Notes under the pieces: model-generated | Database searches by the model: none | What the model was told of the DNA's origin: nothing | The model's input: only the letters and a program-made list of their open reading frames with translations | Made by a program: the position numbers and the translations under genes | Shown here: positions 1 to 32,000 of the stretch, in pieces | How the letters are laid out: the number at the start of each line of letters is the position of its first letter | How positions within the stretch are numbered: position 1 is the first letter of the stretch | Assembly: GCF_001598795.1 (NCBI RefSeq) | Contig: NZ_BCZP01000022.1 | Coordinates: forward strand, 61,096 to 93,095 | Source of the DNA: Delftia acidovorans NBRC 14950 | GTDB lineage: Bacteria; Pseudomonadota; Gammaproteobacteria; Burkholderiales; Burkholderiaceae_C | Reading direction: 5' to 3' | DNA length: 32,000 nt

Positions 1-3
1 AAC

Positions 4-20
4 CATGGGTGTCTCCTCCT
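4..20 (-). promoter_or_regulatory. Shine-Dalgarno plus ATG of a leftward gene whose body lies outside the window
   Basis: The reverse complement of 1-25 reads acaaaAGGAGGagacacccATGgtt. Only two codons fall inside the window, so no product call is possible. Confidence 0.4.
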
Positions 21-87
21 TTTGTCTTGTGTCGGAAAAACATGCCCGGCACGCACGCCGGGCACGGCTGCATGGTTGGCCAGATAG

Positions 88-99
88 ATTATTAATAAT
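88..99. promoter_or_regulatory. Perfect 12-bp AT palindrome ATTATTAATAAT in a divergent promoter region; candidate operator
   Basis: The self-complementary 12-mer was read directly. It sits in an AT-rich island (about 80-125) between the leftward gene start and the dehydratase gene. GATAA repeats follow at 106-120. Confidence 0.3.
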
Positions 100-209
100 A
101 TAGGTGATAACGACGATAATAATCCGCGGCATCCGCCGCTATCCTGCCCCTCGACAAGGCAGCGCCTGCCTTCCGACCCCGCCCAGACCCTCTGCAAAGC
201 ACCCCACCC

Positions 210-1988
210 ATGACCGACCCCAAGACTCCCGATGGCGCTCCAGGCCATGACATCGCCCCCGCCGATGCGGCCACGGGCATCTCCAAGGGCCTGACCAACT
301 ACGGCGACCGGGGCTTTTCGCTGTTCCTGCGCAAGGCCTTCATCAAGGGCGCGGGCTATACGGACTCGGCGCTGCAGCGCCCCGTCATCGGCATTGCCAA
401 CACGGGCAGCAGCTACAACCCCTGCCACGGCAACGCGCCCCAGCTGATCGAGGCCGTCAAGCGCGGCGTCATGCTGGCAGGCGGCCTGCCCATGGACTTC
501 CCCACCATTTCGGTGCACGAAAGCTTCTCGGCGCCGACCAGCATGTACCTGCGCAACCTCATGTCCATGGACACCGAGGAGATGATCCGCGCCCAGCCCA
601 TGGATGCCGTCGTGCTCATCGGCGGCTGCGACAAGACGGTGCCGGCCCAGTTGATGGGCGCGGCCTCGGCGGGCATCCCGGCCATCCAGCTGATCACCGG
701 GTCGATGCTCACCGGCTCGCACCGCAGCGAGCGCGTGGGCGCCTGCACCGATTGCCGCCGCTACTGGGGCAAGTTCCGCGCCGAAGAGATCGACGCCGAA
801 GAGATCGCCGACGTGAACAACCAGCTGGTGGCCAGCGTGGGCACCTGCTCGGTCATGGGCACGGCCAGCACCATGGCCTGCATTGCCGAGGCGCTGGGCA
901 TGACCGTGCCCGGCGGCGCCTCGCCCCCCGCCGTCACGGCCGATCGGATCCGCATCGCCGAGCAGACCGGCACCGAGGCCGTGCGCATGGCGCGCGAGCG
1001 CCTGACCATCGACAAAATCCTCACGCCCGCCGCCTTCGAGAACGCCATGCGCGTGCTGCTGGCCATCGGCGGCTCCACCAACGGCATCGTGCACCTGGCC
1101 GCCATCGCGGGGCGCATGGGCTATGACATCGACCTCAAGGCCATGGATCGCATGGGCCGCGACACGCCCGTGCTGCTGGACCTCAAGCCCTCGGGCGACC
1201 ACTACATGGAGGACTTCCACCACGCGGGCGGCATGGCCACGCTGCTGCGCGAGCTCAAGCCCCTGCTGAACCTGGACGCCCTCACCGTCACCGGCCGCAC
1301 GCTGGGCGAAGAGATCGACCGCGCCGGCCCCGGCTTTGCGCAGGACGTGGTGCGCCCGCGCTCCAACCCCATCTACCCGCAGGGCGGCATCGCCGTGCTG
1401 CAGGGCAACCTGGCGCCGGGCGGCGCCATCATCAAGCAGTCGGCCGCCCATCCCCGGCTCATGGAGCACGAAGGCCGCGCCGTGGTCTTCGAGAACGCGG
1501 CCGACCTGGCCCACCGCATCGACAGCGACGATCTGGACGTGACGGCCGACGACATCCTCGTGCTCAAGAACATCGGCCCCAAGGGCGCGCCCGGCATGCC
1601 CGAGGCGGGCTACATCCCCATCCCGCGCAAGCTGGCCCGCGCGGGCATCAAGGACATCGTGCGCATCTCCGACGGGCGCATGAGCGGCACGGCCTTCGGC
1701 ACCATCGTGCTGCATGTCACGCCGGAGTCGGCCGTGGGCGGCCCGCTCGCCCATGTGCACAACGGCGACCGCATCACGCTGTCGGTGGCGCGGCGCGAGC
1801 TCACGCTGCAGGTCAGCGACGAGGAACTGGCCCGCCGCGCCCGGCTCCACCCGGTGACCGAGCCCACGGCCGAACGCGGCTACCGCAAGCTCTTTCTCAC
1901 CACCGTGAACCAGGCCGACCAGGGCGTGGACTTCGACTTCCTGCGCTGCGCGACCGAACGCGGCACCATTCCCGGCCCGCGCGAATAG
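210..1988 (+). CDS. IlvD/Edd family dehydratase (sugar-acid or dihydroxy-acid dehydratase type)
   Basis: 592-aa ORF with family hallmarks: PVIGIANTGSSYNPCH, GGCDKTVPAQLMG, GTCSVMGTASTM, GGSTNGIVHL and ISDGRMSGTA. The linked GntR regulator suggests sugar-acid catabolism rather than ilvD proper. Confidence 0.93.
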   Translation: MTDPKTPDGAPGHDIAPADAATGISKGLTNYGDRGFSLFLRKAFIKGAGYTDSALQRPVIGIANTGSSYNPCHGNAPQLIEAVKRGVMLAGGLPMDFPTISVHESFSAPTSMYLRNLMSMDTEEMIRAQPMDAVVLIGGCDKTVPAQLMGAASAGIPAIQLITGSMLTGSHRSERVGACTDCRRYWGKFRAEEIDAEEIADVNNQLVASVGTCSVMGTASTMACIAEALGMTVPGGASPPAVTADRIRIAEQTGTEAVRMARERLTIDKILTPAAFENAMRVLLAIGGSTNGIVHLAAIAGRMGYDIDLKAMDRMGRDTPVLLDLKPSGDHYMEDFHHAGGMATLLRELKPLLNLDALTVTGRTLGEEIDRAGPGFAQDVVRPRSNPIYPQGGIAVLQGNLAPGGAIIKQSAAHPRLMEHEGRAVVFENAADLAHRIDSDDLDVTADDILVLKNIGPKGAPGMPEAGYIPIPRKLARAGIKDIVRISDGRMSGTAFGTIVLHVTPESAVGGPLAHVHNGDRITLSVARRELTLQVSDEELARRARLHPVTEPTAERGYRKLFLTTVNQADQGVDFDFLRCATERGTIPGPRE

Positions 1989-1991
1989 TCC

Positions 1992-2771
1992 ATGCCAGGC
2001 AGCGCGGCACGCCCGCCATGCCCAGTGAAGGCCATCAGTTCGGACAAAATGGCGTTTTTGTCCCAACCGCCTGTCTTGATGGTCGCTGCCGCCTCACTGC
2101 CGATTTCCCTGGATGCCGAACCCGCCCCCGCAGCCGACGCCCTGGGCGCCATGGTGGCCGCGCTGGAAGAGGACGTGGTCTTCGGCCGGCTGCACCCGCG
2201 CGAGCGCCTGGTTGAAGACGACCTCATGGCCCGATTCGACGTCAAGCGCCACATCGCCCGCGAGGCCCTGGCCGCGCTGGACCGCATGGGCCTCATCGAG
2301 CGCCGCAAGAACGTCGGCGCCCTGGTGCGCTCCTTCTCCACCCAGGAAGTGCAGGAGCTGTACGAGCTGCGCGGCATGCTCGAAGTCGAGGCCGCGCGCA
2401 AGATCCCCCTGCCCGTTCCCCCCGAAAGCCTGGACCGCCTGACCGCCATCCAGCAGCAGCACGACGCCGCCGTGGCCGAAGGCAACGCGCGCCTGGTGTT
2501 CCGCATCAACCTGGCCTTTCACCAGGAACTGTTTGCGCTGGCGGGCAACGACACGCTGCACAAGGCCATCACCGAATACGCGCGCCAGACCCACCCCATC
2601 CGCTTCGCCTCCCTGGTCTCGGCCGACTACCGCGAGCGCGCGCGCCAGGAACACTGGCAAATGATCGAAGCCCTGCGCGCCCAGGACCGCGACGCACTGG
2701 TGCGCCTGTGCGCCGAGCACCTGCTGCCCTCACGCGATGCGTATCTGAATGCGCAGTTGCAGCGGTTGTAG
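1992..2771 (+). CDS. GntR family transcriptional regulator (FadR/FCD subfamily)
   Basis: Winged-HTH segment RLVEDDLMARFDVKRHIAREALAALDRMGLIERRKNVGALV followed by a helical FCD-like C-terminus. The start is uncertain: in-frame ATGs at 1992, 2049, 2079 and 2151 are all possible. Confidence 0.82.
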   Translation: MPGSAARPPCPVKAISSDKMAFLSQPPVLMVAAASLPISLDAEPAPAADALGAMVAALEEDVVFGRLHPRERLVEDDLMARFDVKRHIAREALAALDRMGLIERRKNVGALVRSFSTQEVQELYELRGMLEVEAARKIPLPVPPESLDRLTAIQQQHDAAVAEGNARLVFRINLAFHQELFALAGNDTLHKAITEYARQTHPIRFASLVSADYRERARQEHWQMIEALRAQDRDALVRLCAEHLLPSRDAYLNAQLQRL

Positions 2772-2805
2772 GTGAAGTCCTTAGCTGGGCGGGCAGTGCA
2801 GCCCC

Positions 2806-3639
2806 TCAGTCCCGAGCCGCCCCCAACCTCCCCCGGTACGCCGCAGGCGTCTCCCCGAACGTGCGCCGGAACAGCCCGATGAAGGCGCTGGCCGTGGCGT
2901 AGCCCAGGTCCAGCGCGATGTTCGTTACCGGCGCGCCGGCGGCCAGCATCTCCAGCGAGCGCATCAGCCGTGCGCGCTGGCGCCAGGCGGTGAAGCTGAA
3001 GCCGGTTTCCGAGACAAAGCGCCGGCTCAGCGTGCGCGAGCTGACCGCTGCCCAGCGCGCCCAGGCCTCCAGGTCGCGGGCATCGGCCGGGTCGGCGATC
3101 AGCGCGCGGGCGATGCGCTGCAGGCGCGGGTCGGCGGGCAGGGGCAGGCCCAGGGGCTCCACGGGCAGGGTGCGGATCTCGTCCAGGATCACCGCCATCA
3201 CATGGGCGCGGGCCTGGTCCGCCGAAGGGCCTGGTTGCACGGGCTGCGTTGTGGGCACGCCTTGCTGCCATCCCCAGCCGGCGGCGCGCAGCACGGCCTC
3301 ACGCAGCAGGCCCGAGGTGCGGATGGCGCAGGGCCGCTGCGGCAGGTCGGCGCAGGCCGGCTCCGCCACATAGACGCTCCAGCCGTGGAAGGGACCATGT
3401 GAGCGGCCCGAATGCAGCTGGTGCGGCGGCAGCCACACGGCATGGATGGCGGGCACCACCCAGACCGCGTCTTCCACGCCCACCGACAGCAGCCCGCGCA
3501 GCGAGCCGAACAGCTGGCCGCGCGCGTGGCGGTGCGGCTCGGAGGCCAGTTCCTCGTCCTGGTTGCCCACGGCCGCGATCAGCACGGGGCCATCGGCACG
3601 GTTCACATGGCTGACGAGTTCAAGAATGGCGTCGGGCAT
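2806..3639 (-). CDS. AraC family transcriptional regulator with N-terminal cupin-like sensor domain
   Basis: 277 aa. The C-terminal double HTH reads SSRTLSRRFVSETGFSFTAWRQRARLMRSLEMLAAGAPVTNIALDLGYATASAFIGLFRRTFGETPAAY. The N-terminus carries the HRHARGQL cupin-like motif. Confidence 0.9.
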   Translation of the reverse strand: MPDAILELVSHVNRADGPVLIAAVGNQDEELASEPHRHARGQLFGSLRGLLSVGVEDAVWVVPAIHAVWLPPHQLHSGRSHGPFHGWSVYVAEPACADLPQRPCAIRTSGLLREAVLRAAGWGWQQGVPTTQPVQPGPSADQARAHVMAVILDEIRTLPVEPLGLPLPADPRLQRIARALIADPADARDLEAWARWAAVSSRTLSRRFVSETGFSFTAWRQRARLMRSLEMLAAGAPVTNIALDLGYATASAFIGLFRRTFGETPAAYRGRLGAARD

Positions 3640-3709
3640 GGCGTCTTTGAGCTATTTGTTGGCTGATCCAGTCTACAGCCGCCAACGTCTTTGTTCTTAC
3701 GCTTGTGCC

Positions 3710-4372
3710 ATGCACACAGACAACACCGCCCTTGCAGAGCCGCCAGGCCCGGCCATCGACCTGGACTCGCTCTACGCCGCCCCGGCAGAAAGAATCCAGA
3801 AGGCCGTGCGCGACCGCCTGTCCGACTTCCACGAGGCCTATCTGCGCCAGGCCAGCTTCTTTTGCCTGGCCACGGCCGGCGAACGCGGCCTGGATGCCTC
3901 GCCGCGCGGCGGGCCGCCCGGCTTTGTGCAGGTGCTGGACGAGCGCACCGTGGCCTTTGCCGACTGGCCCGGCAACAACCGCATCGAATCCCTGCGCAAC
4001 CTGCAGGCCGATGACCGCCTGGCCATGCTCTTCCTGTTCCCGGGGCTGGACATCTTCCTGCGCATCAACGGACGCGGCCGCATCTCCACCGACCCCCATC
4101 TGCTGCAGGAGCTGAGCGAAGGCCGGGGCACGCCCAAGACCGCCACCGTGGTGCTGGTCGACGAGGTGCTGCTGCACTGCGGCAAAGCCATCCACCGCTC
4201 CGGCCTGTGGAACCCGTCAAGCCAGCTGGACCGCACCGCCCTGCCCACCGTGGGCCAGATGATGGCCGCCCTCACGCAGCTGGCCGATGCCACGGCGCCC
4301 GCCATGGATGCCGCCCAACAGGAGCAGGCCAACGCCCACTACGCCCATGCGGTCAGGCACGACCTGTACTGA
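3710..4372 (+). CDS. Pyridoxamine 5'-phosphate oxidase (PPOX) class FMN-binding flavoprotein
   Basis: The tracked ORF 3446-4372 overlaps the AraC gene. The internal ATG at 3710 (MHTDNTAL...) leaves a 70-bp divergent intergenic region. The body FFCLATAGERGLDASPRGGPPGFVQVLDERTVAFADWPGNNRIESLRNL...FLRINGRG is typical of PPOX-type split-barrel proteins. Confidence 0.78.
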   Translation: MHTDNTALAEPPGPAIDLDSLYAAPAERIQKAVRDRLSDFHEAYLRQASFFCLATAGERGLDASPRGGPPGFVQVLDERTVAFADWPGNNRIESLRNLQADDRLAMLFLFPGLDIFLRINGRGRISTDPHLLQELSEGRGTPKTATVVLVDEVLLHCGKAIHRSGLWNPSSQLDRTALPTVGQMMAALTQLADATAPAMDAAQQEQANAHYAHAVRHDLY

Positions 4373-4400
4373 TGCCCTGCTTTTTCCCAGGAACCAGGAC

Positions 4401-4805
4401 ATGCTGATCGATACCTCCCGCTTTCCCCTGGTCTACCTGCGCGAACCCGAAGCGCAGGCACCTGCAGACGCAGGCAACGGCAATGACGCATCGGCCGAAG
4501 CCCAGATCGAATCCCTGCTCGACCAGGGCCGGCAATTCGTGCTGCTCACCGATCACCTGCCCGGCGACCACCCCGAGGAAAGCCACGAAGAACGCAAGCA
4601 GCGCGCCCTGTTCTTCAAGCGCAACCGCGAACGCATGCGCCAGCTGTGCCGGGGCATGGTCGTCATCACGGGCGACCGCGCCGTGCCCACCGCCCTGCGC
4701 CTGGCCGTGCAAGGCATGGGCAAGGCGCTGGGCATGCGGGTTGCGTTCGTGCAGGGGGAGGATGAGGCGCAGGCGTGCTCGCGGGAGCTGCTTGGACAGG
4801 CGTGA
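4401..4805 (+). CDS. Hypothetical protein (134 aa)
   Basis: In-frame ATG at 4401 (MLIDTSRFPLVYLR...), 28 nt after the PPOX stop. Third codon positions are G/C-rich. No family recognised. Confidence 0.55.
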   Translation: MLIDTSRFPLVYLREPEAQAPADAGNGNDASAEAQIESLLDQGRQFVLLTDHLPGDHPEESHEERKQRALFFKRNRERMRQLCRGMVVITGDRAVPTALRLAVQGMGKALGMRVAFVQGEDEAQACSRELLGQA

Positions 4806-4882
4806 ACGCAGGCCAGGCGGAATGTGGGCACAAACAGACACATCTCCCTACAAGCTCCATACGGGGGAGTCGCATCGATAAA

Positions 4883-4901
4883 ATTATTGGGAATCATTCT
4901 C
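4883..4901. promoter_or_regulatory. Fur-box-like sequence upstream of the TonB-dependent receptor
   Basis: attattgggaatcattctc matches the 19-bp Fur consensus GATAATGATAATCATTATC at 13 of 19 positions by my hand alignment. It lies in an AT-rich patch and ends 15 nt before the receptor ATG. Confidence 0.35.
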
Positions 4902-4915
4902 ATCCAGTTTTCTCC

Positions 4916-7156
4916 ATGCACTCCCCCCTCCACACGCTGACCCCGATCGCCGGGGCCCTGGCCCTTCTTTTGTCTGCTGGCGCCGCATGGGCCCAGCCTG
5001 CCCCTTCCACGGCAACGGCCGCGCCCGAGCTGGGCACCGTCACCGTGGAGGCCAGCGCCGATGCGTCGGCTGAAGGCCTGTCCAGGCCCTACGCGGGCGG
5101 CCAGGTGGCGCGCGGCGGGCGGGCCGGGATTCTGGGCACGCGCGACAACATGGAGACGCCGTTCTCCATCACCAGCTACACCAACGAGCTGATCCAGGAC
5201 CGCCAGGCCAAGAGCGTGGGCGATGTGCTGCAGAACGATCCTTCCGTGCGCGTGGCGCGCGGCTTCGGCAATTTCCAGGAGTCCTACTTCGTGCGCGGCT
5301 TCGTGCTGGGCTCGGACGACGTGGCCTACAACGGCCTGTACGCCCTGCTGCCGCGCCAGTACATCGCCACCGAGCTGTTCGAGCGCGTGGAGCTGCTGCG
5401 CGGCGCATCGGCTTTTCTGATGGGCGCCAGCCCCAATGGCGGCGGGCTGGGCGGCAACATCAACCTGCTGCCCAAGCGCGCGGGCACTGATCCGCTGTCG
5501 CGCGTGACGGCAGGCATTGCCAGCGGCGGCCAGGCCTTCGTGGCGGCCGACGTGAGCCGGCGCTTCGGCCCCGACCAGGCCACGGGCATCCGCCTGAACG
5601 CTGCGCACCGGGGCGGCGATACGGCCATCGACCAGGAAAGCTCCAAGCTCGATCTGTTGTCCGTGGGCATGGACTGGCGCAGCCGCAATGTGCGCCTGTC
5701 GGGCGACATCGGCTGGCAGGACAACCGCCTCAAGCGCACGCGCACCAATGTCACGCCGGGCGCAGGGCTGGCGGCCATTCCTGCGGCGCCCGATGCTTCC
5801 TCCAACTGGGCCCAGCCCTGGACCTATTCCGACGAGCGCGACCTGTTCGGCACGCTGCGCGGCGAATGGGACATCAACAGCAACGTGACGGCCTGGGCCG
5901 CCTACGGCCTGCGCCGCAGCTCCGAGAACAACTCGCTGGCCAACATCACGCTGGCGGCGGCCGGCAATGGCGCGGCCACCACCAGCCGCTTCGACAACGC
6001 CCGCAAGGACCGCGTGAGCACGGGCGAGCTGGGCGTGCGCGCACGCCTGCAGACGGGCGATGTGGGCCATGAGATCGTCGCCAGCTATTCGGCCTTCGAC
6101 CTCAAGGTCTACAACGCCTATGGCATGAGCACCGGCGGGGGCAGCAACACGCTGGCCACCAATCTCTACGACCCGCGCTACTACGCGATCACGCCGCTCA
6201 ACTACCTGGGCAACGACCTGTCCAACCCCGCCTACAACCGGGGCACGCGCCTGAACAGCTTTGCGCTGGGCGACACGCTGTCGCTGATGGACGGCCGCAT
6301 GCTGGTGACGGCCGGCGTGCGCCGCCAGACGATAGAGACCGACTCGGTGAGCTACCGCCTCGTCAGCAACGGCGCCGTCACCAGCCAGGGCGGCGTGCGC
6401 ACGGCCTATGACCAGAGCCGCACCAGCCCGGTGCTGGGCGCGGTGTTCAAGCTCACGCCCCAGGTATCGCTGTACGGCAACTACATCGAGGGACTGGCCC
6501 AGGGCGACACGGCGCCGGCCAAGTCGGGCGACACCATCATCGCCAACGCGGGCCAGCAGATGTCGCCCTACGTGACCAAGCAAAAGGAAGTGGGCATCAA
6601 GTACGACGGCGGCAAGCTGGGCGGCGGCCTGGCCTTCTTCTCCACCGACAAGCCGCGCTCGCTGATCGACGGCAACCTCTTCACCTCGGCCGGCAAGGAC
6701 CGTCACCAGGGCGTGGAATTCAACGTCTTCGGCGAACCCATGCGCGGCCTGCGCCTGCTGGGCGGCGCCACCTGGCTGGACGCCAGGCAGCAAAGCACGG
6801 GCCGCGCCACCACCGACGGCAAGCGCGTCATCGGCGTGCCGCGCTTCCAGGCCACGGCGGGCGTGGAATGGGATGTGCCGGGCATCAACGGCCTGGCGCT
6901 GGACGGCCGCCTGGTGCACACAGGCGCCAGCTACGCCAACGACGTCAACACCCTGCGGGTGGCCGGATGGAACCGCCTGGACCTGGGCGTGCGCTACATG
7001 ACCGAAGTGCAGGGCAAGCTGCTCACGCTGCGCCTGCGCGTGGACAACGCGACGGACCGCAACTACTGGGCCTCCGTGGGCGGCTACCCGGGTTCGGGCT
7101 ACCTGACGGTGGGCGGTCCGCGCACGTTCTCGCTGAGTGCGAGTGTGGATTTCTAA
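4916..7156 (+). CDS. TonB-dependent (siderophore-type) outer-membrane receptor
   Basis: Start taken at MHSPLHTLTPIAGALALLLSAGAAWAQ (signal peptide). It has a TonB-box-like GTVTVEA, the plug motif ETPFSITSYTNELIQDRQAKSVGDVLQNDPSV, beta-barrel repeats and a C-terminal aromatic residue (SASVDF). There is no N-terminal signalling (STN) extension. Confidence 0.93.
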   Translation: MHSPLHTLTPIAGALALLLSAGAAWAQPAPSTATAAPELGTVTVEASADASAEGLSRPYAGGQVARGGRAGILGTRDNMETPFSITSYTNELIQDRQAKSVGDVLQNDPSVRVARGFGNFQESYFVRGFVLGSDDVAYNGLYALLPRQYIATELFERVELLRGASAFLMGASPNGGGLGGNINLLPKRAGTDPLSRVTAGIASGGQAFVAADVSRRFGPDQATGIRLNAAHRGGDTAIDQESSKLDLLSVGMDWRSRNVRLSGDIGWQDNRLKRTRTNVTPGAGLAAIPAAPDASSNWAQPWTYSDERDLFGTLRGEWDINSNVTAWAAYGLRRSSENNSLANITLAAAGNGAATTSRFDNARKDRVSTGELGVRARLQTGDVGHEIVASYSAFDLKVYNAYGMSTGGGSNTLATNLYDPRYYAITPLNYLGNDLSNPAYNRGTRLNSFALGDTLSLMDGRMLVTAGVRRQTIETDSVSYRLVSNGAVTSQGGVRTAYDQSRTSPVLGAVFKLTPQVSLYGNYIEGLAQGDTAPAKSGDTIIANAGQQMSPYVTKQKEVGIKYDGGKLGGGLAFFSTDKPRSLIDGNLFTSAGKDRHQGVEFNVFGEPMRGLRLLGGATWLDARQQSTGRATTDGKRVIGVPRFQATAGVEWDVPGINGLALDGRLVHTGASYANDVNTLRVAGWNRLDLGVRYMTEVQGKLLTLRLRVDNATDRNYWASVGGYPGSGYLTVGGPRTFSLSASVDF

Positions 7157-7161
7157 TGGCA

Positions 7162-7193
7162 TGCGTGCATGGCCAGACGATGCCATGCACGCA
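7162..7193. terminator. Stem-loop between convergent genes (12-bp perfect stem, 8-nt loop); candidate bidirectional terminator
   Basis: tgcgtgcatggc (7162-7173) pairs perfectly with gccatgcacgca (7182-7193). It lies 6 nt after the receptor stop. No clear U-tract follows. Confidence 0.4.
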
Positions 7194-7333
7194 CGTGACT
7201 GCCTATCGGGAGTTGGCGAGCGCCTCGCAAGCCTCACTGGCTGCGTTCGTGATGTTTGCCATGTTCACGTGGCACGAACATCAGGAAAAAGCGAACAAAG
7301 CCGGAATACCAGGCTTCAGGCCGCAGCCCGCCC

Positions 7334-7846
7334 TCAAGTCTCGCGCGGCTTGGTATCCGGCTCCGCGTCCGCCTGCGGGGGCGGCGCACTGACCACGTGC
7401 GGCAGCATCACGAGGATGACGATGGCCAGCAGCGTGGCCAGCAGCGCGATGGCTTCGCGCCCCAGGCCGCAGGCCACGCCGATGGCGGCCGTCATCCAGA
7501 TGCCGGCGGCGGTGGTCAGGCCCTGCACCTGCTCCTCGGTGTGGCGTTTGATGATGGCGCCTGCGCCCAGGAAGCCCACGCCGGCCACCACGCCCTGGAT
7601 CACGCGGCTCATGTCGGCAATGCCCATGCCTCCGCGCTCGGGCACCAGCACGAACAGCGCCGCGCCCATGGCCACCAGCATGTGGGTGCGCAGGCCGGCG
7701 GCCTTGCCCTTGTGTTCTCGCTCGTAGCCGACGATGCCGCCCAGCAGGGCCGCCAGCAGCAGGCGCACCATGACGCGCGTGACCTCGGCCGCATCGGGCA
7801 GGCTGGAGAATTCCTCGGCCAGGGTGCTGGTTACTTCCTCCCACAT
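7334..7846 (-). CDS. MgtC/SapB family membrane protein
   Basis: 170 aa with LLAALLGGIVGYEREHKGKAAGLRTHMLVAMGAALF and GLTTAAGIWMTAAIGVACGLG, both typical of the MgtC family. Confidence 0.9.
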   Translation of the reverse strand: MWEEVTSTLAEEFSSLPDAAEVTRVMVRLLLAALLGGIVGYEREHKGKAAGLRTHMLVAMGAALFVLVPERGGMGIADMSRVIQGVVAGVGFLGAGAIIKRHTEEQVQGLTTAAGIWMTAAIGVACGLGREAIALLATLLAIVILVMLPHVVSAPPPQADAEPDTKPRET

Positions 7847-7961
7847 GGCGCGTTCCTTTCCTCGGGTTGTGCGTCAGGACTCAGGAAGCGAGCATGGCGT
7901 GGCGTGCAGCGCGCCCAGGCCATCGCCCTTCGCCATTGCCTGTCAGCCAAGCGCGCCCGGC

Positions 7962-9437
7962 TCAGGCGCTTGCGGGCTTGTCCTGGTCCTTGGGCGGTGC
8001 AGCCGGCTCTGCGGCGCTGGCGGGTGCGCTGGCGGGCTCCGGTTCCGGCGCGGCGGCCGGTGCTGGTACGGGCTCAGGTACGGGCTCAGGTGCTGGCTCA
8101 GTTGCAGGTGCAGGCTCGGGAGCAGGTGCAGGCACCAGACTCAGCATGTGCTGGGCCAGCGTCTCGTACAGCGGCCGGGCCAGCATGCGCGAGACCAGGC
8201 TGGCCAGCATGGCAGCGGCCATGAGGCTGAGCACCATGGAGTGGCCGTCCACCATCTCCATCACGATGATGAAGGCCGTCAGCGGCGCCTGCGTGACGGC
8301 GGCCAGGAAGGCGGCCATGCCCATGGCGATGAGGGCGGGCGCGATGTCTGCGCCCATGAGGCCGGCCACGTTGTGGCCCACGCCCGCGCCAATCGACAGC
8401 GAGGGCGCGAAGATGCCGCCCGGCACGCCCACCCAGGCCGACAGCCAGGTGGCGATGAACTTCAGGGTGACGTAGAACGAGGGCACGTCGGCCTGGCCCG
8501 CCAGCATGTGCTTGACGGCCTCCGAGCCCGCGCCGAAGGTGGCGCCGCCCGTGACCATGCCGATGACGGCAATCACCAGCGCGATCGCCGCCGCGAAGCG
8601 GATGGGTAAGCGCGCACGCAGCTGGTTGAGCCGCTCGGGCGTGCGGGTCAGCGAGGCGGCCAGCAGCTTGGCGAACAGGCCTCCCAGCACGCCGCAGGCC
8701 AGGGTCACGCACAGGCCGGGCAGCAGCGCGTCCCAGGTCAGGTGGGGCACCTGGATGCGCCCGAAATAACTGAGGTTGCCAAAGGCCGACACGCCCATCA
8801 GGCCGGCCAGCACGATGGCCGCGATGATCAGGCCGCTGGAGCGCGACTCCAGCTTGCGCGACAGCTCCTCGATGGCGAAGACCACGCCCGCCAGCGGCGC
8901 GTTGAAGGCCGCCGCAATGCCGGCCGCGCCGCCAGCCACCAGCAGCGCATGGTGGCTGATGCCCGAATGCGGCCCGAACCAGCGCCGCGCATGGTGCATG
9001 ACACCGGCGGCCACCTGCACCGAAGGCCCCTCGCGCCCGATCGACAGCCCCGCCGCAAAGCCCGCGCTGGCCAGGGCCATCTTGGCGAAGGACAGCCACA
9101 GCGACACGAAGCGCCCGCGCTGCGCGGGGTCCAGCGCCGGGTCCAGCGTGGCGATCACCTGCGGAATGCCCGACCCCGCCGCGCCCGGCGCCCAGCGCCG
9201 CGTGAGCCACACGGCGCCCGCCGTGACGGCAGGCATCCACAGCAGAACGGCCCAGCCGCCCTGCCAGTGGTAGATGCTCTCGAAGAGTTCAAAGCCCGCG
9301 TCGGCCATCAGCGTGAAGGCCACCACGCACAGCCCGGCGGCGGCCGCATAGGCCAGCACGATGGTGCGGTCCAGCCAGCGCCTGCCGTCCCGGAATTCCT
9401 GGTTCAGGTTGTGGAGGAAGTCGGGTTCTTGCTGCAT
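7962..9437 (-). CDS. ClC family voltage-gated chloride channel / H+-Cl- antiporter with Pro/Ala/Glu-rich C-terminal tail
   Basis: 491 aa with canonical ClC selectivity motifs GSGIPQV, GREGPSVQ and GGIFAPSL. It ends in an approximately 59-aa low-complexity PAPEP tail. Confidence 0.92.
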   Translation of the reverse strand: MQQEPDFLHNLNQEFRDGRRWLDRTIVLAYAAAAGLCVVAFTLMADAGFELFESIYHWQGGWAVLLWMPAVTAGAVWLTRRWAPGAAGSGIPQVIATLDPALDPAQRGRFVSLWLSFAKMALASAGFAAGLSIGREGPSVQVAAGVMHHARRWFGPHSGISHHALLVAGGAAGIAAAFNAPLAGVVFAIEELSRKLESRSSGLIIAAIVLAGLMGVSAFGNLSYFGRIQVPHLTWDALLPGLCVTLACGVLGGLFAKLLAASLTRTPERLNQLRARLPIRFAAAIALVIAVIGMVTGGATFGAGSEAVKHMLAGQADVPSFYVTLKFIATWLSAWVGVPGGIFAPSLSIGAGVGHNVAGLMGADIAPALIAMGMAAFLAAVTQAPLTAFIIVMEMVDGHSMVLSLMAAAMLASLVSRMLARPLYETLAQHMLSLVPAPAPEPAPATEPAPEPVPEPVPAPAAAPEPEPASAPASAAEPAAPPKDQDKPASA

Positions 9438-9678
9438 CGCGTGAAGAGGCTGGGCGAAAGCTCTTCATTGTGCACAAGCCCGGCCACAGGGGCTGTGGCC
9501 AGCGGCAATGCCTACTTCACCGCTGCGTTGATGGCCGATGACTGCGTACCTGGAGAGCCGTCCGTCCGTCAGGCATTCCACCGCCCGGGCATGAGCACCC
9601 TGGCAACCCGTGCCTTACGCCACTCAATGACGGCACGTTTGCGCAGCTCTCGCCCGCGCCGGCGCGAACCTGTCGCTG

Positions 9679-9716
9679 ACCTGCAGCGCGCTGCGGTGCC
9701 GATCATGCCTGCAGGT
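9679..9716. terminator. Inverted repeat directly after the cupin stop codon; weak terminator candidate
   Basis: acctgcag (9679-9686) and ctgcaggt (9709-9716) are perfect complements. The nested palindrome gcagcgcgctgc sits at 9683-9694. There is no U-tract. Confidence 0.25.
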
Positions 9717-10046
9717 TCAGTCCACCACGAAGAGCCTGGCGCCCTTGGGCGAGCGCGAGCGGTGCGGCTCGGCGTTGTCCGCCACCTGGTAGCTCATGCC
9801 GGGCGTCAGCGTGAAGCGGCGGCCGTCCGCCAGCTCGGTCTCCAGCTCGCCTTCCAGGCACAGCAGCACATGGCCCTTGGTGCACCAGTGGTCGGAGACA
9901 TAGCCGGGCGTGTACTCCACCGTGCGCACGCGGATGTTGCCGAAGTTCTGTGTGCGCCAGAACGCCTGGCCGGCCTCGGCCGAATGCTCGGTGGGCGCCA
10001 CGGCGGCCCAGTCGGTGGTGTTGAAGGGGATGTTGTCCATCTGCAT
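9717..10046 (-). CDS. Cupin-fold protein (DHCW-motif type)
   Basis: 109 aa containing VSDHWCTKGHVLLCLEGELETELADG, a cupin beta-barrel signature with the DHW/C motif. It is co-oriented with cobF and lies 63 nt downstream of it. Confidence 0.78.
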   Translation of the reverse strand: MQMDNIPFNTTDWAAVAPTEHSAEAGQAFWRTQNFGNIRVRTVEYTPGYVSDHWCTKGHVLLCLEGELETELADGRRFTLTPGMSYQVADNAEPHRSRSPKGARLFVVD

Positions 10047-10109
10047 GGCGGGATTCCTTGATGAAGGGGGTGTACAGCGTGGGGGCCGGCGTCGGCAGCA
10101 GCCTCGGCC

Positions 10110-10907
10110 TCAGCCGCCGCGCCGCAGCAGGTAGATATCCATGATCCAGCCATGCCGCTCGCGCGCTGCGGCGCGGGCCTGCACGATGCGGGGGGCGGCC
10201 TCGGCCAGCGGGCCGCTGTCCAGCATCTGGCGGTCCATGCCCAGGTAGGCGCCCCACCAGATGTGCAGGCCATGGGAGGGCAGCTCGGTGAAGCTGCACT
10301 GTCCGTCCAGCATCACCACAGCCGTGTCCACGCCGGGCGGCCAGCCCTGCTCGCGCAGCTGGCGGCCCGTGGTCACCACGAAGGGCTGGCCTATGCCGTT
10401 GAGCGCAATCGCATGCGCGGCGCACAGCACCTGCATGGAGCTGATGCCCGCCACCACGCGCACGCTGTGCGGCGCCGGCTGCATGCGCGCGGCAATGCGC
10501 AGGGTGCTGTCGTACAGCGCCGGGTCCCCCCAGACCAGCAGGGCGACCTGCAAGGGCTGGCCGGGGGTGCGCGGCTGCAGCCCCTCGTCCAGGGACCGGG
10601 CGATGGCCGCCTGCCAGCAGCGCGTGATGGCCGCATGCCATTCATCGACCTGGGCCAGGTAGTCGTCGCCCACGCTGCGGCGCACGGGCATGTCGAAGCC
10701 TTCGATGCGCGGGCCGGGCGCAGTGAGCACGGCATCGCACAGGTCGCGGCGCAGGGCGGCGAGTTCGGCCTTGTCCTCGCCCTTGTGCGGCAGCAGGATC
10801 AGGTCGGCGGCCTGCATGGCGGCCTGGGCTTCGCGCGTGAGGTGGTCGGGGTTGCCCGTGCCGATGCCGATCAGGCTCAGCGCCACGGGCGGCAGGGCCG
10901 CGCTCAT
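10110..10907 (-). CDS. cobF: Precorrin-6A synthase (deacetylating)
   Basis: 265 aa. The [12 protein letters not shown]-terminus, [11 protein letters not shown] and the C-terminal [13 protein letters not shown] closely match my memory of Pseudomonas denitrificans CobF. Confidence 0.88.
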
Positions 10908-11758
10908 GGGGCGGAGTTCCCCAGGGGCACATCCCTCACGGTATCCCTCGCGGTATCCAGCGCGGCGCCGCCGCGCACGTCGGTGGCGGGAAAGCGCGGC
11001 TCGGTGCCCAGCGGGCGGTAGCGGCGGTCGTAGTCGGCCGCGTAGAGGCGGCTTTCGCCGAAGTCCTCGGCCTGCAGGCTGCGGCCCACCAGGATCAGTG
11101 CCGTGCGCTCCATATGGGTGGCCACGGCCTCGGTCAGGCTGCCCACCGTGGTGCGCACCACGGTTTCGTCAGGCCAGCTGGCGCGCCAGACGATGGCCAC
11201 GGGGCAGTCGGCGCCGTAGTGCGGCAGCAGCTCGGACTGCACCTTGGCGGCCACATGGATGGACAGATGGATGGCCAGCACGGCGCCCGTGGCAGCGAAG
11301 GCGGCCAGGTTCTCGCCCTCGGGCATGGCCGTGGCGCGGCCCGAGGTGCGTGTCAGCACCACGGACTGGCACAGGCCGGGCAGGGTCAGCTCCGCGCCCA
11401 GCGTGGCGGCAGCGGCCGCGAACGAGGGCACGCCCGGCGTGACGGTGTAGGCAATGCCGGCCTCGCGCAGGCGGCGCAGTTGCTCGCCCATGGCCGACCA
11501 GACGGACAGGTCGCCCGAGTGCAGGCGCGCCACGTCTTCGCCACGCGCCTCGGCGGCCTGGATCTCGGCCACGATGTCGTCCAGGCTCATGGATGCGGTG
11601 TTGACGATGCGCGCGCCCGGCGGGCAGTGCGCCAGCAGCTCGCGCGGTATCAGCGAGCCCGCGTACAGGCAAACCGGGCAGGCCGCCATGAGGTCGCGCC
11701 CGCGCACGGTGATCAGGTCGGCGGCGCCGGGGCCGGCGCCGATGAAATGCACGGTCAT
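10904..11758 (-). CDS. cobM: Precorrin-4 C11-methyltransferase
   Basis: The tracked ORF 10904-12163 has a junk N-terminal extension. The real start is [20 protein letters not shown] at 11758. It has class III tetrapyrrole methylase motifs ([17 protein letters not shown]). A 4-nt overlap with the cobF start suggests translational coupling. Confidence 0.92.
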
Positions 11759-12267
11759 GCCGTTGCTCCTTGTTTCTTGGCCTGGCTGGCGTGGGCCAGG
11801 CAACAGTTCAGAGGTCCGCCCTGGCCCACGGCCAGGGCCAGGGTGGCGCTGCCATCGTCCGCCACCAGGCGGGTCACGCTCAGGGCGGAGTGCGGGCCTG
11901 CGGCGGCCAGCGCCGCCGCCTCGGCCACGCTGCCCGTGCCATAGCGCGCCAGCATGCGCGGCGACTGCGTGACCACGGGCTGCCCAGGCAGTTGCCCTGG
12001 CGGCACGCGCACCAGAACGGCCGTGGGCACGACAGCCGCCATCCAGGCGGCCAGCGCCGGGTGGCCGGCCTTGGTGTCCAGCACAGCCACGGCGCAGATG
12101 GGCTGGGGCGCGCAGGCGCTTGCGTCTGCGCTTTCCGGCAGGAGCGCCTGCGCCCGCTGCCACAGCGCCTGCAGCGCATGGGGCAGTGCGTCGGTGTGCA
12201 GGCCCAGGCCCAGCACGCCGCAGCGGTGGGGGATGGTTTCGTCCGGGTTCACCGCTGCCAGCTCCAC
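11755..12267 (-). CDS. cobE: Cobalamin biosynthesis protein CobE (CbiG C-terminal-domain-like)
   Basis: 170 aa between cobL and cobM. The segment [26 protein letters not shown]...[10 protein letters not shown] resembles the CbiG_C/CobE domain. It overlaps the cobM start by 4 nt. The start codon is less certain. Confidence 0.68.
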
Positions 12268-13451
12268 TGCACCAGCGGCCGCGCAGCCTTCCAGCTGCGC
12301 ATGCGGCCCAGCGGCTCGGCGCTGGAGATCTCCAGCCGCAGCAGCTGGCCGCCGTGCTGGGCCTGCAGTTGCACCAGCAGGGCCTCGGTCTCCAGCGTCA
12401 CGGCATTGACCACCAGGCGGCAGCCTGCGGGCATGAGGGCCTGCAGGCGCTCGAACAATTCGGCGTCAAAGCCGCCGCCCACGAACACGGCCTGGGGCCG
12501 GGCCAGCACCTGCAGTTCGGCCAGCGCCTCGGGCGCCACGCCCTGCACCACGCGCAGGCGCGCCTGCAGGCCGAAGCGCCGGGCGTTGAGGCGGATGTTG
12601 TCCGCACGCGCCGCATGCTGCTCCAGGCTGATGGCCGATCCGCCCGCCAGGCACCACTCAACGGCCACCGAGCCCGAGCCGCCGCCCACATCCCACAGGC
12701 ATTCGCCGTGGCGCGGCGACAGGGCCGCCAGGGTCAGCGCGCGGGCCGGGGCCTTGGTGATCTGGCCGTCGTTGGCGTACCAGTGGTTGGGCCGGCCCGG
12801 CACCAGCGGCAGGGCCGCGCCGCCCTGGGCGAGCACGGCCACGGCCACGGGCGCGCATGCAGGGTCGGCGGCCAGGGCCTGGGCGGCTTCGGCGGCGCGC
12901 CATGCGCGGCGGCGCTCGCGCGGGCCGCCCACGGATTCCATGACCTGAAGGCAGCTGTCGCCCCAGCCTTCCTGCACCAGCCAGTCCGCCAATGCGGCCA
13001 CGGCGGCGCCATCGCGCAGCAGCACCAGCGACTGGCGGCCTGGCGACAGGTGCGGCAGCAGCTGCTCCACGTGGCCGGCGTGCAGGCCCAGGCAGACCGT
13101 GTCTTCCAGCTTCCAGCCCAGGCGGGACGCCAGCAGCGAAAATGTCGAGGGTTGGGCGTGGCAGCGCCACTCCTGCGGCGCCAGATGCGCCGCCAGGCTG
13201 CCGCCCGCCCCGAACCAGAACGGATCGCCCGACGCCAGCACCACCGTGGGCCGGCCACGGCAAGCCAGCACGGGCGCCACGTCAAAGGGCACGGGCCAGG
13301 GACGGCCCCGCTCGCCGGCACCGGCCAGCGCCAGGTGGCGCGGCCCGCCAAAAACGGTCTCGGCCGCGTCCAGCGCGCGCAGCGCGGCGGGCGAGAGGCC
13401 GTCCAGGCCGTCTTCGTTCAGGCCCACCAATGTCAACCAGGGATCAGTCAT
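12249..13451 (-). CDS. cobL: Precorrin-6Y C5,15-methyltransferase (decarboxylating), fused CbiE/CbiT type
   Basis: The real start is [20 protein letters not shown] at 13451; the upstream part of ORF 12249-13859 is antisense junk. It has an N-terminal tetrapyrrole methylase domain and a C-terminal SAM-methyltransferase domain ([15 protein letters not shown]). Confidence 0.9.
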
Positions 13452-14235
13452 GCCCCATGTTCTCCTGCTGGGCGGCACCAGCGGCGCCAGCCAGCTGGCC
13501 CAGGCCCTGCACCGCGCCGGCATTGCCGCCGTGTTCTCGTATGCGGGCGTCACGCAGTCGCCCGTGGCCCAGCCCCTGCCCACCCGCGTGGGAGGCTTTG
13601 GCGGTGCCCAGGGCCTGGCGCAATTCCTGCGCGGGCAGGCCATCAGCCATGTGGTCGATGCCACCCACCCGTTTGCCGCACAGATGAGCCGCAATGCCTG
13701 CGAGGCCTGCGCCGCCACCGGCATGCCGCTGCTGGCGCTGGAGCGCGAGCCCTGGCAGGCCAGTGCCGGCGACGCCTGGATCGACGTGCCCGACATGCAA
13801 GCCGCCGCTGCCGCCCTGCCCCAGGCAGCCGCCCGGGTGTTTCTGGCCGTGGGCCGCAAGCAGCTTGCGGCCTTTGCGGGCCAGCCGCAGCACCACTACC
13901 TGCTGCGCCTGGTCGATGCGCCCGAGCCCGGCAGCCTGCCCCTGCCCCACACCACGGTGGTGCTGGGGCGCGGGCCTTTCAGCGCGGACGACGATGAAGC
14001 CTTGTTGCGCACGCACGGCATCGAATGGCTGGTGGCCAAGAACGCAGGCGGCGAGGCCACGCGCGGCAAGCTCGATGCCGCACGCGCCCTGGGCATGCCC
14101 GTGGTGATGGTGCAGCGCCCGGCGCTGCCGCAGCGCCAGCGCACCGGGTCGGTGGCTGCGGTGCTGCACTGGATTGCTCATGGCGTGCTGCCGACAGCGC
14201 CGACAGCACCGCCCGCGCCGCCATCCATGCCGTAG
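13450..14235 (+). CDS. cobK: Precorrin-6A reductase
   Basis: In-frame ATG at 13450 gives [20 protein letters not shown], the typical CobK N-terminus. HVVDATHPFA and LVAKNAGG motifs are present. It is the only plus-strand gene in the cob cluster. Confidence 0.88.
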   Translation: MPHVLLLGGTSGASQLAQALHRAGIAAVFSYAGVTQSPVAQPLPTRVGGFGGAQGLAQFLRGQAISHVVDATHPFAAQMSRNACEACAATGMPLLALEREPWQASAGDAWIDVPDMQAAAAALPQAAARVFLAVGRKQLAAFAGQPQHHYLLRLVDAPEPGSLPLPHTTVVLGRGPFSADDDEALLRTHGIEWLVAKNAGGEATRGKLDAARALGMPVVMVQRPALPQRQRTGSVAAVLHWIAHGVLPTAPTAPPAPPSMP

Positions 14236-15002
14236 TGGCGTGGCGTATAGACCCAGCGGCCCACGCGGCGCGTGGCGCTGTTGCCCACCAGGACTACGGT
14301 GCGCATGTCGGCCATCTCGGGCGTGGCCTCGGCCAGCGTGCATACGTGCAAGTGTTCCTCGGGCGTGGACACGGCGCGCGCAAACACCAGCAGGCGCTGC
14401 GGCTCGCAGCGGGTGCGCAGCAGCTGCAGCAGGCGCACAAAGCCTTCGGGCCGGCTCTTGGAGCGCGGGTTGTAGAAGGCCATGGCGAAGTCGGCCTCGG
14501 CCGCCAGTTCCACGCGCCGCGCGATCACCGGCCAGGGCTTGAGGTTGTCCGAGAGATTGATGCAGCAAAAGTCATGGCCCAGCGGCGCACCGGCCCGCGC
14601 GGCGGCGGCCAGCATGGCGGTGATGCCGGGCAGCACCTGGATATCGAGCGCCTGCCAGGCGGCGGCCTGCAACGCATCGGCAGATTCAATGGCCTCGAAC
14701 ACGGCCGACGCCATGGCGAACACGCCCGGGTCGCCCGAGGACACCACCACCACCTGCCGCCCCTGCGCGGCCAGCGCCAGCGCCTGGCGCGCGCGCTCCA
14801 GCTCCACACGGTTGTCCGAGGCATGCCAGGCCACGGCCTGGCCCTGACCCGCCTGCGCCAGCAGGGCCTGCGCGCGGGACACATAGGGCAGGTAGCCGAC
14901 CACATCGTCGGCCGCGAGCAAGGCGGCTGCGGCTTCGGGCGTGATCTGGTCCAGTGCGCCCGGGCCCAGCCCCACCACCGTCAGGCGGCCGGCGCTCACC
15001 AT
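14178..15002 (-). CDS. cobJ: Precorrin-3B C17-methyltransferase
   Basis: 274 aa with LTVVGLGPGALDQITPEA, VVSSGDPGVFAMAS, LPGITAM and FAMAFYNPRSKSRPEGF, matching the CobJ/CbiH family. Confidence 0.92.
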   Translation of the reverse strand: MVSAGRLTVVGLGPGALDQITPEAAAALLAADDVVGYLPYVSRAQALLAQAGQGQAVAWHASDNRVELERARQALALAAQGRQVVVVSSGDPGVFAMASAVFEAIESADALQAAAWQALDIQVLPGITAMLAAAARAGAPLGHDFCCINLSDNLKPWPVIARRVELAAEADFAMAFYNPRSKSRPEGFVRLLQLLRTRCEPQRLLVFARAVSTPEEHLHVCTLAEATPEMADMRTVVLVGNSATRRVGRWVYTPRHYGMDGGAGGAVGAVGSTP

Positions 15003-15766
15003 GCGGCCTCCGGCCGGCGGCCCTGGCCGTGCACGAGCACGATGGCGAAATAGGGGCAGGCGTCGTCGGACACATCGCCCAGGCGCGCGACCTGCTCGCT
15101 GTCCGTGGTGCCGTTCTGCACCAGCCAGGCGGCGTCAAGCCGGCCCGTGCGCTGCAGGGCGCGGCGGATGCGCGGCAGGTTGCGGCCGACCTTCATGACG
15201 ACCAGGGCCTCGGCCGTCTGCATGCGGCGCACCAGCTCGTCTTCCGACAGGGTGCCGGTCATCACGCTGAGCACATCGTCGCCCCAGGTGATGGGCTCGC
15301 CCGTGGCGTGCCAGCAGCCCACCATGCCGGGGATGCCGGGCACCACGTCCAGCGGCACCTGGCCGCGTTCGCGCAGCCGGGTGTACAGATGCATGAAGGA
15401 GCCGTAGAGGAAGGGGTCGCCCTCGCACAGCACCACCACCTGCTCGGTCTGCGCCAGCGCTTCCAGGCGCAGGCACCAGTCGTCGTAGAAGCGCGCCAGC
15501 AGGTCCACATAGGCGGGGCTGTCCACGGGCAGCTCGGTGGTCACCGGGTACTCCATGGCGTGCTCGGCAGCGCCTTGGGCCAGCAGGCCGTCCACCAGCT
15601 GGCGGGCCTTGCCGGGCCGGCCCTTCTTGCGGAAGAACGCCACCTGGCGGGCGCCGCGCACAAGGCGGTCGGCCTTGACGCTCATGAGTTCGGGGTCGCC
15701 CGGGCCCAGGCCCACGCAGACAATGCCGGGCCCGCCCTGGCTGGGACGCGGCTGCCTACTCGACAT
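14996..15766 (-). CDS. cobI: Precorrin-2 C20-methyltransferase
   Basis: 256 aa with VGLGPGDPELMSVKA, LCEGDPFLYGSF and VPGIPGM, matching the CobI/CbiL family. It overlaps the cobJ start by 7 nt. Confidence 0.92.
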   Translation of the reverse strand: MSSRQPRPSQGGPGIVCVGLGPGDPELMSVKADRLVRGARQVAFFRKKGRPGKARQLVDGLLAQGAAEHAMEYPVTTELPVDSPAYVDLLARFYDDWCLRLEALAQTEQVVVLCEGDPFLYGSFMHLYTRLRERGQVPLDVVPGIPGMVGCWHATGEPITWGDDVLSVMTGTLSEDELVRRMQTAEALVVMKVGRNLPRIRRALQRTGRLDAAWLVQNGTTDSEQVARLGDVSDDACPYFAIVLVHGQGRRPEAAW

Positions 15767-16385
15767 GGCTGGCCAGTGCGTTGATGGCGGCCACGGTGAT
15801 GGCCGAGCCGCCCAGGCGGCCGTGCACGGCCATGCAGGGAACGGGCAGGTCCTGCATCAGCGCCTGCTTGGATTCCATGGCGCCCACAAAGCCCACGGGG
15901 CAGCCGATGATGGCTGCCGGCCGGGGGCAGGCCGGGTCCTGCAGCATGTTGAGCAGGTGGAACAAGGCCGTGGGCGCATTGCCGATGGCCACCACGGCGC
16001 CGGCCAGGTGCGGGCGCCACAGCTCCAACGCGGCGGCGCTGCGCGTGTTGCCCATGTCACGGGCCAGCGCGGGCACGCGCTCGTCCGGCAGCGTGCAGAT
16101 GATGGGGTTGGCGGCGGGCAGGCGCGAGCGCGTGATGCCCTCGCTGACCATGCGCACGTCGCACAGCACGGGCGCGCCGTTTTGCAGGGCCTGCGCGGCG
16201 GCCTCGGCCATGCCGGGGGAGAAGGCCACGTGCGGGGCCAGCTCCACCAGGCCGGCGGCGTGGATCATGCGCACCACCACGCGTTCCTCGACAGGCGTGA
16301 AGCGTTCCAGCGCCGCCTCGCGGCGGATGGTGGCAAAGGACTGCCGGTAGATCTCGGCGCCATCGGTTTCGTAGCGGTGCAGCAT
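15756..16385 (-). CDS. cobH: Precorrin-8X methylmutase
   Basis: 209 aa with YETDGAEIYRQSFATIR, VVVRMIHA, AIGNAPTALF and GFVGAMESK, matching the CobH/CbiC family. Confidence 0.93.
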   Translation of the reverse strand: MLHRYETDGAEIYRQSFATIRREAALERFTPVEERVVVRMIHAAGLVELAPHVAFSPGMAEAAAQALQNGAPVLCDVRMVSEGITRSRLPAANPIICTLPDERVPALARDMGNTRSAAALELWRPHLAGAVVAIGNAPTALFHLLNMLQDPACPRPAAIIGCPVGFVGAMESKQALMQDLPVPCMAVHGRLGGSAITVAAINALASHVE

Positions 16386-17635
16386 TATTCTTTTGAAAAC
16401 AGCAATCCCGGATTGTCTCGCACCGAGGCCAGGGTCCGCTGCTCCTGCGCCCTATCCCCGGCACGGCCGTGGCGCACTACGGAATAGACAGGGCCTTCGC
16501 CCTCGTCTTCACCTTCTGCCCGCAGCACCACCGTGGCCGGCGCCTGCCGCGCGCAGCCCTTGGCGCATCCGGTCACATGCAGGTGCGCGCCGTGGGGCAC
16601 CTGCGGCGCCAGCTCCAGCGCCAGGGCCTGCGTGGGACCCAGGGCCTGGGTGCAGCCCGGCGCGCCGGTACAGGCGGATACGCGCAGGCGCGGGTCATGG
16701 GCGTGGGTGATCCAGTCAGCGGCGTTGTCCAGCCCTGCAGCCGCCCACCCGCAAGGCAGGGCGGCGCCAGCTTCCGCGTTTTCGTCTTCCACCAGCAGCA
16801 TGCGCCAGGGTGTCACACGCAAAAAGGCCTGCTCAGGCAAGGCGCGCACCAGCCGCGCCAGCGCCACGGCCGGCAAGCGGCCCAGCGGCGCGCCCAGCAG
16901 CCAGCCCACGCCGGGCACGGCACCGGGCGCCGGTCCTTCGCCGTGGACCGGGGTTTCTGTCTCCACCCAGTCCAGTCCGGGGGGCGGCTGCAGTTGCGCC
17001 GCCACCGCGGCCATGCGTCCGGGCCGCAAGCCCTGGGCGCGGCGAAGAGAGGCCTGACCGGCAAACCAGCGCGCCAGCGCCAGGCCTGCGGCCACGGCCT
17101 GGTCCGCCTCGGCCACGGCCAGCGCCTGCTGCCGTCCATCGGGCTGCACCAGCCAGCCGGTGGAGGTGCGCTGCAGGCGGATATCGGCGGACACGCCGGC
17201 CAGCCGGCCCGGCGCGCCCTCCACCGACCAGCCGAACTTGGCCGGCAGCCCCGCCAGGTCGTCGGCCGCATCCAGTGCCTGCTGCAGGGCCTGGCCCAGC
17301 GCATGGACGGCCTCCTGCGGCCGGCACAGCGGGTCGATCACCAAGTTGCGGCGGCGCTCGCGGCCCGCGTCGGCGTCCAGCAGGCCCACGGCCGCCAGGG
17401 CGCGCAGCACGGCGGCGTGCCGCCCGGGCGCAATGCCGCGCAACTGCACATTGGCGCGGCTGGACAGCTCCAGCGCGCCGTTGCCATGCACCCAGGCCAG
17501 GCGCGCCAGCCGCCGCGCCTGGGCCACCGTCAGGCGGCCCAGCGGCGGGCGCACGCGCAGCACCAGCCCATCGCCGGAGGCCATGGGCTGCCAGGCGCCG
17601 GGGCACCAGCCTTGGATGTGGGGAGGGGTATGCAT
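16385..17635 (-). CDS. cobG: Precorrin-3B synthase (oxygen-dependent, sulfite/nitrite reductase-like)
   Basis: Start taken at MHTPPHIQGWCPGAWQPMASGDGLVLRVR (17635). The C-terminal Cys cluster is SACTGAPGCTQA...VTGCAKGCA. The stop shares 1 nt with the cobH ATG. Confidence 0.85.
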   Translation of the reverse strand: MHTPPHIQGWCPGAWQPMASGDGLVLRVRPPLGRLTVAQARRLARLAWVHGNGALELSSRANVQLRGIAPGRHAAVLRALAAVGLLDADAGRERRRNLVIDPLCRPQEAVHALGQALQQALDAADDLAGLPAKFGWSVEGAPGRLAGVSADIRLQRTSTGWLVQPDGRQQALAVAEADQAVAAGLALARWFAGQASLRRAQGLRPGRMAAVAAQLQPPPGLDWVETETPVHGEGPAPGAVPGVGWLLGAPLGRLPAVALARLVRALPEQAFLRVTPWRMLLVEDENAEAGAALPCGWAAAGLDNAADWITHAHDPRLRVSACTGAPGCTQALGPTQALALELAPQVPHGAHLHVTGCAKGCARQAPATVVLRAEGEDEGEGPVYSVVRHGRAGDRAQEQRTLASVRDNPGLLFSKE

Positions 17636-17688
17636 GGGGTAGGGGCCCCGACTGTAGCGCCGGCGCACCCGGCATCCCAGGTGCAAGA

Positions 17689-17748
17689 CCCGCATGCGTT
17701 CATGAAATGCGGGCTTTCTTGATCCAGCCCGCCTGGGAAGCGGGCTGG
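17689..17748 (-). promoter_or_regulatory. Two stable hairpins in the cobG 5' leader
   Basis: Hairpin A: cccgcat (17689-17695) pairs with atgcggg (17707-17713). Hairpin B: ccagcccgc (17724-17732) pairs with gcgggctgg (17740-17748). On the minus-strand RNA, B precedes A, and A is followed by UCUUG. Confidence 0.3.
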
Positions 17749-17760
17749 TAACGCCTAACA

Positions 17761-17882
17761 CCCATCTAGCCTAAATTTGTCAATTCAAGTTGAAATTTAA
17801 CAATTCACCCTTAGGGTTTTATCAAATTGATCATTTATTTTTGATAGAAACTGATACTTGCACCACCTACCTGGAAAGCGCC
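17761..17882. promoter_or_regulatory. AT-rich divergent promoter region (cobG operon / chemoreceptor gene) with several short symmetric elements
   Basis: Sharp drop in G+C seen by eye. The palindrome ttcaagttgaa sits at 17784-17794. The direct repeat caattca occurs at 17781 and 17801. The inverted repeat tatcaaa (17820-17826) pairs with tttgata (17840-17846). Confidence 0.4.
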
Positions 17883-19670
17883 ATGAATCTCCGCACCTGG
17901 ACCGTCAAGACCAAGCTCTACGCCGCCTTTACCGCCCTGGCTTTACTGGTCGCACTGGTTTCCGTATCTGCCCTTCATGCGCTGGACGGTTCCGACCGCA
18001 ACCTGACGCAGTTCGTCGACGGCGTGAACGCCCGCGCCCATCTGGCCGAACAGGTGCGCGCGGCCGTGGACAGCCGCGCCATCGCGGCGCGCAACCTGGT
18101 GCTGGTGAACACGCCAGCCGATCTGGACATGGAAAAAACGGCCGTGTACGCCGCCCATGCTGCGGTCAAGTCCCACCTGGACCAGCTCAAGGCCCTTGTG
18201 GCCGCGCCCGGGGTGGGCGAGGAGGCTCGCGCCCTGGTCGCCCGCATCGACCAGATAGAGCAGCGCTACGGCCCGGTGGCGCTGGACATCGTTTCGCTGG
18301 CGCTGCGCCAGCAAAGGGACGAGGCCATTGCCAAGATGAACAGCGAGTGCCGGCCGCTGCTGGCCCAGCTGATCGCGGCCACCGACGAGTACAGCCGGCT
18401 CACGCGCCAGCACGCCCAGGTCATGGTGGAGCAGGCCACGCAGTCCTATGTGCAGCAACGCAACATGCAGATCGGCGTGAGCGCGGTCGCCTTCGTGCTG
18501 GCCCTGCTCATGGGCCGGCTGATCGCACGCGGCCTGACACGCGCGCTGGGGGCCGAGCCTGCCCAGCTCGGTGAAGTCGCCCGCCAGATCGCCGACGGCA
18601 ACCTCGACCCCGGACTGGTGCGCAGCGAAGCGCCCGCAGGCAGCGTGCAGGCCTCGCTCAACGCCATGCACCAGAGCCTGGCCAGCGTGGTCAGCGATGT
18701 GCGCAACAACGCCGACAGCGTGGCCGTGGCCAGCGAGCAGATCGCCAAGGGCAATGCCGACCTGAGCCGCCGCACCGAGCAGCAGGCCAGCGCGCTGCAG
18801 GAAACCGCAGCCTCCATGGACGAACTGTCTTCCACCGTGCAGCAGAACGCGGACAACGCGCGCCAGGTCAACCAGCTCGCGCGCGGCGCCAGCCAGGTGG
18901 CGGTCAAGGGCGGCGCCGTGGTGCAGGAAGTAGTGGGCGCCATGCAGGACATCCATGCCAGCTCGCGCCAGATCGGCGACATCGTGGGCGTGATCGACTC
19001 CATCGCCTTCCAGACCAACATCCTGGCCCTGAACGCCGCCATCGAGGCCGCGCGTGCCGGCGAGCAGGGCAAGGGCTTCGCCGTGGTGGCCGCCGAGGTA
19101 CGCACCCTGGCCCAGCGCAGCGCGCAGGCCGCCCGCGAGATCAAGCAGCTCATCACTGACAGCGCCACGCGCGTCAGCCAGGGCGCGGAGCTGGCCGACC
19201 AGGCCGGCGCCACCATGGCCGAGGTGCTGCAATCCATACAGCGCGTGACCGACCTCATGGGCGAGATCAGCAACGCCAGCGACGAGCAAAGCGCCGGTGT
19301 GGCCCAGGTCGGGCAGGCCATGAGCCAGATGGACCAGGTCACGCAGCAAAACGCCGCCCTGGTGGAGGAAAGCGCGGCGGCGGCCTCCAGCCTCAAGTCC
19401 CAGGCCCAGCGCCTGGTGCAGGCCGTGGCCATCTTCCGCCTGGGCCATCAGGGCAATGTGCCCCAGCAGCCGGGTTTTCAGGCGCCGCTGCCGGCGTCCG
19501 TGCCCATGCGCGCGGCCACGGCATCTGCGTTGGCGCCAGCCAAGCCTGCACGTGCACCTGCTTCTGCTCCTGCCCCCGTGCGGACGGCAGCTGCTGCTCG
19601 CACCTCGCCCCCTGCACGCATCGCTGCGGCCAGCCCGCCTGCCGAATCGCAGGACTGGACCAGCTTCTGA
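17883..19670 (+). CDS. Methyl-accepting chemotaxis protein (four-helix-bundle sensor, HAMP, MA domain)
   Basis: Start at [26 protein letters not shown], with GGAAAG 6 nt upstream. The highly conserved signalling hairpin is [42 protein letters not shown] long Ala/Pro tail ends in DWTSF. Confidence 0.92.
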
Positions 19671-19688
19671 GGCCGGGAATCCGCACGC

Positions 19689-20840
19689 ATGCGCCGCTAC
19701 CGCTCCTGCACCGCGCCCCTGGACAAGGCTGCGCAGGTGCGCGAACTGGAAGAGTTCTTCCGCGGGCAAAACCCCATCGACCTCGCTGCGGCCGACTGGC
19801 ACACGCGCATGGAGCAAGGCCTGACCGCCGAGGAAGAAGCCGAATTCACTGAATGGCTGGCAGCCAGCACGGCGCACGAGGCTGCCTTGCGCCACCTGGG
19901 CCAGAGCCTGGCGGCAGCGCGGTCCACTCCCCCCGAACAGGTGGCACGCCTGCGCGCGGAGCAGGCACGCAGGCGCTCGCAGTCGGCGCCTCACGCACAC
20001 CCGGAACCGGCCCCGCAGCGCCCGTCCTCCGAAGAGCGCCAAGGCTGGAGCTGGTCCCGCCTGCTGCCGCGCCCTGCCCTGGCGGCCCTGTGCTGCACGG
20101 TGGCCCTGGTCCTGACCCTGGTCCTGGCCGTGGGCGTGGGCTGGCACCAGTGGCAGCAGCAACCCACCTTCACCAGCAGCCACCTGACCCCACGGGGCCA
20201 GGCCAGGACCATCACCTTGCCGGATGGCACCGCACTGTCCCTGGATGCCGATACCCAGGCGCAGGTGGCCCTGTACCGCGACCGGCGCGAGGTGCGCATC
20301 ACGCAAGGGCAGATCCTGTTTGCCGTGGCGCTCGACAGCGCCAGGCCCTTTCATGTGCTGGCCGGCCCGGCGCGCGTCACCGTGGGCGGCACGCGGTTTT
20401 CCGTGCGCTATCGCGCCACGGGCATGGAGGCGGGCAGCGTGCAGGTAGCCGTGCAGGAAGGCCATGTGCGTGTGGCCGGCGCGCAAGGCACGGCAGCCGC
20501 TGGCGCCGCGCCCGCCGCCCTGGTCGCGGGCCAGGCCCTGAGCGTGTCGCCTGCAGGCGTGCTCGGTCCGGTGTCGGCTGTGGCGCCCGGCAGCATTGCG
20601 CTGTGGCGCAAGGGACTGATCCGCTTCGAGAACACGCCCCTGGCCGACGCCCTGGCCGAGCTGGAGCGCTACGGGCCGACCGGCCTGGTGGTGCACGACC
20701 CGGCCGTGGCGGCCCTGCGCATTGGCGGCACCTACCAGACCAATCGCCCCGCCGAGTTCGCACGCATGCTGGCCCAGATCCTGCCTGTCACTCTGGTGGC
20801 CGGGCCTGATGGCCAGACCGAGATTGCCGCTGCGCCTTGA
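19689..20840 (+). CDS. FecR family transmembrane sensor / anti-sigma factor-like protein
   Basis: 383 aa. The N-terminal AADWHTRMEQGLTAEEEAEFTEWLAASTAHEAALRHL is anti-sigma-like. It has a single TM segment (ALAALCCTVALVLTLVLAVGVGW). The FecR domain reads ITLPDGTALSLDADTQAQVALYRDRREVRITQGQILFAV...GTRFSV. The C-terminal part is LIRFENTPLADALAELERY. Confidence 0.85.
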   Translation: MRRYRSCTAPLDKAAQVRELEEFFRGQNPIDLAAADWHTRMEQGLTAEEEAEFTEWLAASTAHEAALRHLGQSLAAARSTPPEQVARLRAEQARRRSQSAPHAHPEPAPQRPSSEERQGWSWSRLLPRPALAALCCTVALVLTLVLAVGVGWHQWQQQPTFTSSHLTPRGQARTITLPDGTALSLDADTQAQVALYRDRREVRITQGQILFAVALDSARPFHVLAGPARVTVGGTRFSVRYRATGMEAGSVQVAVQEGHVRVAGAQGTAAAGAAPAALVAGQALSVSPAGVLGPVSAVAPGSIALWRKGLIRFENTPLADALAELERYGPTGLVVHDPAVAALRIGGTYQTNRPAEFARMLAQILPVTLVAGPDGQTEIAAAP

Positions 20841-20893
20841 GCACGGAGGCGGGGCGCCGGGGCCGCGCGGCGGTTGATCGAACAGCTCGGTCG

Positions 20894-21604
20894 TCAGCTT
20901 CCCCGCAGCCGGCGCCGGTGTTCGATCACCGTGCCCAGCAGAACCAGTCGGTTCCTGTCGCTGCGCAGCACGGCATGGTCTTCGTTGAGCGGTACCAGAT
21001 CAAAGACCTCGGTGCCGTCCTCTCCCACTCCGCGCACGCGGTACTTTCTGAGCAGCACCTGCCGCTTGCCATTCCTGGCCAGCACATGGTCGCCGGGCCG
21101 GGGGCTGGCCTGGGGATCGATCAGCACACGGTCGCCCTCGCGCAATTCGGGCGACATGGCATCGCCCTCCAGCGCAAGAAAAAACGCACCGGGCGATGCG
21201 TTGTCCTTGCCGAATTCGATGTCCAGGGTTTCAGCGGGATCGGGAAATGCGCCGTCATCTGCCAGGGATGCAGCCTGGGCATGCGAGAGAACGGGATATT
21301 GGCGCAATCCTTTGGGAAACTCGGGCAGATTGGTGCCGGGCGTGTCCCCATCTGGAAGCAGGGCCGGCAAATCGGAAACCATCTTCACCAGCCTGGGACT
21401 GATTTCGAAAAGCGAAACCTTCAAGCCCTTGGCATACGCAATGCCCGCCTCCAGGCTGATGGGCCGGTTGCCGCTTTGGTGCTGGGAGACCATGGAGGAG
21501 CCGCCAGGAATGCCGGCCTTCTCTGCGAACTCGGCCTTGCTTTTCACAGTAGAGAGCAGGCGCTTGAGGTTCGCCGCCTCTTGCTCGGTGGTCCAAACTT
21601 TCAT
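20894..21604 (-). CDS. Lambda CI-like repressor (XRE-type HTH plus S24 LexA-like peptidase domain) with substituted catalytic Ser and cleavage-site Gly
   Basis: 236 aa. The N-terminal FAEKAGIPGGSSMVSQHQSGNRPISLEAGIAYAKGLKVSLFEISPRL aligns with the lambda CI HTH region. The linker YPVLSHAQAAS aligns with lambda YPVFSHVQAGM. The C-terminal FFLALEGDAMSPELREGDRVLIDP...LLRKY aligns with FWLEVEGNSM...FKKL. Confidence 0.9.
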   Translation of the reverse strand: MKVWTTEQEAANLKRLLSTVKSKAEFAEKAGIPGGSSMVSQHQSGNRPISLEAGIAYAKGLKVSLFEISPRLVKMVSDLPALLPDGDTPGTNLPEFPKGLRQYPVLSHAQAASLADDGAFPDPAETLDIEFGKDNASPGAFFLALEGDAMSPELREGDRVLIDPQASPRPGDHVLARNGKRQVLLRKYRVRGVGEDGTEVFDLVPLNEDHAVLRSDRNRLVLLGTVIEHRRRLRGS

Positions 21605-21605
21605 G

Positions 21606-21664
21606 TAGCGATGCTAATAATCGAAACCATTAGCAATGCTTTTCATTTTTTGATAGCTATGCTA
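21606..21664. promoter_or_regulatory. Three operator-like palindromes TAGC-N3-GCTA in the 70-bp divergent intergenic region
   Basis: tagcGATgcta at 21606-21616, tagcAATgctt at 21631-21641 and tagcTATgcta at 21654-21664. Centre-to-centre spacings are 25 and 23 bp. The first lies 1 nt from the repressor ATG and the third 10 nt from the ATG at 21675. Confidence 0.6.
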
Positions 21665-21674
21665 AATTTTTCCC

Positions 21675-22379
21675 ATGAAAAATGCAGCCAGCAAAACCCT
21701 GTTCCACCGTTTCATCCCCGGCCTGCGCTTCCACTCGTTCTGGTACTACCAGGCACGCGGCTCCACGGGCAGGGTGCGCTGGGCGCGGCTGCCCATGGTG
21801 TCCGACGCCTGTGCGCTGGCCGATCCCCATGGCGCATGGTGGTGTGCGCAGCGGTGCGCCGCCGTTTTGGCGCAGCGGCCATGGCGGTCCATGCAACTGC
21901 CGCCCGGCCTGCCTGCGCAGCCGGATGCCCGCCAGATGGCGCATGTCCTGCAGCAATGGCTGCCGGGCTGGAGCGCTGCGCCGGCCAGCGTGCAGGTCTG
22001 TGCCCACGCGCTTGAGAACGGCGGCAGTGCGCTGCTGCAGCTGCATGTCTGGGCCAGGAGCGCGCCCAGCATTCTTTGGGCATGGGTGGTAGGGGTGGAG
22101 GTCCAGGCGCGCCAATCCCTTCAGGGGCTGGCGCCTGCGCCAGGCAGCCTGCAAGCCGGGCACCTGTCCCCGCGAGCCCTGCTGATCGTTCCCTTCGGCC
22201 AGGACATGCCCTGGGCCACCGGCCATACCGCCCGGGTTCGCCTGCATGCACGGGGACCTCAACCGCACGGGCCACATGAAGTGGTGGCGCAGGACGGCTG
22301 CTGGTTTGAAGACAGTGGCCTGGATGCCGTGTTGCTGAAGCCGGTCTTGCGCGTTCAGGATGAGCGCGTATCCCTATGA
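21675..22379 (+). CDS. Hypothetical Trp/Arg-rich protein (234 aa), divergent from the CI-like repressor
   Basis: By my hand count about 80 percent of the first 60 codons end in G or C, which fits coding sequence. The competing minus-strand ORFs translate to Arg/Ala/Pro junk. No Shine-Dalgarno sequence and no recognisable family motif. The start is uncertain (alternative ATG at 21795). Confidence 0.55.
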   Translation: MKNAASKTLFHRFIPGLRFHSFWYYQARGSTGRVRWARLPMVSDACALADPHGAWWCAQRCAAVLAQRPWRSMQLPPGLPAQPDARQMAHVLQQWLPGWSAAPASVQVCAHALENGGSALLQLHVWARSAPSILWAWVVGVEVQARQSLQGLAPAPGSLQAGHLSPRALLIVPFGQDMPWATGHTARVRLHARGPQPHGPHEVVAQDGCWFEDSGLDAVLLKPVLRVQDERVSL

Positions 22380-22382
22380 AGA

Positions 22383-22412
22383 GCCAGATGGGGCCAGATG
22401 GCGCCAGATGGC
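22383..22412. repeat. Three tandem 10-bp direct repeats GCCAGATGG(G/C)
   Basis: gccagatggg gccagatggc gccagatggc, read directly. The array begins 4 nt after the stop of the hypothetical ORF and lies about 140 nt upstream of the DsbG-like gene. Confidence 0.9.
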
Positions 22413-22553
22413 GCAAGCGATTTCCTATAACGATGGAACGCGGTGGATGCACTCCGACTCACACTGTCCGCAGCTGTTGCCACAGCACCAGGCGCTGCAC
22501 CCTTGCCGCACAGCGCCGCCCCCTCATTCATTCAACCGTTTCAAGGAGTTCCC

Positions 22554-23156
22554 ATGCATCTTCAACGCACCGTCCTTTTTGCAGGCATGGCTGCCAGCCT
22601 CTTTCTGGCGGCGGGATGGGCCACGGCCGCAGAAGGCCCTGCCACGGCCCAGGCACCCCAGGCCAAGGTCCAGGCCGCCAAGCCGGCGGGCGACACCGTG
22701 CAGTCGCAGCTGGAGGCCTCCACCTGGGTGCCCGACGGCAAGGCCGATGCGCCGCGCGTGATCTATACCTTCACCGACCCCAACTGCAAGTACTGCCACA
22801 AGTTCTGGGAGGCCGCACGCCCCTGGGTGGATGCAGGCAAGGTGCAGCTGCGCCACATCCTGGTGGGCATGATCCGGGACGACAGCCCGGCCAAGGCCGC
22901 CGCCATCCTGCAGGCCCCGGACCGCGCGGCCGCACTGATGGAGCACGAGAAGAAGTCCGCCCAGGGCGGCATAGCCCCCGCCTTCAGCGTCAGCCCCGAC
23001 GTGCGCAAGACGCTGGAGGCCCACCGCAAGCTGATGATGTCCCTGGGGTTCCGTGGCACGCCGGGCATCGTGGTGATCGACAGCCAGGGCGGCACCAAGA
23101 GCTATGGCGGCATGCCGCGCGATGCGGCCCTGCCCGAGGTGTTCGGGGCGCTGTGA
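22554..23156 (+). CDS. DsbC/DsbG-family periplasmic thiol:disulfide interchange protein
   Basis: Start at MHLQRTVLFAGMAASLFLAAGWATA (signal peptide), preceded by AAGGAG at 22543-22548. It has the thioredoxin-fold CxxC motif FTDPNCKYCHKFW and the cis-Pro region RGTPGIVV. The N-terminal dimerisation region looks short. Confidence 0.82.
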   Translation: MHLQRTVLFAGMAASLFLAAGWATAAEGPATAQAPQAKVQAAKPAGDTVQSQLEASTWVPDGKADAPRVIYTFTDPNCKYCHKFWEAARPWVDAGKVQLRHILVGMIRDDSPAKAAAILQAPDRAAALMEHEKKSAQGGIAPAFSVSPDVRKTLEAHRKLMMSLGFRGTPGIVVIDSQGGTKSYGGMPRDAALPEVFGAL

Positions 23157-23250
23157 ACGGGCTGCCGTGAACGGGACGCCAGGTGGTGCCCACACCTCGG
23201 CAGCCACGAGTAGCATGGCCGGCAGGATCACCACTGCGGAGAACGCCACC

Positions 23251-23892
23251 ATGCTCAAGCTCTACGGTTTTTCCAGGGTCAATGCCGGCGCGCGCGGCCG
23301 CACGCGCGATCTGCGCGTGCTGTGGGCACTCGAAGAGATGCAGCTGCCCTTCGAGATCGCGGGCATGGACCATCCCGCGCACGACCTGAACACCGAGGCC
23401 TACCGCCGGCTCAGCCCCTTCGAGCAGATTCCGGCGCTGGACGATGACGGGCAGGTGATTTCGGAGTCGGCCGCCATCGTGCTGCATCTGGCCAGAAAGT
23501 GCGGCCGGCTGATGCCCTCCGATGCAACCGGCGAGGCACAGGTGCTGCGCTGGTGCTTTGCAGCCATGAACACGGTGGAGCCGCCGCTGCTCAGCCTGAT
23601 GGTTCTGGACTGGACGGCCGATGGCAGCTGCGGCAAGCACCGCGAATTCCTGGTGGGCTGGGCGCATCGCATGCTGGGCAACCTGGAGCGCTGGCTGGAC
23701 GGGCGCCGCTTCATTGCCACCGACGAATTCACGGTGGCCGACATCCTGATGGCGCATGTGCTCGCCTGCATCCCGGACCGCACGCTGACCGCGCCCTGCC
23801 CCGCCGTGGTGGCCTACCGCGACAGATGCCTGGCCCGGCCCGCCTGGCAGCGGACCCTGGCGGCCTACAACGCGCGGGTGGAGGCGGCGTAG
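23251..23892 (+). CDS. Glutathione S-transferase family protein
   Basis: Start at MLKLYGF. The N-terminal thioredoxin-like GST motif is FEQIPALDDDGQVISESAAIVLHLARK. The C-terminal domain is helical and contains FTVADILMAHVL. Confidence 0.88.
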   Translation: MLKLYGFSRVNAGARGRTRDLRVLWALEEMQLPFEIAGMDHPAHDLNTEAYRRLSPFEQIPALDDDGQVISESAAIVLHLARKCGRLMPSDATGEAQVLRWCFAAMNTVEPPLLSLMVLDWTADGSCGKHREFLVGWAHRMLGNLERWLDGRRFIATDEFTVADILMAHVLACIPDRTLTAPCPAVVAYRDRCLARPAWQRTLAAYNARVEAA

Positions 23893-23916
23893 CCGGGGCT
23901 CAGGGCTGCTCGGTGC

Positions 23917-25425
23917 TCAGGGCTGCTGGAAGGCCGCCACAGGCTGGGACTGCGGTGGCGGCGGCGGCGGCGCAGTCCAGCTGCCGCCCAGCACGCGGAA
24001 CAGCTGGGCCTGCGCCAACTGCCGCTGGGTCACGGTATCGATGTAGGCGCTTTCATTGGCGAAGGCGCTGCGCTGTGCGTCCAGGTAGCGCAGATGGTCG
24101 TCCACCCCCGCCTGGTAACGGGCCTGCGCCAGCCGCAGGCTTTCGCGGCTGCTGTCGCGCAGCGCCAGGCGCGCGGCTTCCTCGCGGCGCAGCGTGTCGG
24201 TGGCGGCAAGGGCATCGGCCACTTCGCGGAAGGCGGTCTGGATGGCCTGCTCGTAGGCGGCCACGGCCATGTCCTTGCGCAGCACGGCCAGGTCGAGGTT
24301 GGCGCGGTTGCGCCCCCCGTCGAAGAGGGGCAGCGTGACCTGGGGAGTGAACGACCAGGCGCGCTGGCCCGAGCGGAACAGGTCGGACAGATCGGCGCTG
24401 GACGATCCCAGGAACCCGGTGAGCGAGATGCGCGGGAAGAAGGCCGCGCGCGCCGCACCAATGTCCGCGCTGCGCGCGCGCAGCCGGTGCTCGGCCGCCT
24501 GGATGTCGGGGCGGTGGATGAGCAGTTCGGAAGGCGTGCCGGCCGACAGGTCCTGCAGCAGCATGGGCACGTCGGGCGACTTTGCCGACTGTGCAGACCC
24601 TGCGGCCTGTGCAGACCGTGCGGACTGTGCGGACAGGTACGGCCCCAGATCCTCCAAGCCCGTCAGCAGCAGCAGGGCGTTGCCGGCCTGGCGCAGCTCG
24701 CGTTCGCTGCGTTCCACGTCGGCGCGGGCCTGGGCGGCCAGGCCCAGGGCGTCCTGGTGATCCAGGGCGGTGGCCGTGCCCGCCTGGCGCCGCTGCGCAG
24801 TCAGGCGCAGCGAGGATTCACGGCTTTGCAGCGTGCGCTGCGCCAGTTGCAGCCGGCGCAGGCCCCCGTCGCGGGACAGGTAGGCCTGCACCACTTCGGC
24901 ACCCAGGCTGATGCGGGCGGCGCGCGCGGCCTCTTCGGTGGCCAGGTATTCGCCCAGGGCGGCTTCGGACAGGTTGCGCACGCGGCCGAACAGGTCCAGC
25001 TCGAAGGCGGCCAGCCCCAGGCCGGCCTGCCAACTGCCCTGCACCTGCGGCTGGCCCGTGGCATTCATGTCGCCCGGCAGGCGCTGGCGCGTGCCGCCGC
25101 CCTGCAGGCCCACGCCCGGCAGCCGGTCGGCGCGCTGCACCTGGTACAGGGCGCGTGCCGCCTCCACGTTGAGCAGGGTCTGGCGCAGATCGCGGTTGTG
25201 GGCCTGGGCCAGGTCCACCAGCTGGCGCAGCTGGCGGTCGGCGATGAAGCTGTTCCAGTCCAGCGTGGCCGCCGACGAGGACAGCACGGGCGCGGCATCC
25301 TGTTGCGGCCAGTGCGTGGGAATGGGCGCCTGCGGACGCTGGTGGACCGGGGCGAGGGAGCAGCCCGCCAGCACCAGGCTGGCGGCCAGCGCACACAGGG
25401 CGCGTGGGAAGAAGTGCATGGACAT
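23917..25425 (-). CDS. RND efflux outer-membrane factor lipoprotein (NodT/OprM family)
   Basis: The real start is MSMHFFPRALCALAASLVLAGCSL (lipobox LAGC) at 25425; the rest of tracked ORF 23917-27510 is out-of-frame junk across the RND gene. It has duplicated OEP repeats and the motif FFPRISLTGFLGSSS...TLPLFDGGRNRAN. Confidence 0.92.
   Translation of the reverse strand: MSMHFFPRALCALAASLVLAGCSLAPVHQRPQAPIPTHWPQQDAAPVLSSSAATLDWNSFIADRQLRQLVDLAQAHNRDLRQTLLNVEAARALYQVQRADRLPGVGLQGGGTRQRLPGDMNATGQPQVQGSWQAGLGLAAFELDLFGRVRNLSEAALGEYLATEEAARAARISLGAEVVQAYLSRDGGLRRLQLAQRTLQSRESSLRLTAQRRQAGTATALDHQDALGLAAQARADVERSERELRQAGNALLLLTGLEDLGPYLSAQSARSAQAAGSAQSAKSPDVPMLLQDLSAGTPSELLIHRPDIQAAEHRLRARSADIGAARAAFFPRISLTGFLGSSSADLSDLFRSGQRAWSFTPQVTLPLFDGGRNRANLDLAVLRKDMAVAAYEQAIQTAFREVADALAATDTLRREEAARLALRDSSRESLRLAQARYQAGVDDHLRYLDAQRSAFANESAYIDTVTQRQLAQAQLFRVLGGSWTAPPPPPPQSQPVAAFQQP
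24580..24633 (-). repeat. In-frame 18-bp imperfect tandem repeat x3 encoding SAQSAR-SAQAAG-SAQSAK inside the OMF gene
   Basis: Codon-by-codon reading of 24580-24633 on the minus strand gives three hexapeptide units. The DNA units are ctttgccgactgtgcaga, ccctgcggcctgtgcaga and ccgtgcggactgtgcgga. Confidence 0.85.
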
Positions 25426-25430
25426 GGCGC

Positions 25431-28400
25431 TTACTCGATGGGGGTTGCCGGGGCCTGCAGGGCAGGCGGGGTGCCGGCCGGCGCCTTGCGCCGGAACAGG
25501 GACAGCACCCAGACGAAGAAGACAGGAACGAACACCACCCCCAGCAGCGTGGCCGACAGCATGCCGCCGATCACGCCGAAGCCGATGGCGGCCTGGCTGG
25601 AGGCGCCCGCGCCCGAGGCCAGCGCCAGCGGCACCACGCCCAGGATGAAGGCCAGCGAGGTCATGACGATGGGCCGAAAGCGCAGCCGTGCCGCCTGCAG
25701 CGCGGCCTGCGCCAGGCTGTGCCCCTGCGCATGCAGGTCCCTGGCGAACTCCACGATCAGGATGGCGTTCTTGGCCGCCAGGCCGATGATGGTGATCAGG
25801 CCCACCTTGAAGTACACGTCGTTGGACAGGCCCACGGCCGAGGTGGCCAGCACCGATCCCAGCGCGCCGATGGGCACGATCAGCATCACGGCGGCGGGAA
25901 TGCTCCAGCTCTCGTACAGGGCTACGAGCAGCAGGAACACAACCACGATGGCCAGCGCGAACAGCTTGGGCGCCTGGGCACCGGCGGCTTTCTCCTGGAA
26001 GGACAGGGCCGTCCACTCGTAGCCTATGCCGCGCGGCATCTCGGCCATGATGCGTTCCAGCTCGGCCATGGCCTCGCCCGTGGTGTGGCCCGGCTTGGCG
26101 TCGCCCGAGATGCGGAAGGCCGGATAGCCGTTGTAGCGCGAGATCTGCACCGGCCCGCTTTCCCAGCGCACCGACGCGAAGGCCGACAGCGGCACCTGCT
26201 GCCCGCCAGCGTTGGGCACGTGCAGGCGCAGGATGTCCTCGGGCCGCGCGCGGGCCTGCGCATCGGCCTGCACCACCACGCGCTGCAGGCGGCCCGCGTT
26301 GGGGAACTCGTTGATCACGGCCGAGCCGTAGGCCGTGGACAGGGCCGTGTTGATGGCGCTGAAATCCACGCCCTGGGCCTGCGCCTTGCGCCGGTCGATG
26401 TCCAGCCGCAGCTGGGGCGCATCCTCCAGGTTTTCCATCATGGCGTAGGCAATGATGGGCGAGGCATTGGCCTTGGCCAGCAGCTGGTCGCGCGCGGCGA
26501 TCAGGGCCTCGCGGCCCAGGTTGGCGCGGTCCTGCAGGCGCAGCGCAAAGCCGCCGGAGTTGCCCAGGCCGTCGATGGGCGGCGGGTCCACGGCCATGAC
26601 GGTGCCGTCGGACAGGCGGGCAAAGCGCTGGTTGAAGGCCTGCACCTCGTCCCACGACGCCTGCCCGGCGCCGCGCACCGACCAGTCCTTGAGCGTGACG
26701 AAGGCCAGGGCCGCGTTCTGCCCCATGCCCGAGAAGCTGTAGCCCATCAGGAACTCGGCCTGGGCCGTGGCGGGGCGGCCCTGGATGTAGTCCTCCATGT
26801 CCTTGACCATGGCCTTGGTGCGCTCCGTGGTGGCGCCCGGCGGCAGCTGCACGCCGACGATGTAGTAGCCCATGTCCTCGTAGGGCACGAAGGATTCGGG
26901 CATGCGCGTGTACGCCACGCCCAGCCCGGCCACGATGGCGGCATACACCAGCATGCAGCGCCCGGCGCGGCGCACCAGCCGCTGGTTGAGCAGGTCGAAG
27001 CGCTCGGTCAGCGCCGCGAAGCGGCGGTTGAACCAGCCGAAGAAGCCCTTGCGCTCGGCGTGGTGGCCCTTGGCAATGGGCTTGAGCAGCGTGGCGCACA
27101 GCGCCGGCGTGAAGGTCAGCGCCAGCAGGCCCGAGAACAGGATGGACACGGCCAGCGACAGCGAGAACTGCCGGTAGATCACGCCCACCGAGCCGCTCAT
27201 GAAGGCCAGCGGCAGGAACACCGCCACCAGCACCAGGGTGATGCCGACGATGGCGCCCGAGACCTGCTGCATGGCCTTGACCGTGGCGGCCAGCGGGGAC
27301 AGCCCCTCCTCGGCCATGAGGCGCTCCACGTTCTCCACCACCACGATGGCGTCGTCCACGATGATGCCGATGGCCAGCACCATGCCGAACATGGTCATCA
27401 TGTTCACCGAAAAGCCCAGCGCATACATCACGCCCAGGGTGCCGGCCAGGCAGACGGGTACGACGATGGTGGGAATCAGCGTGTAGCGCAGGTTCTGCAG
27501 GAACAGCCACATCACCAGGAACACCAGCGCCACGGCCTCCACCAGGGTCTGGATGACCTTGCCGATGGCCACTTCCACGAAGCGCGAGGTGTCATAGGGC
27601 ACGGCGTACTGGATGCCGGCAGGGAAATTCTGCGACAGCTCGGCCAGGCGCGCCTTGACGGCCTTGGCGGTCTGCATGGCGTTGGCCCCGGGCGCCAGCT
27701 GCACGGCGGCGGCCACGCCCTGGCGGCCGTCCTCGCGCGAGGAAAAGCTGTAGTCCAGCTGGCCGACCTCCAGCCGCGCCACATCGGCCAGGCGCACGGC
27801 CGAGCCATCGGCCCTGGCACGCAGCACGATCTGGCCGAACTCCTCAGGCGAGGCCAGCGTGCCCTTGACGGCAATGGTGGCGCTCAGCTCCTGGCCAGGC
27901 CCTGCGGGCGAGGCGCCAAAGCTGCCGGCCGGCACCTGCGCGTTCTGGGCGGCGATGGCCGCGTTCACGTCCGCCACCGACAGGCCGTAGCCCAGCAGCT
28001 TGCCCGGATCGACCCAGACGCGCATGGCCACATCGGCCGCGAAGAACTGCACCTTGCCCACGCCGGGCACGCGGCGGATCTCGTTGTTGATGTTGCGCAC
28101 GGCGTAGTCGGACAGGGCCACCTCGCTGTTGCTGCTGCCGCCGCTGCCGTCCTTGTAGGTCAGCGAGTAGATCATCAGGAAGTTGGCGCTGGCCTGCTCG
28201 ACCTGCAGGCCCATCTGCATCACGGACGCGGGCAGGCGCGCCTCGGCCTTCTTGATGCGGTTTTGCACCTCCACCTGGGCCAGCGCGGGCTCGGTGCCCG
28301 GGGCGAAGGTGGCCGTGATCTCGGCCAGGCCCGTGGAGCCGCTGGAGGAGTCGAAGTACAGCAGCCCCTTGGTGCCGTTGAGCTCCTCCTCGATGACGCT

Positions 28401-28586
28401 GGTCACCGACTCCATCACCGTGGTGGCGGAGGCGCCCGGATAGTTGGCGGTGATCGAGATCTGCGGCGGCGCCACGTTGGGAAACTGGGAGACGGGCAGC
28501 GCCGGTATGGCCAGCAGCCCGGCGAGCATGATGAAGATGGCCACCACCCAGGCGAAGTTGGGGCGGTTGATGAAGAACTTGGACAT
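25431..28586 (-). CDS. RND multidrug efflux transporter permease (HAE1, AcrB/MexB-like)
   Basis: 1051 aa with the N-terminus MSKFFINRPNFAWVVAIFIMLAGLLAIPALPVSQFPNVAPPQISI. The protein shows the 12-TM, two-large-loop architecture. It lies 5 nt upstream of the OMF start. Confidence 0.96.
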   Translation of the reverse strand: MSKFFINRPNFAWVVAIFIMLAGLLAIPALPVSQFPNVAPPQISITANYPGASATTVMESVTSVIEEELNGTKGLLYFDSSSGSTGLAEITATFAPGTEPALAQVEVQNRIKKAEARLPASVMQMGLQVEQASANFLMIYSLTYKDGSGGSSNSEVALSDYAVRNINNEIRRVPGVGKVQFFAADVAMRVWVDPGKLLGYGLSVADVNAAIAAQNAQVPAGSFGASPAGPGQELSATIAVKGTLASPEEFGQIVLRARADGSAVRLADVARLEVGQLDYSFSSREDGRQGVAAAVQLAPGANAMQTAKAVKARLAELSQNFPAGIQYAVPYDTSRFVEVAIGKVIQTLVEAVALVFLVMWLFLQNLRYTLIPTIVVPVCLAGTLGVMYALGFSVNMMTMFGMVLAIGIIVDDAIVVVENVERLMAEEGLSPLAATVKAMQQVSGAIVGITLVLVAVFLPLAFMSGSVGVIYRQFSLSLAVSILFSGLLALTFTPALCATLLKPIAKGHHAERKGFFGWFNRRFAALTERFDLLNQRLVRRAGRCMLVYAAIVAGLGVAYTRMPESFVPYEDMGYYIVGVQLPPGATTERTKAMVKDMEDYIQGRPATAQAEFLMGYSFSGMGQNAALAFVTLKDWSVRGAGQASWDEVQAFNQRFARLSDGTVMAVDPPPIDGLGNSGGFALRLQDRANLGREALIAARDQLLAKANASPIIAYAMMENLEDAPQLRLDIDRRKAQAQGVDFSAINTALSTAYGSAVINEFPNAGRLQRVVVQADAQARARPEDILRLHVPNAGGQQVPLSAFASVRWESGPVQISRYNGYPAFRISGDAKPGHTTGEAMAELERIMAEMPRGIGYEWTALSFQEKAAGAQAPKLFALAIVVVFLLLVALYESWSIPAAVMLIVPIGALGSVLATSAVGLSNDVYFKVGLITIIGLAAKNAILIVEFARDLHAQGHSLAQAALQAARLRFRPIVMTSLAFILGVVPLALASGAGASSQAAIGFGVIGGMLSATLLGVVFVPVFFVWVLSLFRRKAPAGTPPALQAPATPIE

Positions 28587-28612
28587 GGTCTATTCCTTGG
28601 GCACGCGCCGGC

Positions 28613-29842
28613 TCAGTCGCTGGACGTGGCGGAGCTGCCGGAGGCGCTGAAGGTGCCGGACAGCCCCGCCGTAGGGGAGGCCGCGGCATCGGAAAGGGCC
28701 GTGACCTGAACCCGCGCCCCGGGCTGCAGGCCTGCCATGCGGCCCACCACCACGCGCTCGCCGCCCTTGAGGCCTGCGCTGATCTGCCACTGCGCGCCAT
28801 GCATGGCCGCGGTCTGCACGGGGCGCATCTGCAGCGTGTCCTGGCCATCCACCACCAGCACGTGGGCCTGCCCGTCGGTGCTGCGCTGCACGGCCCGCTG
28901 CGGCACCAGGATGGCGGCAGGGTCCACGCCCTGGCCTACGGTCACGCGCACATACATGCCGGGCAGCAGCATGCCGTCGCGGTTGTCGAAGCGCCCGCGC
29001 AGCGCCATCTGGCCCGTGCCGCGGTCCACCGTCACATCCGAGAACAGCAGCCGCCCCGTTCGCTGCAGGCCCGTGCCGTCCACTTTCAAGGAGACCGGCG
29101 TGCCGTCCTTGCCCGCCGTCTGTGCCAGGCGGCCCTCGGCCAGGGCCGCGCGCAGGCGCTGGGCTTCGGCCACGGGCTGCTGGAAGTCGGCATAGACCGG
29201 GTCGAGCTGCTGGACCAGCGCCATGGGCGTGGCCTCGCCCTGGCCCACCAGGGCGCCCTCGGTGACCAGCGCACGGCCGATGCGGCCCGCGATCGGCGCC
29301 CTGACCGTGGCGTATTCCAGGTTCAGGGCGGCCGCCTGCACCTCGGCCTGGGCGGACTGCCGCGCGGCCTGGGCCGCCTGCAGGCGGGCCTGCATGGCCT
29401 CGAAGTCCTGGCGGCTGACTGCCTCCTGCGCCACCAGCGGCGCGTTGCGGCCAACCACGGCACGCGCTTCGAGCAGGGCCGCCTCGGCGCTGGCCAGCTG
29501 GCCCTGGGCGCGGGACAGGGCGGCGCGCAGGGGCGCCGGGTCGATCTGGAACAGCACCTGGCCGGCCCGGACGTCGGCACCTTCCTCGAAATGGCGGCGC
29601 AGCACGATGCCGGCCACCCGCGCACGCACCTCGGCCACGCGCACGGGCTCGATACGGCCCGGCAGCTCGCTGGACAGGGCCAGCGGCGCGGCCTGCACGG
29701 TGACGGCCTGCACCACCGGCAGCGCGTCACCCGCTGCGGCCGGAGCCTCGTTGCGGCCGCAGCCCGCTGCCAGGGCGGCCAGGGCGGCCAGCACCAGGGC
29801 CGCCAGCGTCAGGCCACGTCGCTTGTTCAGACGCATGCTCAT
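28613..29842 (-). CDS. RND efflux membrane fusion (periplasmic adaptor) lipoprotein (AcrA/MexA-like)
   Basis: Start at MSMRLNKRRGLTLAALVLAALAALAAGCG (lipobox). It shows coiled-coil, lipoyl and beta-barrel segments typical of the MFP family, with a Ser-rich C-terminal tail. Confidence 0.9.
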   Translation of the reverse strand: MSMRLNKRRGLTLAALVLAALAALAAGCGRNEAPAAAGDALPVVQAVTVQAAPLALSSELPGRIEPVRVAEVRARVAGIVLRRHFEEGADVRAGQVLFQIDPAPLRAALSRAQGQLASAEAALLEARAVVGRNAPLVAQEAVSRQDFEAMQARLQAAQAARQSAQAEVQAAALNLEYATVRAPIAGRIGRALVTEGALVGQGEATPMALVQQLDPVYADFQQPVAEAQRLRAALAEGRLAQTAGKDGTPVSLKVDGTGLQRTGRLLFSDVTVDRGTGQMALRGRFDNRDGMLLPGMYVRVTVGQGVDPAAILVPQRAVQRSTDGQAHVLVVDGQDTLQMRPVQTAAMHGAQWQISAGLKGGERVVVGRMAGLQPGARVQVTALSDAAASPTAGLSGTFSASGSSATSSD

Positions 29843-29890
29843 GTTCACAACCTGATTGAGTTCGATACGAAGGCCGCGATGGTACATATC

Positions 29891-29926
29891 AGAATCAAAT
29901 GAGTCAACATCGATTCATTTGATTCT
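29891..29926. promoter_or_regulatory. Long inverted repeat between the efflux operon and tetR; candidate TetR operator
   Basis: agaatcaaatga (29891-29902) and tcatttgattct (29915-29926) are perfect complements. The repeat is extendable to 15-bp arms with one mismatch and a 6-nt spacer. It lies in the AT-rich 137-bp divergent region. Confidence 0.5.
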
Positions 29927-29979
29927 TTAAAACATCAACAGATAAAATCCATGCACTTTCCAAGGAGGCATGACAAGCG

Positions 29980-30546
29980 ATGACGAGCACCAAGCAAGAG
30001 GACGAAGGCAAGCTGCTGGGCGCACTGGCACTGGCGCTGCTGGACGATCCCAAGGCCAATCTGCAGGAGCTGGCACGCGCCATCGGCATCAGCAAGGCCA
30101 CGCTCTACCGCTTCTGCCCCACGCGCGACCAGCTCATCGACCGGCTCATCGGGCATGCGGCCGACACCCTGTCGCGCGCCATGCACGCGGCCGAGCTGGA
30201 GCGCCACGCGCCGCTGGAGGCGCTGCGCCGCCTCACCGCCCACTGCCAGGACCACCAGACGCTGCTGCTGTTCCTGATGTATTTCTGGCGCTCCGACATC
30301 TCGGTGGTCGGCCAGATAGAGAGCGAATGGGTGGCGGCCATGGATGCCTTTTTCCTGCGCGGCCAGCAGGCCGGCGTGTTCCGCATCGACATCACGGCCG
30401 CGGCCATGACCGAGCTGTGGCTTTCCATGGCCGTGGGCCTGCTGGATGCGGAACGGCGCGGCCGTGTTGCGCGGGCCAGCGTGGCGGCCGTGATGGAGCA
30501 GTCCTTCCTGCACGGCGCCCTGCAGCCCGGCGCACCAGCCGCGTAG
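29980..30546 (+). CDS. TetR/AcrR family transcriptional repressor, divergent from the RND operon
   Basis: 188 aa with the N-terminal HTH LQELARAIGISKATLYRFCPTRDQLIDRL. Its position divergent from the MFP gene is classical for efflux repressors. Confidence 0.88.
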   Translation: MTSTKQEDEGKLLGALALALLDDPKANLQELARAIGISKATLYRFCPTRDQLIDRLIGHAADTLSRAMHAAELERHAPLEALRRLTAHCQDHQTLLLFLMYFWRSDISVVGQIESEWVAAMDAFFLRGQQAGVFRIDITAAAMTELWLSMAVGLLDAERRGRVARASVAAVMEQSFLHGALQPGAPAA

Positions 30547-30662
30547 CGCGCCGGGCCGTCGGGAACTGGCCCACAATGTGCGCGATCTGCGCCAGAGGAG
30601 CTGGCTTGGCCGGCATTGCGCGTCCTGATACCCGCCCCATAACCGGAACTGGAAGAACAGCC

Positions 30663-30821
30663 ATGAGCCCCTTGAGCAACAACAAACGGATCGAAGAATT
30701 GAGCACGCAGGCCATCACGGCGTTTGACATGGAAACGCGCTTTCGCACGCTGGCTGCCAGTGGCGATACCAAGCAGGCACTGGACATACTGGCACGCCTG
30801 GACAGCCAGGATCCGCGTTGA
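30663..30821 (+). CDS. Small hypothetical protein (52 aa)
   Basis: MSPLSNNKRIEELSTQAITAFDMETRFRTLAASGDTKQALDILARLDSQDPR. The codons look coding-like, GGAAGA lies 7 nt upstream, and the stop is 12 nt before the LysR start. No homology evidence. Confidence 0.35.
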   Translation: MSPLSNNKRIEELSTQAITAFDMETRFRTLAASGDTKQALDILARLDSQDPR

Positions 30822-30833
30822 GGCCGAGGCTGC

Positions 30834-31748
30834 ATGCTCGAACGCACCCACCTTGCCATCGTCCGTGAAGTCGAAAAACAGGGCTCGCTGACGGTGGCGG
30901 CCGGCGTGCTGTGCGTGACACAGTCGGCGCTGAGCCACAGCATGAAGAAGCTGGAGCAGCAGCTGGGCACGGACATCTGGCTGCGCGAAGGCCGCAGCCT
31001 GCGCCTGACGCAGGCTGGCCAGTACCTGCTGGCCGTGGCCCAGCGCGTGCTGCCCCAGCTGGACCTGGCCGAGGAGCGGCTGCGCCAGTTCGCCCAGGGC
31101 GAGCGCGGCGCGCTGCGCATCGGCATGGAGTGCCATCCCTGCTACCAGTGGCTGCTCAAGATCGTCGCGCCCTATCTGGCGAGCTGGCCCGATGTGGATG
31201 TGGATGTGAAGCAGAAATTCCAGTTCGGCGGCATCGGCGCGCTGTTCGGCTACGAGATCGACCTGCTGGTCACGCCCGATCCGCTGTTCAAGACGGGCCT
31301 GGAGTTCGTGCCCGTGTTCGACTACGAGCAGGTGCTGGTGGTCTCCAGCGCGCATGCGCTGGCAGGGGCCGATTTCGTGGAAGCCGCCCAGCTCGCGCCC
31401 GAGGTGCTGATCACCTATCCCGTTCCCATGGACCGGCTGGACATCTACAACCAGTTCCTCATGCCGGCCGGCATCACGCCGCGCCGCCAGAAGGCCATAG
31501 AGACCACGGACATCATGATGCAGATGGTGGCCAGCGGCCGGGGCGTGGCGGCCCTGCCGCGCTGGCTGGTGCAGGAGTACGCGGGCAAGCTGGACGTGGT
31601 GCCCGTGCGCCTGGGCGCCAAGGGCATTGCCAAGCAGATCTTCCTGGGCGCGCGCGTGGCGGACCTGCAGACCGACTATCTGCAGGCCTTCATCGAGCTG
31701 GCGCGCCAGCCGCTGGCCGCTGGCACGCCCCCTGCTCAGGCTGCCTGA
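30834..31748 (+). CDS. LysR family transcriptional regulator, MetR-like
   Basis: 304 aa with the HTH GSLTVAAGVLCVTQSALSHSMKKLEQQLG. The body motifs RIGMECHPCYQWL, PVFDYE, LITYPVPMDRLD and MVASGRGVAALPRWL parallel my memory of E. coli MetR (RIAIECHSCIQWL, PMFDYE, LIYPV). Confidence 0.85.
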   Translation: MLERTHLAIVREVEKQGSLTVAAGVLCVTQSALSHSMKKLEQQLGTDIWLREGRSLRLTQAGQYLLAVAQRVLPQLDLAEERLRQFAQGERGALRIGMECHPCYQWLLKIVAPYLASWPDVDVDVKQKFQFGGIGALFGYEIDLLVTPDPLFKTGLEFVPVFDYEQVLVVSSAHALAGADFVEAAQLAPEVLITYPVPMDRLDIYNQFLMPAGITPRRQKAIETTDIMMQMVASGRGVAALPRWLVQEYAGKLDVVPVRLGAKGIAKQIFLGARVADLQTDYLQAFIELARQPLAAGTPPAQAA

Positions 31749-32000
31749 GCCTGCGCCAGGAAGTCCTGCGCAAAGCGCTGCAACACGCCGCCCGCCTCGT
31801 AGACCGATACCTCCTCGGCCGTGTCCAGCCGGCAGGTCACGGGCACGCGCAGCGTCTGGCCGTTGCGGCGTTCAATCACCAGAGTGAGTTGGGTGCCCGG
31901 CGTGCGCTCGCCTTCCACGCCATAGACCTCCGTGCCGTCCAGCCCCAGGGTCTTGCGGTCGGTGCCCGGCACGAACTGCAGCGGCAGCACGCCCATGCCG
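31736..32000 (-). CDS. Aconitate hydratase family protein (AcnA/AcnD type), C-terminal fragment; the gene continues beyond the window
   Basis: GMGVLPLQFVPGTDRKTLGLDGTEVY...RLDTAEEVSVYEAGGVLQRFAQDFL matches the conserved C-terminal swivel domain of monomeric aconitases. The Met at 31996 is internal. It overlaps the LysR gene convergently by 13 nt. Confidence 0.85.
   Translation of the reverse strand, partial: GMGVLPLQFVPGTDRKTLGLDGTEVYGVEGERTPGTQLTLVIERRNGQTLRVPVTCRLDTAEEVSVYEAGGVLQRFAQDFLAQAQAA

Follow-up and report, generated by a model that had tools for sequence, protein, structure and literature searches.

What does a phage-type immunity switch control when it stands among ordinary cellular genes? 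The question is raised by a locus of Delftia acidovorans NBRC 14950 in which a CI-like repressor gene lies back to back with a 234-aa gene (here called the cargo gene). We analysed this locus within a stretch of 32,000 nucleotides (the window). The original prediction, made from the letters of the DNA alone, had read it as an isolated lambda-type switch with an unfamiliar cargo, either a domesticated module or the last remnant of a decayed prophage. The core of that reading is supported: the locus is an isolated CI-type repressor/operator unit with an unfamiliar cargo, which was acquired horizontally and does not belong to a prophage.

The repressor and cargo genes

Two divergent genes make up the locus:

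20894 to 21604, minus strand: CI-like repressor gene, 236 aa; an N-terminal HTH domain resembling that of lambda CI is joined by a linker to a C-terminal domain of the S24 fold
20927 to 21232, minus strand: S24-like C-terminal domain of the repressor, residues 125-226, the range of the Pfam match
21675 to 22379, plus strand: cargo gene, 234 aa; its product is cytoplasmic and rich in Trp, belongs to a family that has no annotation and probably has a papain-like fold

The CI-like repressor was confirmed at the position where it had been predicted. It matched Peptidase_S24 (PF00717; E 4.9e-11, 42.8 bits against a Pfam cutoff of 23.3), PHROG_4 ‘transcriptional repressor’ covered its residues 9-234 (E 7e-21), and annotated phage cI repressors were 26-34% identical to it across 87-96% of its length (tblastn). 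Pfam HTH models scored below threshold for this protein. The repressor aligned over its full length with lambda CI and was also aligned with LexA (alignment A4).

The cargo ORF had been predicted to be a gene, with the reservation that it might have no homologues. Homologues were found in 22 clusters, at identities down to 36%. G+C by codon position was of the coding type in the cargo ORF (0.73/0.54/0.77) and not in the overlapping alternative ORFs, and dN/dS among Delftia orthologues was 0.06-0.36. Coding-type G+C, homologues and a dN/dS below 0.4 ruled out a chance ORF in GC-rich DNA. The dN/dS of the repressor was 0.20-0.30 (dS about 0.05-0.18 in the comparisons of the pair); both genes are intact, and purifying selection acts on them.

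The cargo had been said to match no recognisable family, and this stood up to every database searched. The window protein had no match in Pfam, NCBIfam, PHROG or PADLOC, none among PDB sequences and none by sequence among curated peptidase families. None of the 59 cargo-family members analysed matched Pfam or NCBIfam, even at E up to 5, and ten distant members received no sequence-based family assignment. Neither the repressor nor the cargo matched a defence-system model of PADLOC-DB 2.0, and full-text literature searches returned nothing on the cargo family. The family is small (about 96 clusters at 50% identity). It was missing from INPHARED and PLSDB (blastn and tblastn, with the window protein and two distant members) and from IMG/VR.

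Operators and promoters in the intergenic gap

The gap between the two genes is exactly 70 bp long (21605-21674) and holds the following elements:

21606 to 21617, no strand: operator O1, TAGCGATGCTAA, found as repeat family D1 and by pattern search; it lies directly against the start codon of the repressor and overlaps the repressor's -10-like hexamer, TAGCAT
21631 to 21642, no strand: operator O2, TAGCAATGCTTT, the central, imperfect copy, found by repeat family and pattern search
21654 to 21665, no strand: operator O3, TAGCTATGCTAA, found by repeat family and pattern search; it overlaps the extended -10 of the putative cargo promoter
21640 to 21668, plus strand: putative cargo promoter, read by hand, with a -35 TTTTCA (21640-21645), a 17-bp spacer and an extended -10 TGcTAAATT (21660-21668)

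The three palindromic operators expected in the gap were thus present. The sequence TAGCnATGCTAA occurs three times, at 21606, 21631 and 21654. The copies are 25 and 23 bp apart, and every one of them forms a TAGC-N3-GCTA palindrome. With up to one mismatch, the pattern matched these three sites and no others in the 32-kb window.

A scan for sigma-70 consensus promoters, with a threshold of 9 of 12 positions, called none in the gap; the cargo promoter went uncalled because it matches at 8 of the 12. The candidate promoters of both directions were read by hand and are weaker than the scan threshold. The -10 of the cargo promoter ends 6 nt before the ATG and a Shine-Dalgarno sequence is absent, so the cargo mRNA is probably leaderless, as is probably that of the repressor. 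Since O1 abuts the repressor start and overlaps the -10-like hexamer, it is the putative site of autorepression.

The cargo ATG lies 10 bp beyond O3 with no ORF between them, and so the window has no Cro-type gene. Of the cI/cro architecture the locus has one part, the divergent genes sharing multiple operators, and lacks the other: without Cro, the arrangement is a repressor-operator gate and not a bistable switch.

The pair forms a horizontally acquired cassette

Comparison with other Delftia strains delimited the unit:

20854 to 22402, no strand: whole cassette, 1549 bp, comprising repressor, operators and cargo; occupied in some Delftia strains only
22383 to 22414, no strand: tandem repeat of a 10-bp unit, (GCCAGATGGC) x 3.2, TRF score 57, spanning the right junction of the cassette

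In the empty-site contigs L027-L032, blastn homology to the window ended at 20853 and restarted at 22403 (5646 and 5849 in L029). The fecR-like and dsbG-like genes that flank the pair were joined directly in these six contigs, with an unrelated 202-bp spacer in place of the cassette, which shows that the window does not lie within a larger prophage. The neighbours were cellular, as first read: an MCP gene and fecR (PF04773) on the left, followed by housekeeping genes, and on the right a DsbG-like thioredoxin-fold gene, a GST gene and then an RND efflux system. No prophage gene was found anywhere in the 32-kb window, where all genes tested were housekeeping; the window also had no tRNA, in agreement with the prediction, and no Rfam match. 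A hidden prophage was ruled out by the lack of a tRNA, the housekeeping genes and the empty-site strains.

The lower G+C noticed by eye was borne out by measurement. G+C fell to 0.62 at 21001-22000 from about 0.70-0.72 in the flanking DNA, and GC3 was 0.73-0.77 for the repressor and cargo genes compared to 0.82-0.95 for neighbouring genes. Together with presence/absence polymorphism at one site, this base composition supports the horizontal origin that had been suggested. No mobility signature flanked the cassette (integrase, att site or terminal repeats), and its ends carried neither direct nor inverted terminal repeats. The tandem repeat at the right junction was seen only in occupied-site loci, with one additional copy in L025. 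The contents of the fecR/dsbG intergenic site vary by strain. One variant, L025, holds a low-GC PifA homologue (E 1.8e-80) under a CI-like repressor and co-oriented with it, and retains a repressor fragment at 1503-1600.

Loss of the self-cleavage residues in the repressor

Alignment A4 placed two sites of the repressor against the catalytic positions of LexA and lambda CI:

21158 to 21160, minus strand: Ala149 codon, GCC, at the position of the S24 nucleophile Ser (LexA S119, lambda CI S149)
21269 to 21274, minus strand: Ala111-Ala112 codons, where lambda CI (A111-G112) and LexA (A84-G85) have the Ala-Gly site of self-cleavage

The nucleophile Ser is not present in the window repressor, which reads ‘GDAM’ where LexA has ‘GMSM’ and lambda CI ‘GNSM’. 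The Ala-Gly scissile bond is not present either (‘HAQAAS’ compared to ‘VQAGMF’ in lambda and ‘VAAGEP’ in LexA). In the region of the general-base Lys the repressor has R186-K187-Y; MAFFT set LexA K156 (CI K192) against R186 with K187 adjacent, and a one-residue shift of this alignment is possible.

Ala149 is kept in the orthologues L012, L023 and L034, and the position is also Ala in L025 and L005; the Ser two residues past it is Leu in L012. As the repressors of L005 and L025 are only 45-57% identical to that of the window, the shared Ser-to-Ala state is old and maintained rather than a product of recent decay. The Gly-to-Ala change of the cleavage site also occurs in the L025 repressor. The repressors of L006, L010, L011, L014 and L021 retain the S24 Ser, L021 retains the Ala-Gly site, and L005 has Ala-Gly without the Ser.

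Both replacements make induction of the RecA type unlikely, and induction by mitomycin C may fail. Judged from these residues, the window repressor is probably not opened by RecA-stimulated self-cleavage, and its S24-like domain probably serves only dimerisation and cooperativity.

Related loci and their contexts

The repressor/cargo unit recurs outside prophages across the Comamonadaceae. Genomes of Delftia, Comamonas and Acidovorax-like bacteria carry it at many chromosomal sites that are unrelated to one another and free of surrounding phage pseudogenes. These neighbourhoods, whose comparison had been suggested as a check, show that the pair is conserved as a unit. The concern that such pairs might be confined to intact prophages did not materialise: the homologous pairs lay in ordinary chromosomal or genomic-island contexts, and the cargo family was missing from the phage, virus and plasmid collections searched above.

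Close relatives of the cargo were without exception neighbours of an HTH repressor gene in divergent orientation. As a rule the repressor had an S24 domain, and a small Cro-like gene was frequently present too. Cro-like HTH genes of 75-97 aa preceded the cargo in L005, L006, L014 and L021, and in close relatives the cargo occupied the first early positions after Cro. Tandem arrays of 2-5 cargo paralogues were common among them; several tandem paralogues without an obvious immunity gene would be unusual for a toxin-type effector. No integrase or conjugation genes were found near close-clade modules. Among the repressors of other cargo loci the S24 C-terminal domain was 50-57% identical while the N-terminal domains diverged, and each N-terminal domain type (L001, L005, L006, L025) was paired with its own palindrome set in the equivalent gap.

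Distant members overlapped a Gp3-like ‘recombination directionality factor-like’ (RDF-like) gene at its stop codon, behind a YqaJ exonuclease gene, and lay in islands where they adjoined DUF932 and DUF2958. The census of these distant contexts is small, because the word-index profile search with alignment A2 recovered few distant members. Only 3 of some 12 distinct contexts had defence genes next to the module: the PifA homologue of L025, Lamassu LmuA/LmuC beside a cargo relative in L018 and, in L010, a CARF6-type set together with a PRTase and a methyltransferase. Matches to PADLOC models were thus confined to such neighbours (PifA, LmuA/LmuC and CARF6-type) at some of the loci.

Predicted fold and candidate active site of the cargo

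Structure prediction and a Foldseek search, suggested as a check along with the original prediction, point to a papain-like fold with moderate support. Papain-like cysteine peptidases or toxins accounted for 11 of the 20 top Foldseek PDB hits of the AlphaFold2 model (pLDDT 78.7, pTM 0.79), at probabilities of 0.63-1.00 and at TM-scores of only 0.35-0.50. The matches included staphopain, the Treponema TDE0362 protease domain, the PCAT1 C39 domain, BtaeB and CdiA-CT papain-like toxins. Among annotated viral hits, the best was AvrRpt2-like. The model has four extra N-terminal beta-strands. A model of the distant member P0115 reached a pLDDT of only 50.7 and was set aside.

In the model, Cys57 falls close to the beginning of helix 54-66. 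It is invariant in the 21 close members, and across the 59 family members the position is Cys in 34, Ser in 12, Ala in 9 and Gly in 4. Cys61 is present in 45 of the 59. Trp135, Gly140 and Glu142, all on a long strand, are invariant or nearly so across the family, in which no His is invariant (59 members). Trp135 would sit where the catalytic His is expected, a placement made by motif analogy and not by structural superposition. At position 173, 35 of 59 members have Asp; the window cargo has Pro. Because this putative active site is non-canonical (Cys57 constant only in the close clade, Trp at the presumed His position), the cargo may be a pseudo-peptidase that acts by binding and not by proteolysis.

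Discussion

Proposed mechanism and alternatives

We propose that the locus forms a self-contained conflict module, mobile and gated by its repressor, whose papain-fold cargo derives from the early region of integrative mobile elements, a reading to which we give an even chance of being correct. CI-type repressor dimers would bind the three operators in the divergent promoter region. As the operators are spaced like those of lambda OR, adjacent dimers would probably cooperate through the S24-fold C-terminal domain. Occupancy of O3 and O2 would block the cargo promoter, and occupancy of O1 would autoregulate the repressor. In relatives, the operators are followed by a Cro-like gene and as many as five cargo paralogues in tandem; since many of their repressors keep the S24 Ser, those units should be derepressed by DNA damage. 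In the window version Cro and the self-cleavage residues have been lost. Without RecA-stimulated self-cleavage another cue would be needed: the gate might respond to an antirepressor, or open when the repressor is titrated or is cleaved in trans. The cargo would then be a defence or exclusion-type effector, expressed only on opening of the gate, and a role in conflict between host, phage and mobile elements appears most likely.

A bolder form of this proposal is that the locus represents a new class of repressor-gated anti-phage or anti-mobile-element system, with a papain-fold protein, possibly a binding pseudo-peptidase, and with self-cleavage-dead variants that an invader cue (an antirepressor or titration by incoming operator DNA) would release in place of SOS. 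We regard this as speculative and improbable.

The cargo might instead serve the mobile element itself, in counter-defence, host takeover or the control of excision and recombination, the chromosomal cassettes being selfish hitch-hikers. The island contexts of distant members, which overlap the RDF-like gene behind YqaJ and lie near DUF932/DUF2958, agree with this idea, as do the first early positions after Cro and a tandem diversification typical of arms-race genes. However, stand-alone cassettes have no element to serve and are nevertheless under purifying selection in Delftia, the family is missing from plasmid and phage databases, and close-clade modules lack integrase and conjugation genes. 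We therefore judge this explanation unlikely.

A host-co-opted unit for DNA damage or stress, in which the cargo would serve repair, mutagenesis or growth arrest in the cell’s own damage response, seems to us a little less probable again. The architecture of the locus matches that of the FddR units (PMC13148647), and several paralogous modules retain the S24 Ser, some with Ala-Gly (L021; also L005, without the Ser). The window repressor, by contrast, has neither Ser nor Gly and hence no canonical RecA* sensing; the cassette is strain-variable and not core; cargos form diversified tandem arrays near defence genes; distant members sit in mobile islands beside the RDF-like gene; and the cargo has no similarity to repair proteins.

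Least probable is that the pair is a functionless relic, all that survives of a prophage or integrative element in decay (its immunity region and its first early gene) and on the way to being lost: the phage-CI-like repressor, the cI/cro-like layout of relatives, the missing Cro, Ser and Gly of the window copy, the absence of the cassette from many Delftia strains and the repressor fragment in L025 all fit such decay, but two intact genes under purifying selection (dN/dS 0.06-0.36 at dS of about 0.05-0.18), an old and maintained Ser-to-Ala state, a minimal unit at many unrelated sites without phage pseudogenes and a family missing from phage collections speak against it, and with it against the remnant option of the original prediction.

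Comparison with known systems

In its layout the locus resembles the lambda immunity region, which is ordered cI - OR1/2/3 - cro and includes cI-rexA-rexB. The repressor has the HTH and S24-fold domains of lambda CI, the genes diverge across a short gap with three palindromic operators (spacing about 24 and 23 bp in lambda OR), and the repressor mRNA is probably leaderless. In relatives the first gene of the opposing operon is a small Cro-like HTH gene, and in L025 the abortive-infection homologue PifA follows the repressor as rexAB follows cI. In contrast to lambda, the window has neither Cro nor a prophage, the product of the opposing gene (234 aa) belongs to an unannotated family, the operators measure 11-12 bp (17 bp in lambda), and the repressor lacks the equivalents of Ser149 and Gly112, which makes it comparable to an ind- repressor.

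In the model, the position of Cys57 near the start of the long helix may correspond to that of the nucleophile in the papain fold. Unlike papain-like peptidases and toxins, the cargo has no sequence match to a peptidase family and no conserved His, Trp135 instead occupying the presumed His strand; it also lacks both an immunity gene and a context of secretion, T6SS or CDI. The C39-like domain of HlyB is non-catalytic, and the cargo family likewise appears to have no complete catalytic triad. The varying contents of the fecR/dsbG site, with a PifA homologue in one case, recall F-plasmid pif and the ‘hot spots’ of defence islands, although the window cassette has no recognised defence gene.

Comparable units with S24 repressors are UmuDAb-ddrR of Acinetobacter and PrtR and AlpR of Pseudomonas. 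The Francisella FddR unit is self-contained and divergently transcribed, with a phage-like S24 repressor, a palindromic operator, a divergent gene of undescribed function and lateral transfer (PMC13148647). FddR still has every residue that RecA-mediated cleavage requires, and DNA damage induces it (PMC13148647). The locus described here shares with it the S24 repressor divergent from its target, the palindromic site in the shared promoter region, and conservation and transfer as a unit. It differs in the lost cleavage residues, in an unrelated cargo family with tandem paralogue arrays and in being strain-variable.

Significance

Phage-type repressor cassettes that stand alone are coming to be recognised as portable regulatory units, exchanged by cells and mobile elements. 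Here natural presence/absence polymorphism sets the cassette boundaries, and the repressor gene has been maintained despite loss of the SOS-sensing chemistry. The cargo family combines the lack of any annotation with a probable papain-like fold, tandem diversification and repeated nearness to defence genes. If the cargo is a defence or exclusion effector, it would represent a new effector family with a new triggering mode; if it is a pseudo-peptidase that acts by binding, the range of uses known for the papain fold would widen. With 1.5 kb, two genes and three operators, the unit is small enough for direct testing in Delftia or a heterologous host.

Results

A strain-variable repressor/cargo cassette

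The two genes under study were located in the window (G+C ~70%) as follows:

20894-21604, minus strand: repressor gene, 236 aa; the C-terminal part is Peptidase_S24 (PF00717, E 4.9e-11)
21675-22379, plus strand: cargo ORF, 234 aa; coding frame by GC per codon position

The original prediction described this back-to-back pair, a 70-bp gap with three operators, a G+C content lower than that of the flanks and ordinary cellular neighbours on both sides. All details of the arrangement were right, G+C was 0.62 in the locus vs. about 0.71 in the flanks, and the neighbours were borne out by window gene calls and family matches. The full-length repressor matches PHROG_4 ‘transcriptional repressor’, and it is 26-34% identical to annotated phage cI repressors over 87-96% of its length. 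Neither a tRNA nor an Rfam match was found in the window. Three alternative ORFs overlapping the cargo were non-coding by GC per codon position, and a 917-aa ORF antisense to the MCP and FecR genes (17943-20696, minus strand) was rejected as a GC-rich artefact (GC1 0.86 > GC3 0.75). The FecR-like anti-sigma gene (19689-20840) directly follows the MCP gene and has no adjacent fecI-type sigma factor or TonB receptor.

Delftia metagenome contigs were retrieved via the adjacent dsbG-like gene and the local genes were mapped onto them. The order fecR-repressor-cargo-dsbG was found in the window and in three loci (L012, L023, L034); L012 is the syntenic locus of Delftia acidovorans MMO-42, the closest relative of the window in the species-level genome set (cargo 97% identical). 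Six contigs (L027-L032) are empty sites, with fecR joined directly to dsbG. Homology with the empty sites ends at 20853 and restarts at 22403, and the 1549 bp between (20854-22402) replace an unrelated 202-bp spacer. The repressor/cargo pair is a discrete, strain-variable cassette. Terminal repeats flanking the 1549-bp segment were sought and none were found. A tandem repeat (GCCAGATGGC, 3.2 copies, 22383-22414) lies exactly at the right junction; it was present only in occupied-site loci, and its copy number differs in L025. A single exact copy also occurs within the cargo gene (21931-21940).

The site varies further. In contigs L024 and L026, a complete fecI-fecR-TonB-receptor cluster lies between cargo and dsbG. 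In L025, a Delftia metagenome contig with the same fecR/dsbG site, the repressor HTH domain and operators are unlike those of the window, and a small Cro-like ORF precedes the cargo. Directly downstream of the L025 CI-like repressor, in the same orientation, is a 718-aa, ~40%-GC KAP NTPase (1735-4920) identified by PADLOC as PifA (E 1.8e-80), an order reminiscent of lambda cI-rexAB. L025 also retains part of the C-terminal region of a window-type repressor, at 1503-1600.

The repressor/cargo unit at other loci

Cargo homologues formed 22 clusters (lowest identity 36%), and a profile search of 1.8 billion representatives gave 96 matches. According to the contexts of homologues and a tblastn map, an HTH repressor gene is oriented divergently to each cargo gene of the close clade. 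The S24-fold C-terminal domain is present in 9 of 10 repressor types (50-57% identical across loci), the exception being an HTH-only Delftia repressor of 85-87 aa. The N-terminal DNA-binding domains show no conservation from one type to another, and the gap palindromes are particular to each type, for example:

L006: TAACGAT-N-ATCGTT, two copies
L001: CTAGCAA-N4-TTGCT, two copies
L025: CTAGCC...GGCTAG

The first gene after the operators encodes a 75-97 aa HTH protein in L005, L006-L009, L014, L016 and L021-L022, which reads as a true cI/cro-like layout. The Cro-like genes of L005 and L006 have -10-like hexamers (TAACAT and TAGACT) placed relative to the start codon as in the window pair. Cargo genes are commonly tandem paralogues, mutually 32-45% identical, with two copies in L006, L010, L011 and L013. 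The second MMO-42 locus (L014, 10001-14400) has five around one repressor and Cro-like gene, so that this strain has six or more family members spread over two loci, with repressor specificity predicted to differ between them. The genes around homologous units are cellular and differ from locus to locus, and the cargo family had no match in INPHARED, IMG/VR or PLSDB. The pairing is retained outside prophages.

More distant relatives (25-31% identity) were found on an Acidovorax chromosome (L017) and in L018-L020. There the cargo relative overlaps the end of a Gp3-like ‘recombination directionality factor-like’ gene (PF18897), itself preceded by a YqaJ exonuclease gene. A DUF932 gene lies upstream in L017 and L018, with DUF2958 also in L018; downstream are an H-NS-like gene (L017) or an HTH_3 gene and YfjT (L018-L020). 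The coupling to the Gp3-like gene is translational, within genomic islands, in L017 (6618-11059) and L018 (2882-8349). The L018 relative adjoins Lamassu genes (LmuA, LmuC) and a 5096-aa RHS toxin, and the L010 module (7-6374) adjoins a CARF6-type candidate defence set, a PRTase and a type II methyltransferase. A second HTH-S24 protein (318 aa, canonical GTSMEP motif) stands beside the L010 module, and pieces of this same 318-aa protein lie beside the modules of L013, L014 and L015. The distant members point to a mobile-element origin. That the cargo is an early gene serving a mobile element seems unlikely.

Fold and conserved residues of the cargo protein

No curated family matched the cargo, and all family members are named ‘hypothetical protein’ in databases. 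An AlphaFold2 model built on a 21-sequence alignment was confident (pLDDT 78.7, pTM 0.79), and runs from four strands at the N terminus through a long helix (54-66) and two further helices to a sheet. Foldseek gave no match below E 1e-3 against the PDB; 11 of the top 20 PDB matches were papain-like cysteine peptidases or toxins (probabilities 0.63-1.00, TM-scores 0.35-0.50), and the best annotated viral match was AvrRpt2-like. The papain-like matches included:

TDE0362 protease domain; staphopains A, B and C; PCAT1 C39 domain
IdeS and IdeC; BtaeB and CdiA-CT papain-like toxins

Within the close clade, G-A-W-W-C57 is invariant and lies at the beginning of helix 54-66, the position of the nucleophile in the papain-like fold. 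Among 59 family members, position 57 is Cys in 34 and position 61 in 45. There is no invariant His, and Trp135 and Gly140 are strictly conserved; residues conserved at ≥90% include Gly16, Arg18, Phe19, Leu39, Pro40, Glu142, Leu169, Leu170, Trp180 and Gly208. Following the order of motifs in C39 (Cys helix, His strand, Asp strand), we infer that Trp135 would take the place of the catalytic His, and residue 173 (mostly Asp in the family, Pro in the window) that of the catalytic Asp. On this reading, the close clade may be a thiol enzyme of a non-canonical kind; more probably, the family is a pseudo-peptidase that acts by binding.

Operators and predicted promoters

The operator TAGCnATGCTAA (core TAGC-N3-GCTA) occurs three times in the gap, at 21606 (O1), 21631 (O2) and 21654 (O3); no other near-exact match occurs in the 32 kb. 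A Shine-Dalgarno sequence is missing before both start codons (21602-21617, 21660-21677), and each is preceded by a -10-like hexamer located at -12 to -7. The predicted cargo promoter would combine an extended -10 (TGcTAAATT) ending 6 nt before the ATG with a -35 (TTTTCA) 17 bp upstream; O3 would cover its spacer and extended -10, and O2 would touch its -35. The predicted repressor promoter (TAGCAT, -12 to -7 from the ATG) would lie within O1. It has no convincing -35 and is reminiscent of lambda PRM, which is activator-dependent and leaderless. Both hand-read promoters fell below the threshold of a sigma-70 consensus scan. The operator spacing (25 and 23 bp) would fit pairwise cooperative binding via C-terminal domains. 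The gate probably operates in this way, and early mRNAs without leaders may be typical of the family.

Self-cleavage residues of the repressor

The repressor was aligned with LexA, lambda CI and the repressors of other cargo loci. The window has G147-D148-A149-M150 vs. G-M-S119-M in LexA and G-N-S149-M in lambda CI. The motif around it, AMSPELREGD, pairs at every residue with the usual phage version, SMEPTIRDGD, so that Ala149 occupies the nucleophile position. The Ser two residues further on is Leu in L012 and is therefore not a conserved substitute nucleophile. The scissile-bond Gly is also lost, as the linker reads Q-A111-A112-S vs. Q-A111-G112-M in lambda. The general-base Lys position corresponds to R186-K187, the alignment being ambiguous between the two. 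Ala replaces Ser in the L005 and L025 repressors too (45-57% identical to that of the window), and Ser is kept in L006, L010, L011, L014 and L021; the Ser-to-Ala state is old and maintained. In LexA and CI, S119A, K156A and G85D give Ind- phenotypes. The window repressor should lack an autocleavage response to RecA*. That the cassette is a host DNA-damage unit appears rather improbable.

Discussion

The cassette differs from a lambda-type switch in two defining respects, having neither Cro nor a prophage, and its repressor differs from an autocleavable S24 repressor in two more, having neither the Ser nor the Ala-Gly. Because of these four differences it was filed under neither canonical class, and we read it as working like a CI gate while being a canonical member of neither. 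UmuDAb-ddrR and PrtR/AlpR are comparable self-contained repressor units, to which the regulatory half of the cassette is similar. That half also resembles the ‘self-contained divergently transcribed units’ described for Francisella FddR (PMC13148647). It is of a recognisable kind, a repressor/operator unit of phage CI type that stands apart from any phage. The cargo half represents a new family.

A functionless relic is quite improbable: cargo orthologues showed dN/dS of 0.06-0.36 and repressor orthologues 0.20-0.30, so both genes are under maintaining selection. A role in host/phage/mobile-element conflict would be the best-supported guess for the cargo, given the integrative-island ancestry, the stand-alone cassettes kept by selection, the tandem diversification and the recurrent defence-gene neighbours. 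The fecR/dsbG hot spot itself also hosts the repressor-PifA arrangement. We place the combination of a repressor-gated cassette and a conflict role for its cargo at about an even chance.

The original reading of the locus as an isolated lambda-type switch with an unrecognised cargo and no phage genes was supported and sharpened. Our verdict is an orphan gate of the CI type whose S24 domain is probably dead and which would control a family that lacks annotation and has a probable papain fold. The cassette is a compact, directly testable candidate and not an anomaly that upsets expectations.

What the first reader, a model, noticed from the sequence alone, without database searches (positions are those of the whole stretch)
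21158..21274. CI-like repressor has Ala at both the nucleophilic Ser and the Gly of the Ala-Gly cleavage site
The S24 domain aligns residue for residue with the common GDSMEP-x4-GD-x-VLVD motif, but reads GDAMSPELREGDRVLID. The codon at 21158-21160 is GCC (Ala) where the catalytic Ser (lambda CI Ser149) should be. The linker reads YPVLSHAQAAS where lambda CI has YPVFSHVQAGM. So the scissile Ala-Gly is Ala-Ala here (codons at 21269-21274). The general-base Lys appears retained (LLRKY versus FKKL). Each change is one nucleotide away from the canonical residue. Two independent hits on the same chemistry suggest that RecA-stimulated self-cleavage has been lost. The switch would then be SOS-blind, and would be either locked or released by another route such as an antirepressor, a ligand or proteolysis by another protease.
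Basis: partly seen in the sequence, partly recalled or inferred. Interest (0 to 1): 0.7.

Follow-up and report, generated by a model that had tools for sequence, protein, structure and literature searches.

The report
Self-cleavage-dead lambda-like repressor in Delftia
A Delftia chromosomal gene encodes a lambda-CI-like repressor that has lost all three residues needed to cut itself after DNA damage, yet it is conserved and always sits beside an unknown protease-like gene, so it is probably a DNA-damage-blind switch for that gene.

Summary
The core observation holds. Codon 21160-21158 (GCC) puts Ala where lambda CI has Ser149, and 21274-21269 encode Ala-Ala in place of the Ala111-Gly112 scissile bond.

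CI Lys192 / LexA Lys156 aligns with Arg186 (AGA, 21049-21047). Lys187 matches the non-catalytic second residue of FKK/VKR. So all three cleavage determinants are gone.

This is a clade trait, not an error. Arg is fixed in all relatives, Ser/Ala and the site vary, and the domain is under purifying selection (dN/dS 0.2-0.4). About 15% of the nearest S24 clusters lack the dyad, mostly through Lys->Arg, so dyad-less CI-like repressors recur.

The gene is not in a prophage. It is half of a two-gene Delftia cassette. A 70-bp divergent region with three TAGC-N3-GCTA sites separates it from an orphan 234-aa protein. That protein's model resembles papain-like cysteine proteases.

Every S24 gene found beside this partner family, in two unrelated S24 lineages, has Arg at the Lys position. 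Two canonical relatives sit in real prophages.

Best reading: an SOS-blind lambda-type repressor that keeps the partner gene silent. How it is released is unknown.

The parts
20894..21604 (-). Gene for the 236-aa CI-like repressor: lambda-type helical DNA-binding domain, linker, S24-fold C-terminal domain
   Evidence: ORF. Pfam PF00717. phmmer to lambda repressor 3bdn over residues 24-216, E = 1.8e-8. AF2 model pLDDT 84. Best Foldseek PDB hit is full-length lambda repressor 3bdn, E = 1.2e-10; also LexA, UmuD' and lambda N-terminal-domain structures.
21371..21604 (-). N-terminal DNA-binding domain, residues 1-78, six predicted helices
   Evidence: Aligns with lambda CI residues 34-92. Helices H6-17 to H70-77 in the model. 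Foldseek hits 1lmb, 1lli and 3kz3. The same domain, 67% identical, is fused to a non-S24 C-terminal domain in an IMG/VR phage contig.
21320..21361 (-). Flexible linker, residues 82-95
   Evidence: pLDDT below 50 in the AF2 model.
21269..21274 (-). Remnant of the cleavage site: Ala111-Ala112 where CI has Ala111-Gly112
   Evidence: This column varies within the clade (AA, AS, AG, AV, TS).
21158..21160 (-). Ala149 (GCC) in the column of the nucleophilic Ser (CI S149, LexA S119, UmuD S60)
21047..21049 (-). Arg186 (AGA) in the column of the general-base Lys (CI K192, LexA K156, UmuD K97).
   Evidence: Invariant Arg in window, P0001-P0015 and the S24 genes of L011, L015, L019, L020 and L022.
20897..21307 (-). 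S24-fold C-terminal domain, residues 100-236, catalytically degenerate but conserved
   Evidence: pLDDT about 90. TM 0.71-0.77 to lambda CI C-terminal-domain structures. dN/dS 0.18-0.42 against six orthologues/paralogues.
21605..21674 (.). 70-bp AT-rich divergent control region between the repressor gene and the partner gene
   Evidence: GC falls to 0.3-0.5 here against about 0.70 for the window.
21606..21616 (.). Putative operator 1, TAGCGATGCTA (perfect TAGC-N3-GCTA palindrome), abuts the repressor start codon
   Evidence: Conserved in L001-L006, L018 and L032.
21631..21641 (.). Putative operator 2, TAGCAATGCTT (one mismatch)
21654..21664 (.). Putative operator 3, TAGCTATGCTA (perfect palindrome), 10 nt before the partner start codon
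   Evidence: Centre-to-centre spacings are 25 and 23 bp.
21675..22379 (+). Partner gene: orphan 234-aa protein with a papain-like cysteine-protease-like fold. Invariant Cys57 (21843-21845), Cys61 (21855-21857), Glu142 (22098-22100), Arg187; near-invariant His11 (21705-21707).
   Evidence: Called as a gene in Delftia genomes. 22-28 homologous clusters, none annotated. Alignment A2. AF2 pLDDT 78.7, pTM 0.79. Foldseek top hits are staphopains, the TDE0362 protease, PCAT1 C39 domain, IdeS/IdeC, papain-like toxins and an AvrRpt2-like protein, with probabilities 0.6-1.0 but E only 3e-3 to 0.09. No Pfam, PDB-sequence, PADLOC or PHROG hit.

Best explanation
The gene encodes a lambda-CI-type repressor whose S24 domain has become a pseudo-peptidase. 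Nucleophile (Ser->Ala149), general base (Lys->Arg186) and scissile bond (Ala-Gly->Ala-Ala) are all replaced.

Proposed mechanism:
- The folded S24 domain is kept for what it also does in CI, namely dimerisation and cooperative contacts. Possibly it is also a docking surface. (Inferred.)
- The N-terminal domain binds three TAGC-N3-GCTA sites, spaced 25 and 23 bp apart, in the 70-bp divergent region. This layout resembles lambda OR. (Inferred from sequence.)
- Binding represses the divergent 234-aa gene and autoregulates the repressor's own gene. (Inferred.)
- Because it cannot cut itself, activated RecA cannot flip the switch directly. The module is SOS-blind at the repressor level.

The module is a small, horizontally acquired cassette in Comamonadaceae chromosomes, not a prophage. 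Its only cargo is the partner protein, which models as a papain-like cysteine-protease-like fold.

Derepression must come from outside the repressor's own chemistry. The candidates are dilution or turnover by a cell protease, an unlinked antirepressor, or the partner itself acting in positive feedback.

Shown: residue identities, column assignments, clade conservation, gene context, site conservation. Inferred: DNA binding, repression, loss of cleavage, role of the partner.
For: (1) All three determinants are replaced, by two alignment methods and checked reference numbering.

(2) The fold and two-domain architecture are those of lambda CI.

(3) It is not a pseudogene.
- The ORF is intact in many Delftia genomes.
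- C-terminal-domain dN/dS is 0.18-0.42.
- Arg is invariant at the Lys column, while the Ser column is S or A and the site column varies.

(4) The three operator-like palindromes occur only in the intergenic region within the 32 kb.
- Their half-sites are kept in L018 while centres and spacers change.
- They recur in front of a 57%-identical orthologue, L032.
- They are absent where the gene sits second in an operon behind another repressor, L007-10.

(5) The repressor-partner gene pair is conserved in different chromosomal neighbourhoods: window/L001-6, L007-10, L011, L015-17, L018-22, L032.

(6) Every S24 gene found beside a partner gene has Arg at the Lys column. This includes a second, unrelated S24 lineage (L019/L020/L021, 'MLVRRFQ'), whose canonical relatives read 'NYVKRV'.

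(7) Canonical Ser/Lys relatives with the same N-terminal domain (P0016) or the closest C-terminal domain (P0029) lie in genuine prophages without the partner.

(8) No SOS box lies in or next to the cassette.
Against: - There is no experiment. Loss of cleavage, DNA binding and repression are all inferred.
- Arg at the general-base position is not necessarily an absolute block where Ser is kept. From memory, the classical LexA K156R work reports residual autodigestion at very high pH. That caveat applies to Ser/Arg relatives, not to this Ala149 protein.
- The simple sigma-70 scan found no promoter in the intergenic region.
- The 11-nt motif with one mismatch is not rare by count alone (4 found, 4.2 expected). 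The argument rests on clustering, spacing and conservation.
- The partner's protease assignment is weak: Foldseek E >= 2.7e-3, TM 0.35-0.45, and no invariant His after the Cys.
- The Arg-partner association rests on only two independent S24 lineages, against a background of about 15% dyad loss.
Confidence: 0.6

Rival explanations
1. Trans-cleavage switch. The papain-like partner has taken over the job of the lost S24 chemistry. It cleaves or sequesters the repressor, much as ImmA acts on ImmR in ICEBs1. Because the repressor represses the partner gene, this gives a bistable positive-feedback switch triggered by some signal that activates the protease.
For: - Strict adjacency of the partner family with dyad-less S24 repressors, in two unrelated S24 lineages.
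- The partner models as a papain-like fold, with invariant Cys57 in a 'WWCxxxCAAVL' helix that, from memory, resembles the C39 motif.
- The literature already describes repressors without an autoproteolytic domain that are inactivated by a separately encoded peptidase or antirepressor (PMC10432266).
Against: - No evidence of interaction, and no conserved candidate cut site in the linkers.
- The partner lacks an obvious catalytic His after the Cys.
- Some partner genes sit beside an 85-aa HTH-only regulator with no S24 domain (L012-14).
- Partner genes occur in tandem arrays of up to five. That looks more like cargo than a dedicated regulator.
Confidence: 0.18
2. Locked guard of a harmful cargo. 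The partner is a cytoplasmic papain-like toxin or effector, and the non-cleavable repressor simply keeps it silent. From memory, the RacR/ydaS-ydaT module of the Rac prophage works this way. The module would behave as an addiction, abortive-infection or defence cassette, released only when repressor synthesis fails.
For: - Several fold hits are papain-like interbacterial toxins: CDI CdiA-CT 8ssm, T6SS effector 9jdd, toxin/immunity pair 9l5u.
- The cassette is small, lower in GC3 than its flanks (0.73-0.77 against 0.82-0.95) and inserted at varied chromosomal sites.
- Partner paralogues amplify in arrays.
- Some versions carry a YdaS/P22-Cro-like gene.
Against: - No PADLOC hit for any component except generic HTH matches.
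- No immunity-like gene is consistently present.
- Toxicity is untested.
- The partner family is absent from IMG/VR.
Confidence: 0.25
3. The protein still self-cleaves, using other residues (for example Ser151 of GDAMSP, Lys187) and a shifted bond.
For: Ser151 and Lys187 exist. Some relatives keep Ser149 (P0005, 6, 12, 14) or an Ala-Gly (P0011, P0015).
Against: - Ser151 is Ala or Leu in close relatives.
- Lys187 matches the second residue of FKK/VKR, which is K, R or Q in active enzymes. On a beta-strand it would point the opposite way from position 186.
- No relative combines Ser, Lys and X-Gly.
- The aligned motif 'KYR' leaves no room for a register shift.
Confidence: 0.04
4. Decaying relic of a dead prophage immunity region, with no present function.
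For: The setting is an orphan one with no phage genes nearby. Catalytic residues are degenerate. The locus varies between Delftia strains.
Against: - Purifying selection on both domains.
- Intact ORFs and conserved operators at 57-97% protein identity.
- The pairing is conserved across Delftia, Comamonas and metagenomes.
Confidence: 0.07

Closest known systems
Bacteriophage lambda CI repressor (MEROPS family S24, Pfam PF00717)
   Same: Same two-domain architecture and fold. It is the best PDB match by sequence and by structure. The linker motif YPV(L/F)SH-xQA is shared. Three evenly spaced palindromic sites lie in a short divergent control region, and the repressor start codon abuts the nearest site.
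   Different: Ser149->Ala, Lys192->Arg and Gly112->Ala, so no self-cleavage is expected. The gene is not in a prophage. The divergent gene is not cro but an orphan protease-like gene; in some strains a YdaS/P22-Cro-like gene lies in between.
Synechocystis sp. PCC 6803 LexA (Sll1626)
   Same: An S24-domain transcription factor that lacks the Ala-Gly site and the Ser of the dyad, and is thought not to act through self-cleavage (PMC1524924; PMC7567884 abstract). It is the precedent for a non-cleaving S24 regulator kept by selection.
   Different: It has a LexA winged-helix N-terminal domain and is a global regulator. The paper names only the Ser and the Ala-Gly site as altered. No dedicated neighbouring partner gene is described in what I read.
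Non-cleavable phage repressors released by antirepressors or peptidases (Gifsy GfoR/GtgR; N15 cI; ICEBs1 ImmR/ImmA)
   Same: The functional logic is the same: the repressor cannot self-cleave and is inactivated by a separate protein (PMC3121763; PMC10432266). ImmR/ImmA is cited from memory.
   Different: Those repressors lack the peptidase domain altogether. This one keeps a folded but dead S24 domain. ImmA is a metalloprotease co-transcribed with its substrate. Here the candidate is a papain-like protein encoded in the repressed, divergent direction. No LexA-controlled antirepressor is visible in this window.
Papain-like cysteine proteases (staphopain C47, AvrRpt2 C70, C39 bacteriocin-processing domain), for the partner protein
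   Same: The predicted fold is similar, and a conserved Cys lies in the first long helix.
   Different: There is no sequence-level match to any family. No invariant His or Asn/Asp follows the Cys; the only near-invariant His is N-terminal, at position 11. There is an extra N-terminal beta-sheet.

Membership tests
Peptidase S24 / LexA-like fold (Pfam PF00717) | Significant match to the family profile, and the S24 beta-fold | tested here: met
   42.8 bits against a gathering score of 23.3. Foldseek to CI, LexA and UmuD' C-terminal domains gives probability 1.0 and TM 0.65-0.77 relative to the target.
Active S24 self-cleaving peptidase | Nucleophilic Ser (CI S149, LexA S119) | tested here: not met
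   Ala149, GCC at 21160-21158.
Active S24 self-cleaving peptidase | General-base Lys (CI K192, LexA K156) | tested here: not met
   Arg186, AGA at 21049-21047. Lys187 aligns with the non-catalytic neighbour.
Active S24 self-cleaving peptidase | Ala-Gly or Cys-Gly scissile bond in the linker. PMC8565304 lists this bond and the Ser-Lys dyad as the family's determinants. | tested here: not met
   Ala111-Ala112, 21274-21269.
Active S24 self-cleaving peptidase | RecA-stimulated or alkaline autodigestion | not testable with these tools
   Needs purified protein or a western blot after DNA damage.
Lambda-type CI prophage repressor | Lambda-like helical HTH N-terminal domain joined to an S24 C-terminal domain | tested here: met
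   PHROG phrog_4 'transcriptional repressor', E = 7e-21.
Lambda-type CI prophage repressor | Multiple operators in a divergent promoter region | tested here: inconclusive
   Three conserved TAGC-N3-GCTA sites at 25/23-bp spacing. Binding is untested, and the consensus scan found no promoter.
Lambda-type CI prophage repressor | Sits in the immunity region of a prophage | tested here: not met
   The flanks are a chemoreceptor, FecR, a thioredoxin-like gene, GST and an RND pump. Canonical relatives P0016 and P0029 are in prophages.
LexA (SOS master repressor) | LexA winged-helix domain or NCBIfam LexA model; SOS boxes | tested here: not met
   No NCBIfam hit. The N-terminal domain is CI-like. No CTGT-N8-ACAG site lies in or next to the cassette, 20894-22379.
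Papain-like cysteine protease (partner protein) | Papain-like fold with the Cys at the start of the core helix | tested here: inconclusive
   Top Foldseek hits are consistently papain-like, but E >= 2.7e-3 and TM is 0.35-0.45. Cys57 lies in helix 54-66.
Papain-like cysteine protease (partner protein) | Catalytic His (plus Asn/Asp) on the beta-sheet after the Cys | tested here: not met
   There is no invariant His after Cys57. The only near-invariant His is His11. Glu142 and Arg187 are invariant.

The most novel reading that the evidence does not exclude
Dyad-less (Lys->Arg) S24 repressors and the orphan papain-like protein form a previously undescribed two-component switch. In it, a cysteine protease, or a pseudo-protease that binds the dead S24 cleft, replaces RecA-stimulated autocleavage as the way to inactivate a lambda-type repressor. 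The invariant Arg would be part of that new interface rather than a mere loss-of-function lesion.
Probability: 0.15. Interest if true: 0.75.

Novelty: new variant of a known kind. Interest (0 to 1): 0.45.

Why it matters
Annotation pipelines label such genes 'LexA family protein' or 'SOS-response repressor'. That wrongly implies DNA-damage control.

About one in seven of the S24 clusters nearest to this protein lack the dyad, mostly through Lys->Arg. A sizeable set of CI-like repressors, including some in real prophages (P0064), should therefore not respond to RecA directly. This bears on predicting prophage inducibility.

This case also offers a compact, testable system: two genes and 70 bp of control DNA. 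It can be used to ask what an S24 domain does once its chemistry is gone, and whether the always-adjacent protease-like orphan is the missing release factor or the guarded cargo.

Tried and rejected
- I guessed that the large downstream minus-strand genes might be an imuA-imuB-dnaE2 SOS mutagenesis cassette. Pfam shows an RND efflux pump (AcrB, membrane-fusion protein, TetR) instead.
- A search for beta-proteobacterial SOS boxes (CTGT-N8-ACAG) found fewer than chance, and none in or next to the cassette (20894-22379).
- The sigma-70 promoter scan of the control region found nothing.
- No flanking direct repeats or attachment-like sites bound the cassette.
- For the partner protein there were no hits in Pfam, NCBIfam, PADLOC, PHROGs or a PDB sequence-profile search.
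- A profile search of 5.8 billion proteins added only close relatives.
- The partner family was not found in IMG/VR.
- No close relative of the repressor exists in sequenced phages; the best is about 40% identity over part of the protein.
- Literature searches for a cysteine protease that cleaves a phage repressor, and for LexA K156R data, returned nothing usable.
- The idea that Ser151 or Lys187 could rescue catalysis was rejected on conservation and register.
Full report
THE OBSERVATION

The ORF at window 20894..21604 (minus strand, 236 aa) matches Pfam Peptidase_S24 at 42.8 bits against a cut-off of 23.3. Read on the minus strand, 21160-21158 is GCC (Ala149) inside 'LEGDAMSPELREGDRVLID'. 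Positions 21274-21269 are GCT GCA (Ala111-Ala112) inside 'YPVLSHAQAASL'.

phmmer against PDB sequences gives lambda repressor 3bdn as the best hit (E = 1.8e-8). It aligns 'EGDAMS' with 'EGNSMT' and 'YPVLSHAQAAS' with 'YPVFSHVQAGM'. MAFFT alignments with lambda CI, E. coli LexA and UmuD plus 24 homologues or about 180 homologues place the same residues in the same columns.

I verified the reference numbering from the sequences: CI Ala111/Ser149/Lys192, LexA Ala84/Ser119/Lys156, UmuD Cys24/Ser60/Lys97.

THE CORRECTION

It is not. Lys192 is the first K of FKKL: the K192A structures 2hnf and 8gmu read FAKL. LexA Lys156 is the K of VKRL.

In every alignment that column holds Arg186 of the window protein (AGA, 21049-21047). 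Lys187 matches the following residue, which is K, R or Q in active enzymes. The closest canonical relatives read 'ATFKKYRP' against 'VLLRKYRV' here, so no register shift is available. All three determinants of S24 self-cleavage are therefore replaced. [quoted passage not shown]

NOT AN ERROR AND NOT DECAY

- The identical protein is found on eight contigs, including two Delftia genomes of 4.2 and 6.8 Mb. This places the window in a Delftia chromosome.
- In the clade of relatives (P0001-P0015 and the S24 genes of loci L011, L015, L019, L020, L022), Arg at the Lys column is invariant. The nucleophile column is Ala or Ser. The site column reads AA, AS, AG, AV or TS.
- Nei-Gojobori dN/dS for the C-terminal domain against six orthologues and paralogues is 0.18-0.42. 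The dead domain is under purifying selection. Synonymous sites are near saturation for the distant pairs.
- The pattern suggests Lys->Arg came first, and that Ser->Ala and Gly->Ala are later drift. The 'two hits' are therefore not independent.

HOW UNUSUAL IT IS

I searched 1.84 billion cluster representatives and tabulated the 145 nearest clusters that cover the domain.
- 123 have Ser and Lys.
- 11 have Ser without Lys.
- 10 lack both.
- 1 lacks only Ser.
- Of the 21 without Lys, 17 have Arg.
- Loss of Ser and loss of Lys are linked (Fisher p = 4e-9). Loss of an X-Gly site and loss of Lys are linked (p = 2e-13). Neither test is corrected for shared ancestry.

About 15% of this neighbourhood of S24 repressors is therefore dyad-less. 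At least one such protein, P0064 (Ala/Arg), sits in a genuine prophage next to replication genes and a Bro-N protein.

A non-cleaving S24 regulator is also on record. Synechocystis LexA lacks the Ala-Gly site and the Ser (PMC1524924). The general phenomenon is known. What the literature describes for non-cleavable phage repressors is usually absence of the peptidase domain, with release by a separate antirepressor or peptidase (PMC10432266; PMC3121763).

STRUCTURE

An AlphaFold2 model has mean pLDDT 84. It shows a six-helix N-terminal domain, a disordered linker (residues 82-95) and a confident beta-rich C-terminal domain.

Its best PDB matches are full-length lambda repressor (3bdn, E = 1.2e-10), then lambda CI C-terminal fragments, LexA and UmuD'. 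Lambda N-terminal-domain structures match the N-terminus. By architecture the protein is a lambda CI homologue.

CONTEXT

The gene is not in a prophage.
- On one side lie a chemoreceptor gene and a FecR-like gene.
- On the other side lie a thioredoxin-like gene, a GST, an outer-membrane factor, an AcrB-type pump, a membrane-fusion protein and a TetR gene.
- The repressor gene and its divergent neighbour have lower GC3 (0.73-0.77) than the flanking genes (0.82-0.95). This fits horizontal acquisition.

THE CONTROL REGION

The 70-bp intergenic region (21605-21674) is AT-rich. It holds three copies of TAGC-N3-GCT(A/T), at 21606-21616, 21631-21641 and 21654-21664, spaced 25 and 23 bp apart.
- Apart from one unrelated single-mismatch hit at 18258, these are the only matches in the 32 kb.
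- In D. acidovorans MMO-42 (L018) the half-sites are kept while centres and spacers differ.
- They recur in front of a 57%-identical orthologue (L032).
- They are absent from Delftia loci where the gene is second in an operon.
- The outer sites abut the two start codons.

This is the layout of a lambda-like tripartite operator. Binding itself is inferred.

THE NEIGHBOUR

The divergent ORF 21675..22379 (234 aa) is called as a gene in Delftia genomes. It belongs to a small orphan family of 22-28 clusters, all unannotated, found only in Delftia, Comamonas and Acidovorax and absent from IMG/VR.

Invariant residues include Cys57 and Cys61 ('WWCxxxCAAVL'), Trp135/137, Glu142 and Arg187. His11 is nearly invariant.

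An AlphaFold2 model (pLDDT 78.7, pTM 0.79) gives Foldseek hits that are consistently papain-like cysteine proteases: staphopains, the TDE0362 protease, the PCAT1 C39 domain, IdeS/IdeC, papain-like CDI/T6SS toxins, and in BFVD an AvrRpt2-like protein.
- Probabilities are 0.6-1.0.
- E-values are weak (2.7e-3 to 0.09) and TM-scores are about 0.35-0.45.
- No sequence library recognises the protein.
- No invariant His follows the Cys.

Whether it is an active protease is open.

THE ASSOCIATION

Using HMMs built from my alignments on all fetched loci, every partner gene with a neighbouring S24 gene has a dyad-less one.
- Four N-terminal-domain types share the window's kind of C-terminal domain: window type, P0010 type, P0011/P0015/L015 type and L019:4226 type.
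- A second, unrelated S24 lineage (L019:3235-4215, L020:4163-4822, L021:4219-4914) keeps Ser ('TGTSMEP') but reads 'MLVRRFQ'. Its canonical relatives read 'NYVKRV'.
- The P0006 locus shows the same pairing.
- Some versions insert a YdaS/P22-Cro-like gene between operator and partner.
- Some have arrays of up to five partner paralogues.
- One type pairs the partner with an 85-aa HTH-only protein.
- Canonical relatives with the same N-terminal domain (P0016) or the closest C-terminal domain (P0029) lie in real prophages without the partner.

With a background of about 15% dyad loss, two independent lineages are suggestive, not proof.

MECHANISM

Best-supported reading (confidence about 0.6 for the core): a lambda-type repressor whose S24 domain survives as a dimerisation/cooperativity module without chemistry. 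It binds three operators, represses the partner gene and autoregulates. It cannot be switched by RecA.

Specific readings of the release and the cargo:
- The partner is harmful cargo kept silent by a locked repressor (0.25).
- The partner inactivates the repressor in trans, like ImmA/ImmR (0.18).

Less likely readings:
- Residual self-cleavage through other residues (0.04).
- A functionless relic (0.07).

VERDICT

The thing is a new variant of a known kind. Dyad-less S24 regulators exist, but a conserved Lys->Arg CI-like repressor tied to an orphan papain-like gene in a two-gene chromosomal cassette has not, to my knowledge, been described. Interest is moderate (0.45). The most novel reading still allowed is a cysteine-protease-driven repressor switch. 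It has a probability of about 0.15 and would be of high interest if true.

Noticed in passing
window 22383-22417: About 3.5 tandem copies of a 10-nt unit (GCCAGATGGC) lie between the partner gene's stop codon (22379) and the start of the thioredoxin-like gene (22443).
   Followed up: no
window 19689-20840 and 17790-19670: A FecR-like anti-sigma gene has no adjacent ECF sigma gene in the window. It follows a methyl-accepting chemotaxis gene by 18 nt. This arrangement is conserved in other Delftia genomes.
   Followed up: no
L007-L010, about 6970-9360: In other Delftia genomes the same site holds an extra YdaS/P22-Cro-like gene and a second dyad-less S24 repressor (P0010: HTH_3 domain, 'LEGNAMS', 'LLRKYRV'). 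That repressor sits 9 nt upstream of the 236-aa gene, which there lacks its own operators. L007-9 also carry a TonB receptor/FecR/ECF-sigma insertion, so the locus is a variable hot spot.
   Followed up: partly
L020 4163-9382 (Delftia acidovorans MMO-42, contig 7): An array of two dyad-less S24 genes from different lineages and five partner-family paralogues, some overlapping or truncated.
   Followed up: partly
L027 7622-8408 (IMG/VR viral contig): A phage repressor has the same N-terminal DNA-binding domain (67% identity over residues 21-78) but a helical, non-S24 C-terminal domain. It is divergent from a YdaS/Cro-like gene. The DNA-binding domain is evidently shuffled among different C-terminal domains.
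   Followed up: partly
L025/L026 5001-5708: A dyad-less S24 repressor (P0064: Ala at the Ser column, Arg at the Lys column, no Ala-Gly) sits in a genuine phage context with an IstB-like helicase loader and SSB; L025 also has a Bro-N protein. Dyad-less CI-like repressors are therefore not confined to orphan cassettes.
   Followed up: no
window 17943-20696 (-) and other long antisense ORFs: Very long ORFs lie antisense to real genes, for example 917 aa opposite the MCP and FecR genes. They are artefacts of the roughly 70% GC content; their GC3 pattern is wrong for coding.
   Followed up: yes
window 21287-21307 and 21254-21283 (repressor residues 100-106 and 108-117): The AF2 model predicts a strand for 'RQYPVLS' and two short helices (residues 108-112 and 114-117) over the former cleavage-site region 'AQAASLADDG'. 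From memory, active S24 proteins have a strand-loop there.
   Followed up: no
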